Origin: a virus
DNA length: 64,000 bases
Reading direction: 5' to 3' (one strand)
IMG/VR virus record: IMGVR_UViG_3300017963_007659
Location: 32,001 to 96,000 of that record
Positions 1 through 64,000 of this stretch are shown here, piece after piece (within the stretch, counting starts at the first letter, position 1; each line of letters opens with the position of its first letter). A program made the position numbers and the translations under genes. Under the pieces are notes generated by a model. That model was not told the origin of the DNA, ran no database searches, and saw only the letters and a list, made by a program, of their open reading frames with translations.

Positions 1-9
1 CCCTACCTC

Positions 10-519
10 ATGTACGATCTGGATGCTGAGGCGTCGGCTCCTCGTGGGGTGCTGGCTGTTTTGGTAGCTCCTGACTTCTCTCATCTCGTGCGCTACGTCA
101 AGATCCCTGCGATCTCGACGGAAGCTCCTGGTGGTGGATACGACCCGGAGACGGATGAGTATGCCCATTGGGCGTCCAGTGACGAGGACAACGTCGTGAA
201 GATCGAAGGTCTTCTCAAAGAGGGGAAGGTCGACGAGGCTATCGAGCTGCTCTCCGCTGATGCTGAGCCCAAGGAAGCGACGTCCAAGACAGGAAGCTAC
301 AAGAGTCTGAAACTCCATGGCGAGATTCACGACCTCCAGACACGCCTCCAGGACAGAATGTCAAAGGAGATTCTTCGTGTTCCCCTTCCGGATGAGACGG
401 TCATCCTGGACTACCCAGACGGAAAGTTCGACAGGCAGATGAAAAAGGCGCTCGACCTCCTAAAGGCGCTCGAAAAAGCTTACGATGCCTACTCTCGGTA
501 CAATCCAGACTACAAGTAG
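10..519 (+). CDS. Hypothetical phage protein, possibly truncated at the window edge
   Basis: 169-aa ORF; the frame is open from base 1 (ccc tac ctc atg), so it may begin upstream. Confidence 0.6.
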   Translation: MYDLDAEASAPRGVLAVLVAPDFSHLVRYVKIPAISTEAPGGGYDPETDEYAHWASSDEDNVVKIEGLLKEGKVDEAIELLSADAEPKEATSKTGSYKSLKLHGEIHDLQTRLQDRMSKEILRVPLPDETVILDYPDGKFDRQMKKALDLLKALEKAYDAYSRYNPDYK

Positions 520-552
520 CTCTTCCTGATCCCTCCTCTCCGCACATCTTCA

Positions 553-560
553 GGTTATCT
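553..560 (+). promoter_or_regulatory. Candidate late-promoter motif GGTTATCT
   Basis: Intergenic, upstream of the 620 structural gene; the motif recurs before many virion genes. Confidence 0.45.
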
Positions 561-619
561 CTCCCTAGGTGAGATATTCCGCCTAGTTAATCTGGTGTCA
601 TGACCAAAGAGGCGTCTTA

Positions 620-3600
620 ATGACCATTAAAGCCTATTTTCAGTACCGTGAACAGGATGCCACCCGCTATTGGAACCTGACCAATGCGAACATTCGGCTC
701 AAAGGTATTCTTGAGGGAACTGGTGTAGTTTCATCCGTAGCTGGCCAGCTTCGGGTAGAGATCGCCCCCTTCACCGTCCAAACCTTCGATGGGATGACTG
801 TCGTCTCCGATGCGATTGAGACGTTGAACGTCACGGACGACGAAGTCTACTACATCGTCCTCTACGCCAAGTACCAGACCCTCGGTACGCCGACCTTGGT
901 ACTTCAGGCAATCACTGCGGCGACCTACGCTGCACATCCTGAGAAAGACTACCTCGTCACCTTCGTTCGCTTGGACATTCCCCCGGCTGCGGTTCAGGTC
1001 AACCCAGCCGACTACGACGGGTCTGTTCGAGACGGTCTGTCTCCTCTTCGTCGTGCCTACTGGAAAGAGGCTGTAGCTGACTTCGCTTCGTTGCCTACCG
1101 ATGAGCAAGAGGTTCAGAACGGCGATATCCGGTTGACGCTGGATACCCACACAGCTTGGGTCTACAATTCTGGAACCACGACCTGGGATGCTCTCTCAGT
1201 CACGACGACTCTGGAAAATGTAGGTGGTCGTCAGGTGGAGTACTTCGCGGACTGGAACCGAGCGGCTAACGGTGACGGTATCGTTGGTGGTAACGATCGC
1301 TACGGAACCTTCAACACCGCGTTCACTACAGACCCCAAGCTCTCTATCCACGAGCACGCTGGCGTAGTGGACATGATTGGAATCGGTCAGATCCACGCAG
1401 CTATCAATGGACACCGTGTCGATACGATTCACACCGACTATACGATGACAACCGCACAGCCTGCTCCTGCTGCGCCTGACCGTTATGACTTGGTGTGGTT
1501 GGAGGTTTGGAGAGAGACCACGCTGAGCCCCGAGACTGAGGTGCATGAGACCTACGGTGGTGGCACAGCAGCGTTCTCTGTAGTCAGAGACGCCTTGGAA
1601 GACCTCAATATCAACTCCAATGAGGTTGCTGGAGCGAACTACGACGTAAACCAGATCACCACGACCGACGACAATCAGTTTGTAGTCACCAAGTGGCGCG
1701 TTTGGGATATGCCCAACGTCGATCCCTTGAACGTCAACCAGCCCCACTACCAGGTGGACTCTGGTGGTATCAAGCCACAGAACATCGACGGCAATAACTT
1801 CGAGCGTCCTCTCTATGGTGTCTACAAGGGCAATGTATGGCGAGCGCTCTCTCCGACAGCCTATGATGACTACTCTTGGGCGATCCCACTCTTGGTCATT
1901 CGACGTACTGAGTTCGAGACCATCGTCGGCAACAACGCTATCAAAATCATTCGCTCGAATGGTGAGCGCTACGTCTGGGAAGTCTACCCAACCGCTGAGG
2001 TAGACAACGGATCTCGCATCACGGGCATGAGTCATATCAATACCGAGACTCAAAAGAAAGAGGATACCCAGCAGCTCGGAGCGTCTGGTTGCCTCAATTA
2101 CCCAGACCTTCAATTGGGAGTGGATACCTTGACGGTTCCCCAAGGGTCTACATTCCACATCGATGGGTACACACACACTCTTCAATCGGACCTGACTATC
2201 ACTCTTCCGGATGCTCCTCTTCTCGCAACGAGGCACGACTTCGTTTATTTGGAGATGACAAGAGCCACGAACCCTGACGAAAGAGTACCCACTGAGACCA
2301 ATGATCTACTCTTCACAGGCTACGATATTTATCGCGGATTCGTCACATACAACTACCAGCTCAATCTTGCGGTCGTTGACGCAGGCGTGGACACTATTAT
2401 TGAAGATGCTATGGCAACGGCTGGATTTGCCAATATCAGCCCTGGTCTCTACCGAGACATCTCCACAACAGACGCGCGTAGTCCTATTGATTACGCCATT
2501 TGGGCCATTCCTGTAGCCATCGTTCACCGCTTGAACCAAGCTGGGTGGGACCGTGCGATACAACCGAATGGTGGTGCTGCGGGTACCCGTCCCGACAACC
2601 GAGACTGGCATGACATCGATGTCGATGATGTGTTGGACCTCCGTCACAAAGTAGTGCTCCCTGGAGAGGACCTGAAGGGTCTTCTGGACGAGTCGCAAGA
2701 GCGACTGTTGAGTGGGAAGCTGCGAACCCGTATGGTACAGCATCCTACATGGGCGAATAACTATGGTACGGGTCTGATGGAACAGACCAGCCTCTCGGTA
2801 GGCGGAACCGCTGGAACGAACAAACTTCCGGCTGACCCTGACACTCTACGCTACATCTGGTCAGATGCAGCCGAACAGGTGGTGTTTGGGGAGACATTCC
2901 CTGCGAATGCTCCTTATGCTGGAACGTATGTCACCTGGAATGGACCGGCCAACCCGGCTACCTTGACGATTGCAGCCCCTCCTGGAGCGTACATCGTCAT
3001 CGGGTCTGGAGACCTCAACCCCATTTTCGGCATTCAACGACATACTGCCTCACCGCAGAACGGCAACGGTCCTGGGATCAGTGACTCAGATAACGGAGAC
3101 AACTTCACCGTCATGTTCCCCAACATCGGTGACTTGCCGTGGACGCAGACGTCATTTGATGCAAACGGTAACGCCATTGCGTGTTCAATAACTACAAACT
3201 GGGTGTCAACAATCAACCCCGCTGATGCTGATGCTGTCATGCACGTCTACTACTGGATTTGCTATGACCGTTCGACGCAGCTCGACGGACAGGGCAATAT
3301 CTACAACGACTTGAACCAAGGCTTTCAGCACGTGCCCGACGAGGTCATTCTCGCGGAGAACTTTGCCGGGGGTAATGACCCAGCCATTGGTCCGCTAGCT
3401 CGGGAAATGACCTACGTGAACTACACAGGAGCTTCGCTGACCATCACAGCAGCTCAGATTACCGCAGCGTACCCTGAGTTCGCTGGACCACCGAAGATCT
3501 ATGGTGTGCCTGTAGTCCATACAGAGGGACGTTCTATTATGCACGCCAACGCGACAAATCCATCCAGTGAGATTTCTATCTCTCTCGACGACGCGTTTAC

Positions 3601-5098
3601 AGACATCACCATCACGCCAACAGTAGCTTGGGTCAATGAGAATATAAAAGTTCTCGTTATCTTTGACGACGTTGGCTATGAGGGGTGGTTCGACTTCCGC
3701 CAACACACCAAGAGCCTCATGGGACCATGCTTCTGGTCAGTGCAGGGACCATGGACTCCTGGAGCGGTGGAAAGTGGCGTTCTCATAGAGCTAGCTGCGG
3801 GGCAATACAGCCTTCCTATGGATGAAGTGATTAAGGAAGGTATGGTAGCAGGTGGTATCCAAGAAGATGCATGGGGCAATCCTGGACGTATGAACATCCA
3901 TGGGCTTGTCTACTGGAGAGCCGCTGGTTCTCCTCCAGGCACTCCTTGGGAGATGACCACATGGGCTGGAGACCCCTTTGAGCCCTTCATGCGCTTCGGA
4001 GCACTCAACTCCCATGTATTCACATTCATGTTCGAGACGGTACCCGCTGTACCTCTTGCCTATGAATTCATGTTCGTGATCCCGGTCACAAACCCTGCTG
4101 GACCAGCCGCCGATTACATCTTCACGACGAAGTATACGCCCTATCAAGGGAAAAACACCGCATCCTCCGCTGACATTGACGAAGACCTCCATGGAGTTTG
4201 CGTGGCTAGTGGAGACCCGGCTTGGACGACAAGAGGATCGAACGATCCCCGTATCCAAGCCCTCGACCAACCCACCGGTTACATTGACCGCACGGATATC
4301 GTCTCAAGTGACCCCAGCAGATGTCTGACAACACACCAACAGAACGATACCTACTGTCTCGTTCAAAGCTGGCGAGACGACTACAAGAATGAGAGGCATG
4401 TAGCAGGGAACGCCTCCGCGCGTCTTCCTCTAGTTGACCCCACGAACAACATCTTCGCCCTCTCCAGTCCGGAGTTTGGATTAGATTCCTCGCTTCGTTA
4501 TGAAATCCTTGTGATAGGTGGTTTTACCGAGCGCGAAGCGACGGACTTTGCGTCTTCGGGGTCTATGCCGTCAGCTTCTCCGTACACCCTTGGGACCATT
4601 GAGGAGCCAGTGATTGGGTCATTGCTGAAACCCGGCTCCATTATTCGTTGGCCTCTTGGTATGTCAGTTATCACGAAGTCCGCTCTTCGGGATGCTGGAA
4701 TAGTACAGGGACAGCGTGGATGGTCGATAGCTCACGAATATCTCCAGTCGACATTCCTACCTCCTGGATATTACTTCCCGACCTGTACGGCTTCATACCT
4801 GCCAGGAGGAAGTGGTCATAACTGGAATCTGCTTCTTCGGGAGCTTGGTGTCTCGTATCTGGAAGCGCCCGAATTCTTCAGCATGGGGACTTCCCTGACA
4901 CTCACGATAACGGCAGCAGCACTTGGCTACCACTGTGCCCTCATTTCTCCGGACCAGGACCCAGGGGTACTACGCATGCAGGTCACAACAGCACAGCTTC
5001 CTGCCACCGTCAGCGGTACGACGGTCAATGCTGTCGGAAACACGTTCGATGCATTCTTGCCACACCGCAATCTGATCTTGAGTTGGAATGCTGGGTAG
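620..5098 (+). CDS. Large virion structural protein (baseplate/fibre-anchoring type)
   Basis: 1492 aa, beta-rich. Internal duplicated motifs (RYDLVWLEVWRE / RHDFVYLEMTRA; WAIPLLVIRR / WAIPVAIVHRLN...RPD...DVLDLR) resemble phage fibre/baseplate proteins; lies in the structural cluster. Confidence 0.65.
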   Translation: MTIKAYFQYREQDATRYWNLTNANIRLKGILEGTGVVSSVAGQLRVEIAPFTVQTFDGMTVVSDAIETLNVTDDEVYYIVLYAKYQTLGTPTLVLQAITAATYAAHPEKDYLVTFVRLDIPPAAVQVNPADYDGSVRDGLSPLRRAYWKEAVADFASLPTDEQEVQNGDIRLTLDTHTAWVYNSGTTTWDALSVTTTLENVGGRQVEYFADWNRAANGDGIVGGNDRYGTFNTAFTTDPKLSIHEHAGVVDMIGIGQIHAAINGHRVDTIHTDYTMTTAQPAPAAPDRYDLVWLEVWRETTLSPETEVHETYGGGTAAFSVVRDALEDLNINSNEVAGANYDVNQITTTDDNQFVVTKWRVWDMPNVDPLNVNQPHYQVDSGGIKPQNIDGNNFERPLYGVYKGNVWRALSPTAYDDYSWAIPLLVIRRTEFETIVGNNAIKIIRSNGERYVWEVYPTAEVDNGSRITGMSHINTETQKKEDTQQLGASGCLNYPDLQLGVDTLTVPQGSTFHIDGYTHTLQSDLTITLPDAPLLATRHDFVYLEMTRATNPDERVPTETNDLLFTGYDIYRGFVTYNYQLNLAVVDAGVDTIIEDAMATAGFANISPGLYRDISTTDARSPIDYAIWAIPVAIVHRLNQAGWDRAIQPNGGAAGTRPDNRDWHDIDVDDVLDLRHKVVLPGEDLKGLLDESQERLLSGKLRTRMVQHPTWANNYGTGLMEQTSLSVGGTAGTNKLPADPDTLRYIWSDAAEQVVFGETFPANAPYAGTYVTWNGPANPATLTIAAPPGAYIVIGSGDLNPIFGIQRHTASPQNGNGPGISDSDNGDNFTVMFPNIGDLPWTQTSFDANGNAIACSITTNWVSTINPADADAVMHVYYWICYDRSTQLDGQGNIYNDLNQGFQHVPDEVILAENFAGGNDPAIGPLAREMTYVNYTGASLTITAAQITAAYPEFAGPPKIYGVPVVHTEGRSIMHANATNPSSEISISLDDAFTDITITPTVAWVNENIKVLVIFDDVGYEGWFDFRQHTKSLMGPCFWSVQGPWTPGAVESGVLIELAAGQYSLPMDEVIKEGMVAGGIQEDAWGNPGRMNIHGLVYWRAAGSPPGTPWEMTTWAGDPFEPFMRFGALNSHVFTFMFETVPAVPLAYEFMFVIPVTNPAGPAADYIFTTKYTPYQGKNTASSADIDEDLHGVCVASGDPAWTTRGSNDPRIQALDQPTGYIDRTDIVSSDPSRCLTTHQQNDTYCLVQSWRDDYKNERHVAGNASARLPLVDPTNNIFALSSPEFGLDSSLRYEILVIGGFTEREATDFASSGSMPSASPYTLGTIEEPVIGSLLKPGSIIRWPLGMSVITKSALRDAGIVQGQRGWSIAHEYLQSTFLPPGYYFPTCTASYLPGGSGHNWNLLLRELGVSYLEAPEFFSMGTSLTLTITAAALGYHCALISPDQDPGVLRMQVTTAQLPATVSGTTVNAVGNTFDAFLPHRNLILSWNAG

Positions 5099-5109
5099 GA
5101 GGTAACTTT

Positions 5110-5772
5110 ATGAGTTCCGTAGCATTTTTCGTCAAAAAAGGGGTGGTGGTCCGAAAGTCTACTACCGACTTTACTCCAAAAGAGGGAGAAAAGCTAGTAG
5201 TTCTGGATGAGGAAACGGCAAAAGGGATGACGGTCACCCCATGGATCCCAGGGTCTTCTCTCTATGACAAGCCAGAGGACTTTCCCTTCTGCAAGATCTC
5301 TGCGGATGATATCCAAACGGAGTACACGCCTCCGACAGTGGACAGGCAGGCGAAGAAAGTAGAAGCGCTTCTTAGCTCCATTCTTGTAGTCTTGGGGAAG
5401 TCTCTTCCAACGGAGCTTCAAGAATCCCTTAGCCTCCTCCAGTCCCAACTCGCTGTCCATGCGGAGATGGAAGAGTATTGGGGACGTGTGGTCTATACAG
5501 AGGGAGCAGCTACTCTCACGGACGGTGACGGAATTACCGTAGAGGTCGTTCAAGACGGTGAGCTGAAAGTGACCTTCGAGAGTGCTTTCGCTGAGACCGC
5601 TTCCTTTGGGGTCTGGGTCACCTTCGAGACCGATGGCGTGCGCTATGTCACGTCACACAGTGTAGGTGGAACAGACTGTACGATCTCCCTTAAAGCCATC
5701 TCAGATGGGGCTGCTGTCACTGAAGCCACCTTCTCCGTTCTCGCCAAGGGTCGTCTCGGCTCCGCAGAATAA
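5110..5772 (+). CDS. Putative virion protein with a C-terminal small beta-sandwich (gp53-C/H-lectin-like)
   Basis: GGAGG SD before ATG 5110; the C-terminus VTFESAF...VWVT...FSVLAKG resembles fibre-tip beta-sandwich domains. Confidence 0.55.
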   Translation: MSSVAFFVKKGVVVRKSTTDFTPKEGEKLVVLDEETAKGMTVTPWIPGSSLYDKPEDFPFCKISADDIQTEYTPPTVDRQAKKVEALLSSILVVLGKSLPTELQESLSLLQSQLAVHAEMEEYWGRVVYTEGAATLTDGDGITVEVVQDGELKVTFESAFAETASFGVWVTFETDGVRYVTSHSVGGTDCTISLKAISDGAAVTEATFSVLAKGRLGSAE

Positions 5773-5822
5773 CGCACTTTTTCTTCAAGAATGACCGTAT
5801 CTGTCACTGGAAGATAAAAATT

Positions 5823-5832
5823 CCAGTCAAAG
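5823..5832 (+). promoter_or_regulatory. Candidate phage middle-promoter motif CCAGTCAAAG
   Basis: Intergenic, preceded by an A-tract, 14 nt before ATG 5847. Confidence 0.6.
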
Positions 5833-5846
5833 GTATGTAGGGAGAT

Positions 5847-7236
5847 ATGACGATGGAGAAAACTATCTACAGCCTGATTTCAACCATTCTTGTAGGATTA
5901 CTTGTAGTTGCTGGCTGCGGAGCTGAACCACGCTCCCAGGACGACCCCTTCGATGCCGATGTGGAAGAAGACGGAGATGTGGAGTCTGACGCCTCAGATG
6001 GAGATGCGGACGGAGACTCTGACGGCGATGCGGACGGCGAAGGAGGCCCAGACTACGAGGGGGATGAACCTGGAGAGTGTGACGACGGAGCTGACAACGA
6101 CCGTGACGGTCTCTTCGATTGTGATGACGATGGCTGTGCTGGTAGCCCCGTCTGCGATCAAACAGATGGAGATGCGGATGCTGACTCTGATGGCGACAGC
6201 GATGGCGATGGCGACGGGGATTCAGATAGTGACTCCGACGCTGATGAAGATGAGGACGTTGACGAGGAGGAGGAAGACGCAGACATCGACGAAGATGTAG
6301 GAGGACGAAGAGGAGGAGCCGTGCGGAGGCTGTTCCACAGGCTTCACCTGCTGCGATGATCGCTGTGTAGCTCTAGATGTCGATGAGATGAACTGCGGAG
6401 GTTGTGGCCTCCAGTGTGGCTCCGGAACGGACTGTGTCTCAGGGGAGTGTCTCTGTAGCTGGACTCTTCATGGAACGGACCTCTCCATCGTCTGTGACCC
6501 CGGAGCCGGTTGCTGCGTCAGCGATACCACGGGCATGGGGGAATGTGTGAACCTACGAATCGGAGCCCTCGACGACGACAATTGGGAAGAGACTACCCAC
6601 TGTGGTACCTGCAACAATAGCTGTAATGGCTGGTCCTGTCGGGAAGGGGAATGCTGCTTCGAGTATGACCCCGCGACTTGGGAGACCTGGGATGAGTGTC
6701 CTACCCCTGAGCACATGTTGACTCCAGACTGTGGTGGCGACTGTGGTCCAGACGGTACCTGCTGCGGAGACCGCTGCGTGGATACGGAACAGGACGAGAT
6801 GAACTGTGGTGGTTGCGGTCGAGAGTGCGGGGATGGAGCTACCTGTGTTGAAGGCGTGTGCCGCTGTCTACAATCGAGCGGCTATGAGGAAGGTGTCGAC
6901 TGTCGGTCATGGGGAGCGTGCTGCCGAGAAGGCTGGATAGGGGAACCCCGCTGTGTGGATATCATCGATGGGGTGAGCAGCGGTGGTGGAGATGTCACAC
7001 ATTGTGGTGGATGCGGAACCGTCTGCTACTACATCGATGAACCCCCTTACGATAGCGCGCAAGAGTGCGTTGACGCAATGTGTTATGTTGAGACGGATGC
7101 TGGCTATTGTACTCGTGACACGGACTGTCCTGATCCTCCTGCCTGGTTGTTTGACACCTCGACTCCTACTGTAGAATGCAGAGCAACGCGCTGCGTCGTG
7201 ACCTATCCTCCCTACGGTGCTCCTTTCGGCGGCTGA
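5847..7236 (+). pseudogene. Myxobacterial-type Cys-rich lipoprotein, split by a +1 frameshift at about 6300
   Basis: Lipobox VAG-C, CDDGADNDRDGLFDCDDDGC motif and an acidic DG/DS linker. Removing one G from gtaGgag joins the 5847 frame to EDEEEEPCGGCSTGFTCCDDRCV...NCGGCG, giving about 462 aa with CVD...NCGGCG.C repeats (Stig1/MXAN_6577-like). Confidence 0.8.
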
Positions 7237-7251
7237 CCTCTTTGAACTGAA

Positions 7252-7261
7252 GCAGTCAAAG
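7252..7261 (+). promoter_or_regulatory. Candidate middle-promoter motif GCAGTCAAAG
   Basis: Intergenic, exactly 6 nt before ATG 7268. Confidence 0.5.
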
Positions 7262-7267
7262 AGTGGT

Positions 7268-7528
7268 ATGCACATCAGTAGAGCGCATCCATCTTTCGGT
7301 CTATATGTTCACGCGGTGCAGGAGGGACAACGCATTCCCTGTCTCCATACCGTCAGCACTGATAACAAACAGTATCTGACAAACGACCTGATTGGTGGTG
7401 TCTACGACTACCTCTACGTCAAACTGTCGGATCTCCCCCGCATGCCTCTTCAAACCCTCCGAGACTTCTACGATACCAAAGAGGAGCATGAGATCAGGAT
7501 TATTGAGAAGGATCCCTACCGTGAATGA
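7268..7528 (+). CDS. Hypothetical protein
   Basis: ORF from ATG 7268 (MHISRAHP...), directly after the motif. Confidence 0.6.
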   Translation: MHISRAHPSFGLYVHAVQEGQRIPCLHTVSTDNKQYLTNDLIGGVYDYLYVKLSDLPRMPLQTLRDFYDTKEEHEIRIIEKDPYRE

Positions 7529-7937
7529 GGGAGGATGCAAGCTCGCAGAATTTCAGGAGCTTCCTCTTCTGGACGCCCTCTTCCATGTTGGTGCGTTCTT
7601 TGAGACGCTCATAGCTTCAACACACAGTTTGGCCCAACGCCTCATCATAAAGAGCCCTTTGGGGTGCGCACTGAAGGTCTTCTGCCATGATGCGGAGAAC
7701 CGAGCGCTTCTTGTAGAAGCTGTGGAAAAGGCTCTTGAAGTTCCCATTCAGGAAGGCTGCGTACACAACAATGACCATGGCTTCTTCGGGATCATGGTGA
7801 TTCTTGAAGCCGAAGATCATCAGCAGACACTATGCCAGATTGCGGATATGATTGCTACAAGAATCCCTCTCGGGTGTATGGGGTGCTATCTTCGCGCGTT
7901 CGTTCGGAAGTACGCCGATCCTGACCTCCTCTGGTAG
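7521..7937 (+). CDS. Hypothetical protein
   Basis: 3' part of ORF 7392..7937; the GTG start overlapping the upstream stop is a guess. Confidence 0.55.
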   Translation: MNEGGCKLAEFQELPLLDALFHVGAFFETLIASTHSLAQRLIIKSPLGCALKVFCHDAENRALLVEAVEKALEVPIQEGCVHNNDHGFFGIMVILEAEDHQQTLCQIADMIATRIPLGCMGCYLRAFVRKYADPDLLW

Positions 7938-7956
7938 CCCAAAGGCCCCTCCATCA

Positions 7957-7964
7957 GGTTACCT
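7957..7964 (+). promoter_or_regulatory. Candidate late-promoter motif GGTTACCT
   Basis: Intergenic; the GGTTAC hexamer ends 11 nt before ATG 7974. Confidence 0.45.
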
Positions 7965-7973
7965 TATGTAAGG

Positions 7974-9044
7974 ATGACGTACCATTTCCTTAAAAGACGA
8001 GTCCATTCAGCTTTTGAGATGCACACTATCCTCCGTGAGTGGATGATTGGACCTCTTGGCTGGACAGACATAGACAACGACCCTGGTGGTGGTTCCTTCG
8101 GCTTGGTCGCTTCAAGTACCGATGGTATCCTGACGACCAGCTTCCCTCGACGCATCTCTTCTGGGTCCAGCCTCTTCACCCCTGCGATGGTAGGGCAATG
8201 GCTCGTGACCTACGGCACAACTCTCGACCAGAACAAAGGCGTCTTCAAGATTGGGCGCTACATCGACCCTCAGAACATCGAATGTGTCGATGGGCTCTTC
8301 GGACCGAACTTCACCACAGAGTCTCCTGTGAACTGGAGAGTGGTCGATCCTACTCTGAACATCGGAAACTCCTGGTTCGTGGCTCAAGCCTACAACGGTT
8401 GGGAAGTCCGCGTCTATACAACAGGTGTAGCTACCGAGATTCATTATGAAACTGGACCTTTCGGTGGGTGGGACTCCGTGGGTGACGCTTGGACGCAACC
8501 TGTGACGAGCAGTGCCTACATCACAGAAGGAACAAACCAGAGTTGGACATGGTTCGGTCCTGATTCTCCAGGAAACACTCACATTGTAGGTGTGAGTGAT
8601 GACGACTACGACACTGTGCGCGAGATCGCCTACATAGGGGAAATCAATGCATTTTATCCTGCATCAGACCCCTCTCCTGTGATTTGTTTGGGAGGGGCTC
8701 CGGATTTGACTCCTGCTGGCTTCTTGGGAGGGGCACGTGGAGGTCAGATAGCTGCGGATGACGTCACACCTGTCGACGTTGTATCTCTAGAGTTCGGTGA
8801 CGGAGGGGTTGCCTTCGAGTTTTTCCAAGACTTGGAGCCGAACGCATGGGATGGCTTTTGGGATGAAGCTGATATTGAGGTGAGTGCGCTAGCAGGGGTC
8901 AACTCTGAGAACCGAGGCGTTCTATACGACGTTCGGTTGTGTAGTACCTTGCTAAGACGGAGGGAATCTCTCAATAATGGTCGGACACGCCTTTCGTTGG
9001 GAACGGGAGTCAGCGTGCTGTCGGATGGAGGTTCTCTCGGATAA
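7974..9044 (+). CDS. Virion structural protein, paralog of 9375
   Basis: 356 aa; shares F..A.VG..L..Y......N.G.F.I..Y.DP and a C-terminal arrangement with 9375..10922. Confidence 0.6.
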   Translation: MTYHFLKRRVHSAFEMHTILREWMIGPLGWTDIDNDPGGGSFGLVASSTDGILTTSFPRRISSGSSLFTPAMVGQWLVTYGTTLDQNKGVFKIGRYIDPQNIECVDGLFGPNFTTESPVNWRVVDPTLNIGNSWFVAQAYNGWEVRVYTTGVATEIHYETGPFGGWDSVGDAWTQPVTSSAYITEGTNQSWTWFGPDSPGNTHIVGVSDDDYDTVREIAYIGEINAFYPASDPSPVICLGGAPDLTPAGFLGGARGGQIAADDVTPVDVVSLEFGDGGVAFEFFQDLEPNAWDGFWDEADIEVSALAGVNSENRGVLYDVRLCSTLLRRRESLNNGRTRLSLGTGVSVLSDGGSLG

Positions 9045-9059
9045 CCAGAGAGGACTGAT

Positions 9060-9365
9060 TTGATCCTACAGAAGACTGCCATACTCGGGGCATTGTTGGT
9101 TGCGGTTCGTAAAGGAAAGAAAGTACAGAATGTAACGAAGATCGATACCGACGCAAAGACGGTACGAGATGTTACAGGAAAAACATATCAGGTCGACTTC
9201 TTCGTTGCCCTCAAGCCTCCTGTCTTTCTACATAGCAAGCTGGAGGCTCTTGGTATCGAATGGACGGGAGATGTCGCTGCTTACATTAAAAGGAAGAAGC
9301 GACAGTTGAACCAAGAGAAACGCCGCTCGAAGCGGAAGATCAAAGACGAGCAAGCGGCTGCATAG
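9060..9365 (+). CDS. Small basic hypothetical protein
   Basis: TTG start with GAGAGG SD; fills the gap between structural genes. Confidence 0.6.
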   Translation: MILQKTAILGALLVAVRKGKKVQNVTKIDTDAKTVRDVTGKTYQVDFFVALKPPVFLHSKLEALGIEWTGDVAAYIKRKKRQLNQEKRRSKRKIKDEQAAA

Positions 9366-9374
9366 GATCAAACG

Positions 9375-10922
9375 ATGGCGAAACAATGGCTTAAGAACTG
9401 TCCTACAGCGAACCCGCAAGTGCAGGCATTTTCTGCCTTTTGGTTCCTACGGCACTGTCTTCGCTACGATGAGGTGCTGACCTCTGGAGCATGGCCTTCT
9501 GAAGATGCTGCGGACGCTGATGGGGTCGTTGTGACAGCAGCTCCGCAAGAGTTCACGACGACCAATGCACACTTCGCTGTTGGAGATGTAGGAAAGCTCC
9601 TCGCTGTCTACGACCCAGCGGAAGTACGCAACACAGGTATCTTCCCCATCGCTGCCTTTACCGACCCTTCAACCATCACTCTTGGCGGCGCGTGTGACTG
9701 GCAGTCAGACGCTGTAGACCTAGAATGGGTCATGTTCGACCCGGCTTTGGCTCCTGCTCTCGACGAATGGGCTGTAGTCACACCTTCTGTCTCTGGCTAT
9801 GACTTCGAGGTCTGGCTGTCTCCTCGCTCTGCTCCGCATGCTGGCTTGGCCTTCCAAGTTGGCCCAACAGGCGGTTGGGTCGATACCGTCACTGGTCCTA
9901 TACCTGGCGGCATACCTGATGGCGACATGGAATTGGGAGGGACGGCAAACTGGACCCCAGGGGGCGCTGCTGCTGTCGCAAAATCCGTGGTTCAAGTCCA
10001 ATCTGGTGTTCGGAGCCTCATGATTCAGTCTTTCGGTCTTGGCTCGGTCGATAGCGCTCCCTTCAATGGAACAATTGACGGTCAGAACTATGACGTCACG
10101 CTCTGGGTCTACAACGCCTCTGGTCAGCCGCTCAACGTCACCCTCTGGGATGGGGCTGGTTGGCAGGTCTATCCTCCTATGCCGGGTCCACCCGCTTGGA
10201 CTCCATACACGTTGAACTTCACGAAGTTGGCAGGCACTCCAGCCTACCTCCAGTTTGTGACAGCACCCTTTGTTCCGATCAACACCTTGTTCTTGGATAC
10301 CGTCGAATTGGTCTCAACCACACCCGCCCACTTCTCGGAACCAGCTACGAACTATGTCAACCTCGACCCAGCATCGACCACGCTGTTTGCGTGCGGAGAT
10401 GACGATCACTGCTTCTTCTGGGATGAAGGTGGAGCTTCAAGAGCCGGTGCCTACGTAGGAAACTTCGAGCCCCTTCACCCGCCTCCGTCTGTCACCTCTG
10501 AGGGGGACTCGCATCCAAGCTGTGTGCTGGGGGTAGACAATGCGGCTCCTGTACTCAACAGGGCCACCGCTCCCGTGACATCGTTTGCACAAGGAGGCTC
10601 AGCTCTTTTCTCCGACAACACTACTGTCGTCACCTGTTACTTGAATGAGTGGCAGACTTCAGACGCTACCGCGACAGATGTCTTCGGAGATGTGAACTAC
10701 TTGACGAACCCGAGAACAACAACAGGAACAGCTTGGGGGACCATGATCATCCATAGGGAAGACCTCACACTAGGACCACGGTCCAAGGCTGTTCGAGGTG
10801 CTCCGAAGAGCATCTATCTCGTGAATGACAACAACTTGAACCGTGCGCTTCTTGAAGGAGACACGGTCTATGTAATACAGAATGGAATGGCTGTCGCTTG
10901 GGACGGCAGTGTTCCTATCTAA
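9375..10922 (+). CDS. Virion structural protein with an inserted CBM4/9-like carbohydrate-binding module
   Basis: Insert PDGDMELGGTANW...QSGVRSL...YDVTLWV...WTPYTLNF...LFLDTVEL fits the CBM4/9 jelly-roll pattern; flanks are paralogous to 7974. Confidence 0.65.
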   Translation: MAKQWLKNCPTANPQVQAFSAFWFLRHCLRYDEVLTSGAWPSEDAADADGVVVTAAPQEFTTTNAHFAVGDVGKLLAVYDPAEVRNTGIFPIAAFTDPSTITLGGACDWQSDAVDLEWVMFDPALAPALDEWAVVTPSVSGYDFEVWLSPRSAPHAGLAFQVGPTGGWVDTVTGPIPGGIPDGDMELGGTANWTPGGAAAVAKSVVQVQSGVRSLMIQSFGLGSVDSAPFNGTIDGQNYDVTLWVYNASGQPLNVTLWDGAGWQVYPPMPGPPAWTPYTLNFTKLAGTPAYLQFVTAPFVPINTLFLDTVELVSTTPAHFSEPATNYVNLDPASTTLFACGDDDHCFFWDEGGASRAGAYVGNFEPLHPPPSVTSEGDSHPSCVLGVDNAAPVLNRATAPVTSFAQGGSALFSDNTTVVTCYLNEWQTSDATATDVFGDVNYLTNPRTTTGTAWGTMIIHREDLTLGPRSKAVRGAPKSIYLVNDNNLNRALLEGDTVYVIQNGMAVAWDGSVPI

Positions 10923-10931
10923 GGACTACGG

Positions 10932-11450
10932 ATGGCGAGCATAACGCTGGTACCTGGAGTTGTCTTCGGCGCGCTTTCCCCAACGTCACCATCGACGTCC
11001 GGACCCGCTAGTGGTGCGCCCATTCTTTGTGGCGATACGCATGCCCTAGCTACCATCACAGGACGGACCCTGCTTGCTCGGAGCCTCGCTGAGGGGCTCG
11101 CCTTCAAGATTGTGACCTTCGCAGTTGGAACAGCGGGTTACGACCCCACAGACCTGACGAAGGCACTTCCTGTGGACAACACCTTGACTACTCTTCCGGG
11201 AGAGATCTTCTCGGATGCAGTGGATTTGGTAGAGACGCCAAACGATACTGGAAGGAGCTTCTACTGTAGATTGCAGCCATCCGAGGCAAACTATGGGCTG
11301 GGAGACATCGGGATTTGGGGACAGATCGTCCACTCTCCAGAGAACCCAGCGGAAGTAGGGACAACGTTCCTGTTCGCTATCGTCAATCAGCCCTTCCAAG
11401 GCAACAACGAGGACTACACCTACATTTACCGTGTAGTTGTGCAGTTTTAG
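10932..11450 (+). CDS. Tail-collar fibre (DUF3751-like) protein
   Basis: TITGRTLLARSLAEGLAFKIVTFAVGTAGY...TL..E..S pattern typical of DUF3751. Confidence 0.65.
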   Translation: MASITLVPGVVFGALSPTSPSTSGPASGAPILCGDTHALATITGRTLLARSLAEGLAFKIVTFAVGTAGYDPTDLTKALPVDNTLTTLPGEIFSDAVDLVETPNDTGRSFYCRLQPSEANYGLGDIGIWGQIVHSPENPAEVGTTFLFAIVNQPFQGNNEDYTYIYRVVVQF

Positions 11451-11458
11451 GAGCTATC

Positions 11459-11959
11459 GTGGCGATTCCAACCATCTCACTCTTCACCGGATGGCCAATC
11501 CTTGGAGCCGTGGGGTCTGGACTATCTGGACCCTCTTCGTCCAGCTACTACGACCTAACAGACGGTGGACGCGAGCTGATGGCTAGAGCGTTGGTGGAGG
11601 GGTTGGCTTTTCAGATTCTTGAAGTGGCTTATGGTGGAGGTGGATACAACTTGTCTGACCCTACGAAAGCTCTTCCAGTGATTACCTCTTCTACAGCTCT
11701 TGACGATGAGAAGCTACGGGAACCCGTGACCTTTGTCAATGTCATCCCAGGCGGTACCTCTGAATACTACTACAGACTCGACAGGGATGAATTGAACGGA
11801 GAGCGTATCGGTGAGGTCGGGCTGTATGCTCAAATCACACGCTCCCCCCTGTTCCCGGCTGAAGTAGGAACTTGGGTCCTTTATGCGCTTATTCATACAC
11901 CCCTTCAAGTAAAGGGGAGCAAGAGAGTGTTGACGGGAAGAATTTCCCTGTCCCTCTAA
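11459..11959 (+). CDS. Tail-collar fibre (DUF3751-like) protein, tandem paralog
   Basis: GTG start with AGGAG SD; LTDGGRELMARALVEGLAFQILEVAYGGGGY is clearly homologous to 10932. Confidence 0.65.
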   Translation: MAIPTISLFTGWPILGAVGSGLSGPSSSSYYDLTDGGRELMARALVEGLAFQILEVAYGGGGYNLSDPTKALPVITSSTALDDEKLREPVTFVNVIPGGTSEYYYRLDRDELNGERIGEVGLYAQITRSPLFPAEVGTWVLYALIHTPLQVKGSKRVLTGRISLSL

Positions 11960-11977
11960 GACTAGGAAGAAGCACTC

Positions 11978-14900
11978 ATGGCAAGTAAACGAGCACTCTC
12001 CCTCCTGACTGGAGTGAATGAACAAATAACGGACTCCGATGTTCTCGTCACAGGGCGAGTACAGACCGTAGACGGCACAGAAGCTGACCCTGCTCTCAGA
12101 TTTCAGAGTGAAGCAACAGGACTTCTTCTCTCTGCGGCTGGAACCTTGGGATTTAGTGTGGCAGGAACACAGTATCTATCTCTGTCTTCGACAGAGCTTA
12201 CGCTGTCTGCTGGGAACCTGAAGCTTCCGGATACTCCAGGTGGAGGAGCGTCAGGAGTTCTAGAATTCAATAATGCTCCTACGATGCATGTATATGGAAC
12301 TACTTCTATATTCGTAGGTAGTAATGCCGGAAACTTCACGGCAGGTGCTGCCACAAATGTGGTGGTTGTTGGGGACGGAGCCCTAGCAGCACTAACAAAT
12401 GGCAACAATACAATCGCTATAGGAGCTGGGGCACTAGTAAATGCAACCAATGGAGCCCTCAATACAATTGCAATCGGTTCAAATGCCGGATCAGGAATAA
12501 CTTCAAGCTCTCAAACTAACATCGTCATCGGTCATGATGCCATGACCGCTGCGGCGAACTTGCAAGAAAATACAATTGTAGGCAATTCAGCCTATCAAGA
12601 TGGAACGAATGGTAGCAATGTTGTTGTAGGCTACAGGGCAGCCTACAACGCAACAAGCTCAAGTCAAAACGTTATAGCCGGAAGTGAGGCAGTAGAAACT
12701 GGAATTTTGACTGGAGATCGTAACGTAATCTTGGGATTTTCAGCCGCTAGAAATGCCACATCAGCAGGCGATAGTGTCTTTATTGGCAATGAATCTGGGG
12801 AAGGAACTACGACAGGACAGCGCTCTGTAGCCGTTGGGGGAGACTCCTTGATGGCAAACAATACAGGGGATGACAACATAGCTATTGGCTATCGTGCCAT
12901 GGCAGATGATGCTATTGTTGCTATTGGGGCGATGTCAAATAACGTTGCCATTGGCACGGAAGCCCTACGCTACATTGAGGCTGCTACAGCAGGAAACGTA
13001 GCTATCGGCTTCAATGCTCTTCGATTAGTCCAAGGGTCTGGAGCAACTACAAATAACGTAGCTATTGGCTATCAAGCAGGATCTACCGCAGATGGAGCTA
13101 ATAGCTGTGTCTACATCGGCTATCAATCTGGGCTAAACAATGCTACAAGTAACAGACTTATCATTGAAAATAGCAATGATATCACTACTCCTCTTATTGA
13201 TGGAGACTTTTCCGGGAAGGTACTAACTCTCAACGCCAAAGTTACTCCAGCAGACGATGCTGCGCGTTCTCCTCTCAATATTACAGAGAGAAGTGCTGCT
13301 CCCACCTCTCCAGCCACGCATGATGTATACATAGACGATGGAACAAATACAGGGACTGGATCACCAGGATTTAGGAGATATACCGGGGCTGGCTGGGAAG
13401 ACATGGGGTCTCTGGCGGCCAGTGGTGCTCTTCCTGGAATCGAACAGATCCTTTTCGTAAACAAAACTTCGGACGGATACACAGCGGACGGGACTATCGC
13501 CAAACCATACAAGACAATTGGAGCTGCGGTGACCGCTGCCACCGCTCTCACTCCAGCCATCGGCAACAGGATTGCAATCTTCATCTATCCAGGTATTTAT
13601 GACGAGACAGTGTCTACCGCTGATGCTTATGTAGAGTTCATTGGCTTAGACAAAGCCTCCACGATTGTTAATCCTACAACGGGACGAGCACTCAACGTTG
13701 GAGATAGCAACATACGCTTCACTAACTTGACCTTTGAAACGACAGACACCAACAGTGTTGTTTACTTTACGGCAGGGAGCCTCTCGGGTATTGAATTTGA
13801 CAATTGTCACTTCTTTGTGAATAATGCTGCTGGAGGAGCTTTCCAGGTCCCACAAAGCGATGTGAGCATAATCTTTAGAGACTGTCATCTACAGCACGTA
13901 GATACGACAGATGACATATACATCGATAATGCTCCAGCCTACGGCGGTAAGGTAGAGTTCTATACCTGCAAGATTGAGGGTCAGGTGCAGTCTTATGACA
14001 AAGACCTCTACATGTATGGATGTCATCTAGAGTGTCTAGCCTCAAGAAACCTCTATGTGCTAGGCGATGCGAGTAAAATAATCCGTATCGTTGGCTGCAC
14101 AATCGAAACACTGGCAGCACATGGTACTCCTGTCTATATTGATACGGCTTGTGACTGGTCTCTGCTTGGCTGCTCTCTTAAGGCGGCGGGTACTGGAAAC
14201 GAGGTCCAAAGTGGAGGAGACTACCCAGGGACAGTGAAAAATTGTGCCATGGAAATTGGCATGGCATCCTCTGTTCGCCTTCTATCTCCAATCCGAAATA
14301 TTGGTGGTTCGGTAGACTTTTATGAGGACTTCCAACAAGCGATTGATTCCATCGATTCTGGAGACCAAGGAATTGTCGTACTACACGAGAATATAACAGC
14401 CACAGAACAAGCAGTAGACTCTGGAGCTACCGTTACCATTAAGGGAAATGGCTACACCCTTACGGCAAGCTCAACATACTGCTTCCGATCAACAGCTTCA
14501 AGCACCTTGATTGTAGACGACCTAAATCTCTCCGGAGGAGGAATAGCTCTCTCCACAACAAGTTCTACAATGAAGCTCAAGAATGTAAATATAGATCAAG
14601 GGAGAATCTCTATTCAAGCGGGTGCAGATGGGAACTCAAAGCTCATCATGGATAGAGTCATCTGTGACAACCCAGAGGCAACCTATCCAGCCCTTGAATT
14701 CGATGACGCAGATGCTTTCGTATATGTATTTGACAGCTATTTGCAGGGGGCCTCTGGTCAGCCTGCAATCCGTTATGATACTGATAACGATAACTTGTCT
14801 ATGGCGAATACCGCCGCGTTCCATGGTGATGGTGGGGCGAATAATCCAATCAGTAACCCAACAGCAGCTACGACCTACAAGAGTCATCACTGTACTTTCG

Positions 14901-15001
14901 GAGTAGCTCCTGAAGACAATGCGAACTTGAGTAATGATATTGATTCTGGACAGCGTTACAACACAATCGATCCGGATGCTGACTACAGTTGGGCATTGTA
15001 G
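11978..15001 (+). CDS. Tail fibre/spike with YadA/Hep-Hag head repeats and a pectin-lyase-like beta-helix
   Basis: Many N.AIG..A 14-aa repeats, then PYKTIGAAV...IFIYPGIYDETV, the start of a right-handed beta-helix; 1007 aa. Confidence 0.75.
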   Translation: MASKRALSLLTGVNEQITDSDVLVTGRVQTVDGTEADPALRFQSEATGLLLSAAGTLGFSVAGTQYLSLSSTELTLSAGNLKLPDTPGGGASGVLEFNNAPTMHVYGTTSIFVGSNAGNFTAGAATNVVVVGDGALAALTNGNNTIAIGAGALVNATNGALNTIAIGSNAGSGITSSSQTNIVIGHDAMTAAANLQENTIVGNSAYQDGTNGSNVVVGYRAAYNATSSSQNVIAGSEAVETGILTGDRNVILGFSAARNATSAGDSVFIGNESGEGTTTGQRSVAVGGDSLMANNTGDDNIAIGYRAMADDAIVAIGAMSNNVAIGTEALRYIEAATAGNVAIGFNALRLVQGSGATTNNVAIGYQAGSTADGANSCVYIGYQSGLNNATSNRLIIENSNDITTPLIDGDFSGKVLTLNAKVTPADDAARSPLNITERSAAPTSPATHDVYIDDGTNTGTGSPGFRRYTGAGWEDMGSLAASGALPGIEQILFVNKTSDGYTADGTIAKPYKTIGAAVTAATALTPAIGNRIAIFIYPGIYDETVSTADAYVEFIGLDKASTIVNPTTGRALNVGDSNIRFTNLTFETTDTNSVVYFTAGSLSGIEFDNCHFFVNNAAGGAFQVPQSDVSIIFRDCHLQHVDTTDDIYIDNAPAYGGKVEFYTCKIEGQVQSYDKDLYMYGCHLECLASRNLYVLGDASKIIRIVGCTIETLAAHGTPVYIDTACDWSLLGCSLKAAGTGNEVQSGGDYPGTVKNCAMEIGMASSVRLLSPIRNIGGSVDFYEDFQQAIDSIDSGDQGIVVLHENITATEQAVDSGATVTIKGNGYTLTASSTYCFRSTASSTLIVDDLNLSGGGIALSTTSSTMKLKNVNIDQGRISIQAGADGNSKLIMDRVICDNPEATYPALEFDDADAFVYVFDSYLQGASGQPAIRYDTDNDNLSMANTAAFHGDGGANNPISNPTAATTYKSHHCTFGVAPEDNANLSNDIDSGQRYNTIDPDADYSWAL

Positions 15002-15010
15002 GAGTAAGAC

Positions 15011-18000
15011 ATGGCAGGTGGTGGACAACTAGGGCATTTCATAGGTTCATTTGCGAACCATACTGAGGCTACCAACTCATTATCTGGGCAAACGGAGGCG
15101 TATGGTCTCATCTATTATAACACCACAAACAGTGCCTTGTATGTTTTAGGCGCTAGTGGTGGGTGGGCTCCTATGGAGAGCCCTTGGGCTCAAGATTCTG
15201 GCTTCATCTATCTTAATACAACGACAGATGATGTAGTTATTGGTGCCTCGTCTCAAGACCCTGATGGTCAGCGCTTTTATATTGAGGACACCTCCTCTCT
15301 TCTCACCTATACGAGCGCTATCAAACTGAAGCATAACAGCGCTGGGAATAAAGCCGGATGGATGGGGCTAAATGTAGAGTCGTACTATGATGGAACAGGA
15401 GGAGGAGGAGATGATTACGTCATTCAATCGAAAGCGGGCTTGCATCCGACCGCTGCTGCTAACTATTCCAGTGTACGCTGCCTCACTGCCGACTGCAATG
15501 TTGGAGCAAATGCTACATTAACCACCTATTATGGCCTTCATATCCCTGGCAATACAATAAGTGGAACCCTCACTACAGGATATGGAATCTTCCTTGGAGA
15601 TGTAGGCGCGTCTACCAGTTGGGGGCTATACCAACAATCCGCGACAGATAACAACTACCTTGCCGGTCCTGTTGGTCTCAACACGACAACTATCGACGGT
15701 GCTGCGCGACTTGACATCGTAGACACGGACGAGACAGCATCTACGTGGGGTGCTCGTATCCGTTTGGATAAGGACGGAGCTGGAACAAAGTCGGTCTTCC
15801 GAGGTGTGGAAGTTCAAATAGACCACGGAGCTTCGGAAGATGCAGGAACCTATATCGGCTACGATAGCGATATCAACTTCGTTGGTGGAGGCACGGAGAC
15901 ACTGACGACAGGATACGGCTTGCGGAGCAGTATGGCTGTGAACACAGCCGGTGACATCGTACAGGATTATCGTGGCATATACCTCGCGGCATCAGGAGGT
16001 TCCGGAGAAATTACAACCTCTCATGGCATCTATATCGACACTCAGGACCTAAACTCCACCTCGTCTTACGGAATTTACCAAGTCTCTTCCTCTGACGGAA
16101 ACTACTTTGGCGGAAACTTCGGGTTGAGTACTCCACCTACAACCGATACTAAAATTGGTATGGTAGACACGGACGAGACGGCTGCTACATACGGAATTCG
16201 CATTTTACTGGACAAGGATGGGGCGGGGAAGAAGACATCCTGGGTCGGGGTAGAATCAGGAGTTGACCACTCCGGAGCAGCAGCAGGTGGAAACTATTAC
16301 GGTTTCGAGTCTGACCTCGATTTTATTCCTGGAGCAGCACAAACTCTAGACCTCGGTGTCGGATTCCGCAGTCTCCTTAGTACTGGAGCAACTGACACAG
16401 TCACGCAGTATATGGGTCTATTTGTGGAGGAGCCCACAGGAACAGGAACAATTACAACGGCTTTTGGTGTACGTATTGGAGACCTAGGAGCCACAACGAG
16501 TTACGGTATTTACCAATCCGGAGCTAGTATGATCAACTTCTTCCAGGGAGTCATGGCGCTAGGCACCACGACAATCTCTGGGAAGAAAGCACTAATCCAC
16601 GTCAAAGATGAAGAAAACATTGGAACTGGACTCAGTGTCAACTTCCAGAAGAGCGGCACAGACCAATCAGAATGGACAGGCATTAGCAGCGGCTGCACCT
16701 ATACCGGCGCTGAAGGGGCAGGATCTTTGGTGGCGTATACTGCTCCACTTCAAGTCAATACAGCAGCAGGGGAAGCTTTCACCCGTCTCGTCGGGTATCG
16801 AACGGAATTCGAGGTTGGAGGAAATGGAGAAACCATCTCTGAAATCATCGACTTCCATGCCGCCTATAGCGAAATAGATGGTACCATCACATCTTACTAT
16901 GGCTTGAAGGTTGAGGATCCTTCGCCTCTAACAACCATCACGAATAGCTACGGTGTGCATATCGAGAGCATGAGTGGCACGACGACGAGCTATGGAATCT
17001 ATCAAGATGGTACTTCAGATGACAACTACTTCGCTGGAGACATCGGACTTGCTGTAGCGAGTCCTTCTGCGAAGATTGATATTCTTGAAGAGAACTCTCC
17101 TACACATACCTATGGGCTCCGGGAGAGATACAATGTCTCCTCTGGGACAGGTGCTCTCTATTATGGAGCCTACCTTTCGCATGTTTACAACAGTGGCTCT
17201 ACTATCTCTACGACTCAACGCGGTGCGTACATCTACTTCGAGTCGGGAAACGCGAGTACTCAAGTCAACAATGCGAGAGGTGTTTCTGTTCACTTCATAG
17301 CGAATGCTGGGAGCACAATCTCCGATTTCCGCTGCTTCGAGGCTGGTTTAGGTGTTGGAAGCACAGGCACGGTCACCGACGCTTATGGGCTCTATATCAA
17401 CGACATGGGCGAAAACACCACCACCACTACAGCGTATGGGATCTACATCGAAGACCAGACGGGCACGACCAATTATGCGCTCTACTCCGCTGGTACAGCC
17501 GACAGAAGCTTTTTCGCAGGAGACCTTCAAGTAGATGGAAATATTGGAATTGATACGACTCCAACAGCAGGAACTCGTGTCTACATTGAAGAGGACGCCC
17601 TCAGTGGCACAACCAATGGAGTCTATACTTCAGTAGCCCCGGGAGGTGTCACAACGAACAAGCTTCACTATGGCTACCGAAACTACATCCTTCAAGGCAC
17701 AGGAGGCTCTATCACAGACTACACCTCCTACAAGAGTGATATCAACATCACAGGAAATCCAACTGCCTCGTCCTTGAAGATTCTCGATGGCGTCATCACG
17801 TTGAATGGTACGTCCATGTCCGCAACGACAGTGACAGGCATCGACGTGCTTCTTGAAGCTTCTGGTGGAGATGCTACGACCATGTATGGGGTGCGGTCTG
17901 AGATTCAAGTAGAAGATGCCTCGTCTTCAGTGTCTACTGCCTATGCTGGGTACTTCGACATTGACGTCACTTCTGGCTCACTGACCACAGGCTATGGGGT

Positions 18001-18271
18001 CTATATTGCGTCTATTACCGCAGCCTCGAATAACTGGGGCATCTATCAGCTTGGTGCCTCAGATAGCAACTACTTCGCTGGACCAACAGGCTTTGGAACC
18101 TCTTCTATCGACGCGTGTGCCGTTGTAGAATTCAGTTCTACATCAAAGGGAGTGCTTCTTCCTCGCGGGACCTCAGATCCTGCATCTCCTGTAGATGGCT
18201 TGATCTACTACAATACTTCTACTGACAAACTTCGTTTGAGAGCAAATGGTGCTTGGGTCAGCTTGAACTAA
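15011..18271 (+). CDS. Long repetitive tail fibre
   Basis: 1086 aa; six recurrences of YGIYQ....NYF.G..G; Mtd_N-like termini (GLIYYNT...). Confidence 0.75.
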   Translation: MAGGGQLGHFIGSFANHTEATNSLSGQTEAYGLIYYNTTNSALYVLGASGGWAPMESPWAQDSGFIYLNTTTDDVVIGASSQDPDGQRFYIEDTSSLLTYTSAIKLKHNSAGNKAGWMGLNVESYYDGTGGGGDDYVIQSKAGLHPTAAANYSSVRCLTADCNVGANATLTTYYGLHIPGNTISGTLTTGYGIFLGDVGASTSWGLYQQSATDNNYLAGPVGLNTTTIDGAARLDIVDTDETASTWGARIRLDKDGAGTKSVFRGVEVQIDHGASEDAGTYIGYDSDINFVGGGTETLTTGYGLRSSMAVNTAGDIVQDYRGIYLAASGGSGEITTSHGIYIDTQDLNSTSSYGIYQVSSSDGNYFGGNFGLSTPPTTDTKIGMVDTDETAATYGIRILLDKDGAGKKTSWVGVESGVDHSGAAAGGNYYGFESDLDFIPGAAQTLDLGVGFRSLLSTGATDTVTQYMGLFVEEPTGTGTITTAFGVRIGDLGATTSYGIYQSGASMINFFQGVMALGTTTISGKKALIHVKDEENIGTGLSVNFQKSGTDQSEWTGISSGCTYTGAEGAGSLVAYTAPLQVNTAAGEAFTRLVGYRTEFEVGGNGETISEIIDFHAAYSEIDGTITSYYGLKVEDPSPLTTITNSYGVHIESMSGTTTSYGIYQDGTSDDNYFAGDIGLAVASPSAKIDILEENSPTHTYGLRERYNVSSGTGALYYGAYLSHVYNSGSTISTTQRGAYIYFESGNASTQVNNARGVSVHFIANAGSTISDFRCFEAGLGVGSTGTVTDAYGLYINDMGENTTTTTAYGIYIEDQTGTTNYALYSAGTADRSFFAGDLQVDGNIGIDTTPTAGTRVYIEEDALSGTTNGVYTSVAPGGVTTNKLHYGYRNYILQGTGGSITDYTSYKSDINITGNPTASSLKILDGVITLNGTSMSATTVTGIDVLLEASGGDATTMYGVRSEIQVEDASSSVSTAYAGYFDIDVTSGSLTTGYGVYIASITAASNNWGIYQLGASDSNYFAGPTGFGTSSIDACAVVEFSSTSKGVLLPRGTSDPASPVDGLIYYNTSTDKLRLRANGAWVSLN

Positions 18272-18291
18272 AGTTCAGATAAAGGAAAGTT

Positions 18292-18531
18292 ATGGCACAA
18301 CAAAAAAGTACATGGGTTACCCATGACGGCAAGAAATTCGATTCAGAACAAGATGCAAGCACTTGGGAAAACAATCAGGTCACAGCACTGGAAACCTGGA
18401 TCACGGAGAATCTCTCCGATATTCCAGTAGGGATACGGAACATAGTAGCAAAAGCTCTAGCAGAGAATATTACCAATATCTCTGAGATCATGAGGACAGC
18501 CAACCGAAGCAGTGGGCATACTCACGATTAG
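18292..18531 (+). CDS. Hypothetical protein
   Basis: 79 aa; AAGGA SD; T.DGK.FDSE.DA..WE motif common in small phage proteins. Confidence 0.65.
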   Translation: MAQQKSTWVTHDGKKFDSEQDASTWENNQVTALETWITENLSDIPVGIRNIVAKALAENITNISEIMRTANRSSGHTHD

Positions 18532-18552
18532 GGCTATTTCTTTCAAGATAAA

Positions 18553-18562
18553 CTAGTCAAAG
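18553..18562 (+). promoter_or_regulatory. Candidate middle-promoter motif CTAGTCAAAG
   Basis: Exact decamer, intergenic, upstream of 18593. Confidence 0.65.
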
Positions 18563-18592
18563 TACATAGCTAGAGAAAAGGAGCTTGATCGT

Positions 18593-18922
18593 ATGAGTGA
18601 TTCTAAAGCCAGAAAGCAACCAGAAGCCCCTAACTACACCTTGTCCCCAGAAGACGCACAGGTCCTCAACGACGTTCTTACACGTCAGCTTCATGTCTCC
18701 GCAGAACACAGTCAGGTACGTTTGCGCTTTCTTGCCCTCACAAAGGAGTACGAGAAAAGTGCAGCCTCCTTGAAGGAACAAGAGGAGCAGCTGACTGAAG
18801 TCCTGAAAGGGCTCAACCATGAGCAGACAACAACCTTGAAGCAGTTGGCTGCCCGCATGCAGGTCCCCGAGGGATACCATCTGAACATTGACACCATGAC
18901 TTGGGAAGCCCAGCAACAGTAG
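18593..18922 (+). CDS. Small coiled-coil hypothetical protein
   Basis: 109 aa; AAGGAG SD. Confidence 0.7.
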   Translation: MSDSKARKQPEAPNYTLSPEDAQVLNDVLTRQLHVSAEHSQVRLRFLALTKEYEKSAASLKEQEEQLTEVLKGLNHEQTTTLKQLAARMQVPEGYHLNIDTMTWEAQQQ

Positions 18923-18950
18923 CCCTACCCTCTACCTACCGACGGGGAAC

Positions 18951-18958
18951 GGTTATCT
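18951..18958 (+). promoter_or_regulatory. Candidate late-promoter motif GGTTATCT
   Basis: The 12-mer CGGTTATCTGAA is identical to the one at 30690; 11 nt before ATG 18968, which has no SD. Confidence 0.5.
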
Positions 18959-18967
18959 GAAAGTGTA

Positions 18968-19825
18968 ATGATTCCCCAAACCAATACACCAGAACGCCTT
19001 CAGAAAGTGGCTCTCCTTCTCGCAGAGGAAGGCTATCATGAAGAAGCTGCTGAAATTCTCGCACTTAGAATGCCTCTTCGCGGTCGAGATCCACTAGAGC
19101 TACTCAAGTCGAAGTTCAAGTACTGGACGCAACAACGAAAGCGCCGGCAGTATCTAGACAATCTATGGCCAGCTTTCGAGACCGTCTACAATAGGATTGA
19201 AGCAGTACCCCTTCGTACAAAAATCCCCGGATTCTATGTAGACGACCCTAACGCGTTATACAAAGAGCTGAAGTCAATGCCAAAGAGGTGGCGCGAGCTT
19301 CCAGCCGGGGGTGCTCGACGTCTTTTCGTCACGAAGAAACGTCAGATGGACACCAAGGGGCTCTATCCCCGGGGAGACCTCGTCTTGGCTCTCCTCCTGG
19401 AGAGGAAGTTCGCTTGGATTTTCTTCGCTCATAGAGCAGCCCTAACGGCTCTCAAAAACCCGAAGCTCAAGGCTAAGGCCAAGAACCTAACGAACCTCTT
19501 CGTCATTCCTGGACGTACTGAGTTCACACAGGAGGGGGAGAGCAACTACATCTGGCACGCTGGAGACGGAGCGTCTCCCTACCATACCGTAGTCTCTCTT
19601 AAAGAGAAGACGCCTGGCTACAAGTATCACCTCGAACTGGACATGGACATCGACGACTTCATTCGTTGGTACGACTACCAGTATTCGAGGGGACGTGTTG
19701 GAGACGTTCAGATTTATGGGACCTCACAGCTCCACGAAGACGACCGAAACAAGCTTGAACTGTGGCTCAAGAAGAATGGCGTCCACTATATGATGCGTCC
19801 GGATACACAGCGAGTGGACGGTTAG
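18968..19825 (+). CDS. Hypothetical basic protein
   Basis: 285-aa ORF, no recognised motif. Confidence 0.7.
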   Translation: MIPQTNTPERLQKVALLLAEEGYHEEAAEILALRMPLRGRDPLELLKSKFKYWTQQRKRRQYLDNLWPAFETVYNRIEAVPLRTKIPGFYVDDPNALYKELKSMPKRWRELPAGGARRLFVTKKRQMDTKGLYPRGDLVLALLLERKFAWIFFAHRAALTALKNPKLKAKAKNLTNLFVIPGRTEFTQEGESNYIWHAGDGASPYHTVVSLKEKTPGYKYHLELDMDIDDFIRWYDYQYSRGRVGDVQIYGTSQLHEDDRNKLELWLKKNGVHYMMRPDTQRVDG

Positions 19826-19864
19826 CTTATAGAGAGCCTAGACCATTGACAAAAGAGTGAGATC

Positions 19865-21382
19865 ATGGGCGATATCCAATTTGAGCACTTCAAGCGAACC
19901 CTTCAAGACGCCATCGCAGATGTCGACTTCGTTCGTAAGAATACGGTTTTCCAAGACACCACCTTCGCAACGCAGGTCTCGGAACGTATCACAAGTCTGA
20001 CGATGGATCAGAACGTCAAGGAGGATTGGCGCATTGAGTCAAACCAAGGTCTCCTGGATGCTGACATCCCGAACCGACGCCTTGCGTTCGACCCCAAGGG
20101 CTTCTCCATCGCGCTGAGTCGCTTCCGAGAGGGCACTGTAGACGAACCGGGACCAATCTGGCGTCGACCAGACCCTGTGACGGACGACATCTACTACCTT
20201 CTGTCAGACTTGAATCGTGGCGTCCTGATGCTTGGGCAGAATCTTGAAGTCATTCGCCTTTTCCCTGGCTATGGTCCTGACCTAGCTGGAAACCAAGAGT
20301 ATGAAGAGGTATCGTCAGCCATTGCGTTCACGATTGGCGCGCAAGAGTACGTCGCCATCGCCATGGTTGGGCACCACGTCATCAGTATCTACGAGTATCC
20401 TACAGGAACCTACGTCTCGACTATTGGAACGATCGACACTCCTGGGACACCTGACGGAGGCAACTTACTCGACAGCCCCGTCGACTTGGCATTCAATTCC
20501 GCGACGAACGAGCTTTGGGTTGCCTGTCGTGCTGGACAGCCGGTAGGGGCTACAGCTCCGAATGGTTTCCTAGCCACCTATGACCTGTCTATTCCTGCTG
20601 CGCCTGCTTGGTTGAACATCCCCTCTTACTACGAGACGGACGGCTCCCTACTTCACAGAGAGGTCAATCAGCCCTCTGGTCTTCTCATGGATGCGACTCT
20701 TAATGCTGTATGGGTCTCAAACGGAGGCTCCTCAGAGTTTGGAGCTATCGACAACACAAATGGTGTTCTGGTCAAGTTTTTCGAGGGACGCACTCTCAAC
20801 TATACTCTCTCCGGTCCAGGTTCACTGCGAATTCGAGACCTCGGAGCAGGCACTCGTTGGGTCTACGTCGCGAACACCAACTACGGTACCATCGAAGTCT
20901 TCGATATCATGTCACAGAAGCACCTTCACACCTATGGCTTCCGATCCACGGAGGACACCGCTGTTAGTCAGACGGAGTTCATCTTCGGATCCATCGGACA
21001 AGCTACCGGTGTTCAGCCAGACACCGTGACCATCGATGGTGTGACGACGGAAGTCATCGTCGTCTCTGACGCTCTGAATGGACGTGTCCAGAGAATCAAC
21101 GAAGAAGCCTACGACACCGACAACTACGTGAACTACGAGCCCCGCACCTTCACCGTTCCGCTTCATCTCATCGGTTGGGCAATCAGCGGGGATGTGCCAA
21201 CCGATCTTTGTACTGTCTACTACCGCAAGTCTTTAACGGAAGAATTCAGGGTACTTGACCCTGTGACCCATGTCCCTTACGGAGACTGGTTCCAATTTCG
21301 TCTTGCGGTACATTTAGACCGAGGTCGAGTAGTACGCCCTTGGTATATAAAAGAACTGGTAATTATTGGAGAACAGGTCTAA
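19865..21382 (+). CDS. NHL-repeat beta-propeller protein
   Basis: LDSPVDLAF....LWVA, NQPSGLL.D...VWVSNG, L.GPGSL.I...VYVANT.YGTIEVFD and QATGV...IVVSDALNGRVQRI are NHL-type blades. Confidence 0.75.
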   Translation: MGDIQFEHFKRTLQDAIADVDFVRKNTVFQDTTFATQVSERITSLTMDQNVKEDWRIESNQGLLDADIPNRRLAFDPKGFSIALSRFREGTVDEPGPIWRRPDPVTDDIYYLLSDLNRGVLMLGQNLEVIRLFPGYGPDLAGNQEYEEVSSAIAFTIGAQEYVAIAMVGHHVISIYEYPTGTYVSTIGTIDTPGTPDGGNLLDSPVDLAFNSATNELWVACRAGQPVGATAPNGFLATYDLSIPAAPAWLNIPSYYETDGSLLHREVNQPSGLLMDATLNAVWVSNGGSSEFGAIDNTNGVLVKFFEGRTLNYTLSGPGSLRIRDLGAGTRWVYVANTNYGTIEVFDIMSQKHLHTYGFRSTEDTAVSQTEFIFGSIGQATGVQPDTVTIDGVTTEVIVVSDALNGRVQRINEEAYDTDNYVNYEPRTFTVPLHLIGWAISGDVPTDLCTVYYRKSLTEEFRVLDPVTHVPYGDWFQFRLAVHLDRGRVVRPWYIKELVIIGEQV

Positions 21383-21387
21383 GACCG

Positions 21388-21633
21388 ATGGCTCTAGTAC
21401 ACCTCAGACAAGCTACAGTCCAGACCTCTGTGACTGTCAATACCCTTCAAGTTGTGTATGAAACCTATGATGTTCTAACGGATCCCTGCGTATTTGCCCA
21501 AGCTGACCAAACCAAGATTCTCGCCGATGCAGGGCTACCAGAAACACTGTCATGGGACTCATGTACAGTAGTTTCTCACTCCATCGTCGGGCGTACCAAC
21601 AGGTATGTGCTCGACGTTGTTGTGTCGGGTTAA
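21388..21633 (+). CDS. Hypothetical protein
   Basis: ATG 21388 (MALVHLRQ...), tightly packed between neighbours. Confidence 0.6.
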   Translation: MALVHLRQATVQTSVTVNTLQVVYETYDVLTDPCVFAQADQTKILADAGLPETLSWDSCTVVSHSIVGRTNRYVLDVVVSG

Positions 21634-21636
21634 TAA

Positions 21637-22188
21637 ATGGCACCTGATACGCTTCAAGGCGGATTCACCGCTGCTGCTCCAGATTCCTCTCAGTTTGAGG
21701 AAGATGACGACCGCGAAGTCACCGCCATCACAGCTCTAGAAATCGAAACGACCAAGACAAAAGAGACGTTGGCTCGAATGCGGGACTCGAATATCGCACA
21801 TCCAATCGCCTCTGCAGCAGGGAGGATGCCAACACCACCCCCCTCCTCGCTGACACCTGATGGCTCCTGGAACACCAGAGCCATCTACAACAACCATATC
21901 TTTGACATTGGAATGGCCCGAACTCTCTTCAAGGACCAGCCGCTACGCCTTGACCGAGCTATCGAACAGATAGTAAAGAGGATCGATGTTGTAACAAAGG
22001 TTAATATAACATTAATTGAGGGGGAACTCACAATCGTGTCGGACTCTTCTCGGCACCGTTCTTTGGAGGCTCCTGGTTTGGTGGTGGCATTCTCTCGCTA
22101 CACTACTGATTTCAGTACTGTAGAGCTGACGGCTACAAGCGAACGAACACGCCTCCTGATTATTGTCTGGAGAGAAGATGACGTCTAG
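21637..22188 (+). CDS. Hypothetical protein
   Basis: 183-aa ORF in the operon. Confidence 0.65.
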   Translation: MAPDTLQGGFTAAAPDSSQFEEDDDREVTAITALEIETTKTKETLARMRDSNIAHPIASAAGRMPTPPPSSLTPDGSWNTRAIYNNHIFDIGMARTLFKDQPLRLDRAIEQIVKRIDVVTKVNITLIEGELTIVSDSSRHRSLEAPGLVVAFSRYTTDFSTVELTATSERTRLLIIVWREDDV

Positions 22189-22807
22189 GTCGCGAAAACG
22201 CGACCAAAAACAGTCTGCTGGCAATAATTTAGGGAATTCCGATATGTCCGATATGGAGAAGTTTGCCCTACTGCTAGAGCAGCGTGACAAAATACAAGCG
22301 GAAGCTCGTAAGGCAAACGAAGCAGCACAACAAGAGGCGCAGAAACGTCTCATTCAGGTTCAGACGGACAGCACGCAGAATCTTGCTGACGTGGCGAACT
22401 CGCTCGCGAAGGTTCATGGGGCGCAGCAAGACGCGCACGACGTTCTAGGAGCTGTTGAGAAAGCTATCGTAGAACATGACAACGCGCTGAGACGCCATAT
22501 TGACGCTATGAAGCAACGAAACAAAGAACAAGACCGCGAGCGAGACAGACTCGAAACAACAGTCGTAGCAGGCTGCACAGGCTGCCAAGATACGCAGAAG
22601 ACAAGCTCTCTGGCAATCATCGAAGTCATGGGGAAGGTCGAAAGCGCGATCAAAGACCAAACCGCAGCGACCAATAAACTTGTAGAGAAGCAGGTCAGTC
22701 TAGGTAAGATTCTGGGCTCCATCATCACGGTATCTGGAGCTTTGGCGGTACTAATCGGGGCTATTCTGGCAATGATTAAGCTCTTCAGCAGCACACCTCC
22801 TTCCTGA
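22178..22807 (+). CDS. Coiled-coil protein with a C-terminal transmembrane helix (holin/antiholin-like)
   Basis: Long heptad region, then ILGSIITVSGALAVLIGAILAMI; adjacent to the holin. Confidence 0.55.
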   Translation: MTSRSRKRDQKQSAGNNLGNSDMSDMEKFALLLEQRDKIQAEARKANEAAQQEAQKRLIQVQTDSTQNLADVANSLAKVHGAQQDAHDVLGAVEKAIVEHDNALRRHIDAMKQRNKEQDRERDRLETTVVAGCTGCQDTQKTSSLAIIEVMGKVESAIKDQTAATNKLVEKQVSLGKILGSIITVSGALAVLIGAILAMIKLFSSTPPS

Positions 22808-22813
22808 TAGACA

Positions 22814-22821
22814 GGTTACCT
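22814..22821 (+). promoter_or_regulatory. Candidate late-promoter motif GGTTACCT
   Basis: Intergenic, before the holin gene. Confidence 0.45.
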
Positions 22822-22845
22822 TTCTGTGAAAAGGAGTCCTGTCAC

Positions 22846-23454
22846 ATGTCTAGAAACTTCCCCAAGATTCTCGGTCTCTTGACCTTCCCGGTCATCTTCC
22901 TGTTCTCCATGGTCGCATTTGGACAGCCTTGTCCAGATGTCGACGTTCAAGTAGTCAATGAAGCCGTTGCGCAGCAAGAATGGTGGATGGTGCTTCTCGA
23001 CGCGCTGCTCCAACTCGTAGCGCCCATCGTCATCGGTGTTTTGGGAACCTTGGCGAGCATCGCGATTCGTAAATGGGGGAAGAAGCTCGACGTAGACACG
23101 CAGGACCGCTTCATCGGTCTCACCCAAAACCTCATCTCTTCCGGCGTAGCTTTCGCGGAAGAGCAGGGACGCAAAGCGCTGAAGGTAGGGGAAGCGCAGA
23201 CAGATGGTGCACGGAAGCTCCAACACGCTGTGGACTACATCCAAGAGCAGCTTGAAGAGTCTCGACTCCCTCAGATGGGAACGGAGAAGCTCGAACGTCT
23301 CATTGAGTCCAGACTCCATGCAGAACGTGCGAATCCAACAGGCTCTGTCCCAAGCGACCCTTCAGACCCAGAAAACGTCTATACTATTGAACTTCCAGTT
23401 GAATCCACCACAGCGGAGACAACACCAGAACCAGAACAAACAGACGAGGAGTAA
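22846..23454 (+). CDS. Holin, LL-H family-like
   Basis: TM helix, then GVAFAEEQ...GARKLQHAVDYIQEQL...LERLIESRL, matching the LL-H AV..AEq...G.eK...A....IEa pattern. Confidence 0.7.
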   Translation: MSRNFPKILGLLTFPVIFLFSMVAFGQPCPDVDVQVVNEAVAQQEWWMVLLDALLQLVAPIVIGVLGTLASIAIRKWGKKLDVDTQDRFIGLTQNLISSGVAFAEEQGRKALKVGEAQTDGARKLQHAVDYIQEQLEESRLPQMGTEKLERLIESRLHAERANPTGSVPSDPSDPENVYTIELPVESTTAETTPEPEQTDEE

Positions 23455-23460
23455 TCGTCA

Positions 23461-24024
23461 ATGTCTACAAGAATGACATCAGCCAAGGACGAGCTTCTGC
23501 TTGACCTCACTATGGAAACCGCTACTGTGCTAAGAGAAGTCCGTGAGTCTCTAGAGCAGGAGTATGATGGCAAAGTAGCGTCAGTGAACGCACAGATTCT
23601 TGAAGCGGAAAAGACCGCTGCTTCGTCAGCCATCGAGAAGCTGATCAAGAAGCATCCAGGGGCATGCAAAGTCTTCTCTGGAGGAGGAGGAGGAATAAAG
23701 GGGCTGGCGAAGAAAGCCAAGAAGCTCAAGAATGCCGTCCAGAAGATGGACTCCAAGACGGAGAAAGAACGAAAGACAGCAGGAGCAGTCGTACTGACAA
23801 CCATACTTTTTTTCGCTGGTTATCCCTTAGCGGGGTTTACTGGACCATGGCTCGCGGACGCGAATTGGAAAATCCTCAAGTGGCAAGGCAAGCAAGTCTA
23901 CAAAGCTATGGACTGGCTGCTCAAGAATGCAGAGGATGTGGGCAGTGGGATCAAAGACCTGTGCAAGGATGTCAAACCCGCGCTTCCAGACAAGATGGAG
24001 AAGGTCATGAAAGAGTCCAAGTAG
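23461..24024 (+). CDS. Hypothetical protein with a hydrophobic segment
   Basis: 187 aa, Lys-rich, with AVVLTTILFFAGYPLAGF. Confidence 0.6.
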   Translation: MSTRMTSAKDELLLDLTMETATVLREVRESLEQEYDGKVASVNAQILEAEKTAASSAIEKLIKKHPGACKVFSGGGGGIKGLAKKAKKLKNAVQKMDSKTEKERKTAGAVVLTTILFFAGYPLAGFTGPWLADANWKILKWQGKQVYKAMDWLLKNAEDVGSGIKDLCKDVKPALPDKMEKVMKESK

Positions 24025-24043
24025 GATGCCACTTATTGAGTGT

Positions 24044-24051
24044 GGTTATCT
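24044..24051 (+). promoter_or_regulatory. Candidate late-promoter motif GGTTATCT
   Basis: Intergenic, upstream of 24074. Confidence 0.45.
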
Positions 24052-24073
24052 TTGTGTGTAGTGAGATAATGAT

Positions 24074-24394
24074 ATGATAGCCCTACTCATTTGGACGAAG
24101 ATCAAACTTGTTCTAAAGAAGTATTGGATCTTCTTTGTATCCGGACTTCTTGCAGTTCTATCAGTTCTAGCTTGGGTCTTCATGCGCCCCTCAAAGAAAC
24201 CCATCCACATCGTAGTGAAGGATAAACGAGAGGAAACACACCGAAAACTCGCAGAAGCTGAAGCAAAAGCTGCTATCGAGATTGGACGGGCACAGGGTAG
24301 AGAAGAAGCGGTTCAAATAGAGGTTGAGAACATCAGGCAGGAACCGGATAGCCGGAAACGGCGTGAGCGTCTTGCAGCTCTTTTAGCGAGGTAG
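24074..24394 (+). CDS. Membrane-anchored coiled-coil protein (i-spanin-like)
   Basis: N-terminal TM helix followed by a helical periplasmic-type segment; near the holin. Confidence 0.5.
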   Translation: MIALLIWTKIKLVLKKYWIFFVSGLLAVLSVLAWVFMRPSKKPIHIVVKDKREETHRKLAEAEAKAAIEIGRAQGREEAVQIEVENIRQEPDSRKRRERLAALLAR

Positions 24395-24399
24395 TCATC

Positions 24400-24672
24400 A
24401 TGACAGATACACAACGAAGAGACGCAGGACTATGGGAAGACCTTGGAGGTAAGGGGTCTACCTCCGTTGCTGCTCCTGTCAAAGCTCAGCCAAACGGGAA
24501 TGCCGACGACCTAGCTCCTGTGCGCCCCTTTGAGGGCAATGATACCCCCAATCTCATGCGACTCTATCGTGCTCTGATGACAGTGAGTCGACATGGTCCT
24601 TTGACATCGCAACCAGCTCGTCTGCTCGTCAAGCTCATCCAAGAGCTACTGCAACGAGGCGAAAAGATATGA
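24400..24672 (+). CDS. Hypothetical protein
   Basis: 90 aa, ATGA-coupled to the next gene. Confidence 0.6.
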   Translation: MTDTQRRDAGLWEDLGGKGSTSVAAPVKAQPNGNADDLAPVRPFEGNDTPNLMRLYRALMTVSRHGPLTSQPARLLVKLIQELLQRGEKI

Positions 24673-25148
24673 AACTGCTACAGTGGACAACCATCATCGG
24701 GGTCCTCATTCTCCTCCCTACCATCTGTAGGGCAGAAGAGGACACGAGTACTGTCAGTGCATCTCCCTATGAGGAGGCACCGCAGTTCAACCCGATTCCT
24801 CTGGATGAAGGAGAAGCCGCTCCCTTAGATGGGCTACTGATTGACGAGCGTACAGGAATGGAGCTAGCTCTCCTACGAGCGAGCGACCTTCGCCTGAGAA
24901 CGGAACTTGAAGTACGTCTGGACCTTTGGGAAGAGCAGGAGACCATTTACGAAAATGCTCTTGCAAGCCTTCAGAGCCAAGTAGAGACGTTGACGACGGA
25001 GCTGGCAGGGAGAGAGCCTTCGTGGTGGAATCGCTACGGAGGAGTGGTCCTAGGCACCATAGGATTTGTGGTGGGGGCTGCTGTAACGATTCTTGTAGCA
25101 TGGGCTGTAGCTGAAGCAGTTACCCCTGATACTGTAACAGCAGAGTGA
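24669..25148 (+). CDS. Exported coiled-coil protein with a C-terminal TM helix (spanin-like)
   Basis: Signal peptide ending ...LPTICRA, heptads, WW motif and a C-terminal hydrophobic helix. Confidence 0.5.
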   Translation: MKLLQWTTIIGVLILLPTICRAEEDTSTVSASPYEEAPQFNPIPLDEGEAAPLDGLLIDERTGMELALLRASDLRLRTELEVRLDLWEEQETIYENALASLQSQVETLTTELAGREPSWWNRYGGVVLGTIGFVVGAAVTILVAWAVAEAVTPDTVTAE

Positions 25149-25158
25149 AGGACCACTA

Positions 25159-25959
25159 ATGGCAACTACAGTCGAACTCACGATCTTGACGAGAGGGTGG
25201 CTATATATAGGGAGTTCCTACAAGATTGCCCCTCAGAAGTCCCTTGTCCTCGTGATGACAAAGGTGCTTCGTGATGAGGAATTGGCATACCTTGTCTACA
25301 GGTTCGCAGAAGAAGGAAAGCTCTTTGGACGTTTGGATGGCGCGCTCGTACCTCCCTTGGATTTGCTCCTCGAATTCACGGACCCCATGTCCACTTCGAG
25401 GGGTACAGAGTTTCCTCCAGATGCTCCGATTGGGAAGTTTTTCTTCAGGACAGACCTCGGTCCTGCTGGCGAGATGTATCTTCGGAACAATACTGGATGG
25501 CTGAACCTGACGCCTACACCTATCGCGCACGGAGCTACACACCTTCCCATCGCTTTTGGCGGGACGGATCCTATTCCTGGTTTGGAGAGGCTCCAAGACA
25601 CCTACGCCTGTACGCTAGCCGAAACGGTACTCGACCTTGTCTACCAATCGGCTGGAAATACCGTTGAGCGTGCCGACGCTTCGGGCCTAGCAACTATGCC
25701 CTCTATAGGATTCATTGAGAGCAAAGGGACACCAACATCGTGTCTTGTGACTACGAGTGGTATCCTTTCTGGCTTCTTGGTTAAATATGCAGGAGGGGGT
25801 GGTTTGTCTCCGGATACAACGTACTATGCAGACCCATTGAATCCGGGGTTAATTACGAATGTACCCCCTGTAGTACCGGGACAAGTTTTCCAGCGTATTG
25901 GCTACGCTAAGAACACTGATGAGCTGTTGGTTGAGATCGACGCTCACATTCTCTTGTAG
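25159..25959 (+). CDS. Capsid decoration/fibre-base protein (DUF2190-like C-domain)
   Basis: ERADAS..TMPSIG...V...G...YYADP..PG.IT..PP...Q.IGYA fits the cement-domain pattern. Confidence 0.6.
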   Translation: MATTVELTILTRGWLYIGSSYKIAPQKSLVLVMTKVLRDEELAYLVYRFAEEGKLFGRLDGALVPPLDLLLEFTDPMSTSRGTEFPPDAPIGKFFFRTDLGPAGEMYLRNNTGWLNLTPTPIAHGATHLPIAFGGTDPIPGLERLQDTYACTLAETVLDLVYQSAGNTVERADASGLATMPSIGFIESKGTPTSCLVTTSGILSGFLVKYAGGGGLSPDTTYYADPLNPGLITNVPPVVPGQVFQRIGYAKNTDELLVEIDAHILL

Positions 25960-25970
25960 AGGAGAGAGAC

Positions 25971-26240
25971 ATGCCACGACCTTTTCCAGTTCTTTCGTCC
26001 GCTGATAAAGCTGCCCATGCCGCTGAGACCTTCACAGCGACGTTCAGATACATTGGAACGAATCCTCCCATTGCAGCAACCGGGAAATACATCATGAAGT
26101 GTACGGGTTATGACGGGACACTACATGAGATTGAGCATGGAACTGAGAACTTTGAGGTCACAGACCCAAGAGTCGCTCGCTGCTTGGAGCTGCACATCGA
26201 CTACTTCACCAAAGAGCTAGACTACGAGCGCGTGGTCTAA
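25971..26240 (+). CDS. Hypothetical protein
   Basis: 89 aa; GGAG SD. Confidence 0.65.
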   Translation: MPRPFPVLSSADKAAHAAETFTATFRYIGTNPPIAATGKYIMKCTGYDGTLHEIEHGTENFEVTDPRVARCLELHIDYFTKELDYERVV

Positions 26241-26249
26241 GAGGCTATC

Positions 26250-26552
26250 ATGACGAAAGTGAAGATGGAGTATAGAGGAGAATCAAAAAGGGTGAAACTC
26301 CCTTCTGGCTTGCACACCGCAGATCGAACCGAGATGTTCATGGTAGCCGACGTAAAAACCGGCGACATAGCAGAATTTGAGGACGAACGAACCCTTCAGT
26401 TCGTCAAACTTGCTCGCTGTCAAGATGGATCCAGTGCTTGGGTCAATATCGCTAGTGCAGCGGATGTAACTGTCACATTTACACCCATTCAACCGAAAGC
26501 CCCAAGTCGGCGCACGTCCTGGAAATCACGTGGCGGACGGGCGAAGAAGTAA
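26250..26552 (+). CDS. Hypothetical protein
   Basis: 100 aa; GAGG SD; basic tail. Confidence 0.65.
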   Translation: MTKVKMEYRGESKRVKLPSGLHTADRTEMFMVADVKTGDIAEFEDERTLQFVKLARCQDGSSAWVNIASAADVTVTFTPIQPKAPSRRTSWKSRGGRAKK

Positions 26553-26565
26553 AGGAGACTGACCC

Positions 26566-28695
26566 GTGGCAGATTATCCCCCCCTGGTACTCGTCGCTGG
26601 TGTCCGACAGCAACTCCAAGCTGCCGACACGGTGCTGGCGAATGGAATCACTGCGAGAACAGGTACAAACCTGGCTCTTACTGCGGATGGTGGACAACTC
26701 GTTACCATCCCCGCTAACGTTGACCTCCAGTTTGGTGCTGTAGATAGTCAGATTGGTAGTGCTGGTGCGCTGATCGAAGTTCAGAACCTTCTGGACAAGA
26801 CCGATGCCGAGACTATCACAGGTGCATGGACCTACAACAACAACATCGCGTTTGACAATGGTACCCGTACTATTGCTGGTATCCAGAATCAGAACCTCGT
26901 CGACAAGACGGCTGCTGAAACCATTACCCAGGGAGTGGGTGACTCATGGAACTTCATCTCCTCTGGAGATAATACGAGTCCCAACCTCTCCGTGCAGGCG
27001 ACAGCAGCACAGGAAGCCTCAACCAACCGCGTCCTCTTCCAGGTTCTCGCGAGTGGTGGTGGCAACCTCTTCTCCGTCGACTCCGAAGGTGACGTGCAGG
27101 TTGCTGGTTCCGAGACCGTCTCCGGTGCGAGCACGGTTGTTGGTACAGCCAACTTCCAAGGCGACGTCAACCTCGGTAACGGTGGTGACGCCATCGCTAT
27201 CGGTTCCGGTCCAACGGATACCGTAACTTTCGGTGGCCCGATCACCATCACGATTCCGGATACCGAGAACTGGACCGCGATCACCATCGACAACAACGAC
27301 TCGACCAATGAGCCGGATGCTTTCCGTGTTCATGGTGCGAACACCGACACCATCCGCGTCGATTACGACGAGGTTGAGGTCAACACCACGGCGGGTGACT
27401 TCGATGTCAACTCCGGTGGTGCCATCACGATGGACGCAGCGAGTGCCTCAAACCTGACGGTCACAGGTGCCACGCTGACTCTCGCAAATACTGGCGCAAA
27501 TGAACTGGACATCACCTCTGGTGGTCTCTTGGACATTAACGCTGGAGCGAACCTCGACGTGGACGCCACTGGAACCATGGCGTTCAACTCGACAGACACC
27601 ACGAACCTCACCATGCTAGCGTCAGATGCTGCCACGAAGACTTTGACCATCGCAGCAAACAACGCCATTGGTGACGCGGTCCTAGCCCTCTCGTCCAACG
27701 CGGGTGCAGGCTCTGCTATTACCTTGGACACAGGCGCAGCCGACATCGATATCACAGCGGCTTCTGGTACTGTGGACATCGACGCTGGAGTAAGTGTTCA
27801 GATCGACTCGACGGGGGGTCTGGTAGACATTGGTGGTGGTAACATCACTCTCGACGCCACCGTCGGAATCTCCCTCGACGCAGGCGGTGCCTCGAACTTC
27901 ACCGTCACCGGTAACACGCTGACCCTCTCCAACACAGGTGCCAATGAGTTGGACATCACCTCTGGTGGTCTCCTGGATATCAATGCGGGTGCAAACCTCG
28001 ACATCGACGTCACTGGCTCCTTCGATATGCTCGCTTCAACCACCTTCGCCATCTCCGGTACTGGCGCTTCTTCGGTGAACGCTACCTCGGGTACACTCAC
28101 TCTGTCAAGCACCACGTCTGGAGACGTCGCTGTTGACTCGGCAGCCGAGATCCTGTTTGACGATACGAACCGCTCTGGTTCTACGTGGGCAGCCACTTCG
28201 GTGAAGCTCACAGAGACCACTGGTGAGTGGGATACCTACGAGTCGAACTTCGGAGAGGTCTCCATCTTCAACGCTCTCAACCAGGCGTACTCCGCTGCTG
28301 GTGGAGCGGTGCAAGAGGTTCTGCTTCAGTCTCTCACGACGGCGGGTATGGCTGCTGGCGATATCGCCTATCTGTCTGCCAATGACACTGTTCTGCAAGC
28401 TGACGCTGACAGCACTTTGGGCGTAGCGAGAGCGATGGGTGTCTACAATGGAACCGCTCGAGAGGTCGTAATTCAGGGGCGCGTTGACGTGACTTTGAAT
28501 GACGGGGTTACTCCCAGCGCGGGTGCCCCCATCTACGTGTCCACTGTAGCTGGACGCGGTACGGCTACGGCTCCTTCTGGGTCTGGTGAGTATGTCACCT
28601 GCATCGGTTATGTCGTCGACAACACCGGCTACGCTGCTACCCCTGGTAACACCGTAGAGATTCTCCTTGGAATCGAGCGACCTGTCCTCGTCTAA
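26566..28695 (+). CDS. Head/tail fibre protein with a DUF2190-like C-terminal domain
   Basis: GTG start with AAGGAG SD; G/T/A/D-rich beta repeats, an internal ~45-aa duplication, and a C-terminal GDIAYL...ADA...A.G...V.QG...G.PIYVS...IGY. Confidence 0.7.
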   Translation: MADYPPLVLVAGVRQQLQAADTVLANGITARTGTNLALTADGGQLVTIPANVDLQFGAVDSQIGSAGALIEVQNLLDKTDAETITGAWTYNNNIAFDNGTRTIAGIQNQNLVDKTAAETITQGVGDSWNFISSGDNTSPNLSVQATAAQEASTNRVLFQVLASGGGNLFSVDSEGDVQVAGSETVSGASTVVGTANFQGDVNLGNGGDAIAIGSGPTDTVTFGGPITITIPDTENWTAITIDNNDSTNEPDAFRVHGANTDTIRVDYDEVEVNTTAGDFDVNSGGAITMDAASASNLTVTGATLTLANTGANELDITSGGLLDINAGANLDVDATGTMAFNSTDTTNLTMLASDAATKTLTIAANNAIGDAVLALSSNAGAGSAITLDTGAADIDITAASGTVDIDAGVSVQIDSTGGLVDIGGGNITLDATVGISLDAGGASNFTVTGNTLTLSNTGANELDITSGGLLDINAGANLDIDVTGSFDMLASTTFAISGTGASSVNATSGTLTLSSTTSGDVAVDSAAEILFDDTNRSGSTWAATSVKLTETTGEWDTYESNFGEVSIFNALNQAYSAAGGAVQEVLLQSLTTAGMAAGDIAYLSANDTVLQADADSTLGVARAMGVYNGTAREVVIQGRVDVTLNDGVTPSAGAPIYVSTVAGRGTATAPSGSGEYVTCIGYVVDNTGYAATPGNTVEILLGIERPVLV

Positions 28696-28734
28696 ACCAA
28701 CCCAGCCCTTACCTCCCAACACTTCAAGAATATT

Positions 28735-28740
28735 GGTTAT
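28735..28740 (+). promoter_or_regulatory. Candidate late-promoter motif GGTTAT
   Basis: Intergenic, after a C-rich tract. Confidence 0.35.
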
Positions 28741-28824
28741 CCTTTCTACAAGAGACTGATACCTCTGTCTCAAACTGGATTAGTCAATGTATGTTGACTG
28801 GTAGAAACTCAGGAAAGGAAGCCT

Positions 28825-29211
28825 ATGTCCAGCAAAAGTTCTAAGAATTCCCGTACAGCCTCCAAGAAGTCGGCAACTGCCACCCCCAAGGTAGGCTTCC
28901 CGAAGAGAATCGACCTCAAAGCGGACCATCTCAAACTTCTCCGCGAGATCAATGGCAAGGAAAAGCAAGCGCTAGATATGGTAGCTCAAGCCTACTTGCG
29001 CATCCGTCAACTCAACCAACAGATAGAAAAGCTGGAACGAGACATCATCTCCCCTCAAGAGCAAGAAGTCTACCGCAAGAGGAATCGACTGATCGAAATT
29101 GGCCAATCTTTCATGGACTTCTACGAGCTTCCCCAGAAGGACGGATTCACATGGCAGCTCACAATCGATGAAGGTGCCTGGATTCTCGTTCCCCTCGATC
29201 AAAATCAGTAA
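28825..29211 (+). CDS. Coiled-coil hypothetical protein
   Basis: 128 aa; GGAAAGG SD. Confidence 0.7.
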   Translation: MSSKSSKNSRTASKKSATATPKVGFPKRIDLKADHLKLLREINGKEKQALDMVAQAYLRIRQLNQQIEKLERDIISPQEQEVYRKRNRLIEIGQSFMDFYELPQKDGFTWQLTIDEGAWILVPLDQNQ

Positions 29212-29215
29212 AATT

Positions 29216-29225
29216 CTGGTCAAAG
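29216..29225 (+). promoter_or_regulatory. Candidate middle-promoter motif CTGGTCAAAG
   Basis: One mismatch to the consensus, A-tract upstream, intergenic. Confidence 0.55.
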
Positions 29226-29241
29226 TATAAGGAGAGTAGCC

Positions 29242-29430
29242 ATGCAGGCACAGGAGACAGACTTCTTCGATTGGTTCGATGCCCTTGAAGAAGAGCTTGG
29301 GAAGTTCAATGGTTCTGATGAGAAGCGCGGAGAGACAGCAGGTCTCCTCCTTATCGATGAAGCGAACTTCATGAGCAGAAACAAAAAAAGTCGAGGAGAT
29401 CTCCTCTTAAACCGATCGGGGTTACTTTAA
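29242..29430 (+). CDS. Small hypothetical protein
   Basis: 62 aa; AAGGAG SD. Confidence 0.55.
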   Translation: MQAQETDFFDWFDALEEELGKFNGSDEKRGETAGLLLIDEANFMSRNKKSRGDLLLNRSGLL

Positions 29431-29470
29431 TAACAGGTTGGGACACTTGTCTCAACTATGGAGATAGAGG

Positions 29471-30082
29471 ATGCACTTTACTCATGACATTGCTGATCAG
29501 TTGGAGGCACAGTTCCCGGTACGTGTTACACAGTGGGGTACACAGGCTGCTCCTGCTGTCGCTGTGAACAAAGAAGTCCCAGAGGACCAAGAGTCGGATA
29601 TCATTCACAAAGCGGCTTCTTGGCTACGAGAGCAAGGCTTCGTCGACATTCGTTTCGACACTGGGCATGATGACGCTGAAGGCCAACCGGTCATCGTTAT
29701 CCGTCATCCCTGGGATGAAAACGGTGCCGAACAAGACGACGGTCAGATCGATGTCGATCAGGTCGTCGCGCTTGTCCAGGAAGGCAAGATAGCCGAGGCA
29801 CTTCAGAAGCTACCTACCAAGAGTCCGAAGAAGAATGCTCAGGTTGAGATTCCTCTGGAAGACCTGGACGACAAGCTCGAAGAAGCCATGGACGATGTTA
29901 GCAGCGCTCTATCTCACCTCGACGAGCTTGTCTTCTCTCTTGGGGCGCACGACGCCAACAAAGAGTTGGACGAGGCTACCAGCGATCTCGCGCATACATT
30001 GACTGAAAAAGTCGACGACTTGTCCACCTTGGCTCTTGAGGTCAAGGGACTCATCGACCGAATCGACGAAAATCTCCCCTAG
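29471..30082 (+). CDS. Acidic hypothetical protein
   Basis: 203 aa; GAGG SD. Confidence 0.7.
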   Translation: MHFTHDIADQLEAQFPVRVTQWGTQAAPAVAVNKEVPEDQESDIIHKAASWLREQGFVDIRFDTGHDDAEGQPVIVIRHPWDENGAEQDDGQIDVDQVVALVQEGKIAEALQKLPTKSPKKNAQVEIPLEDLDDKLEEAMDDVSSALSHLDELVFSLGAHDANKELDEATSDLAHTLTEKVDDLSTLALEVKGLIDRIDENLP

Positions 30083-30094
30083 TCTCAATAAAAT

Positions 30095-30104
30095 CTAGTC
30101 AAAG
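30095..30104 (+). promoter_or_regulatory. Candidate middle-promoter motif CTAGTCAAAG
   Basis: Exact decamer with AAAAT upstream, intergenic. Confidence 0.65.
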
Positions 30105-30122
30105 CCACTAGAGGGATCAAAC

Positions 30123-30683
30123 ATGACCATACTTGCGTTCGTCATCACCCTACTGGTGTCGTATACCTTGGTGTTTGCGCTACAAGAAGGGAAGCTCCCT
30201 GGCTTCATTGACTCCCGTATAGAGAAACTCCGTGGGAAGTACGCCTTCTTCGAGAATCTCTTTGGCTGCTCTTTCTGTCTAGGGTTCTGGACGGGGCTTC
30301 TATCCTATGCCTTGGTCCATCTGGCAACACAAGGACTCACGTACACCTGGAGCACCTTTGCTCTATGGCCTCTGGTAGGACTGGCTTCGTCTGCTACCTG
30401 CTACCTTCTGAGTCAAGTCTCGCTGCTCATGGACTACATCTCAATGCGTGGCATGGAAGAGGAGCTTCCGCCCGAGTTGGAAAACATCTTAGAGCAGCGA
30501 CGACTGATGCAAGACCCTGAATTTCTACAAGATTTGGGCTTCGTTCATGACCAGGAGAATAGGATCTTCGTCGACACCGTAGAAGACAAAGACTACTTCT
30601 GTTCCGACTGCGGAGGTTGCCAAGAAGTGGACGATGAAGACGAGGAAGAGGATCAGGAGGACGGTCCAGACTACCGTCACTAG
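30123..30683 (+). CDS. DUF1360-like membrane protein
   Basis: TM helices and LFGCSFCLGFW match the DUF1360 C..C...W signature; acidic tail with a second CSDCGGC. Confidence 0.7.
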   Translation: MTILAFVITLLVSYTLVFALQEGKLPGFIDSRIEKLRGKYAFFENLFGCSFCLGFWTGLLSYALVHLATQGLTYTWSTFALWPLVGLASSATCYLLSQVSLLMDYISMRGMEEELPPELENILEQRRLMQDPEFLQDLGFVHDQENRIFVDTVEDKDYFCSDCGGCQEVDDEDEEEDQEDGPDYRH

Positions 30684-30690
30684 CTCCAGC

Positions 30691-30698
30691 GGTTATCT
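30691..30698 (+). promoter_or_regulatory. Candidate late-promoter motif GGTTATCT
   Basis: Identical 12-mer to the one at 18950; ATG 30711 has no SD. Confidence 0.5.
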
Positions 30699-30710
30699 GA
30701 ACATGACACC

Positions 30711-32075
30711 ATGGGTATTCTGGAGCAGATTCATAATCTTACAAATTCCGCGCTTCCTTCCTCACATGTAGGATATCACAAGTGGCGTGGAATTACTCTC
30801 CCAACCGACCTTTTCATGAGCGGAAGCGTGCGCTTCGCCCGAAAGACGGGGAATATTCTTCCTACCCTTCTTCCTTACAACTTCTCCAGGCTCTCGCAAG
30901 ATGTCAAACTGAATGACCAGATCATCTTCCTGGAGAGCTTTCCTACGCCAAGCATCACGCTGGGGACGAGGATTCGGATCAATCGACGGGAAGTCAAGAT
31001 TGTTGAAGACTTCAACGTAGATAACAACGAGCTTCTCCTCTCCACGGGCGTACAGGCAGCCTATCCCTCCTACACTCCTGTAGAGGTCTATGGGCAACCA
31101 ATTGAATCGGATGGAAGCTACATCGCGGGTCCTGGAGCGAATGTCATAAACGTCGACTCCACATGGAAGATTTATCCAGGGGATGTCCTCGTCTTCACGG
31201 CTGCTGAGATTGGGGTCACCGCAGCTACCCTCACAGCGTCCGTAGGAGGCGTCTATAGTTATCAGGTCACTCTTGAAGAGGACATCCCCTACGACCTCTC
31301 CGATCGCGCCCTCATCCTCCTGAGAGCCTACCCAGCGTATGAATCAGAGACACGGGTACTCCCCACTACCCCTGGCGTCTTCACCTCCTCTGGAGTAGGT
31401 CCCTTCGTTGTAGATTGGGTGTCTGGTCCGCTGCTCACCAGCGCTCGACCAGAAGAGTTCATGTACATCTATCTACAGACAGCAGCCGGAACCGTTATCC
31501 AAGAGAAGCTATTCGATAAGAATGACCTTATCCTCCGTGCTCCAATCAAAGCGGACTATCCTCTCTTCTGGAATGTAGAGAGAGGGAAGATCAATTGGGA
31601 TGGAACACGGCTGCACGCCACCACGGATGACCGAGGAAAGTTCCACCTCTTCAAGAAACTTGTCCCCAACTTCCCCACGGACCAAGTCAACCAGTGGAAC
31701 ATTCAGGTTGAGCCCGATAATGACGTCAACCTCTTCGTGGAGCTGGAGCCAAACACAAGGCAATCATACGCTCTTACAGGAGGAGTTGTCACCACAATCA
31801 ACATACTCTTGGATCCAACAGACCAACCGGTTGAGAGAGTACACCTACGTATAGACTCAGGATCGAATCCTGAGACGCGGGTGCGTCTAAATGACTGGAA
31901 CTTGGTAACTTCCCGTGTTGAGACCCTTCGGTACCATGTCGTCTCTCGCGTTACAGGGGACTACAACTACGCACTTTCTGGACTGTTCATTAAGCCGATG
32001 TTCCTATCGCTCGACCTTCTCCGAGCGCGATTGGACTTCGCAGGAGAGCTGGACTCTGGTCGTCTGGTTCTATAA
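30711..32075 (+). CDS. Virion structural protein (baseplate-wedge-like)
   Basis: 454 aa, beta-rich, in the structural cluster. Confidence 0.55.
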   Translation: MGILEQIHNLTNSALPSSHVGYHKWRGITLPTDLFMSGSVRFARKTGNILPTLLPYNFSRLSQDVKLNDQIIFLESFPTPSITLGTRIRINRREVKIVEDFNVDNNELLLSTGVQAAYPSYTPVEVYGQPIESDGSYIAGPGANVINVDSTWKIYPGDVLVFTAAEIGVTAATLTASVGGVYSYQVTLEEDIPYDLSDRALILLRAYPAYESETRVLPTTPGVFTSSGVGPFVVDWVSGPLLTSARPEEFMYIYLQTAAGTVIQEKLFDKNDLILRAPIKADYPLFWNVERGKINWDGTRLHATTDDRGKFHLFKKLVPNFPTDQVNQWNIQVEPDNDVNLFVELEPNTRQSYALTGGVVTTINILLDPTDQPVERVHLRIDSGSNPETRVRLNDWNLVTSRVETLRYHVVSRVTGDYNYALSGLFIKPMFLSLDLLRARLDFAGELDSGRLVL

Positions 32076-32084
32076 GGCAGCATA

Positions 32085-32486
32085 ATGACTGACAAAACCT
32101 TCAGTGAAGAAGATAGGACACTTCAGCAAGTACGCCGGTTGTCCGATACATTCTTGAAGAGCGGGTTTCTATCTCTTCGGGTCGCTCCTGGAGAAGAGAA
32201 GAAGCACTTCACAGATGGAGTGAGTTTGGCTTCCTACGTCCAGATTCTCTCTGGCGCGTTGAAACGGGAAGCAGGAGTCACGACTCTTGAAGGGTACATC
32301 GTCCGTCTCATTCCGAACGGCGCTTCCTGGGGTCGAGACGTTCAGGTCTCCTTTGTCCCTCAAGAGGACGAGTCTACAAGAGTCGCGGTCAAAACTCCCG
32401 ACAACACCGTCTATCTAGGAGAAGACCCGAACTTCAAGATTCTCCTCGGACAGGTTGTCCAATCTCTCGCCGAGGTTTTGCGCTAA
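32085..32486 (+). CDS. Hypothetical protein
   Basis: 133-aa ORF. Confidence 0.65.
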   Translation: MTDKTFSEEDRTLQQVRRLSDTFLKSGFLSLRVAPGEEKKHFTDGVSLASYVQILSGALKREAGVTTLEGYIVRLIPNGASWGRDVQVSFVPQEDESTRVAVKTPDNTVYLGEDPNFKILLGQVVQSLAEVLR

Positions 32487-32542
32487 AAGTGACCTCGATA
32501 GTGCATTTCACTCCTTCCTACGCGATCTTACCACCCCTGCGC

Positions 32543-32548
32543 GGTTAT
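32543..32548 (+). promoter_or_regulatory. Candidate late-promoter motif GGTTAT
   Basis: Intergenic, after a C-rich tract, upstream of 32590. Confidence 0.35.
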
Positions 32549-32589
32549 GTTTAGTATAGAGTGACGTCCATTAATAGAACGGTGACACC

Positions 32590-35313
32590 ATGCGTCGACT
32601 GAATTGGGAAGCGCCCCAAAGTCTTGAAGACCTTGAATTTCTGCAAGCTGTCTATACCGAAGAGTTTCTTGAGCGGCTCAGGCTCATCTTCGGAGCCAGT
32701 TACTCCTCAGCCTGGTGGGGTGTTGTAGACGATGAGAAACCAGCTTCGGCTCAAGTCTCCGACACCAGACCGCTTGTGGTTCGGGCCAATAGCGCCCAAC
32801 CGCTCACCATCGACGTCCTCTCTGGTATCGCGGTCACTCAGACAGGAGAACGCATTGTTCTCACCGCTGCTCAAGCCCAACGTTCTCTAGCGGACACCGG
32901 GTCGGGAGCAATCAATGTCGTCTACCTCCGTTCCTTCGAGGAAGCGGACAAGATCAAACTAGACGATTACGACGTCCTGGTACCAAGCCGGTACAACACT
33001 CCAGATGATGAGGATCTCCTTCAAGTAGCAACTCTCTCCGATTGGCTCGCCTTCACATCTGTGGAGCGAGAATCGTTTGTTGCCCTCGCTGTTGTCACAG
33101 TTCAACCCATCTCTACGGGCGGCTACGAGCTGTCTATCGACATGACTCAGAACTCCTACACCTGGAACCGCAAATGGTTCTCTCCGGTTGACATCGCACA
33201 CCGGACACAGGTAGGAACTGGAACTACAACAGAGCACAACCCACACGGTTTGCAAATCAACGATATGGTAGCTGGGGACTTGACGCTCTGGCAGCTCCTC
33301 TTGGACTACGGTGTCGTGGTCGCAGAAGATGAGGACTATGCCAAGGTCCCTGGAGTCGAGTGCGAGCAAATTGTGCTTACCGGAAGCATCGCTATCGATG
33401 TCACAGGAGCTATCACCGGTATCGTCAATTCCTACTACGTCACTCTGCTCTACTACCCCTCGACGATCGTTCGCATCACGGACAATGCGACAGAGCTTGA
33501 AGAGCTAGCAGGCGATGTAGTACCTGGCACACGCATTCTGTACTTCCGTCCCTCGGAGAAGTTCTCCGACGGAACAGCTCCGAACACCAAAGACCTCAAG
33601 ATTCACTATACGTGGGTCCAGACTGGACATCCGGTCATCACCGTTCCACAAAGCAATCTGGAGGTTAGCAACGCCCCTGCCCGCCAAGCGCTCATCGCAG
33701 CAGGGCTCCAGATCACAGATCTCGACGACGAGACCCTGGACTTCGTGGATGCTGGAGGTATTCCAAAGCGCTACCACACCTTCATTGACGCCACCAAGAC
33801 AGTTCGGAAACGTGACCAGGTAGTCTTCTGTACGAAGAAATTAGATGATGTAGGCACCGCTATCGAGCCCTTCGTCATCGCCCCTTGGGGTCCTGGAAAG
33901 CTCAAAGTTGCGCTCACAGGGGCTACTTCTGGTCCTGTCCCCCCGACTTTGATTGTCGAGTTGAAGCTCACAGGCAAGGATGAGTCTGGAGTTACCATCT
34001 CAGAGAACGTTATCTTCGATTTGACGTGGGAAGAGAACCTCCCAGGAGCGGCATCAGAGAATCCCAATCAGTTCCGAGAGACGACTCTCTCCTTCACTGA
34101 GATCACACAATGGCAGGTCGTCAATCGAGTCGCTGATGGACCGAACTCAGCCGTCATGATGTGGATGGAACAGAACCCTGTGACGTCTTCCATCATGGCT
34201 GACGTTCTCCCGTTGTTCGACTGCTTCTGGGATGGGACACAGATCCTTGACCTCGTTGACATGCGCCCTGTCAATACCATCGCTGAAAACCCAACGAAGA
34301 CGCCTCTGTTGGCTGCTGTGGAGGTTCAGAAAGACCTGGCAGGCGAAGTAGCGATCATCTCTGAGGTGGGGACCGTAACTATCAACCCACACCTATACTT
34401 TGAGGACCGACCGCACGGTGTCGAACTGGGAGTATGGGAACAGGGGTTCACCGGGGCACTACTCCAGTCTCAAGCGATCATGATGCGGACAGACCCATCA
34501 CAGACCGCACTCACAAATCTTCGTATTCCTTTGGGACCATCCCTCCCTCCTGTCTGTGAAATTCTTCAGATCAGAGTCCCCTACTGGCTCTATGGTACTG
34601 GAACTGGAACCGCACGCTTCGGTATCAGTCCGTGGGAACAGGACAGTGTGACAGGATTCCGTCTTCCGTTGGCTGTCGGCAATGCCACGGCTGGCCCCAC
34701 CCCAGCTCCAGCTCCTCCCGCGTTTACACCGTGGACTACCCCGGATTATTGGGCTATTATGAACACAGCTCCTGCTGCTGTTGACCAAAATGCCCATGAC
34801 TATTACATTGAGGTATCTTATGTTGCTCTTGGGGTATGGATTCCAGACCTACTCCCTCCGTACATGGCAGCCACAGAGGTCACCTACCAGGAAGACGTTG
34901 TCTCGACTACAGGAGCAGCCTGGACTCTTGGTGGCTACATCGCAGAGGACTTCAGAAGCCCTCTCTGGATGGATGGTACACAGTCGACACTCAGCAAGGA
35001 TGTTGACGGACTAGGTGTCAGAGATACCTATGTTTCTCGACCGATTCCAGTAGAAGGGGAGTCTGGCTCCAATAACAGACTTCGGGTCGTCATCTTTGGG
35101 GCTGACAATGAGGCAAGCATCACATTGGAGTACCGCTATGCGGACTCTACTACAGGAGTTTGGTCCCTCTGGCTTCCTGCACCAGCTCCTGTTGGTCCGC
35201 ACACGATCAATATTCCCACTACAATCAACAAGATTCAGGTGCGGCTGAACCCCGATGGGGATGAAGAAAGCAATGCTCTAGGGATCGGTATCATTCACTG
35301 GAGTCGCCCCTAA
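32590..35313 (+). CDS. Large virion structural protein
   Basis: 907 aa; the N-domain (I.V..G.A.T..G..IV) resembles those of 620 and 35333. Confidence 0.6.
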   Translation: MRRLNWEAPQSLEDLEFLQAVYTEEFLERLRLIFGASYSSAWWGVVDDEKPASAQVSDTRPLVVRANSAQPLTIDVLSGIAVTQTGERIVLTAAQAQRSLADTGSGAINVVYLRSFEEADKIKLDDYDVLVPSRYNTPDDEDLLQVATLSDWLAFTSVERESFVALAVVTVQPISTGGYELSIDMTQNSYTWNRKWFSPVDIAHRTQVGTGTTTEHNPHGLQINDMVAGDLTLWQLLLDYGVVVAEDEDYAKVPGVECEQIVLTGSIAIDVTGAITGIVNSYYVTLLYYPSTIVRITDNATELEELAGDVVPGTRILYFRPSEKFSDGTAPNTKDLKIHYTWVQTGHPVITVPQSNLEVSNAPARQALIAAGLQITDLDDETLDFVDAGGIPKRYHTFIDATKTVRKRDQVVFCTKKLDDVGTAIEPFVIAPWGPGKLKVALTGATSGPVPPTLIVELKLTGKDESGVTISENVIFDLTWEENLPGAASENPNQFRETTLSFTEITQWQVVNRVADGPNSAVMMWMEQNPVTSSIMADVLPLFDCFWDGTQILDLVDMRPVNTIAENPTKTPLLAAVEVQKDLAGEVAIISEVGTVTINPHLYFEDRPHGVELGVWEQGFTGALLQSQAIMMRTDPSQTALTNLRIPLGPSLPPVCEILQIRVPYWLYGTGTGTARFGISPWEQDSVTGFRLPLAVGNATAGPTPAPAPPAFTPWTTPDYWAIMNTAPAAVDQNAHDYYIEVSYVALGVWIPDLLPPYMAATEVTYQEDVVSTTGAAWTLGGYIAEDFRSPLWMDGTQSTLSKDVDGLGVRDTYVSRPIPVEGESGSNNRLRVVIFGADNEASITLEYRYADSTTGVWSLWLPAPAPVGPHTINIPTTINKIQVRLNPDGDEESNALGIGIIHWSRP

Positions 35314-35332
35314 GTAAGCGAGGTTACGCGTT

Positions 35333-36232
35333 ATGGCTCAGACACGCATTTTCAACTACGGAGATACGCTGACCCAAGCCAAGATGAAGACGGCTATGGA
35401 GACGCTGCTTCCAGCCCTCGTCTACGAAGGATACGAGCTTTCTGTTGCTACCGTTTCGTCTGTAGGGGCAGCTCCTGGATCCCTTCTCCTGCCAAACGGA
35501 ATCATCGTGCAGGAGTCAAGCGCTGTCAACATTCCGTTGACCTTCGCTGGAGGAGCCGAAGACTTCACGCTCGTCTGTACTCATGTAGATGAACAGCTCT
35601 TTGGAGGCGCTGGAGCCACCTACAGTGCTGTCTCTGGATTCTTACAGACCTATGCTGACTCCACCATCTTGGGGTGGGTGCACTATCCTGGAGGTGGTGT
35701 TCCTGTCACGGATGACATGATCGTTCCTGCCCCAAGGGGCTCTTTTGACGCCTTTGGAGCTACAGCAGTAGACTTCTCTCCCGTAAAGTTCATGTCCCCT
35801 CTTCAAGCGGTGAAGGTGCTCTCAAATGCTACTTGGATCTCTTCCGAGGCAACCTATTCCGCATTGCCTGTTCCCCACACCAGAGAAGAAATCAACGTCA
35901 TCGCTGGAACTCCGGTACAGCAGACCGCAACCTTCTATTTCTCCCTCCTCTCCAAAGCCAACCCTCCTGTTGCGGTGGTCTTCAGGCACAACACACCAAC
36001 CACCCTTGGGACAGATATCACGGTATCTGTATATGATACGGCAGGGACTCTTGTAGGAACAACCGTCGTGGTGGGAACAGGAGCCTGGGAAGTCACTACT
36101 GTAACTTTGGACACAGCGGGCTTTACGTTCACAGAAGGAGAGACATTCAGTGCTCAGTTGGTAGTTGAAGGGGACGGTGCCGACACTATCCTCCTCGAAT
36201 GGGTGGAGGTGCAGTTTAACCCAACTCCATAG
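35333..36232 (+). CDS. Virion structural protein
   Basis: 299 aa; N-domain related to 620; C-terminal jelly-roll-like strand pattern. Confidence 0.6.
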   Translation: MAQTRIFNYGDTLTQAKMKTAMETLLPALVYEGYELSVATVSSVGAAPGSLLLPNGIIVQESSAVNIPLTFAGGAEDFTLVCTHVDEQLFGGAGATYSAVSGFLQTYADSTILGWVHYPGGGVPVTDDMIVPAPRGSFDAFGATAVDFSPVKFMSPLQAVKVLSNATWISSEATYSALPVPHTREEINVIAGTPVQQTATFYFSLLSKANPPVAVVFRHNTPTTLGTDITVSVYDTAGTLVGTTVVVGTGAWEVTTVTLDTAGFTFTEGETFSAQLVVEGDGADTILLEWVEVQFNPTP

Positions 36233-36281
36233 TCCGAACGAAACTTCATTAGATAAACTAAACGTTTTAGGAGCTTTAGAC

Positions 36282-36722
36282 ATGTCTGCGATTACGATCT
36301 GTAAGTTCTACACCAACCCAAACCCTAGCAGCGACAACAAAAACGAAGTCATCAGCCGAACCCTTCAGAAGATCTCGGTCATTGACCGGCGGTGGAAACC
36401 GGACTGCGGCAAGCGGCTGCCTACAGATGGGGAATTCTGGAAGGTGAAAATCGTTCATGAATTCGGGAGAGCGATGAAAGGCTGCTTCCTTGTTCATCCT
36501 CTGCATAAGGTCTACGACAACGAGTTCAGAACGCTGATTCCTGGCACCTACGATATCGAATCCGAAGAGGGATTGGTTGTTATCACCCCTCACAACCCAG
36601 GATACTGGATCTTGCCGATCGAGCATCGTCTCATCTTATTGAAGCGGTACGACGCCTACGCGGTCATTGTAGACCTCCAGCAGTTTGAGGGGGACATCTC
36701 CTCAATACCTACATGTAAGTAG
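36282..36722 (+). CDS. Hypothetical protein
   Basis: ATG 36282 with AGGAG SD. Confidence 0.7.
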   Translation: MSAITICKFYTNPNPSSDNKNEVISRTLQKISVIDRRWKPDCGKRLPTDGEFWKVKIVHEFGRAMKGCFLVHPLHKVYDNEFRTLIPGTYDIESEEGLVVITPHNPGYWILPIEHRLILLKRYDAYAVIVDLQQFEGDISSIPTCK

Positions 36723-36822
36723 CTACAAGAATCCCCCACAGATCTCTCCTCCTCTCCCTCCCTACTTTTTACCTTGACAACGTCTTCAATATATGAGACA
36801 AAGGAAGAGGTTGGAGGGCAGC

Positions 36823-37278
36823 ATGAGTGACAGAGGACAGCTTCCGGCAGACGCAGTGTGGGCTTTCATCTTCGCAGGCAAGGCGATCTTCACTGTTGAA
36901 TCACCCTCTGGTCTCCACAGGACCTTCAAGGTAGTCAAGGTTCAAGGCGAAGGCTACGACAAGCCGATCTGGACGGTGATGGTTCTTGTAGGTCCTGACA
37001 ACAACACCAATTACAGGAACATCGGCTACATCGTTGGAGACCCTTCGGAAAGGCGTGTCTACTTCAAGGGGAACGCCGCCTATGAACCGAACCATTCCCT
37101 TTTGCAGTCCTTCATCTGGGTTCTCCGTCGTGCCGATGTGGCTAACTTCACAGCGAAATTGGGAACCGCCAAGGTGTTCCATGAAGGTCGCTGTGGAAAG
37201 TGCGGACGACGCCTGACTGTCCCTGGAAGCGTGTCTCGCGGTCTCGGTCCTCAATGTGCCCTCTCCCTCCTTCAGTAA
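36823..37278 (+). CDS. DUF6011 zinc-finger protein
   Basis: C-terminal EGRCGKCGRRLTVPGSVSRGLGPQC is the DUF6011 signature; GGAGG SD. Confidence 0.8.
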   Translation: MSDRGQLPADAVWAFIFAGKAIFTVESPSGLHRTFKVVKVQGEGYDKPIWTVMVLVGPDNNTNYRNIGYIVGDPSERRVYFKGNAAYEPNHSLLQSFIWVLRRADVANFTAKLGTAKVFHEGRCGKCGRRLTVPGSVSRGLGPQCALSLLQ

Positions 37279-37279
37279 T

Positions 37280-37289
37280 CTAGTCAAAG
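37280..37289 (+). promoter_or_regulatory. Candidate middle-promoter motif CTAGTCAAAG
   Basis: Exact decamer, intergenic. Confidence 0.65.
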
Positions 37290-37292
37290 TAT

Positions 37293-37310
37293 GGTAGAAA
37301 GGATTCTACC
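37293..37310 (+). promoter_or_regulatory. RBS hairpin GGTAGAA-agga-TTCTACC abutting ATG 37311
   Basis: Perfect 7-bp inverted repeat with the SD-like AGGA in the loop. Confidence 0.55.
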
Positions 37311-37790
37311 ATGAGCACCAAAGGAACAGTCTCGACTGAGATTAAGATCGATTGGGATGTCGATGCCACTATGAAAGGCGACATTCAGAGAGGACTTGAC
37401 GTTCAAGCGCTCTTTCAAGAAGAGGACATCTTAGGAGTCAGCTTTAGCTTGGCATTTCCTCCACTTATCCCTGATAAAGCCATTACAGGACAGGCTCTCC
37501 GAGACTGGAAAAACTCCTGTCTCTACCTCGCGCTCGACAAATCCGCGAATGACACTACAAGAATGGAAGACTTCGAGATTAGCTGGTCCTCTGGGATGGA
37601 GGGTCTTTGTAACCTCACATCTCCCTGCTGTCATGTCTCCCTGTATTCTTCAGACAAAGGGGTAGTGGCTAGCGGTATCCTCTACGCCCACGACGACGCC
37701 TTCGACCTGTATGAGTTCCTTACCAGAATCATCCAGTGTTTCCCTCCCTACCAAGTCAGCCTGGAAGTAGAACCGCTTCGCAGACCCTAA
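37311..37790 (+). CDS. Hypothetical protein
   Basis: 159-aa ORF. Confidence 0.7.
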   Translation: MSTKGTVSTEIKIDWDVDATMKGDIQRGLDVQALFQEEDILGVSFSLAFPPLIPDKAITGQALRDWKNSCLYLALDKSANDTTRMEDFEISWSSGMEGLCNLTSPCCHVSLYSSDKGVVASGILYAHDDAFDLYEFLTRIIQCFPPYQVSLEVEPLRRP

Positions 37791-37805
37791 CTTTTCGCTC
37801 ACAGA

Positions 37806-37813
37806 GGTTATTT
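37806..37813 (+). promoter_or_regulatory. Candidate late-promoter motif GGTTATTT
   Basis: Overlaps the 5' edge of the RBS-occluding hairpin. Confidence 0.45.
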
Positions 37814-37837
37814 CAGATTGGAGAGCACCAATCTGAA
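37812..37837 (+). promoter_or_regulatory. RBS-occluding hairpin TTCAGATTGG-agagca-CCAATCTGAA
   Basis: Perfect 10-bp inverted repeat covering the GGAG SD and the A of start codon 37837. Confidence 0.7.
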
Positions 37838-38373
37838 TGGCTACCTGCACTTACGACAAAGACTGCTATCTCGTTGTAGAAGTCTACAACCGCACGCTTG
37901 CGAAAGTGCAGTTGGCAGGGAAGTATCTCGCCCCAAAGACGATTACACCCTTCTCTCACTTCATCTTCCAGGAGACACCTGCCTACTGTAATAGGTTGGC
38001 CAAGCTCTTCAAGGAAGGTCGACTCTCAGTTGTTATCAACGATGTCGTCCTCAACTACGAGCAGATTCTCAATCTTTGGGCCTATCCAGATGGTGCAGGA
38101 GGTCCAGCACCTTCTGGGAATCGCTACTACAATCAACCTGTTGTAGGAGTCATAGACGGGGTGAATACGAACTTCACCTCACCGACGAAGTTCATCCACG
38201 CTAACCCAGACACAGAGGTACTTCTCTACAACGGAGTGCGGCTCGAAGAGGGTGCTGGAAACGACTATATCGTCTCCGAGTCAGCTCCAGGAACTGGTTA
38301 TGATTTGATATCTACGAACTTTACACCTAAGACTGGTGACAAGCTGTGGCTTGACTTCACGCCAGCCCCTTAA
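37837..38373 (+). CDS. Virion decoration-type protein
   Basis: 178 aa; C-terminal GVIDGVNTNF...LYNGVRLEEGAGNDYIVSE...P..GDKLWLDF is an Ig-like module common in fibres. Confidence 0.6.
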   Translation: MATCTYDKDCYLVVEVYNRTLAKVQLAGKYLAPKTITPFSHFIFQETPAYCNRLAKLFKEGRLSVVINDVVLNYEQILNLWAYPDGAGGPAPSGNRYYNQPVVGVIDGVNTNFTSPTKFIHANPDTEVLLYNGVRLEEGAGNDYIVSESAPGTGYDLISTNFTPKTGDKLWLDFTPAP

Positions 38374-38392
38374 AATGCGAGGGATTGTCCAA

Positions 38393-38398
38393 GGTTAT
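38393..38398 (+). promoter_or_regulatory. Candidate late-promoter motif GGTTAT
   Basis: Intergenic, upstream of 38440. Confidence 0.35.
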
Positions 38399-38439
38399 TC
38401 TTATAATGAACGTGCTTTCGCTTCGTAGAAGGGGCTATA

Positions 38440-39990
38440 ATGGCTAGAACATTCATCCGACAAGACACACAAATCCGAAATTCGGACGTTTACGACGACA
38501 CCGTAGCTGCTGGCGTGACTATGGAGACTGCCCCAACAGAGGTTGAAGCAGATCTCAACGCGATCCGCTCGCAGTTGAAACGCCACACATGGGCAGACGC
38601 GGCTGGAAACTGGTATGATGACAACCAGACAGCGAACGCGAAAAAGAGAGGTATCGCAGCTCTGAACGTCGACCTTGACGACATCGAAGAGAAGCGCCTC
38701 CTCTTCCGTGCGCAGATCCTCACGGACATAGCAGTACCTGCTGCCCAAGCCTACGTAGTCCTCTCGGTCGCTGGCTCTGAAACGCCGTCTCAGGTCGGTG
38801 CTGTCGGTGCGGTCACCACAGAGGGTGCTGTCGTCGCGTTCGACGCTGGCTTCCCTGCTGCGTCTCTTGTAGAGGTAGCAGGCAGTGACGCCCTTCACCC
38901 CAAGAACCTCTTGGAAATTCGAGATGGCACGACAGGAGACCCGATTCTCTCCTCTGGTCGTACTATCTACGGTCTCCTCCAATGCGAAGCGAACGTAGAT
39001 GGGCAGACCTTCAACGATGTCGCTCAGCGTGTCCAGATCTCCTTCGTGCGTAACAACGCCACCGCAGACGACTTGGAGCAGTGCCCTGCTGGCGACATTG
39101 GTGGTCAGACGATCAACTACTCCTACGTCCGACGAGTCGCCTTCGACAACATCCCGGAAGATGCGTACCTCAGCGGAGCCTTCATCGATGACATCGCGGG
39201 AACTACTGCTACTCGTCAGACCGTCTACACCAACCAGGGTGCAACTCCGGTCGACGTGATCACCAACTCTATCCTCGACTTGGAAGGTGCTGGCCTGACA
39301 TGGGTCATCAGAGATGACGCAGAAGCAGTCCTCTTCCAAATCACAGAAGGTTCGGCGGGTGGTTCGAGTGAGGTCACAATCGGTCCCGACACGGACCTCT
39401 ACGACAACGATGCGATTGACGTCGACTTCGCTTCTGGTGTCCAAGTGGCTTCCGGAACGACTCAGATCGACATCGGTGTCAACGCGGGTCGTATCGAGAC
39501 CAACGGTGCAGCCGACCTGATTATCGACGGTACTCAAGAGCTGCGCTTCGACGATGGGAACCGCACAGGTTCAACATGGGCTGCTGACGTCAAGCTGACT
39601 GAGACGACGGCAGAATGGGACGCCTACGAAGTAGCCTTCGGTGGTGAAGTCTCGCTCTTCAACGCCATCGTGCAAGCGTCCAAGACTGGAACGAGACGAA
39701 CCAAGGTCTACGCCAACTGTACATCCACGACAGCCGCGAACAACGACGTTGGTGGTGTTGGTGGTGGCGCAAACCTCGACGCGCAGCTCCCTGACATGTC
39801 GGCAGGTGCCTTCCTGACGGACTATGACACCTATCTGAATGGTGAGCTTCTCCGTCCAGGCGCAGACGCTGCGGCAAACAACGACTACTACCCAGGAACC
39901 TCCTTGGTCAACGGGCAGCTCATGTTTGAGTTCTCCGTAAAGGTCAACGATGTTCTCTGCGTCATCGCCTACGATGCTGATGACGTCTAA
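38440..39990 (+). CDS. Fibre/decoration protein
   Basis: 516 aa; shares a ~50-aa module with 26566; C-terminal YLNGELLRPG...NDYY Ig-like module. Confidence 0.65.
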   Translation: MARTFIRQDTQIRNSDVYDDTVAAGVTMETAPTEVEADLNAIRSQLKRHTWADAAGNWYDDNQTANAKKRGIAALNVDLDDIEEKRLLFRAQILTDIAVPAAQAYVVLSVAGSETPSQVGAVGAVTTEGAVVAFDAGFPAASLVEVAGSDALHPKNLLEIRDGTTGDPILSSGRTIYGLLQCEANVDGQTFNDVAQRVQISFVRNNATADDLEQCPAGDIGGQTINYSYVRRVAFDNIPEDAYLSGAFIDDIAGTTATRQTVYTNQGATPVDVITNSILDLEGAGLTWVIRDDAEAVLFQITEGSAGGSSEVTIGPDTDLYDNDAIDVDFASGVQVASGTTQIDIGVNAGRIETNGAADLIIDGTQELRFDDGNRTGSTWAADVKLTETTAEWDAYEVAFGGEVSLFNAIVQASKTGTRRTKVYANCTSTTAANNDVGGVGGGANLDAQLPDMSAGAFLTDYDTYLNGELLRPGADAAANNDYYPGTSLVNGQLMFEFSVKVNDVLCVIAYDADDV

Positions 39991-40044
39991 ACTGTAACTT
40001 GAGCTAACTGTTCTTGAGAAACTGTAGTATTTAGGAGAACTTAG

Positions 40045-40818
40045 ATGACTTTAGCTAAAAACAAGATCAAACGTGAAGCCTTCAACGAAATTGGGAATCG
40101 TCTCGACGACCTTCTTGAAGGGTTGAAGGAAGCCAAACTGAAGGCTGAGGGAGCGGCTCTAGCTGTTGGAGGGCTCTCCCCAAAGATTCAGGCTCTTCAT
40201 GAGCACGTAGATAAGGATGTAGACGAAGGGGTCATAAAAGACCTCCAAGTAGCCAAACTTGTCAAGCTGTACATCACACGGTCGATGAACATCTGTGAAG
40301 AGTCAGCTCGGATGGCGCATGACGCGCACGTCAAACTGGAAGCTAAGTCTACAGGAATCAAGGCGAGCATCTTCGAGGTGAAGAAGCTGTTTGACAAGGA
40401 AGAAGCTGCCATACAACAGGCAATCTTCCTAGCCAAATGTGCTGAAGGCGCAGAAGGGGAACAGATTCTTGACCCAACAGCAGCGGAACCTCATCGACGA
40501 CAAACAGGGCAGAGACCCCTCCCTTCTATCAAAGCACGAAGACAGGCTGAAGAAATCAAAGCTCAAACAGAAGAAACTCAAGTACCTGAACTATCTGAGC
40601 CTGAGAACGTCGTGCCAACAGAGGAGAAGGAAGAAGTTCCGGCTCTTCCAACTCCAACTCCACAAGACCCGTTGACAGAGATCAAAGAATCTCAGAGAGC
40701 TGCTGTTCGAGCCGATGGGCGATACCAATGTGGAGGCTGTAAGCGACATTTCAAATCCTGGGATGACCTCATGGAGCACTGCACTCTTGAAGAGCATGTT
40801 CCCAGGTCCCCTGAATGA
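40045..40818 (+). CDS. Coiled-coil protein with a C-terminal C2H2-like zinc finger
   Basis: YQCGGCKRHFKSWDDLMEHCTLEEH; AGGAG SD. Confidence 0.7.
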   Translation: MTLAKNKIKREAFNEIGNRLDDLLEGLKEAKLKAEGAALAVGGLSPKIQALHEHVDKDVDEGVIKDLQVAKLVKLYITRSMNICEESARMAHDAHVKLEAKSTGIKASIFEVKKLFDKEEAAIQQAIFLAKCAEGAEGEQILDPTAAEPHRRQTGQRPLPSIKARRQAEEIKAQTEETQVPELSEPENVVPTEEKEEVPALPTPTPQDPLTEIKESQRAAVRADGRYQCGGCKRHFKSWDDLMEHCTLEEHVPRSPE

Positions 40819-40825
40819 TGATTAG

Positions 40826-41698
40826 ATGCCGCGAACGCTCCTAAGACAAGGGCAGCTTCAAGAAGACACCCTTACAGGCGCATCTCTCAACGATTCCGTT
40901 GGTCTTTACGACGAAACAGACACCTACATTGTCGGCGACCAAGTCTACTGGAATCATTACGTCTGGGAATGTGTGACAGCGGTTGGTACTGGAGCCGAAG
41001 AAGGCGACCTCACCAATGCTCCCGACGTATCTGCTAGCTGGCAGCGTGCTCCTCAGCAACCTGCCACCGTCAATACGGCTGCGGACTACGGAGCTGCTGA
41101 AACTTGGCTCTTCGACCACATCGAAGTCGACACCTCTGGCGGGAACCGTACTCTCACTCTACCTGTTCCAGCAACAATAGCTACCTGGCCTGAAGGACGT
41201 AGTTTCTTCATGTACAATACGGCAACGAACAATGCCATTCTGGACCCGAATGGCAACACCATCTCTGGAAGCACCGCGAACCTCACCATTACGACGGAGA
41301 ACGGATGGTTAGAGGTAGTTAAAGTAGATGATGAGCTAGTCCTCCGAAACTTCGGGTCAGGTCTCTCTGGAGACATTCCAGAAACAATCTGGACTCCTGC
41401 AAACAACCAAGCCGTAGCCGCTGACGTAACAGGTCTCGTCTTCAGTTCTGCCATTGTTCGTAGCTTTCGGGCACAAGTCAGTGTGTTCATCGATGCCACT
41501 GTAGATCTTGGAGAGGTATTCAATCTCTACGGGATGCAACGAGGGACTGGTTGGGACATGACTGTCACCTCAACAGGAGACTACTCAAATATCGAATTCA
41601 CCATCACCGCAGCAGGACAAGTCCAGTATACGAGCGCTAACGAAGCGGGCTGGACTTCGTCAACAGGTAGGTTCCGTGCCTGGACCACAAGTGTGTAA
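40826..41698 (+). CDS. Virion protein with a CBM5/12 (ChtBD3)-like module
   Basis: YDETDTYIVGDQVYWNHYVWEC...P..SASWQR matches the Y..GD.V.Y.G..Y pattern. Confidence 0.6.
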   Translation: MPRTLLRQGQLQEDTLTGASLNDSVGLYDETDTYIVGDQVYWNHYVWECVTAVGTGAEEGDLTNAPDVSASWQRAPQQPATVNTAADYGAAETWLFDHIEVDTSGGNRTLTLPVPATIATWPEGRSFFMYNTATNNAILDPNGNTISGSTANLTITTENGWLEVVKVDDELVLRNFGSGLSGDIPETIWTPANNQAVAADVTGLVFSSAIVRSFRAQVSVFIDATVDLGEVFNLYGMQRGTGWDMTVTSTGDYSNIEFTITAAGQVQYTSANEAGWTSSTGRFRAWTTSV

Positions 41699-41700
41699 TC

Positions 41701-43230
41701 ATGTCTACTTACAAGTTCAGAAATAGCCCTGAGATCCGCACGACAACCGGCTTGGACTTCGGCACACTCGTTCAGCAAGGAAACAGTCTCCTACACACCT
41801 ATGGTACAGCAAACTTATTCCTTGGAACCAATAGTGGGAACTATACCCTAACGGGAACAAACAACGTAGGTCAAGGACGTCAAGTTTGTAGTAACTTAAC
41901 TACAGGGTCCTACAATGTAGGTCTAGGAGACCAGGCACTACAAGAAACGCAGATAGGAACCGGAAATGTAGCGATGGGCGCGTATGCCCTTCAAGGAAAT
42001 TTTATTACCACGCCAACAGGGTCGTACAACGCGGTTGTTGGTACAGAATCTCTTCTTTTCTACACGTCTGCTAGTTATAACACTACGCTCGGATACCGAG
42101 CATTGTGCTACGGAACCACACCAACTGCTTGTGTTGCTATCGGAGGAAATTCAATGCGAGGAGATGGAGTAACTCCTCCGACAGGAAGCAACAATACAGG
42201 CATAGGTGCCGACACTTTATATAATCTGACAACCGGCTCCAAAAATGTAGCAGTAGGCTACTTCGCTATGAGGTCTATAGGAGGCGGCCTAGAAAATGTG
42301 GCAGTAGGTTCCAATGCACTTCAAGATACTACCGGAAATCGAAACGTCGGCGTAGGACAAGAGTCTCTCACCTTCAACCAAGGTGGCGCTCAAAATGTAG
42401 CTATAGGATACGTCTCCTTAGCTAACAACCGTTCTGGGGACGATAACGTAGCTGTAGGATTCGATACCATTCGATATTCACGAACAACAGATGGAAATAC
42501 AGCAGTAGGCACTTCTTCTCTTCGAGGAAATACAGGTACAATCCCCACAGGAGTACGAAACTGCGCTATGGGATTCAGTGCAGCAGAAGACTACACAACA
42601 GCATCAGACATGGTCGCTATCGGTCATAATTCTCTTCTATTGATAAACACTGGTAGTACAAATACGGCACTTGGTTCAGGATCAGGACACGACCTAGTCA
42701 CCGGGTCTGGAAATGTATTTTTAGGGTACCAAGCAGGATATTCTGAGACGGGATCGAACACACTGTATATCTCGAACTCGAATACAGCCACTCCCCTTAT
42801 CTACGGGAACTTCGCTACCCCAGCAGCTACGATCAATGGAGACCTGACAGTAACCGAAGAGTTCATCTTTGAGATGGGCGCAGACAACGCCTCGACAGGA
42901 ACGCTGAATGACGTATCTACAGCAGGTACTTCCTTCATGCGTTTCACGGGGGCTGGGACTGTCTACATCACAGGATTTGCGAATGGTGTAGACGGGAAGA
43001 CTCTAACTATCGTCAATCGCACAGGATATGACCTCACTTTGGAGAATGAGAATGCAGGATCTGTAGCCGCCAACCGTATTATCACAGGGAAGAGTGCCTC
43101 CATGGTCTTATTGAATGGGGCGGCTATTTCTTTACAGTATGATGCTACCACAGCACGTTGGAATGCTTGTGGGGATAGCAGTAGCGGAGAAAACATCAGC
43201 ATGAAGTCTCGAAGCTGGATGGGGTTCTAG
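41701..43230 (+). CDS. Tail fibre with YadA/Hep-Hag head repeats
   Basis: About 20 N.A.G..AL repeats; shares H.YGT..F.G and N.L.I.NSN..TPLI.G.F with 11978. Confidence 0.75.
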   Translation: MSTYKFRNSPEIRTTTGLDFGTLVQQGNSLLHTYGTANLFLGTNSGNYTLTGTNNVGQGRQVCSNLTTGSYNVGLGDQALQETQIGTGNVAMGAYALQGNFITTPTGSYNAVVGTESLLFYTSASYNTTLGYRALCYGTTPTACVAIGGNSMRGDGVTPPTGSNNTGIGADTLYNLTTGSKNVAVGYFAMRSIGGGLENVAVGSNALQDTTGNRNVGVGQESLTFNQGGAQNVAIGYVSLANNRSGDDNVAVGFDTIRYSRTTDGNTAVGTSSLRGNTGTIPTGVRNCAMGFSAAEDYTTASDMVAIGHNSLLLINTGSTNTALGSGSGHDLVTGSGNVFLGYQAGYSETGSNTLYISNSNTATPLIYGNFATPAATINGDLTVTEEFIFEMGADNASTGTLNDVSTAGTSFMRFTGAGTVYITGFANGVDGKTLTIVNRTGYDLTLENENAGSVAANRIITGKSASMVLLNGAAISLQYDATTARWNACGDSSSGENISMKSRSWMGF

Positions 43231-43231
43231 T

Positions 43232-44065
43232 ATGGTTGCTTGGGTTTTAGGGGCAGTAAATGAATCCCTTGAAGTTGTTCTTGGAGGAGCCGTCACGACG
43301 AACGAGCTTCAATGTGTAGCTCACTACGCTGACGAGACAGGTACAGCGTTCACGGAAGACAGCAATCAAGTCAATACCAGTGGAACAACCCCAGTCACTC
43401 TTGTAGCAGCTCCTGCTGCTAACACACGCCGTCTAATCAGTGATTTTTCCATTCACAATCGTGATACGTCAGACCAGACCATTACCGTGCAACTTAATAT
43501 TGGAGGTACAACCTACATCATCTATAAGTCTGATTTGGTGGTAGATTCTACTCTACGTTTGGACGGAAGTACGATTGGAGGCCAAGCCTTCAGCTCGAAA
43601 TATCCACCCTCAGCTACTGACCCAGCAACTCCCCCTCCTGTTGAAGGAGATATCTACTACAATACTGTACTAGATATGATCATGATGTGGGATGGAACCA
43701 GGTCGAAATGGCTCTCTATAGAGTCGAGTGTCATACAATTTGGTGGAGCAGGAATCACAGCTACTGGGTCATACTACTCAGGAACGGACGGACTAGTACT
43801 CTCCGCTACAAATGGGTACACCGCTCACTTCAATGGAACCATCGTATCATTTGGTTATACTCGTGACGACACAGATGCGATGACCTTCGATATCGTAGAA
43901 AGTGGTACATCTCGTGCTACAGTAGCCTCAGCAGCCGTGGCTGGACAAGCTACCAACCTTGACGGTAACTTCACCCAAGGGGGTGTTCTAGCAGTAACCA
44001 ATCAGGCTGGAGGAAATGCCACAACGAATGCAACTGGTTGGGTACGCGTCAAGTGGAGGATTTAG
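43232..44065 (+). CDS. Virion fibre-associated protein
   Basis: 277 aa; Mtd_N-like PP.EGDIYYNT..MMWDG. Confidence 0.6.
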   Translation: MVAWVLGAVNESLEVVLGGAVTTNELQCVAHYADETGTAFTEDSNQVNTSGTTPVTLVAAPAANTRRLISDFSIHNRDTSDQTITVQLNIGGTTYIIYKSDLVVDSTLRLDGSTIGGQAFSSKYPPSATDPATPPPVEGDIYYNTVLDMIMMWDGTRSKWLSIESSVIQFGGAGITATGSYYSGTDGLVLSATNGYTAHFNGTIVSFGYTRDDTDAMTFDIVESGTSRATVASAAVAGQATNLDGNFTQGGVLAVTNQAGGNATTNATGWVRVKWRI

Positions 44066-44068
44066 TCA

Positions 44069-46465
44069 ATGGCTACTACAGTAATTGCCAAGAATCAAAC
44101 GGCATTTGATATACCAGTCAAAAGGCTCAAAGCAACCAATGGCGTTATCCCTGGGTCTGGTCAGGAGACCATATCTGACTACAATACGATCCAAGAGATT
44201 CAACGCTCAGATGAGCTATTTACATCTATAAATAGTGGTTCTATCCTCCTGTCTGTAGACGCTATAGACCTAACACAAGCAGAGTCTCTTACCTTTTTGA
44301 ATGAAGGAGAGAAGAACACTGTCACCATAGTTGGTACTGGTACCAGTTTCTTCAAGGAGAAGGTTGGAACGGACATCCGCCTCAAAAGCCTCCTATCGTC
44401 GTCAAGTCTCGTAACACTAACTGGAAATACAAATGATATAGATATTGGTCTTGATAGTTCTGTTGTGCTTGAAAGTGAGCTGGACAACATCCCAGGAGCT
44501 GTCAATGGTGTTGTCCTCCTAGACACATCAGCTGGGACACGCATTTCTTATGCTTCCATAACTCTAGCTCTTGCTGCCGCTTCAGCAGGGGATGTAGTTA
44601 TTTGTGGTCCAGGAACCTACGCAGAGAGCTTCACAGTTCCTGCTGGAGTTACTGTCCTTGGGCAGAGTGGGTCTAGAGTAACAAAGATCACGGGAACCCT
44701 TGCTACAGGGACACGGGTGGCTCTCAATAATGGGGCAGTACTCCGTGGCTTTCAAATAACGCTTCCCACCGATGCAACCTACGCCATTGAATATGCTGGG
44801 GCAGCACCCTCCTTAGCAGTAAGCCGTGACATTGTCTTCATTGGCTCAGGAGGGTCAGGCAAGTGCTATGGACAAACAGGGTCTGGGTCGTCAGAGATCA
44901 TGGATTCCTTTATTCAACAGGGCTCCATGGCGTGTGTCTTTGAAGTTACAAATGGAGAACTGTTTGTAAGGTCTACACTAATATCAAAGTATGTTACTGC
45001 CATAACAGACGCTGTTCTTGTGTCTGGAGGGCTGTTCGCCTTTGATGGGATGGTACTTAGAGGAGCAGGAATTACAGACGGAATTAGCTGTGGAGCAGGA
45101 CAAGTCATAGGTACTGTGGCTGAATTCCAAGACCTCACTGGAAGTGCGCTACACATCACTAGTGGGAGTGCTGACGTGCAAATTCGCAACTTACGTTGCG
45201 CTGGATGCGGACTAGACCTAGAAGTAGATGCTGCTGCCAGTTCCTGTACGGTACACCTCAGTGGCGCTGAGATGCTGGAAGCTAATATCTCTGCGGATGA
45301 CAACTTTCACGCCAACGCAGACCACTTCCTAGCGTTTCAAGATGAGACCATAGGAGATGCTTCCTTTAAAGTATGGGGAAAGCTGAGCGTTGGATCGCAA
45401 AACCACGGCACATATTCCTACTTCGGGCAAGGTGGCCAGAATACTGCTAATATATACTGCTTCAGAAACACAAATCTTGAAATAGGTACATGGTCTGATG
45501 TCACTACCATACTAAAGTCAGAATCTTCGTCCACCACTGCTATATTTACTGGAGTAACCGCAGGAAATTGCTTCTATTTTGGAAATGATCGTCCCTTCAC
45601 TGGTTCCTATCTGAATATAACAACAGCAGGTGTAGCAGGTACTGGGGTGGCTATTTTTGAATATTGGAATGGGTCTGCCTGGACTTCCGCTGCTATAATG
45701 GCTACTGATGATGGAAGTCCTCATAATCAATATGGGTCAAATATAGCTGGAATAGTTGGAGAATACCAGCTACGGGCTGGACCTTTACCTGGATGGACGA
45801 CCAAATCCCTGAATGGAACAACAGCCTATTGGGTACGCTACCGCCTGGTAACAGCATACACATCAAGTCCTATTCTTGAACAGATGAAGGCAACCGTCAA
45901 CTCTATAAGAATAGGACCACATGGATTCCTAGAGTATTTTGGAGAGAGTCGTCCTCGCCGTAGTATGCTTTGGCACCTTGGGCTGCTAGAAGACAGAACA
46001 GGATGGTCCCCGGTAGACGAAAACATTGACTTCTCAACAAATGTTCAAGTAGGGTTAGTCGATAATGAGTTTGCTAATGGTACCATAGATGGTCGAGCTG
46101 GTATTGTTGACATTCCTTTTGGATTGGATACCTCCTACCCCCTTACACTAACTATAAAATGGATGAAAACTGCTGCTGGATCTGGGGATGTTGAGCTGGA
46201 ACTTGCTTACTCGAAAGCAGCGGATGAAAACGTATTCGATGGCACACTATCTGAAACAATCCTCACAGACATCACGAATGTGACGGGCGACGCTCAGTAC
46301 TACTCATACACGACCTCCTTCACCATACCCGTGTATGATATGATACCAGGATATCTTTTGGGTATATCCATTTTTAGGGACGCATCTGGCGGAAACTTGG
46401 ACGACACCTTTGCTGACGGTATAGCATTGCTTTCAACAACACTAAAAGGATACTTCTGGAGCTAA
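44069..46465 (+). CDS. Tailspike-like protein with a pectin-lyase-like beta-helix
   Basis: YASITLALAAASAGDVVICGPGTYAESFTVPAGVTVLG is a beta-helix start; 798 aa. Confidence 0.7.
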   Translation: MATTVIAKNQTAFDIPVKRLKATNGVIPGSGQETISDYNTIQEIQRSDELFTSINSGSILLSVDAIDLTQAESLTFLNEGEKNTVTIVGTGTSFFKEKVGTDIRLKSLLSSSSLVTLTGNTNDIDIGLDSSVVLESELDNIPGAVNGVVLLDTSAGTRISYASITLALAAASAGDVVICGPGTYAESFTVPAGVTVLGQSGSRVTKITGTLATGTRVALNNGAVLRGFQITLPTDATYAIEYAGAAPSLAVSRDIVFIGSGGSGKCYGQTGSGSSEIMDSFIQQGSMACVFEVTNGELFVRSTLISKYVTAITDAVLVSGGLFAFDGMVLRGAGITDGISCGAGQVIGTVAEFQDLTGSALHITSGSADVQIRNLRCAGCGLDLEVDAAASSCTVHLSGAEMLEANISADDNFHANADHFLAFQDETIGDASFKVWGKLSVGSQNHGTYSYFGQGGQNTANIYCFRNTNLEIGTWSDVTTILKSESSSTTAIFTGVTAGNCFYFGNDRPFTGSYLNITTAGVAGTGVAIFEYWNGSAWTSAAIMATDDGSPHNQYGSNIAGIVGEYQLRAGPLPGWTTKSLNGTTAYWVRYRLVTAYTSSPILEQMKATVNSIRIGPHGFLEYFGESRPRRSMLWHLGLLEDRTGWSPVDENIDFSTNVQVGLVDNEFANGTIDGRAGIVDIPFGLDTSYPLTLTIKWMKTAAGSGDVELELAYSKAADENVFDGTLSETILTDITNVTGDAQYYSYTTSFTIPVYDMIPGYLLGISIFRDASGGNLDDTFADGIALLSTTLKGYFWS

Positions 46466-46467
46466 CT

Positions 46468-47451
46468 ATGACAACAGCCTACCTCGACATAGACAACAAC
46501 GTCATAGGAGTCAGTAGTGTTTTCCGTCCACTGGAGATAGCTCAAGACGTAAATCCTAGTATCGTAACTGTGGTTGAAAATGCCCCAGATAACGTAGTCG
46601 TCAAAGGAAAACGTGGAGCTGTACTGTACCACAAGCTTACAGCAGGTAATGGTACAGATATTTCTCATTATACGGAAGTCACCGATCTCGATGACTACAA
46701 GAATAATCGTATCCAAGAAATCAAGATGAACACGCAAACGTTAGAGAGTCTTGGCTTCCTATATGATGAGAGAACTTTCTCTATGGATACAACCTTTGCT
46801 TTTGTGTATAGCAGCCTACTTCTTCTGGATGAAAAGAAGGCTATAACTTATCCATTTCCAATACAATGCCTGAATAGTACCACCTACTATGTCACGGATA
46901 GAAGTTCCCTACGAGAGTTAGTAGCCTCAACCGCAGCCGCCATCTTAGAACTTCAAGAATCAGAAAGCCAGCTAAAGTTGGATATCCTGGCTGCTTCAAC
47001 CAAAGAAGAGATTGACGGTATAGTTGACAACAGAACACAACTGGGCAGCCCAAATACACAAATCGTCTCTATCGCGGACTTTACTGCTAAGGGCAGCTAC
47101 GAAGCAGAGGACCAACAGCAGACTAGCACGACGTCAAAAGTTCCTCGTGTACGTTTGGTCCTCACTGCCAACGAGGTACAAGAAAACAGCGTATGGGATT
47201 TAGACTGGTCATTCGAGTACCGATCGTCAACCTCTAATGCCACAGCCTATAGCTCCGTAGAGGCTGATGGAAGTGAAATAGCTAGGGACCATACCGACGG
47301 TGAAGAGTGGACGAGCAGTGTTGGGAAAAAAAAGCTTACTTTGACCGAGGGTAGCCACACCTTCAATATCTCTTACTGGTCGAGTTCAAAGAAGTACGCA
47401 GCAACGATCCGGCGCTTACATATCAAACTAACACGGCGGAATGAGGTATAG
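46468..47451 (+). CDS. DUF4376-like tail-fibre chaperone domain fused to a beta-sandwich
   Basis: YKNNRIQEIK...GFLYDERTFSMD...E..LK..I.AA.T.EEIDGI fits DUF4376; directly after the tailspike gene. Confidence 0.6.
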   Translation: MTTAYLDIDNNVIGVSSVFRPLEIAQDVNPSIVTVVENAPDNVVVKGKRGAVLYHKLTAGNGTDISHYTEVTDLDDYKNNRIQEIKMNTQTLESLGFLYDERTFSMDTTFAFVYSSLLLLDEKKAITYPFPIQCLNSTTYYVTDRSSLRELVASTAAAILELQESESQLKLDILAASTKEEIDGIVDNRTQLGSPNTQIVSIADFTAKGSYEAEDQQQTSTTSKVPRVRLVLTANEVQENSVWDLDWSFEYRSSTSNATAYSSVEADGSEIARDHTDGEEWTSSVGKKKLTLTEGSHTFNISYWSSSKKYAATIRRLHIKLTRRNEV

Positions 47452-47453
47452 GC

Positions 47454-48143
47454 ATGGCGTCTACAAATTATCCCAAGAACATCAACGTAGCCAACTTTGC
47501 CAATGGTATTGTAGATGCGGGGCGTCTCAGCTTCGATATTGAAAATTACATCAGGTCTTCGGATCAGCTCTCTATCACTATTGTCCTAGACTCTGTAGAC
47601 ATTGTGGTCAATGAAGAGAGTGATGACATTTGCAATATCTGGTTCAAGGCAGACTTAAGCACTGATGAACAGTCTATGTTGGACGCTATCTGTCTTGCAC
47701 ACACAGGAGACGCTCTTCCAGCAGAGGTCACATCAGTCACCCTTGAGCCTACGGGATCGAATCTCAAAGACCTTCAAGCTGTTGGGGTTAACTTTGAAGC
47801 TGACTTGAATACGTCAACTGAACACCTTGTTGGGTTTGCTGAGACAAGAGAAGTTCAGGGTGTTAGTGTAGAGCTTAAGAATCATATTGCTGGTTTTAAC
47901 AAGGATTCGATGGAGATCGCAATTGTGGCTCCAGATGGGGTAGGAGGATGGGTAGCGGTTCGACATCTTGTTAGAGGAGAGGAGAATTACAAATCTCCTG
48001 TACCACCTTCAGGGATTACACATGTTGTCGCTGAGGGAACAGCAGCCATGCCGACGATGTTGCGAATCCGAGTTATCTACCACTCCACTGCTACCACTGG
48101 GGAAAAGCCCTACATCTATCTCCTATTCCGAACCTGGAAGTAG
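47454..48143 (+). CDS. Virion-associated hypothetical protein
   Basis: 229 aa; I.I.F...LS..E...LDAI..AH motif seen in phage structural proteins. Confidence 0.55.
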   Translation: MASTNYPKNINVANFANGIVDAGRLSFDIENYIRSSDQLSITIVLDSVDIVVNEESDDICNIWFKADLSTDEQSMLDAICLAHTGDALPAEVTSVTLEPTGSNLKDLQAVGVNFEADLNTSTEHLVGFAETREVQGVSVELKNHIAGFNKDSMEIAIVAPDGVGGWVAVRHLVRGEENYKSPVPPSGITHVVAEGTAAMPTMLRIRVIYHSTATTGEKPYIYLLFRTWK

Positions 48144-48152
48144 AGACATGTC

Positions 48153-48686
48153 ATGGCAGTATACTTATGTTTCGGAAGTCAGCCGTACAACCTGAAGTCC
48201 TGGCTGATCCGGAAGCTCACCAGAGGACCCTATTCACACACCTGGATAGAGTACGACTCGGACACCTGGGGAGCCAAGATGGTTGTTCATGCTCAACCTT
48301 CTGGCATTGTTGTAGAAGCTCCAGAGACGGTTTACGAAGAGTATACCCTCATGAAGAGGTACCAGTGTACCTTCTCCGGAGCGGAGGAAGGGCTGAGGAA
48401 GTGCTACGGTTACATCGGCAAGCCCTATGACTACAAGGTCATCCTGACTCATATGTTCTTGCTGATCCTCTACTACATGGTCCCAATCAAGAAGTTCCGG
48501 GATTGGCTCTGGACGAAGACCGTCACCAACAGCAGTGCCTACTCGTGCTCGGAACTCGGAGCACTTCTCCTCCTGAATTCAGGGTATTTCCCTGCACAGG
48601 ACATGGATCCTGAACTGGTGACTCCAACAGACCTGTCGCAGTTCTGTAGCGAGCGCCCCTTGGACTTTCTACCAGAAAAGGTCTAA
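48153..48686 (+). CDS. Permuted papain-like (YiiX/YebB, NlpC/P60 superfamily) cysteine hydrolase
   Basis: YSHTWI (His), GKPYDY (Tyr), YSCSEL (Cys) and VTP.DL, in the permuted order. Confidence 0.8.
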   Translation: MAVYLCFGSQPYNLKSWLIRKLTRGPYSHTWIEYDSDTWGAKMVVHAQPSGIVVEAPETVYEEYTLMKRYQCTFSGAEEGLRKCYGYIGKPYDYKVILTHMFLLILYYMVPIKKFRDWLWTKTVTNSSAYSCSELGALLLLNSGYFPAQDMDPELVTPTDLSQFCSERPLDFLPEKV

Positions 48687-48689
48687 CTC

Positions 48690-49103
48690 ATGGCATGCTG
48701 CCGTCGATCCCCGAAGAGTACTACAATACTACAGCAAGTAGCTTCTAAACGACGGTCAGTGGGCGTTATAACCCCCAAGCAACCCCTGTTCAAACCTGAC
48801 CGTCGAGTATCCCCTACAGCAATGAAACCCAGCGCTTCAATCCTGTGTAAGCACTTCGAGAAGAAGGGCGCAGAGCTTCTTGTAGATGTGACTCCGGAGC
48901 GGAAGATCCTCTTCCAAGCCTCTGGAAGCACGTTCGATCTAGAGGAGAACATTGAGCTTTATGGATGCACTGGAAAGGTACCTACCTTCGTCAAAGCTAT
49001 CAGGCGCAACCTCAACAAATTGGAGGTAGCCCCTACCTCCAAGAGGATAGCCCTAGGGGAGCTACTCGCTGCTACAATCGAGCTTCTCAAGAAAGAAGCA
49101 TGA
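48690..49103 (+). CDS. Basic hypothetical protein
   Basis: 137-aa ORF. Confidence 0.55.
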   Translation: MACCRRSPKSTTILQQVASKRRSVGVITPKQPLFKPDRRVSPTAMKPSASILCKHFEKKGAELLVDVTPERKILFQASGSTFDLEENIELYGCTGKVPTFVKAIRRNLNKLEVAPTSKRIALGELLAATIELLKKEA

Positions 49104-49107
49104 GAAG

Positions 49108-49113
49108 GGTTAT
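49108..49113 (+). promoter_or_regulatory. Candidate late-promoter motif GGTTAT
   Basis: Intergenic, upstream of 49160. Confidence 0.3.
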
Positions 49114-49159
49114 TGTGTTGTAGGATGTAACGTGTCTCTCTTTTTGTCTGGATTTGACT

Positions 49160-49474
49160 ATGAGTAAACCATCTGCGGCTCCCGAACTCGAACCTGTTGA
49201 CACCGTTGAATTCGACCCTTGGGAGAAGGTTCTTGACGCTCTCACGGAGCAACGGCAAGATGTAAAGGACATAAAGAGGCAACTCAAAGTCCTCAACACC
49301 AATGTCGAGCTGGTCAGACAAGCCTACGTCGATGGGGCACGACGACTCACCCTCCTTGAAAACGAGTGCCCCAGACGAAACGGCACTTGTCCCACGAGCA
49401 TGACACCTATCCCTACATTATCCGACACGCTGTCTGATGACACAGAGATGGTTCAGTCAGACCAAGACTCCTGA
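49160..49474 (+). CDS. Small coiled-coil hypothetical protein
   Basis: Heptads ending LENECPRRNGTC. Confidence 0.6.
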   Translation: MSKPSAAPELEPVDTVEFDPWEKVLDALTEQRQDVKDIKRQLKVLNTNVELVRQAYVDGARRLTLLENECPRRNGTCPTSMTPIPTLSDTLSDDTEMVQSDQDS

Positions 49475-49755
49475 TAGTCCGCCTCCTCCATCCTCCTTCT
49501 CGTATTCGGATTGTGTTGTCCGGTATGATGACGCTCGTTCCCGCATCCCAAACAGGAACATGGCTGACTCGTCCTTGCATGGAAGCCTAAGACGACGCTC
49601 TCCAGTAGATATTGATTCTGAACGTAGTTGGTGTACTTGTCGGGTTTCTTCAAGAAGTCAAGTAGATAGTACCCTTGACGCAAACGAACACGATTCTTAG
49701 CTCGCTCATACTGAGCACGACGCCAAGCGCGACCACGAACGGGATAGGAACACAC
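49453..49755 (-). CDS. Small basic protein with a CSC..CGN motif
   Basis: GTG start, AAGGAGG SD; RA.RR...R.K and PCSCLGCGNER mark a recurring phage family. Confidence 0.7.
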   Translation of the reverse strand: MCSYPVRGRAWRRAQYERAKNRVRLRQGYYLLDFLKKPDKYTNYVQNQYLLESVVLGFHARTSQPCSCLGCGNERHHTGQHNPNTRRRMEEADYQESWSD

Positions 49756-49779
49756 GATGGAACCTCCTTTAGGCTAGCA

Positions 49780-50037
49780 TCATGTGTCCTCCCTTCGTCG
49801 AGCTTTGAATATTTCCTTCGATGAAATCATCTTCTTGCCATCAGCGGCTTCTATGATGTCCATCGAGGGGTAGAGACCTGCACGCATCAGTGCGATTTCA
49901 GAGGGAGACATCTTGGACAAATCTTCTCCGAACTCCTCTTTGATCTTCTCAACGAAGAAGTTCGTTAGGTCCGCGATGGCTTGCAGGTCATCCGTCACGA
50001 TACTTGTAGATACCCTAAGATAGAACCGGAACTTCAA
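49780..50037 (-). CDS. Hypothetical protein
   Basis: 85-aa ORF in the minus-strand operon. Confidence 0.6.
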   Translation of the reverse strand: MKFRFYLRVSTSIVTDDLQAIADLTNFFVEKIKEEFGEDLSKMSPSEIALMRAGLYPSMDIIEAADGKKMISSKEIFKARRREDT

Positions 50038-50266
50038 GAATAGACATGCCTATACAGTGGATATCCCTACCATCCAACTCTACAGTCCTTGGGTCATCCC
50101 CATCGTCAGGATACGCAGACAAAGGCATGTCTTTTAAACGAGGTTTCGGCAACAGTCTCCACCACGCTTCCAGCTTTTCCCTTGACTCCGACACACGGAC
50201 CGGGAAGGTCTGCCTTGGGTAGAAGTCCATCGACTCTCCAGGAATCTCGCCTACAAGTACATACAT
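50015..50266 (-). CDS. Hypothetical protein
   Basis: Start at MYVLVGE, after the upstream stop. Confidence 0.6.
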   Translation of the reverse strand: MYVLVGEIPGESMDFYPRQTFPVRVSESREKLEAWWRLLPKPRLKDMPLSAYPDDGDDPRTVELDGRDIHCIGMSILEVPVLS

Positions 50267-50276
50267 CCGATAACCC

Positions 50277-50528
50277 CTACAGCCACTCCTCACCGTCTTC
50301 GACAAGCGGCGAGATCTTCCAATCCACAACGACCTCATCGTAGCAAGAGGAGCAGAGGTGTGCTAGATGGACTTCCATGTCCTTTCCGGAATGATAGCCC
50401 CAACTTGCGCGAATCTCGGCGAACTCGAAGTTCATCTTGGCTTCGTCCTCTGTGCTCTTTCCACACTTGTTGCAGATGACGTCAACCACTACGGTCTTCA
50501 AGACTTCGCGATCTTCGGTTTTCTTCAT
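50277..50528 (-). CDS. Small Zn-ribbon-like protein
   Basis: VICNKCGK...AHLCSSCY. Confidence 0.7.
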   Translation of the reverse strand: MKKTEDREVLKTVVVDVICNKCGKSTEDEAKMNFEFAEIRASWGYHSGKDMEVHLAHLCSSCYDEVVVDWKISPLVEDGEEWL

Positions 50529-50534
50529 GGATTT

Positions 50535-50544
50535 CTTTGACTAG
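50535..50544 (-). promoter_or_regulatory. Candidate middle-promoter motif CTAGTCAAAG
   Basis: Exact decamer with AAAAAT upstream, 6 nt before ATG 50528, no SD. Confidence 0.65.
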
Positions 50545-50551
50545 ATTTTTG

Positions 50552-50580
50552 TTGACATGGGAGCGAGATTCTTGTAGTGT
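50552..50580 (+). promoter_or_regulatory. Sigma70-type promoter TTGACA-17-TAGTGT
   Basis: Perfect -35, 17-bp spacer, TANNNT -10; divergent intergenic region. Confidence 0.75.
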
Positions 50581-50604
50581 GTTCTCAGTTGGTTGGAGGA
50601 AAGC

Positions 50605-50856
50605 ATGGACACCGTCACGACAATCGATGGAACTGAATACCCCTACGAATGCGCCTGTGGCGAGACCTATTCCAACATCGACGCGGCGATCTGCTGCCGT
50701 AAGTGCCGCACCTACACGAATCAGGGCTACTGCGACGAGGTCATCGACCTCCGTCACGGTGGTATCGTCTGGACCTCCAACGTCGTCTACGATTGGGCTT
50801 GGGAACTCTCCGGAGCCCAAGGCAAGTGGCCGACTCTCGCAACCGTGTGGAACTAA
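50605..50856 (+). CDS. Small Cys-rich early protein
   Basis: GGAGG SD; ECACG...CCRKC...C. Confidence 0.7.
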   Translation: MDTVTTIDGTEYPYECACGETYSNIDAAICCRKCRTYTNQGYCDEVIDLRHGGIVWTSNVVYDWAWELSGAQGKWPTLATVWN

Positions 50857-50863
50857 GCGGATC

Positions 50864-50892
50864 TATACACCAGGAACAGATTCTTGTAGTGT
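50864..50892 (+). promoter_or_regulatory. Sigma70-type promoter TATACA-17-TAGTGT
   Basis: The 16-mer AGATTCTTGTAGTGTG is identical to the one in the promoter at 50566. Confidence 0.6.
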
Positions 50893-50902
50893 GGAGGACA
50901 GT

Positions 50903-51121
50903 ATGAGCATAGAACGTTACACCGACGCCCCTGAGTGCTACGACGGCTTCGGTACCCAGACGGTTCGCGAGACAGGGCGCTCCACGAAGCGCGGTCCCGT
51001 TCGTGTCGTCTCCCTCGTCCCCCGCCATCAGAACTGGCAGGAGATGCGCTACAGCTCAGGTATGCACCTCTGCATGGACCAAAAGAAGTGGGACGACCTC
51101 AAAGACCTCATCACTGTCTGA
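50903..51121 (+). CDS. Small early hypothetical protein
   Basis: GGAGG SD, ATG 50903 (MSIERYTD...). Confidence 0.7.
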   Translation: MSIERYTDAPECYDGFGTQTVRETGRSTKRGPVRVVSLVPRHQNWQEMRYSSGMHLCMDQKKWDDLKDLITV

Positions 51122-51134
51122 ATAGGAGCATGAC

Positions 51135-51362
51135 ATGGAGAAGCATTACGTTATCGAGGAGCTGGAGAAGAAGTACGCTCCCTTGTGGTGGCACCTACAA
51201 GGATTGACCTACACTGCCTCTGGGTATGGGTCAAAGATCCCTACCGACCACAAGGTGCGGTTGCCTGGAGACTCTCGCTGGCGTCGAGTGTACCATACGA
51301 TCTGGAGCAACAGCGGCACCTCCTGGGTCCAATACAAAGGCGAACGGATTGTAATCCGGTAG
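51135..51362 (+). CDS. Small early hypothetical protein
   Basis: AGGAG SD; TASGYGSKIPT...WRRVY...SNSG marks a recurring phage family. Confidence 0.75.
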   Translation: MEKHYVIEELEKKYAPLWWHLQGLTYTASGYGSKIPTDHKVRLPGDSRWRRVYHTIWSNSGTSWVQYKGERIVIR

Positions 51363-51372
51363 CGGGTTTTTC

Positions 51373-51401
51373 TTGACAGACTGAAGCGATTCCTGTAATG
51401 T
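51373..51401 (+). promoter_or_regulatory. Sigma70-type promoter TTGACA-17-TAATGT
   Basis: Perfect -35, 17-bp spacer; GATTCCTGTAATGT is close to the motif in the other two promoters. Confidence 0.75.
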
Positions 51402-51425
51402 AGTCTTTGTCAATTGGAGGACATC

Positions 51426-51806
51426 ATGGGTTGGAATGGTCTTCTTGGAAATAACGGTCGCGTCAATCCCTCGGATGAAGAGGTGAAGAGAAACCGCGCC
51501 GCGAAAGCCCGGAAAACGGCTGAGGCTGAAGAGCTGTTCTCTCAGCCCAGACCCGCTACAGATTGGGACCGTATGCTCCAAACGGCAGTGGAAGAAGCTC
51601 AAGTCGATAGCGACTGGCATGAGCCGAAACCTGATCCCACGGACGAAGAGATCGCGGCCCTTCTCGCTTGGTTTGGCTCCCGTGACGAAGGCATGTCCTA
51701 CTTGACGTCATTCCTCGCCGAACGCGGTTGGAATACTCTTGAAGACCTCTGGACGATGCGCGAAGCCCTTCTCATCGTTCAATATCAGTACCTCTCTGGG
51801 AACTAA
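51426..51806 (+). CDS. Early hypothetical protein
   Basis: GGAGG SD before ATG 51426. Confidence 0.7.
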   Translation: MGWNGLLGNNGRVNPSDEEVKRNRAAKARKTAEAEELFSQPRPATDWDRMLQTAVEEAQVDSDWHEPKPDPTDEEIAALLAWFGSRDEGMSYLTSFLAERGWNTLEDLWTMREALLIVQYQYLSGN

Positions 51807-52945
51807 CCAAAGAGCTTCACGTAGGGAAGAATCCCGCTCTCAATCCTCTCCTTCGCTATCTCAGCATACTCAGGGTTCAGTTCTACCCCAATGAAATGCC
51901 GGTCGTTCTTCACGCACACCAAACCAGTCGTTCCTGAGCCGCAGAAGGGGTCCAGGACGGTCGCTGGGACAGGAGTAGTCTCTTCGCACTCACAGGTTCT
52001 CCACGGAGCACCACAGGAGGAACAGACGCCTTCTGAGCTGGTTCCTGCCCGTATCATCGGAGTGATGAGGGCTTCCGGAAAAGTGGCGAAGTGGGAACCC
52101 TTGAAGGGCTGAGGATTGACATGAAACACGTTTGTTGGGTCCTGCTCCTTCAAGAAGTCACCCAGGATATCAGGGTGGTTTTCTGCCAACCACAGAGGAA
52201 GAGCAGTAGAATCCTCCACATGCCAAACGGATCGCCTGTTCCGCTTCTTGTACAGGGTCTCGCACTTCTCCTCGGAGCCAGGACCTCCCTTGCTAATCTG
52301 CTCCTGTCTCTTGAAGTTGTTCCCAGCTGCGTGGTCGGAGACGGCGTCTTCCTTGATCGCTTCGTGGTCGTAGAAGTAGTACCTACTCTTAGAGAACATG
52401 AAAACATTCTCGAAAGACCTTGTACAACGATCTCGAACCGGTTCAGGCATACAAGAACCTCCACGATAGTGAGGACCAGATATGCCTTTTGCCCATATAA
52501 GGTCTTGCCTGAGATAGTAGCCAGCATCCCGTAAGGCAAAAGCAACCTTCCAGGGTATACCTATCAAATCCTTCGGTTTGAGACCAAAGTCCGAGGCATC
52601 TACTTTGGCCCATCGTTTGACAGTCTTTTGTCCCTTCTCGTCACCTTTCCCTTTACGGCTTTCCCAATGCCCATGTCCCTTCGCTTGTGCATAGCTGTCA
52701 CCTAGAACAACAAACAAGGTCCCATCATTCCGGAGGACGCGATGAACTTCCTTGAAGACCTCTACAAGAGTCTGTACGAAAGCCTCTGGAGTGTCCTCCA
52801 GACCTATCTGTCCGTTAATATCGTAATCACGCAGATTCCAATACGGAGGACTCGTCACACAGCAGTGCACAGACTGGTCAGGGATCTCCCGTAGCTTCTC
52901 TTTGGCGTCCCCTACAAGAATCTCGTACCGACTTGTCATGGACAA
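51803..52945 (-). CDS. Orphan site-specific DNA methyltransferase (N4-C/N6-A, beta class)
   Basis: VTSPPYWNLRDY catalytic motif, HFATFP, and VLDPFCGSGTT SAM-binding motif. Confidence 0.92.
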   Translation of the reverse strand: MSMTSRYEILVGDAKEKLREIPDQSVHCCVTSPPYWNLRDYDINGQIGLEDTPEAFVQTLVEVFKEVHRVLRNDGTLFVVLGDSYAQAKGHGHWESRKGKGDEKGQKTVKRWAKVDASDFGLKPKDLIGIPWKVAFALRDAGYYLRQDLIWAKGISGPHYRGGSCMPEPVRDRCTRSFENVFMFSKSRYYFYDHEAIKEDAVSDHAAGNNFKRQEQISKGGPGSEEKCETLYKKRNRRSVWHVEDSTALPLWLAENHPDILGDFLKEQDPTNVFHVNPQPFKGSHFATFPEALITPMIRAGTSSEGVCSSCGAPWRTCECEETTPVPATVLDPFCGSGTTGLVCVKNDRHFIGVELNPEYAEIAKERIESGILPYVKLFG

Positions 52946-53190
52946 AGGACCACACAGGGACGGGCGTCTTCCCGCATGTCGTCCTCTGTGTAACCTTCCT
53001 CCTCCAGCTCTTCTGTGAGCTTCAGGAAATGAACCGAAATCTCGTAGCCTTCTTTGAGGTAGCCTTGGTCTGTGGATACAGCATACAGCTCCCCGTAGGC
53101 ATTGCCCTCAGCATCAGAAGCAACGAGAACGACTGTGTTCTCATCTACAGTCTGGAGTACTTTGATCAGCTCACCTGCCCGCATTTTCAT
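52936..53190 (-). CDS. Small acidic hypothetical protein
   Basis: M...ELI..L...DENT.V...SDAEGN.Y marks a recurring phage family. Confidence 0.7.
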   Translation of the reverse strand: MKMRAGELIKVLQTVDENTVVLVASDAEGNAYGELYAVSTDQGYLKEGYEISVHFLKLTEELEEEGYTEDDMREDARPCVVLCP

Positions 53191-53267
53191 ACTCTCCCCA
53201 GAGGTCTATCCCAGCTTGTAGACTTCCCCATCCAGCCGGGGGACGCTGACCGAACTCATCAGGCACC

Positions 53268-54194
53268 TCACACCAAGAACTGCCCACAGGCAGCCATGAC
53301 CTCGCTACCTGGAGATGTCTGCACCTTCACCCTCGGAAGCTCCTTCAAGAATAGCTCAGACACCTCATCGAACCGCTGTGATTCAGTGAATGGCGACCCT
53401 GAACACTGGTTGTAGCGGAGCAGCCGCAGCTCCAGGTCTGGACGTTCGGTAAAGAACCTCATGAGCTGCTCTATCTCCTCTGGAGAGTCGTTGATCCCCT
53501 CGAAGAGTAGCAGGTGACAGATGAGGGAGTTAGGCACCTTCCAGGAGCCTCTCAGGCGGTCCAGACGCTCTTGAAACCTGCTTCCATGCTTCCCCATGAG
53601 GAAGCACCTCGTCTCCTCGTTCAGAGACCCCAGAGAGATGAATAGGCGCACCAACGGGCGAGTCCTATCCTGCTCATTCTGGACTTCCGGAATCGTCTGG
53701 ACTTCCTTTACGAGCATGTCCAGGAGGTACTCTGGCATATTCTTGAAGTCGTAGTCAGGGAAGGAGGTGCCGACATCCACACAGTCCAGCCCTGTAGCCT
53801 TCTGGTGGTCTTTGAGGACACTCCGAAGAATCGAGGAAGTGACACAGCAGAGACTGCCTATCTCTGCCAGGGGCTCTCCCATCCCCATCCAAGCCAGCTT
53901 GACCTTCTTCTTCGTGATCGCCCGCCGATAGGTCGTCGCGTAGCTGATAGCATGCGAGAGGTTCTCTTCGATAGTCCACGGTTCGATCCGCTGGTACTTG
54001 CAGCCCTTCGTAGAGAGCATACAGAACTTGCAGTTCATCTTGCAACCGTAGGAGCAGGAGGCGAAGACGCTGTACTTCTCGCTGGCTTCGGATCCGAGAC
54101 CGGAACAGCCACCAACGTCTTTGATAGCCGTCTCTGAGAAGTCAGAGTGAATGAACTTGTAGACGGACCCGTCTTTAGTCGTCTTGACTTCCAT
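53268..54194 (-). CDS. rlmN: RlmN/Cfr-family radical-SAM methyltransferase-like protein (divergent)
   Basis: GCKMNCKFC (CxxxCxxC), MGMGEP, ISLG, GIND, RYN and AACGQ; AAGGAG SD before ATG 54194. Confidence 0.85.
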   Translation of the reverse strand: MEVKTTKDGSVYKFIHSDFSETAIKDVGGCSGLGSEASEKYSVFASCSYGCKMNCKFCMLSTKGCKYQRIEPWTIEENLSHAISYATTYRRAITKKKVKLAWMGMGEPLAEIGSLCCVTSSILRSVLKDHQKATGLDCVDVGTSFPDYDFKNMPEYLLDMLVKEVQTIPEVQNEQDRTRPLVRLFISLGSLNEETRCFLMGKHGSRFQERLDRLRGSWKVPNSLICHLLLFEGINDSPEEIEQLMRFFTERPDLELRLLRYNQCSGSPFTESQRFDEVSELFLKELPRVKVQTSPGSEVMAACGQFLV

Positions 54195-54459
54195 TCGTAT
54201 CTCCTTCTGGTGCGTCTGTCGTACATTTCTCACACAGAACAAGTCCCACCACATCTACGTGTTGGTCGATCAGCGTGCCACATCCAAAACACGCGCGGGT
54301 ATGAATGCTTGCTGCCTTCCACGAACAAGACCGGGGACGTTCTAGGGCTCTCTCCTGCTGTAGCTGTCCCAGAAGATACTCAGCATGCTCCTTCGGATTT
54401 CCTGGAGGAAGGTCATAGACAAGGATGTTCAAAAGCTCAAACAGCCGGTCTTCATCCAT
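54175..54459 (-). CDS. Small Zn-ribbon-like protein
   Basis: CFGCG...LCEKC. Confidence 0.6.
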   Translation of the reverse strand: MDEDRLFELLNILVYDLPPGNPKEHAEYLLGQLQQERALERPRSCSWKAASIHTRACFGCGTLIDQHVDVVGLVLCEKCTTDAPEGDTNGSQDD

Positions 54460-54746
54460 CAGTCTACGCCCATCTCAGGTTCAAAGACCTCCACTTCCGT
54501 GCAGGGAGGCTCAGGACCCTCATCCACTTCAAGAATCTTCACGATCTCAGCCGTGTAGTTGAGCTTCTCAAAGATGTTCTGCACATCCTTGCGCGCCTTC
54601 AAGAAGCTCTCAGCCTGTTCCTTCGTATCGAACAGGAAAGCGTTCTCCGTGTTGGTCAGCAGAGCGACCGGATACTCCGGATATTCTCCGAGATACCTCA
54701 TGCTCGCTACCGTATTAACAGGATATGTAGCTGAAATTACGAACAT
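54459..54746 (-). CDS. Hypothetical protein
   Basis: 95 aa, stop/start-coupled; A.LF.TKEQAE motif. Confidence 0.7.
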   Translation of the reverse strand: MFVISATYPVNTVASMRYLGEYPEYPVALLTNTENAFLFDTKEQAESFLKARKDVQNIFEKLNYTAEIVKILEVDEGPEPPCTEVEVFEPEMGVD

Positions 54747-54955
54747 TACTTCGCTCCTCTCGTAACTTTCGTTAGGTCTAGGTACTCTCCATCGCGCACC
54801 AGAACGTGTGTGGGGTCGGAGATGACCAACTTTGCTCGGATGTCTCCTTCATGGACGTATTCCGCATAGTAGACTCCATCCTCATACGTCAAGTAGGCGA
54901 AGCCTTGTGCGTTTGGGAGAGTCTCGACGTATAGAACGCATCGCTTTTTTGGCAT
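54746..54955 (-). CDS. Hypothetical protein
   Basis: 69 aa; GAGG SD. Confidence 0.65.
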   Translation of the reverse strand: MPKKRCVLYVETLPNAQGFAYLTYEDGVYYAEYVHEGDIRAKLVISDPTHVLVRDGEYLDLTKVTRGAK

Positions 54956-54963
54956 TATTTACC

Positions 54964-55047
54964 TCACAGGCATGAATCGAAGAGAATCGCTCCTACGACT
55001 AGCCCAACAAAGATGACCAGAACCCCGTACTTATCCCACCAAGGCAT
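54964..55047 (-). CDS. 27-aa single-TM peptide (MPWWDKYGVLVIFVGLVVGAILFDSCL)
   Basis: ATG overlaps the polymerase stop (TGATG) and fills the gap exactly; below the 60-aa cut-off of the ORF track. Confidence 0.55.
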   Translation of the reverse strand: MPWWDKYGVLVIFVGLVVGAILFDSCL

Positions 55048-57938
55048 CAGTTCCACACATGCCCTTCTTGCTTCGGCCAAGCCACCCCGTCCGTGACCTG
55101 CTGCTCCAGCCATCCCCAGATCTCCGTGAACTCTTTCTCAGTGCGGTCAAAGCTCTTGCAGTTGCCATACTTGAAGCCAATATCGAAGTCGACAGCCAAG
55201 GGCACGATCATCTCGATACCGAACATCTCCTTCAAGCATGAAGTATCCATGAAGATACGCTCAGCCGTTTCGATGTACTCACGGAGAGCATCAGCATCGT
55301 AGGGGATCTCCGCTATGATGGAGTCGTGAACCAGGTTGACGATCTTCCAATCCTTGCCCTTCGCTTCGATGTACTGCTGAAGTCGGATACCAGCTATGAG
55401 GTTATAATCCGAGCTGGCAGCCTGGATGGGGGAGTTGCGCGCTTGGCGATTCCCACGTCCCGCGTTGCCTTCAGCGTACTCATGAGCGAGATGGCGACGT
55501 CGACCCATGGGAGAGGTGACATACCCCTTCGTCTGAGCAGCCTTCTCAGCCATAAGCAACCAGGCGTGAACGTCGGGGAACTGTGCGAAGAAGGTGTCCA
55601 GAAGCTCCTGAGCCTTCTCAACCTCAACCCCAAGGTTCTTGGCGAGTGTCTTGACATGCTGCCCGAACATGATCCCGAAGACGATTCTCTTGGCGTCCTG
55701 TCGCTGGACAGACGTCACGTCTTCGATGGGAATCTGATGCATCAGTGCAGCGGTCTGTCTATGCACGTCGCACTCGAATTTGACTCGCTTCTTGTTCTCC
55801 TCTGTTGGATTCGCTATGTACTCAGCCTTGACCTTCTCCATGTTGCGGAAGACCTTGGCGTAGTTCTTATCTTGTGCGATCTGGACAGCCCATCTTACCT
55901 CAGATTGAGCTACGTCCATCTGGACTAGTAGACGCCCATGAGGGACGCAGTACATGTTCTTGACGGCTTTCCTAGCCGCGACTGTAGCAGCGAGACGTCC
56001 CTTCCCTGGAACCTGCTGGAGGTTCACCTGCTCCGAGCTTGTTCTCCCAGAGGTGACACGGCACGAGGTGAAGCTAGAACGCATTCTCCCGTCTGCACAC
56101 TCCCCATCAGGACCTTCCCCATGGATTCGAGCATTGACGCTCTTGGTGTAGCTGGTATCGAGCTTGTAGAGCCCTTTGTACTCGTAAACGAGGTCGACGA
56201 TGTGCTGGGTTGGAGTGACCTCCACGTCCTCTGGGAGGTCGTCGTCACTCTTGTTTCGCTCGAATAGCGCGGTGTTGATCTCTGGCTGCGGGATCTCCGC
56301 TCCTGTGATAGGGTCTATCTTCGGCTTGCTCCATCCCAGAGGCTCAATCTTGAGCACATCGATGAGCAGAGTGATGAGACATTCTTTCTTGTCTATGTCC
56401 AAGACCCAGGGACTACCAAAGAGACCTGCCATCCCCGCAGCCTTGGTCTTCCCAAGGTGGAGAGTATTGGCTTGCTGGACCTCTGGCAAAGAAAACAGCT
56501 CCTCCTTGATCTCTTTCATCCTCTGCTTGATCGGAGACAACTCCCCACAGAGCATACGGAGATGAGGGACGTCAATCTGGAAGCCGTTGCGTTCGATAGA
56601 CTCGAAAGCGCAGATGAGCGGTCCGTGCATGTGCACATTGAAATTCAGGACACGCTCTCTTCCTCCCTCTTCCTTATCAGCTACGTCAAGAAGCGCGCGT
56701 GCCAGCCGATGCGGCACATACCCATCCATCGCACAGTACTCTCGGAAACCGGTATCGAACAGGGAAATCTTATCGAAGTCCTGTCGCTTCTTCTTCATAC
56801 CGGAGTCCTCGAACTTCGTCCATCCGATATAGTCATTGGCTAGCTTCGCCAACGACATGGGCTTGTCACTCTTTGGAATTCGCTTGAGACGCTGCTCGTC
56901 CACGCAGTGCGCTAGGAACATCGTATCCAGCAGAGAGGCGTTCAGCGGCATACGTGCCGTTCCCAGGTCCGGATGGATACAGGTGCGCAGCATAGCCAGG
57001 TCGAACTTGAGGTAGTTCCCTGTGACCCACTGGAAGGCGTCTGTAGGCGTCGTCAGCAGCCGAATGACCTCAGCCTGTACCTGTGGCAGTTCTGTCGGAG
57101 ACCAAGGAGACTCAGGGTGCATGTACGGGATGAGTGTGGTGATCATCCCGTCATTGCAGAACTGAATCATGGACACTTCATTCTTGAAGCGATGAAGTCC
57201 CCCTCTTGTCTCCGTATCGAAGGCGAGAATCCCATCGATAGCAGGAGTCGTCAAGTAGCTATCGACTACCGTCTTGAGCTTCTCCAGCGTATCGACATAG
57301 AAGTAGTGACCGTCTTTGAGCCAATCGACACTCGGGTCTTCGTCTACGAGCTTCTTGGCTGTCTTCAGGACGTTAGTGTACTTCTGTGTCCAGGAAGCTT
57401 TGGCTGTGGGTTCGTGCTGACGAGCGATGAAGGAGGGGTGAACGTTGGCGAGATAGGTGACGCCATCCTTCTCGACGTAGCGACCTTGAGCACGGAGAAC
57501 TCCCGCTGAAGCTAGCTCCGGAGCGAGCGCCTTGATTGCCGTCCCTCCGAGCATCACGACAACCTTCGGCTTATGCCGCTGGATCTCTTCAAGAAGATAG
57601 GGAACGCAGTGTCTCACCTCATCGGGGTTGGGAGTCTGATTACGAAGGGGACGGCACTTACAGACGTTCGCCAGAGCGTAGTCTCCGAGAATACCGGCTT
57701 CCTGCATGCAAGCACGATGAATCTGACCAGAGACCCCGACTAGCGGTCTCCCCCTCGTGCCATCTGGATGCACATAGGCGTCCTCGTCGGCTCCGAGAGC
57801 TTCAGCGACGAAGAAGATGTCTGGTTGCCCTTCGATCTCGGTTGGGCTATACCAGACGATGTTTCCTGTGAACTGAGGGTGGAGTGAGCATCCAGGGCAA
57901 CACACCCGGTCCTGCTCTGCTCTATAGTCGAGACGCAT
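55047..57938 (-). CDS. polA: Family A DNA polymerase with an N-terminal family-4 UDG-like domain and a 3'-5' exonuclease domain
   Basis: UDG part: CPGC, AEALG..E, NVCKCRP, HC.PYL..EI...P..V..LG, HPS. Exo: AFDTET. Pol: GRTSS..NLQQ, DVAQSEVR (A), AKRIVFGIMFG (B), NSPIQ, VHDS (C). Confidence 0.93.
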   Translation of the reverse strand: MRLDYRAEQDRVCCPGCSLHPQFTGNIVWYSPTEIEGQPDIFFVAEALGADEDAYVHPDGTRGRPLVGVSGQIHRACMQEAGILGDYALANVCKCRPLRNQTPNPDEVRHCVPYLLEEIQRHKPKVVVMLGGTAIKALAPELASAGVLRAQGRYVEKDGVTYLANVHPSFIARQHEPTAKASWTQKYTNVLKTAKKLVDEDPSVDWLKDGHYFYVDTLEKLKTVVDSYLTTPAIDGILAFDTETRGGLHRFKNEVSMIQFCNDGMITTLIPYMHPESPWSPTELPQVQAEVIRLLTTPTDAFQWVTGNYLKFDLAMLRTCIHPDLGTARMPLNASLLDTMFLAHCVDEQRLKRIPKSDKPMSLAKLANDYIGWTKFEDSGMKKKRQDFDKISLFDTGFREYCAMDGYVPHRLARALLDVADKEEGGRERVLNFNVHMHGPLICAFESIERNGFQIDVPHLRMLCGELSPIKQRMKEIKEELFSLPEVQQANTLHLGKTKAAGMAGLFGSPWVLDIDKKECLITLLIDVLKIEPLGWSKPKIDPITGAEIPQPEINTALFERNKSDDDLPEDVEVTPTQHIVDLVYEYKGLYKLDTSYTKSVNARIHGEGPDGECADGRMRSSFTSCRVTSGRTSSEQVNLQQVPGKGRLAATVAARKAVKNMYCVPHGRLLVQMDVAQSEVRWAVQIAQDKNYAKVFRNMEKVKAEYIANPTEENKKRVKFECDVHRQTAALMHQIPIEDVTSVQRQDAKRIVFGIMFGQHVKTLAKNLGVEVEKAQELLDTFFAQFPDVHAWLLMAEKAAQTKGYVTSPMGRRRHLAHEYAEGNAGRGNRQARNSPIQAASSDYNLIAGIRLQQYIEAKGKDWKIVNLVHDSIIAEIPYDADALREYIETAERIFMDTSCLKEMFGIEMIVPLAVDFDIGFKYGNCKSFDRTEKEFTEIWGWLEQQVTDGVAWPKQEGHVWN

Positions 57939-57978
57939 CTACTCTCCTGCTTCCGAAAGTACCAGGGGTTGCTCTGAT

Positions 57979-57988
57979 CTTTGACTGG
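57979..57988 (-). promoter_or_regulatory. Candidate middle-promoter motif CCAGTCAAAG upstream of the DNA polymerase
   Basis: Intergenic, 40 nt upstream of ATG 57938; same variant as at 5823. Confidence 0.55.
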
Positions 57989-58061
57989 TCTGGATTGAAG
58001 TTTGGACGACCCAAGGATTCCAGCGCATAGGGTTTTATAACCCAGCGCTAACTACGCGTTT

Positions 58062-58832
58062 TCACTCGGTCACCTTTCCGTGGGCGAAAAGCTGAGGCAT
58101 TCGTTGGGATGATTCCAAGCGCTTTTTCCCGAGAGCGAACACTTCAGGGTCTTTCTCACAGACCCAAAAGCTACGCCCCAAGCTGCGCGCGGCTACCGCT
58201 GTGGTGAACGATCCAGCGAATGGGTCAACAACGAGGTCTCCGGGGTTGGAGTGCGCCTGTAAGATGATCTCATAGAGTTGTGTCGGCTTCTGAGCCGAGA
58301 CGATCTTCTGATGCATGACCTCGGTCACGTCCGTCCACACATTGGAGCGTCTCTTGAAGGTGCTGTGTGGTTTGTACTTCTTGTTCTTGAGCACGTTCTG
58401 CGTCATCTCGGAATGCTGTTCAGTCAGGTAGGGCTTGTTGAAAATCGCAGGCTTCTCCCCGCGCACCAACCAGAGCATCTCCTCTCGGGTGAAGAGGTAG
58501 CGGTCAGCCACTCCGTAGCCGCGACTCTTCTTCCAAGTGATGAAGTCGCGGAGACGCCACTCCTTGAACTCATCCTCGACAGTAGCCGCGAACTTCAAGA
58601 ATGCCCTGTTCTTGTGTGATCCAATCCCGCCCCACATGAGGACCGAACCTCCCTCCAGGACGAAGTTCTGGCACCCTTCCACGAAGTCGTAGAGGAATGT
58701 CAGGAGCTGCTTCTCATCCAGGTTGTCATAGTCATCAGAGACAACTTGCCCATAGGGTGGGTCAGCGATGACGAGGAGCGTCTCAGGAGGGGCCTGCTCG
58801 AAGAAGTCTCCACAGATAGTGGTCTCTGCCAT
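58062..58832 (-). CDS. Orphan DNA amino-methyltransferase (DPPY, beta class, probably N6-A)
   Basis: IADPPYG, QKP, VVDPFAGSFTT. Confidence 0.9.
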   Translation of the reverse strand: MAETTICGDFFEQAPPETLLVIADPPYGQVVSDDYDNLDEKQLLTFLYDFVEGCQNFVLEGGSVLMWGGIGSHKNRAFLKFAATVEDEFKEWRLRDFITWKKSRGYGVADRYLFTREEMLWLVRGEKPAIFNKPYLTEQHSEMTQNVLKNKKYKPHSTFKRRSNVWTDVTEVMHQKIVSAQKPTQLYEIILQAHSNPGDLVVDPFAGSFTTAVAARSLGRSFWVCEKDPEVFALGKKRLESSQRMPQLFAHGKVTE

Positions 58833-58853
58833 CGTCTCTCCTAATCGTCTCTC

Positions 58854-59447
58854 CTACAAGAAAAATCGCATCTCTTGGGCGATCGTATCTACCAGTTTCT
58901 TCCCGCGCCTCTGGTTGGTCTCCAGCAATCTCTTCGTGAGACTCCCCAAGCCGTTGACGACCTGATTGTGGGTTCCATCGATCAGGAGAGCACGGTACAT
59001 GACCTCCATGAGGAAGTCGAACCCCACCTCCGTACCCAACCACTGCACCACCGATGCTGCCACCGCCGCATCTCTCTGGCTCTTCGTCTGTGGGATATGG
59101 TCGTGGTCCTCGGAGAGAATGTAGTCCAGCGTTCCGTTCGGGTCTGGGCAGTTCAGGCAAGAGTCATTGCGGTCAGCCCACTCCTCCGCGAAGATCTTCT
59201 CGAAGACATGTCTCTCGACAGCCAGGCGATTGGAGTTGACGCCGACATGTTCGATCTCTTCCGGAAGCAGTGTGTTGCCGAGAACATCGTCTCTGGTATC
59301 ATCGACAATGGTTTGAACGAGCTTCTCAACTTTGACGACAGCTTCCTGCCGACTGAGATTCCCATAAACGTTCTGCTCTGGGTTGCCCTCGCATGCATAG
59401 ACGTACTCATTGATAGCTGCCCAGAGGTCTTCTGTGTTAATGCTCAT
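58854..59447 (-). CDS. Hypothetical phage protein
   Basis: 197 aa; E..FAEEW...RDAAVAASVVQWLGTEVG is a recurring family motif. Confidence 0.75.
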   Translation of the reverse strand: MSINTEDLWAAINEYVYACEGNPEQNVYGNLSRQEAVVKVEKLVQTIVDDTRDDVLGNTLLPEEIEHVGVNSNRLAVERHVFEKIFAEEWADRNDSCLNCPDPNGTLDYILSEDHDHIPQTKSQRDAAVAASVVQWLGTEVGFDFLMEVMYRALLIDGTHNQVVNGLGSLTKRLLETNQRRGKKLVDTIAQEMRFFL

Positions 59448-59453
59448 ACCCTA

Positions 59454-59463
59454 CTTTGACTAG
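59454..59463 (-). promoter_or_regulatory. Candidate middle-promoter motif CTAGTCAAAG
   Basis: Exact decamer 6 nt before ATG 59447; shares 19 identical bp with 62801-62819. Confidence 0.65.
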
Positions 59464-60299
59464 ATTTTGAGCGCTATCCGCTTGACGTCTTCCGTCACGT
59501 CCATGTTCTTGTGAGCACAGACATCCGGCTTCGTCAGCCTCTCAACGATGAGGTCAGCGTAGTCCTGCTCAATCTCAGCCCCAATCCAACGACGACCGTA
59601 GGACTCACAGACAACGGCTGTCGTCCCGGAACCCATGAAGGGGTCCACCACCAAGTCTTCAAGATTGGTAGACATTGCTACCACGCGGTCCAGGATCTTC
59701 GTCGAGAGCACATTGGCTCTCCTCTCCATCTGCTTGAACTTCTTGTGTCGCACAGGAGAGATGTCCGTCCACACGTCTTTGAGAGATAGACCATCCGGAT
59801 GAAGCTTGCTCTTGTGCCCACCGTAGTCCTTGACGGTCTCTCCGCACTTGCGACAGACAGGGATGGGTGTGCGGATCTTCTTGAAGGTCTTGGGAGGTCC
59901 CTTGGTGTAGTAGAGCAGGCTGTAGTGGGCCGGATAGAGCCTACCCTTGATAGGCATAACCGTTGTCATCTCGATAGCAATCCAATGCCTGAAGGTTAGC
60001 CTCTTCTTCGAGAGGTAGGCTCCAAGAGGCACATTCCACTTTGGGAGGTTGTAGAGGAAGAAGGACCCTCCAGGCTTCAAGATTCGTACACACTCCTTGA
60101 TCCACTGATGACACCACGTCAGGTACTCCTCCTCTGGAAGAGCGTCGTTCGTCTGCGGTCCGTAGCTCTTTCCAATGTTGAAGGGAGGGTCGGCGAAGAC
60201 AGTATCGACGGAGAAGTCATCGATGGTCGCAAGGACGTCTAGGCAGTCTCCGTGATAGAGCTTACCAAAGGGAGTGGTGTGGTAGGGGTACATGGTCAT
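59460..60299 (-). CDS. Orphan DNA methyltransferase, M.BamHI-like (DPPF; probably N4-cytosine)
   Basis: FADPPFN, YNLPKWN, RLYPAHYSLLYY.KG, C..CG...KDYGG, DVW.DI.PVRH and DPFMGSGTT; strong resemblance, from memory, to M.BamHI. Confidence 0.88.
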   Translation of the reverse strand: MTMYPYHTTPFGKLYHGDCLDVLATIDDFSVDTVFADPPFNIGKSYGPQTNDALPEEEYLTWCHQWIKECVRILKPGGSFFLYNLPKWNVPLGAYLSKKRLTFRHWIAIEMTTVMPIKGRLYPAHYSLLYYTKGPPKTFKKIRTPIPVCRKCGETVKDYGGHKSKLHPDGLSLKDVWTDISPVRHKKFKQMERRANVLSTKILDRVVAMSTNLEDLVVDPFMGSGTTAVVCESYGRRWIGAEIEQDYADLIVERLTKPDVCAHKNMDVTEDVKRIALKI

Positions 60300-60550
60300 T
60301 CCTTCAGCACCATATCTCTCGTTAGCTCAACCTCCGACAGATATTTGCGAGCACCTTCGAGCTTCTTTTCAAGCCAGTTGCAATTATACTGCGCTCTCTC
60401 GACAGCTTCCTCTATACTGACTCGTAGTTCCTTTCCCGAGAGTTCGCACTCAAATACAGGCCCCTCAAAGACACGCAGAGGCGTGGTACGCTCCCGCATT
60501 TTAGCTATGGGAATCTCTATCGTGTACAGGTGCTTAAGCTGCTTATTCAT
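60296..60550 (-). CDS. Hypothetical protein
   Basis: 84 aa, coupled overlaps with neighbours. Confidence 0.6.
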   Translation of the reverse strand: MNKQLKHLYTIEIPIAKMRERTTPLRVFEGPVFECELSGKELRVSIEEAVERAQYNCNWLEKKLEGARKYLSEVELTRDMVLKE

Positions 60551-60863
60551 CCTCTGCCTCTTCGGCTAGCCATCCCTCGATGTCAGTTCGAGCTTGCTCG
60601 ATGCAGCCAGCGACGTTCGTGGACTCCCAATAGTAGCTTCTACTTGGACCGAGGACGTAGCACGCGAGCTTGAGAGTAACGGGCGGTTGGTGGTTCGGAT
60701 CCGTCATCTCGAAGAAGGAGGGGAAGTGCACAGACACAGAGCCTTCGTAGCTCTTGCAGTGACCATCTCCTGCAATGAGAACCGTATGGACAGCATCGTG
60801 CACATAGACGATGAATTCTTGAAGGCTATCCATCCCTACAAACAGGTCTGAGTACTTACCCAT
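60543..60863 (-). CDS. Hypothetical protein
   Basis: Likely start MGKYSDL at 60863 after a GAGGAG SD. Confidence 0.7.
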   Translation of the reverse strand: MGKYSDLFVGMDSLQEFIVYVHDAVHTVLIAGDGHCKSYEGSVSVHFPSFFEMTDPNHQPPVTLKLACYVLGPSRSYYWESTNVAGCIEQARTDIEGWLAEEAEDE

Positions 60864-61215
60864 TGTCTTCCTCTTCTCCCTCCTGGAGGTACTGGTCGAT
60901 CTCCGCTTCCCAGGAAGCGCACGAGTCTGAATGGAAGTTCCTACGAGGTCCTTTCTTCTCCGCAGCTCCGCAGTCACAGTACTTCCGGACCAAGGCGTGA
61001 TACTCCATCCAGGCGCGCTCCTTCTTCACTAGGGTCTCAGCGACGAGCTTTCCGAGATATGCATGCGTCTCAGGGTCATGGAGGTCGATGTTGTTCTCAC
61101 GGTGGTTGAGGATGATGGTCTCGACCTCTTCCCCCTCTAGGACGAGCTTGAGTTCTATCAGCTCCGGTGGAACTTCCAGGTCAGCTATCGTCTGACTCTC
61201 GGTCTTCTTGTTCAT
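60856..61215 (-). CDS. Hypothetical protein with CDCG...HSDSC
   Basis: ORF in the operon; start uncertain. Confidence 0.6.
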   Translation of the reverse strand: MNKKTESQTIADLEVPPELIELKLVLEGEEVETIILNHRENNIDLHDPETHAYLGKLVAETLVKKERAWMEYHALVRKYCDCGAAEKKGPRRNFHSDSCASWEAEIDQYLQEGEEEDNG

Positions 61216-61423
61216 CGTACTCGTCCAGTCCTTCTTCAATCACAGCTTGGTCATGGACCCGTCTCCGGAGTCTATGCGTGTGCGCTTTCTTGCTGCTACG
61301 CCAACGAGCTTGGCCCACCTTCCCGCGCTCGAAGCAAGAGGGTACCCAGCCGGTTCTCCACAAAGTTCTCCCGTACATCCGGGAACCGCGCATGGACTGG
61401 TCATTCTTGAAGCGACGTTTCAT
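61181..61423 (-). CDS. Small basic hypothetical protein
   Basis: ATG 61423 forms an ATGA overlap with the upstream stop. Confidence 0.55.
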   Translation of the reverse strand: MKRRFKNDQSMRGSRMYGRTLWRTGWVPSCFERGKVGQARWRSSKKAHTHRLRRRVHDQAVIEEGLDEYDEQEDRESDDS

Positions 61424-61653
61424 TCCAGCAAATCCTCTCGCATCTTCTCCGCATCGCGAATTAAGTCTGCCTGCACACTGGAGACATAGACAATGGGGTC
61501 CAAACACTCTCCCTTCTTACCTTCTGGGAATTTGACGATGAAGCGAATCTTGAAGTAGTCTCCGTCAAGACAGAGGTATTCGCCCAAGCGCGGCTCCTGT
61601 ACTTTGAGGCTCCATGTGTCTCCGGAGGTGAGGTTGACTACCTCGTACAGCAT
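61420..61653 (-). CDS. Hypothetical protein
   Basis: 77 aa, coupled to neighbours. Confidence 0.65.
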   Translation of the reverse strand: MLYEVVNLTSGDTWSLKVQEPRLGEYLCLDGDYFKIRFIVKFPEGKKGECLDPIVYVSSVQADLIRDAEKMREDLLE

Positions 61654-61964
61654 CAGAGGTACCTCGTCGTTTCTCGAAGGGCTCGTTTTCGAGCTGCTGC
61701 CTCGTCTCTCTTGGTTGCCTCTTTGAGCTTCTCTATGTGCCCTTCAAGAATCGCAATCATGTCAGCCTTGTCGCTACAGCCAGACTCTCCATATTGCTGG
61801 AGAATCAAGCTCACGACGGCTTGCTGGTAGTCATCGTCTCCATGGTAGCAGAGTCGCCCAATGAAGCCGACGATGGCTTGCTGCGAGCAGTCTTCCAGAA
61901 TCCTGTTCGGGATCTCACGAAGGTCGATTCCAACAGACCAACCGAAACTTGACTCCGACATCAT
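61653..61964 (-). CDS. Hypothetical protein
   Basis: 103 aa, coupled to neighbours. Confidence 0.65.
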   Translation of the reverse strand: MMSESSFGWSVGIDLREIPNRILEDCSQQAIVGFIGRLCYHGDDDYQQAVVSLILQQYGESGCSDKADMIAILEGHIEKLKEATKRDEAAARKRALRETTRYL

Positions 61965-61967
61965 ACG

Positions 61968-62366
61968 TCACTTCCCTTTTCTCAGAATGTCGTGTTCGAT
62001 GGCTTCGTACTCATCCTCCGCTGGAGGCTGGAGCATCGCTACCTGAATGTAGAGCTTGCGGATGTTCGCGAGCAGCGTGTAAGGGCTATATTGCGGGTAC
62101 TTCTCTTCCTCAGTGGGAGTTTGATACTCAACCCCTTCGTCGTCCAGGATGTCTTCAAGAATCTCGCTATGATTCTTCAAGACGATCTCAGCGAAGAAGT
62201 TGAAGAGCCGTATAGTGACCTCCCAACTTTGAGCACCCTCGTCGAACCGACGAATGAGTTCAACGAAGTCCTCGGTCTCATACTGGTCCCACAGCATATC
62301 CCACAGCTCTTCACTGTCGATAGTGAACATACCACGCGTCGTCTTCGGAAGTGTTCTCCGTTTCAT
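61968..62366 (-). CDS. Acidic hypothetical protein
   Basis: 132 aa; GAGG SD. Confidence 0.7.
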   Translation of the reverse strand: MKRRTLPKTTRGMFTIDSEELWDMLWDQYETEDFVELIRRFDEGAQSWEVTIRLFNFFAEIVLKNHSEILEDILDDEGVEYQTPTEEEKYPQYSPYTLLANIRKLYIQVAMLQPPAEDEYEAIEHDILRKGK

Positions 62367-62374
62367 TGCATCCC

Positions 62375-62803
62375 TCAGTTAATCAGCCCTTGCTTCTTTT
62401 TCTGGGCTATCAGCTTTCGATGGTCAGCGGCTTCTTGCTCCGCTTGCTCCAACTCAAACAGAAAACCCCCTACAGAGTCGAGTATGTAGGACTGCTGCTC
62501 CTCATTCGGAGTAGCATAGACATCAGGACCTTCCATCTTCTTGCACCACCCCACCATCGCGTTCAAGCTGGAAGAAAGACGGAAGAATTCCGTGCTATCA
62601 AATGTCGGCTTCTTCACGAAGGACAGGAGAAGGGTCAAGATCGCCGTCACAAGAACATCGTCCTCGTCACGCGCCTCCAACAGCTCAACTATGGTCTGAA
62701 TGAAGTTGTCCTCGTTGACATCATCAGCAAAGGCACGGATGATCTCTTCAGCATAGACTGTCGCGGGGAGATCTAGCTTGAGGTGCTTGAGGTCCTTCTT
62801 CAT
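62375..62803 (-). CDS. Hypothetical protein
   Basis: 142 aa. Confidence 0.7.
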   Translation of the reverse strand: MKKDLKHLKLDLPATVYAEEIIRAFADDVNEDNFIQTIVELLEARDEDDVLVTAILTLLLSFVKKPTFDSTEFFRLSSSLNAMVGWCKKMEGPDVYATPNEEQQSYILDSVGGFLFELEQAEQEAADHRKLIAQKKKQGLIN

Positions 62804-63228
62804 ACCCTACTTTGACTAGGTTTCTCCGCAGACTGGACAAGAAAGGGCCTCACTTTTAGGCGCTTCCAGATGGTTGGGAATCTTTCCTCAACAAGTTCAA
62901 GCATTTGCTCGAAGGTGCACTCCTGTGCGATGAAGAAGTTCGAGTTGCTGTTGGGACGGTGGTCTCCAGACGTATCCCAGAAGGCAAGACAGGTCCAGAT
63001 AGTGTCACCGCTATTCTTGTAGTGGAGGGCTGCGGCTCCTTCTTTGTATCTGTGGCATTGGTCTGGAGCAAAATTCGCGTCGATATTGTCGAAGGGACCT
63101 ATCCGATTGAACGGAAGAGGGCGCTGATGCTTACACTGACTGACACCAACCTCTTGGTAGTGAGTGCAGTGTCCAGCTTTGTTGTCAGGCCACACACCGA
63201 AGAAGTAGACATCCAGGTCAGTCTTCAT
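62800..63228 (-). CDS. Hypothetical phage protein
   Basis: Start MKTDL at 63228; YFFGVW...AGH...LAFWD.S.D.RP.SNS.F is a recurring family motif. Confidence 0.7.
   Translation of the reverse strand: MKTDLDVYFFGVWPDNKAGHCTHYQEVGVSQCKHQRPLPFNRIGPFDNIDANFAPDQCHRYKEGAAALHYKNSGDTIWTCLAFWDTSGDHRPNSNSNFFIAQECTFEQMLELVEERFPTIWKRLKVRPFLVQSAEKPSQSRV
62810..62819 (-). promoter_or_regulatory. Candidate middle-promoter motif CTAGTCAAAG
   Basis: Exact decamer 6 nt before ATG 62803, embedded in the last codons of the upstream gene. Confidence 0.6.
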
Positions 63229-63412
63229 TGTCGTCCAATGTGAGAATGTAATCCCACTCGAAGGGCTTCTCTGCCTCTGTAGCGCACTCAGAGAGGTAGG
63301 CAAAGGCAGACCTACAGCAGTATTCCGTGAAGCGTGTTCCGTCGAGATCTTCACTCTTCACTCGGTAGACAGCCGATCCCTCGCAGCCGCACGAACACCT
63401 TCTCTCAATCAT
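63218..63412 (-). CDS. Small Cys-rich protein
   Basis: CSCGC...YCC. Confidence 0.6.
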   Translation of the reverse strand: MIERRCSCGCEGSAVYRVKSEDLDGTRFTEYCCRSAFAYLSECATEAEKPFEWDYILTLDDNED

Positions 63413-63776
63413 CGGAACCTTCCAACTTCCCGCACGAATAGCAGCAGGTTAGCCACCTATGCCCTTCTTTGCGATGGGTACCTGGAGCCCCACACTGCTC
63501 ACAGAGAGTCTTTGAGCGCTCAGAAGCTCTTCTTACAATCATACCAATCTTAGACTGTAAGTCTTTGTCCTCACACTCAAAGTAGATATTCAGGTATCCG
63601 AACTTCTCTTTAACCTGATGGATGGTCACTTTCTCCCCGTTTGAAACAGAGTAGATATCATCCATCGTTCTATAGACGAGGTCTACCCAACCCTCTCCAA
63701 CCTCATTCCAAGTTTTTCCTTCCCATACGATATTCTTGTATCGTTCGGAAATTTCTTGCAAATTATCAGAAATCAT
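63405..63776 (-). CDS. Conserved phage protein (QVKEKFG.L..Y...CE.CG.PG family)
   Basis: Widespread phage motif with a C-terminal Zn ribbon. Confidence 0.75.
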   Translation of the reverse strand: MISDNLQEISERYKNIVWEGKTWNEVGEGWVDLVYRTMDDIYSVSNGEKVTIHQVKEKFGYLNIYFECEDKDLQSKIGMIVRRASERSKTLCEQCGAPGTHRKEGHRWLTCCYSCGKLEGSDD

Positions 63777-63964
63777 CGTTTCACCCTGTCTACAATGTGA
63801 GCCAAATCAAAGAAGGAGGACTTGACCTTCTCTTGATACTCCTCGTTGTAATCTTCCCATCCCCAACATTCTTGGAGCACGGTCTCATAGAGAAGGTCCC
63901 GCGCCTCAGTCAGGAGTTCTGTGGCCTTTTCGATGTTCTCATCAGCCCTTGTCTGCACACTCAT
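63773..63964 (-). CDS. Hypothetical protein
   Basis: 63 aa, ATGA-coupled. Confidence 0.6.
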   Translation of the reverse strand: MSVQTRADENIEKATELLTEARDLLYETVLQECWGWEDYNEEYQEKVKSSFFDLAHIVDRVKR

Positions 63965-64000
63965 CTCACGCTCTCTTTCTTCGCTTCTTCCCCTCTTTAG

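Follow-up and report, generated by a model that had tools for sequence, protein, structure and literature searches.

Hairpins at two adjacent gene starts and a plausible translational gate in an uncultured large phage

Gene neighbourhood and promoter-like motifs

The window, i.e., the whole stretch of DNA analysed here (64,000 nucleotides), comprises bases 32001–96000 of an uncultured phage record in IMG/VR, which is 186,314 bp long and estimated to be ~50% complete. No match to the window DNA was found among deposited phage records. A UDG-PolA fusion as well as virion and tail-spike-like genes are present in the window. Within a long plus-strand block, a DUF6011 gene is followed by gene A, gene B, larger genes, and then a gene for a tail-spike-like protein. 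Two hairpins sit in this block, at the starts of genes A and B. The features of the locus are as follows:

36793–37278, plus strand: upstream gene, DUF6011 with a C-terminal zinc-ribbon-like motif (Pfam DUF6011, 4e-11; phrog_20259)
37280–37289, plus strand: motif 1, CTAGTCAAAG (YYRGTCAAAG family, preceded by an A-tract), probably a phage promoter, with a predicted start at ~37296
37290–37313, plus strand: hairpin 1, ten pairs by folding (37290–37299 with 37304–37313), loop AGGA at 37300–37303
37311–37790, plus strand: gene A, 159 aa, fast-evolving, with homologues in the metagenomic loci L011 and L010
37806–37813, plus strand: motif 2, GGTTATTT (family GGTTAYYT), probable second-class promoter before virion-block genes, with a predicted start at ~37820–37823
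37806–37842, plus strand: hairpin 2, by folding, core 37812–37821 with 37828–37837, loop AGAGCA
37837–38373, plus strand: gene B, 178 aa, conserved phage protein, heading a block that reaches the tail-spike-like gene at 41701–43230

DNA of relatives was obtained from three metagenomic loci (L009, L010, and L011). Searches of IMG/VR by protein, alignment, and DNA pattern, and of GTDB genomes, returned no further relatives. The DUF6011 gene, the real start of which may be ATG 36823, shares 62% identity with its L011 homologue. Gene A has no match in Pfam or PHROG and no confident lead in the protein atlas. It diverges much faster than its neighbours, its homologues in L011 and L010 being 50% and 27% identical, respectively. 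Gene B has seven protein homologues with 71–78% identity, and among the relatives' loci it shares 86% identity with L011 and 71% with L010. The conserved N-terminus of these homologues, MATCxYDK, fixes the start of gene B. Gene B shows no Pfam or PHROG match, the protein atlas returned viral clusters only, as weak leads, and the AlphaFold model (pLDDT 49) is too poor for use. The tail-spike-like gene at 41701–43230 has PHROG virion/tail-spike matches.

The motif upstream of gene A occurs in 12 exact copies in the 186-kb record, compared with none for its reversed control. Members of the YYRGTCAAAG family are usually preceded by an A-tract and lie just upstream of genes in the sense orientation. 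The exact motif upstream of gene B is present as a single copy in the window. Of its wider family, GGTTAYYT, 16 of the 27 genome copies are located at most 60 nt upstream of a predicted gene start, versus ~1 expected, and nearly all gene-upstream copies fall within virion blocks. Both motifs also precede SD-less ATGs that open real ORFs at a fixed distance. The gap is 6 nt in six cases and 7 nt in two cases for motif 1; for motif 2, it is 9 nt in four of six cases and 10 or 12 nt in the others. Examples in the window are at 59454–59463 and 62810–62819 (minus strand) and at 7957–7964, 18951–18958, and 30691–30698 (plus strand).

The original prediction regarded both motifs as promoter-like, and the fixed gaps bear this out, with eight and six cases, respectively, and no SD-less ATG-ORF at a fixed gap for either reversed motif. 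From these gaps, transcription starts are predicted at about +7 past motif 1 and at +7 to +10 past motif 2. On the simplest reading, the two motifs are probably two classes of short -10-type promoters. The labels 'middle' and 'late' that had been given to these classes rest only on the genes that follow each motif and are not upheld here. The hairpins had also been put forward as independent support for the promoter role of the motifs, an argument that is circular. Neither the Sigma70_r2 nor the Sigma70_r4_2 domain was found in the 186-kb record, which is estimated to be ~50% complete. A search of the record for a T7-type polymerase gave no match, with a control that was equally silent, and a literature search on the motif retrieved unrelated papers only. 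Outside the window, at genome position 101019–101046 (window coordinate 69019), two divergent copies of motif 1 overlap as a 9-bp palindrome, TACTTTGAC-N10-GTCAAAGTA, suggestive of paired promoters that act in both directions.

Hairpins at the starts of genes A and B

The core of hairpin 2, TTCAGATTGG-AGAGCA-CCAATCTGAA, spans 37812–37837, and its final base is the A of ATG 37837. An alternative register extends it with an outer stem (37806–37812 with 37836–37842), in which GGUUAUU of motif 2 pairs with AAUGGCU, i.e., the start codon and second codon. The predicted folding energy is -16.6 kcal/mol (z -4.8), and none of 200 shuffled sequences was as stable. ATG 37837 and the GGAG before it were said to be buried together in a perfect 10-bp hairpin. 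The hairpin is present as described, with the GGAG, 13 nt from the AUG, divided between stem (GG) and loop (AG). When the gene B leader is shortened from the long form to the promoter-initiated form, its folding energy changes from -18.7 to -2.2 kcal/mol. RBS pairing in the long versus short leader forms decreases from 0.72 to 0.32 and from 0.67 to 0.37.

A stable, GC-containing stem located 22 nt past the stop codon of gene A could also act as a terminator or attenuator of the gene A transcript. However, no U-tract follows hairpin 2 in the window, L009, or L011, the terminator scan did not report it, and it overlaps the start codon of gene B, so that such a role is hardly to be expected. For either stem, an intrinsic terminator was rejected, with no T-run after either and no entry in the terminator scan. 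The same scan detected no terminator-like site between genes A and B.

The core of hairpin 1, GGTAGAA-AGGA-TTCTACC, lies at 37293–37310 and adjoins ATG 37311. A perfect 7-bp hairpin abutting this ATG had been noted earlier; the sequence agrees, and folding lengthens the stem to ten pairs, nine Watson-Crick and one G-U (-11.4 kcal/mol, z -2.6). Since the stem reaches 37313, it includes the AUG at 37311–37313, and the 4-nt loop consists of the AGGA ribosome site. In RNA begun at 37296, the energy of hairpin 1 changes from -11.4 to -1.5 kcal/mol. The predicted start at motif 1 would fall inside the 5' arm of hairpin 1 (~37296), and that at motif 2 (~37820–37823) would fall where the 5' arm of hairpin 2 ends or past that point. 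These positions, derived from the fixed gaps, agree with the earlier placement of the starts inside or beyond the 5' arms.

Hairpin 1 is kept in neither of the two relatives that cover its site (L011 and L010). In the L011 locus, CTGGTCAAAG stands before gene A; the 34-nt leader that follows contains GGAGG, leads to a GTG start, and shows no significant structure (fold z -0.28). The L010 locus has neither motif 1 nor hairpin 1 there, and its gene A start is close-coupled to the stop codon of the DUF6011 gene. A look-alike of hairpin 1, the only one in the genome, is found outside the window at genome position 148469–148501 (window coordinate 116469). It reads CTAGTCAAAG-aga-GTAGAA-GGAGA-TTCTAC-ATG and matches hairpin 1 both in its stem sequence and in its position relative to the predicted start. 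The 96-aa ORF that it precedes is unrelated, and a copy of GGTTACCT on the minus strand adjoins the cassette back to back. The location of this look-alike in a divergent intergenic region makes co-directional read-through unlikely.

Hairpin 1 is lineage-specific and, as a gate, doubtful. A copied promoter-RBS cassette is at least as likely an origin for it as selection for gating, and for this hairpin the case for a chance or neutral reading is strong. A separate idea, that a mobile cassette is bounded by the two hairpins, was rejected, as the hairpins share no sequence.

Conservation of hairpin 2

Motif 2 is kept in all three relatives, as GGTTATTT in L009 and L011 and as GGTTATAT in L010. 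Hairpin 2 is kept in two of the three, with folding energies of -15.3 kcal/mol in L009 and -13.5 kcal/mol in L011. Each of these two contains one compensatory change, from G-C to A-U in L009 and from C-G to U-A in L011. Besides these, the relatives' stems differ by one U-A pair that has become U-G and by a single pair that is broken. Across the alignment, 96.7% of the cells are paired, versus at most 64% when the partners are slid by one or more columns. With only three hairpin 2 sequences in the alignment, shuffled controls reach this level of covariation in 62 of 500 trials; the signal is therefore suggestive and falls short of significance. Motif 2 and hairpin 2 form a conserved island, while the surrounding intergenic sequence has diverged to the point of being unalignable. 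Stem covariation had been named as a check on the original prediction; hairpin 2 gives suggestive support in L009 and L011 with the two compensatory changes, and hairpin 1, missing in L011 and L010, gives none.

These sequences also bear on a DNA-level function, in which the palindromes would serve as binding sites for a dimeric regulator, from phage or host, repressing both promoters. In favour of such operators, the inverted repeats are perfect, and their centres lie a short way downstream of the promoter-like motifs. Nevertheless, hairpin 2 has the only copy of its half-site in the genome, and among the relatives the half-sites change rather than being conserved. Moreover, the relatives pair through G-U and a one-base bulge, which preserves the RNA helix and breaks the DNA symmetry. 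We therefore consider an operator highly improbable. A repeated operator was rejected as a candidate, the arm sequence of hairpin 2 being unique in the genome.

Another RNA-level role would be processing or stability: the stems could be cut by an RNase III-type enzyme specific for double strands or act as decay barriers between the messages of genes A and B, whatever promoter is used. The intergenic position, the irregular 15–17 bp helix of hairpin 2, and the lack of a terminator between the genes are compatible with this view. Typical RNase III substrates, however, are longer than this helix, and hairpin 1 has only ten pairs. Neither hairpin matches an Rfam family: covariance-model searching of 36700–38500 against Rfam 15 yielded nothing at E values up to 1. 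Should the motifs be promoters, the transcripts that they initiate could not include the stems. A processing or stability role is an unlikely explanation for the pair of hairpins.

The most distant relative, L010, has no hairpin 2; its ATG lies 14 nt past motif 2 and has no ribosome site. Motif 1 before gene A and hairpin 2 co-occur in the window and in L011, and both are absent in L010. The absence of hairpin 2 in L010 fits the gating model, because a mask would be needed only where an earlier promoter fires just upstream; this comparison covers three genomes. Elsewhere in the L010 locus, at positions 1182–1232, a 516-aa gene is preceded by an extra copy of GGTTACTT and then by a short hairpin extending to the ribosome site. 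No motif is present in the orthologous window spacer, 38374–38439.

Proposed gating of gene B and its extent in the genome

The T4 genes soc and 49 have a hairpin that sequesters the ribosome site and carries a late promoter in its 5' arm. For T4 gene e (lysozyme) and I-TevI, long early transcripts fold so as to cover the ribosome site, and an open, well-translated RNA comes from late promoters that lie within the DNA of the 5' strand (PMC3014915). A similar course of events can be proposed for gene B. Hairpin 2 is predicted to pair the gene B start codon and the GG of GGAG, with a 5' arm that begins within the GGTTAYYT promoter motif. RNA entering from upstream could fold hairpin 2, which would result in poor translation of gene B. 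Such read-through RNA would include transcripts from CTAGTCAAAG before gene A, because there is no terminator-like site in between. RNA started at the GGTTATTT promoter, ~7–10 nt past the motif, would have lost the 5' arm, leaving the gene B start open. Hairpin 1, with the same geometry at CTAGTCAAAG, could limit gene A to transcripts of its own promoter. Read-through from upstream and any effect of the hairpins on translation are inferred.

A T4-gene-e-type translational gate is plausible for hairpin 2. The combined reading, in which hairpin 2 gates gene B as in T4 gene e and hairpin 1 is similar but possibly an accident of a copied cassette, is tentative, and we give it somewhat less than an even chance. 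The hairpin observation itself is confirmed, and the interpretation first attached to it is partly supported. If hairpin 2 works as proposed, T4-style silencing on early read-through RNA would extend to a large uncultured phage that is unrelated to T4 and uses different promoter signals.

The locus resembles T4 gene e and I-TevI in several respects. By folding, both hairpins pair the translation start region; a short -10-type motif lies in or beside the 5' arm, so that promoter-initiated RNA is predicted to lack this arm; and the upstream genes are co-directional with no terminator in between. Unlike in T4, the phage motifs GGTTAYYT and YYRGTCAAAG are unrelated to TATAAATA, and the starts here are predicted from sequence. 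A further difference from T4 is that in one of the two cases the gated gene would be of a presumed earlier class and lie inside a virion block; moreover, no harmful activity is known for gene A or gene B. Hairpins that hide the ribosome site are further found in the leaders of Aeh1 mobE and other T4-family homing endonucleases (cited in PMC3014915, PMC2988022). As in those leaders, the ribosome site here is hidden by a hairpin and the gene is located within a foreign transcription unit. In contrast to Aeh1 mobE, gene A shows no sign of a nuclease or mobile element, and the relatives do not keep its hairpin.

According to the original prediction, the same logic is repeated over consecutive tiers of transcription. 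All leaders with either motif that were long enough were compared with 136 control leaders cut at matched distances, using the RBS pairing of the long versus the promoter-initiated form. The motif-bearing leaders are not more RBS-masked than the 136 controls (Mann-Whitney p 0.13–0.95). This lack of excess masking argues against a repeated multi-tier design, and a multi-tier system across the phage is not supported. This negative result matters, as it indicates that the arrangement is local, with one conserved case and one doubtful case, and is no genome-wide programme. Pairing between motif and ribosome site recurs in a handful of other motif-2 leaders, namely those of the window genes at 22846 and 24074 and that of a second motif-2 copy at L010:1182; in most leaders it is absent.

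Chance or neutral evolution is the likeliest alternative. Under this explanation, the hairpins are two of the ~20 palindromes that chance alone would place in a genome of this length, hairpin 1 having arrived with a copied promoter-RBS cassette. Hairpin 2 would then seem conserved because it overlaps a constrained promoter motif, a ribosome site, and the start and second codons. Perfect hairpins of at least 8 bp number 30 in the genome versus 25–30 in shuffled genomes, i.e., they are at chance level, and no genome-wide association was found. The loss of hairpin 1 in the relatives, the recurrence of its GTAGAA/TTCTAC stem in a second cassette, and the three-sequence covariation of hairpin 2 that falls short of significance point the same way. 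On the other hand, two of the nine perfect stems of at least 9 bp lie on start sites, both at genes A and B, where 0.3 would be expected (p 0.037). These two are the strongest intergenic hairpins, and they end exactly at the start codons of adjacent genes. In addition, two independent double changes preserve the pairing of hairpin 2 while the nearby intergenic sequence is unalignable. Taken for both hairpins together, chance is a serious contender, although on the unlikely side.

The fixed gaps recall leaderless mRNAs, which start at the A of the AUG: SD-less ATGs lie at a fixed distance from the motif in eight genes with motif 1 and ~6 with motif 2. Judged from sequence alone, this suggests that many mRNAs of the phage are leaderless or near-leaderless. 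Translation of a leaderless mRNA is likewise tied to the gene's own promoter. Genes A and B differ in having leaders of ~15 nt and hairpins. A broader reading is that the phage ties translation to promoter choice genome-wide, with many leaderless genes and, where an earlier-class promoter lies directly upstream, hairpins that are built on the next promoter and stop the longer RNA from being translated. Being leaderless, the genes would be translated only when their own motif fires, and promoter plus hairpin would form a co-evolving module across at least two promoter classes. We regard this broader reading as improbable. Together, the hairpins and the leaderless-type spacing provide sequence-only start-site predictions for two promoter classes, which would be useful for annotating this phage group.

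Two perfect 10-bp hairpins were also observed within coding sequence of the window. One, at 12623–12649, has the sequence GTTGTAGGCT-acagggc-AGCCTACAAC. The other, at 49020–49042, is TTGGAGGTAG-ccc-CTACCTCCAA and contains a GGAGG located 117 nt before the next start.

Follow-up and report, generated by a model that had tools for sequence, protein, structure and literature searches.

The gene and its surroundings

The window, by which is meant the whole 64,000-nucleotide stretch of viral DNA analysed here, carries on its minus strand an intact gene encoding an RlmN/Cfr-like radical-SAM protein, designated P0001 (Table 1). The record to which the window belongs is a virus sequence of 186,314 bp, classed in IMG/VR as a provirus that is about 50% complete. 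The record is that of a large marine-sediment phage, and DNA of this virus occurs in two metagenome studies (sediment, seawater), which are possibly its source. No close phage relatives were returned by megablast of 20 kb. The phage record holds no tRNA gene, which argues against a phage tRNA as the target of the enzyme here.

The open reading frame extends from 53268 to 54254 and contains two in-frame ATG codons, at 54254 and 54194. The second of these is taken to be the real start, giving a protein of 308 residues, because a GAAGGAG sequence lies 6 nt upstream of it and because the N-termini of the related proteins described below all begin there. All of the motifs that an earlier, sequence-only reading of this DNA had listed (CxxxCxxC, MGMGEP, ET, SL, YN, the cysteine of AACGQ and a start at the DGS.YKF strand) are present in the translation of 53268-54194. 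Those lying outside the features of Table 1 are DGSVYKF at residues 8-14, ET at 21-22, SVFASCSYGC at 42-51, SL at 187-188 and YN at 261-262, while the basic patch that precedes the AACGQ loop in RlmN is, as had also been claimed, gone, the segment at 292-296 reading QTSPG. When P0001 is aligned with E. coli RlmN and S. aureus-type Cfr, Phe44 falls on Cys118/Cys105, Cys47 on Ser121 and Cys303 on Cys355/Cys338 of the reference proteins, and residue 1 corresponds to about residue 85 of RlmN.

Table 1. Positions of the radical-SAM gene, its motifs and neighbouring features in the window
Feature	Position	Strand	Evidence or remark
RlmN/Cfr-like radical-SAM protein gene (P0001, 308 aa)	53268..54194, stop codon included	(-)	ORF list and translation; NCBIfam RlmN 57 bits; fold Z 26 to RlmN 5HR7
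Shine-Dalgarno-like GAAGGAG	54201..54207	(-)	6 nt 5' of ATG 54194; read directly from sequence
Phe44 codon, position of RlmN Cys118 / Cfr Cys105	54063..54065	(-)	Phe in 69/72 close relatives, never Cys
Cys47 codon, candidate relocated resolving cysteine	54054..54056	(-)	10/72 and 22/165 members
CX3CX2C cluster motif, Cys51/Cys55/Cys58 (CKMNCKFC)	54021..54044	(-)	Invariant in 72/72 close and 173-174/175 wider family members
MGMGEP, SAM-binding (GGE-type) motif, residues 103-108	53871..53888	(-)	M103 and G106 invariant; W102, G104 and M105 at least 90%
Family-specific insertion, about residues 147-181, between strand beta4 and the FxSL strand	53652..53756	(-)	Alignment; not in RlmN or Cfr
Cys264 codon, RYNQC loop after strand beta6	53403..53405	(-)	Aligned with RlmN Phe314; commonest extra cysteine of the family
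AACGQF loop (residues 301-306) with Cys303, equivalent of RlmN methyl-carrier Cys355	53277..53294	(-)	Cys in 72/72 and 173/175
N6/N4 DNA methyltransferase	51803..52945	(-)	Downstream, same strand; Pfam N6_N4_Mtase 2.5e-40
UDG-like domain fused to family A DNA polymerase	55047..57938	(-)	Upstream, same strand; Pfam UDG 2.3e-19, DNA_pol_A 6.5e-57; PHROG 17
Dispersed decamer CCAGTCAAAG	57979..57988	(-)	Just 5' of polymerase gene; exact copy, motif search
Two further N6/N4 DNA methylases	58062-58832 and 59460-60299		

The next copy of the dispersed decamer on the minus strand, also exact, lies at 50535-50544, and, given the positions of the two copies (57979 and 50535), the genes for the polymerase, the radical-SAM protein and the methylase may be transcribed as a single unit. 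Scans for sigma-70 promoters and for terminators around the gene gave results at or below chance, and no match to TGT/DpdA, of the 7-deazaguanine route, was found in the record.

Family assignment and predicted fold

Profile searches placed P0001 at a distance from the characterised methylases. Pfam returned only a sub-threshold match to Radical_SAM (20.6 bits), and the best NCBIfam model was that of RlmN, TIGR00048, with 57.1 bits (E 1.4e-15), below its curated cut-off of 290 bits; the Cfr models NF000424 and TIGR04432 scored 42.6 and 38.3 bits, below curated cut-offs of 530 and 550, respectively. The sole solved relatives detectable by sequence were RlmN PDB chains, with E-values of about 1e-6. 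A weak match to PHROG 27142 (Fe-S-cluster redox domain-containing) was also recorded (E 1.2e-08), with residues 39-307 on profile positions 40-299 of 300; PHROG 27142 is itself a family without tested function.

An AlphaFold2 model of P0001, built on 71 relatives, was obtained with a pLDDT of 90.7 and a pTM of 0.91. Values of pLDDT below 50 were confined to residues 301-304 around Cys303, as is expected for the mobile carrier loop of RlmN, and the insertion after strand beta4 was modelled as helices at 154-166 and 169-172. Residues 1-306 of the model superpose on residues 82-358 of E. coli RlmN (5HR7) with a Z-score of 26.0 and an rmsd of 2.5 Å over 261 aligned residues, compared with Z 17.8 for Cfr and Z 15.8 for the best radical-SAM enzymes outside class A (PFL activase and viperin). 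The model has the RlmN-type fold, namely a partial TIM barrel with a beta-sheet extension. Since the fold match spans RlmN residues 82-358, P0001 amounts to the RlmN-type core alone, the HhH2 domain formed by the first ~80 residues of RlmN being absent. Indeed, no Pfam match to the HhH2 N-terminal RNA-binding domain (PF21016) was found in P0001 or in the flanking ORFs, and the suggestion from the sequence-only reading that the N-terminal domain of RlmN is missing is borne out by alignment and fold match alike, both of which begin at about RlmN residue 82-85.

Class A radical-SAM methylases are defined by two conserved cysteines (PMC9692996). P0001 has the [4Fe-4S] motif, the SAM motif and the carrier cysteine in a C-terminal loop, and lacks the second conserved cysteine. 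The description of the protein as a phage RlmN/Cfr-like radical-SAM enzyme without the canonical resolving cysteine therefore stands, Phe44 occupying the position of Cys118 within an RlmN-type fold that carries the expected motifs. The TIGR00048, PDB-chain and fold scores place the resemblance to RlmN and Cfr far above chance, and the gene codes for a phage-type branch of the class A radical-SAM methylases (RlmN/Cfr) that is intact and stands alone.

Comparison with related enzymes

With RlmN (E. coli b2517; TIGR00048; PDB 3RFA, 5HR7) P0001 shares the radical-SAM core with its beta-sheet extension, the CX3CX2C and MGMGEP motifs, a conserved glutamate (RlmN E105, Glu21 in P0001) and the AACGQ carrier-Cys loop. 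However, the two proteins are only about 22% identical, and P0001 has neither the HhH2 domain nor the C-terminal tail, contains an insertion of roughly 35 amino acids after beta4, has Phe in place of Cys118, and has lost R206, R207, R274 and R347 or carries acidic residues there. With Cfr, the C8-methylase of 23S A2503 (TIGR04432/NF000424; PDB 9P0P), the common class A chemistry motifs are shared, as are Ser or Cys at the position of Cfr Ser153 and Ser at that of Cfr Ser103, whereas in the family the equivalent of Cys105 and the N-terminal domain are absent, and Trp101, Lys250 and Arg184/185 are not conserved.

The truncated RlmN-like proteins of phiKZ-type phages (Psa21 gp398 and 201phi2-1 B3FJU2; PHROG 27142) are likewise phage-encoded and without the N-terminal domain, and retain the carrier cysteine, a His at the position of residue 227 and a Phe after CGx; in Psa21 the Cys118 equivalent has been lost as well, to Tyr. 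These proteins differ in being about 23% identical to P0001, in having no beta4 insertion and in forming a separate branch of the tree, and the Psa21 gene adjoins tRNA genes and an RtcB-type ligase, which the P0001 gene does not. A closer counterpart is gene_104 of Klebsiella phage 05F01, annotated as 'radical SAM protein' (LC483177), which is a full-length member of the same family at 30% identity, with Val at position 44, Cys47 present and SSCGMF in the carrier loop, although it is without Cys264 and adjoins anaerobic ribonucleotide reductase genes as opposed to a polymerase.

A mostly viral family

A word-indexed search recovered about 70 proteins of 300-380 amino acids at E-values from 1e-103 to 1e-31, many of them on contigs of 90-680 kb; the E-values then jump from 1e-31 to 1e-12, where cellular RlmN with PF21016 begins. 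When 1.84 billion cluster representatives were searched with a profile, 139 scored at E <1e-30, and the size of the family is about 140 clusters at 50% identity. The nearest ESM Atlas clusters by features are 75-89% viral. Among cultured phages, Klebsiella phage 05F01 carries the sole family member found, whereas the proteins encoded by Psa21, D6 and 201phi2-1 are of the more distant type. In the literature searched, nothing relevant was found on a described phage RlmN-like enzyme or on C-methyladenine in phage DNA, and no paper on the family turned up; viral sequences are merely mentioned as part of the family by Kaminska et al. (2010).

A maximum-likelihood tree (quick search, LG+G4) was built from 59 rows, 34 of them from the family and 19 from cellular RlmN/Cfr. 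The family and the cellular proteins each make up one side of a branch (SH-aLRT 99), so that P0001 does not group within ordinary cellular RlmN, an outcome which the sequence-only reading had named as one that would count against it. Between the two sets lie truncated forms that keep the Cys118 equivalent (P0254, P0257, P0264 and P0226) as well as the Psa21-type phage proteins with Tyr at that position. The family is a one-piece clade with Phe at the position of the lost cysteine. Cys51, Cys55, Cys58 and Cys303 are kept in essentially all 175 members of the wider set, even where identity falls to about 30%. The truncated intermediates already have His227, while Asp137 and Asp140, the beta4 insertion and Phe44 arise together with the core family. 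Further family-only invariants comprise His16, Lys63, Arg183, Phe185, His227, Arg260, Lys290, Gln292 and Phe306.

The genes that accompany family members are varied. A DNA polymerase lies within 2 kb in 4 of 9 loci with gene calls, and the remaining loci of the nine carry a ribonucleotide reductase of the anaerobic or the aerobic type, dUTPase, MazG, NT5C, or a further radical-SAM gene alongside one for queuosine salvage, or else have no recognisable neighbour. A Pfam tally of 102 neighbours at 17 further viral loci comprised DNA methylases (5), UDG (2), RNA ligase (2) and YqeY (3), together with NrdD, DnaE, Thg1, and NAD and purine enzymes; tRNA genes occur within 7 kb in 2 of 8 loci examined. 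No recurrent neighbour of the P0001 gene was found across five related loci. The search for longer fused forms gave one weak cellular match only, itself weak evidence, and the extensions of P0190, P0192 and P0205 contain no Pfam domain. The absence of a conserved neighbour, of a separately encoded N-terminal domain and of a fused form supports an enzyme that works alone.

Loss of the second cysteine

The position of RlmN Cys118 is occupied by cysteine in 50 of 51 cellular RlmN/Cfr proteins and in none of the 72 close relatives of P0001. In the wider set of 175 rows the residues at this position are Phe (139), Val (16), Ile (5), Tyr (3) and Cys (4), the four rows with Cys being truncated intermediates that do not belong to the core family. 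On the 59-row tree, loss of the Cys118 equivalent accounts for two changes, from which it follows that truncated phage forms lost this cysteine at least twice, with Phe in the family and Tyr in Psa21.

Predicted substrate surface

The RNA contacts of Cfr were mapped onto the alignment, with a modelled Cfr-rRNA complex (PMC12887959) and a cryo-EM crosslinked complex (preprint 10.64898/2026.02.27.707579) as sources. Several basic positions, which derive partly from the modelled complex, are lost from the family: RlmN R206 is Asp137 in 72 of 72 close relatives, a reversal of charge, R207 is Gly or Cys, R274 is Asn, Thr or Ser, and R347 is Pro or Ala. The RNA contacts made by the N-terminal domain are absent from the family, and the invariant Asp140 takes the place of Cfr Ser187, to which the phosphate of the next nucleotide is bound. 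Positions that have been kept or made basic are R114 (Lys40), N172 (Lys99) and N307 (Cfr Asn288; Arg257), and in the target-nucleotide pocket both Ser42, the counterpart of Cfr Ser103, and Glu21 are retained; Lys40, Lys99, Arg257 and Ser42 all surround the target nucleotide's own ribose-phosphate. These substitutions suggest that the reaction chamber is conserved and the outer docking surface rebuilt, which would point to a substrate other than the L-shaped RNA gripped by RlmN and Cfr.

Overall charge was also considered as a sign of lost RNA binding and was set aside, the median pI of the family core being 6.3 versus 8.9 for the cellular proteins, but that of E. coli RlmN being 6.6.

Proposed mechanism and alternatives

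RlmN and Cfr are the standard example of enzymes that methylate via a protein-bound methylene radical, and their second cysteine is held to be indispensable. In the class A mechanism, SAM methylates the loop cysteine, a 5'-deoxyadenosyl radical then converts the S-methyl group to a methylene radical, and this radical adds to C2 or C8 of adenine, after which the second cysteine removes the ring proton and the C-S bond fragments (PMC9692996; preprint 10.64898/2026.02.27.707579). RlmN and Cfr deprived of the second cysteine stay covalently crosslinked to RNA (PMC9692996; preprint 10.64898/2026.02.27.707579). In P0001 the parts required for methylation of the loop cysteine, for radical formation and for addition are all conserved, and the cysteine that removes the proton is replaced by Phe.

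The reading preferred here, to which a probability of about 0.5 is attached, is that P0001 is an active class-A-type C-methylase that uses another base in the absence of Cys118 and acts on a new nucleic-acid or nucleotide target. One molecule of SAM would methylate Cys303, as in RlmN, and a second would be cleaved to the 5'-deoxyadenosyl radical that converts the S-methyl group to the methylene radical. The methylene radical would then add to a purine nucleotide at an sp2 carbon, with Lys40, Lys99, Arg257 and Ser42 holding the nucleotide in place. Resolution of the adduct would proceed without Cys118, the candidate bases being the family-invariant residues His227, Asp140, His16 or Glu21, perhaps with the help in some members of a labile nearby thiol (the Cys264 loop or Cys101). 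The target would be another nucleic-acid site or a nucleotide, as opposed to 23S A2503 or tRNA A37 bound in the manner of RlmN, and the modification would feasibly take place in the replication phase of infection. That the enzyme turns over without a resolving cysteine is an assumption of this reading, given that RlmN and Cfr mutants remain stuck on RNA.

It could instead be that a relocated second thiol replaces Cys118, namely Cys264 in P0001 and Cys101 or Cys47 in other members, although this is considered somewhat unlikely. A cysteine is present in the N262 loop in 128 of 165 wider members (78%), and as Cys264 in 70 of 72 close relatives; the members without it mostly carry Cys101, which occurs in about 43% of members, and only 6 of 165 are without the loop cysteine, Cys47 and Cys101 together. 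Cys101 aligns with Cfr Ser153, a residue seen by cryo-EM of Cfr to touch the ribose of the target (preprint 10.64898/2026.02.27.707579). Even so, no position is fixed, with 8, 5 and 5 changes on the 59-row tree for Cys264, Cys47 and Cys101, respectively, P0159 has five cysteines in total, and a Cys at the 264 position is also seen in 29% of cellular RlmN hits, which nonetheless keep Cys118; moreover, the post hoc choice among several sites inflates the apparent coverage. The more specific proposal of the sequence-only reading, that the relocated resolving cysteine is Cys47, three residues past Phe44, fared poorly and is regarded as very improbable. While Cys47 is found in the small clade of P0001 itself (P0001-P0006 and P0010) and again in the clade of Klebsiella phage 05F01, it is confined to these two, amounting to 10 of 72 close relatives and to 22-23 of 165-175 wider members (13-14%). 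Furthermore, its alignment with RlmN Ser121 makes it a neighbour of the inward-facing positions 118, 120 and 122 and places it out of their register, as judged from strand periodicity (the strand spans residues 40-46 in the model). Cys264 is a better candidate than Cys47 for a second thiol, and across the family the extra cysteines are labile, with none of them fixed.

The known behaviour of the mutant methylases raises the idea of a programmed crosslinker, which would stop at the Cys303-CH2-nucleotide adduct and thereby stoichiometrically inactivate or mark host or phage nucleic acid. C118A/S RlmN and C105A/S Cfr remain crosslinked to RNA (PMC9692996; preprint 10.64898/2026.02.27.707579), the bulk of a Phe here would shield the adduct, and loss of the cysteine has been repeated in phage RlmN-like lines; however, a single-turnover protein is costly, the new invariant polar residues in the pocket (His227, Asp140 and His16) suggest catalysis, and no conserved nearby partner for removing or using an adduct was found, all of which makes this decidedly unlikely. 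That P0001 is an ordinary substitute for RlmN or Cfr, methylating host 23S A2503 or tRNA A37, accords with the automatic annotations that name its relatives RlmN and with the retention of Ser42 and Glu21 in the pocket, but seems quite improbable for a separate clade which scores far under the family cut-offs and has lost Cys118, the N-terminal domain that anchors tRNA and rRNA, and R206, R207, R274 and R347. Hardly any credence is given to a decaying or non-catalytic remnant, despite the loss of a residue that the characterised enzymes cannot do without, in view of the intact full-length frame with its strong ribosome-binding site, the confident structure model, and cluster, SAM and carrier-Cys motifs that are invariant across about 170 diverged members. 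Finally, the enzyme may not act on RNA at all: expressed alongside the DNA polymerase and three DNA methylases of the phage, it would attach a C-methyl group to a purine, either within the phage DNA or in a precursor deoxynucleotide. This is thought unlikely, and the mixed neighbours of the family do not settle whether the target is RNA, DNA or a nucleotide. If the DNA reading were true, the product would be a radical-made DNA modification that is as yet undescribed, and the missing RNA-docking elements and missing Cys118 would be a consequence of the change of substrate.

Implications for class A methylases and large phages

A whole viral family, together with at least one more phage lineage, has dropped the second cysteine while the rest is strictly conserved. 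Because the second catalytic cysteine and the RNA-docking domain have been lost and the carrier cysteine has been kept, either the completion of the reaction or the choice of target must differ from that of the known enzymes. This points to another way of resolving the covalent intermediate, to a new substrate, or to deliberate crosslinking. The presence of a cultured member, in Klebsiella phage 05F01, makes the question directly testable, and any of the three outcomes would widen the chemistry of the class A radical-SAM methylases and add a new route of nucleic-acid modification for large phages.

Genes and repeats around the radical-SAM gene

The start of the radical-SAM gene, which encodes the RlmN/Cfr-like protein, is overlapped by 20 nt by a small ORF whose product contains two CxxC pairs (see table). 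Searches of this ORF against Pfam and PHROG returned no match, and no counterpart was found beside relatives of the radical-SAM gene. Upstream lies a gene for a family A DNA polymerase, in which residues 36-181 form a uracil-DNA-glycosylase-like domain of the family-4 type. The fusion protein shares only ∼27% identity with its nearest relatives among cultured phages, which are Erwinia and Dickeya jumbo phages. Separately, in a hydrothermal-vent phage contig (L012:1-2753), the family A polymerase upstream of an RlmN-like family member is split by intein and LAGLIDADG domains.

Around the polymerase gene, within 8.5 kb, are three separate genes for N6/N4-type DNA methyltransferases, and no endonuclease was recognised among the ORFs scanned. 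The decamer YYAGTCAAAG has about 8 exact copies in the 64 kb; in addition to the minus-strand copies tabulated, five further sites on the plus strand are likewise located just upstream of genes. With one mismatch allowed, occurrences in the 64-kb window were not above those in shuffled sequences (23 versus 16.9).

Features located in the window
Feature	Position	Strand	Remark
94-aa ORF, two CxxC pairs, zinc-ribbon-like	54175-54459	-	
UDG-like/family A DNA polymerase fusion, 963 aa	55047-57938	-	
N6/N4-type DNA methyltransferase 1	51803-52945	-	
N6/N4-type DNA methyltransferase 2	58062-58832	-	
N6/N4-type DNA methyltransferase 3	59460-60299	-	
YYAGTCAAAG, exact	50535-50544	-	just upstream of gene
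YYAGTCAAAG, exact	57979-57988	-	just upstream of gene
YYAGTCAAAG, exact	59454-59463	-	just upstream of gene
YYAGTCAAAG, exact	62810-62819	-	just upstream of gene

tRNA genes and bacterial fusions

A search of the whole virus record (186,314 bp; classed by IMG/VR as a provirus of ∼50% completeness) revealed no tRNA or tmRNA genes, despite its size as a phage record. In a related 200-kb phage contig, the family member is preceded, at a distance of 3.5-6 kb, by six tRNA genes plus one gene resembling tmRNA (L014:912-3419). The more distant, truncated RlmN-like gene of Pseudomonas phage Psa21 (gp398, L010:3893-4774), with Tyr at the Cys118 position, adjoins a pair of tRNA-Leu genes as well as a gene for an RtcB-type tRNA ligase, and this proximity hints at a tRNA role for the Psa21-type lineage.

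In bacteria, structure matches in the ESM Atlas included RlmN-like cores joined to a dCMP/cytidine deaminase domain in Bacillota (∼491 aa) and to a NUDIX domain in Myxococcota (∼475 aa). These fusions suggest that a subset of RlmN-like enzymes is linked to nucleotide chemistry.
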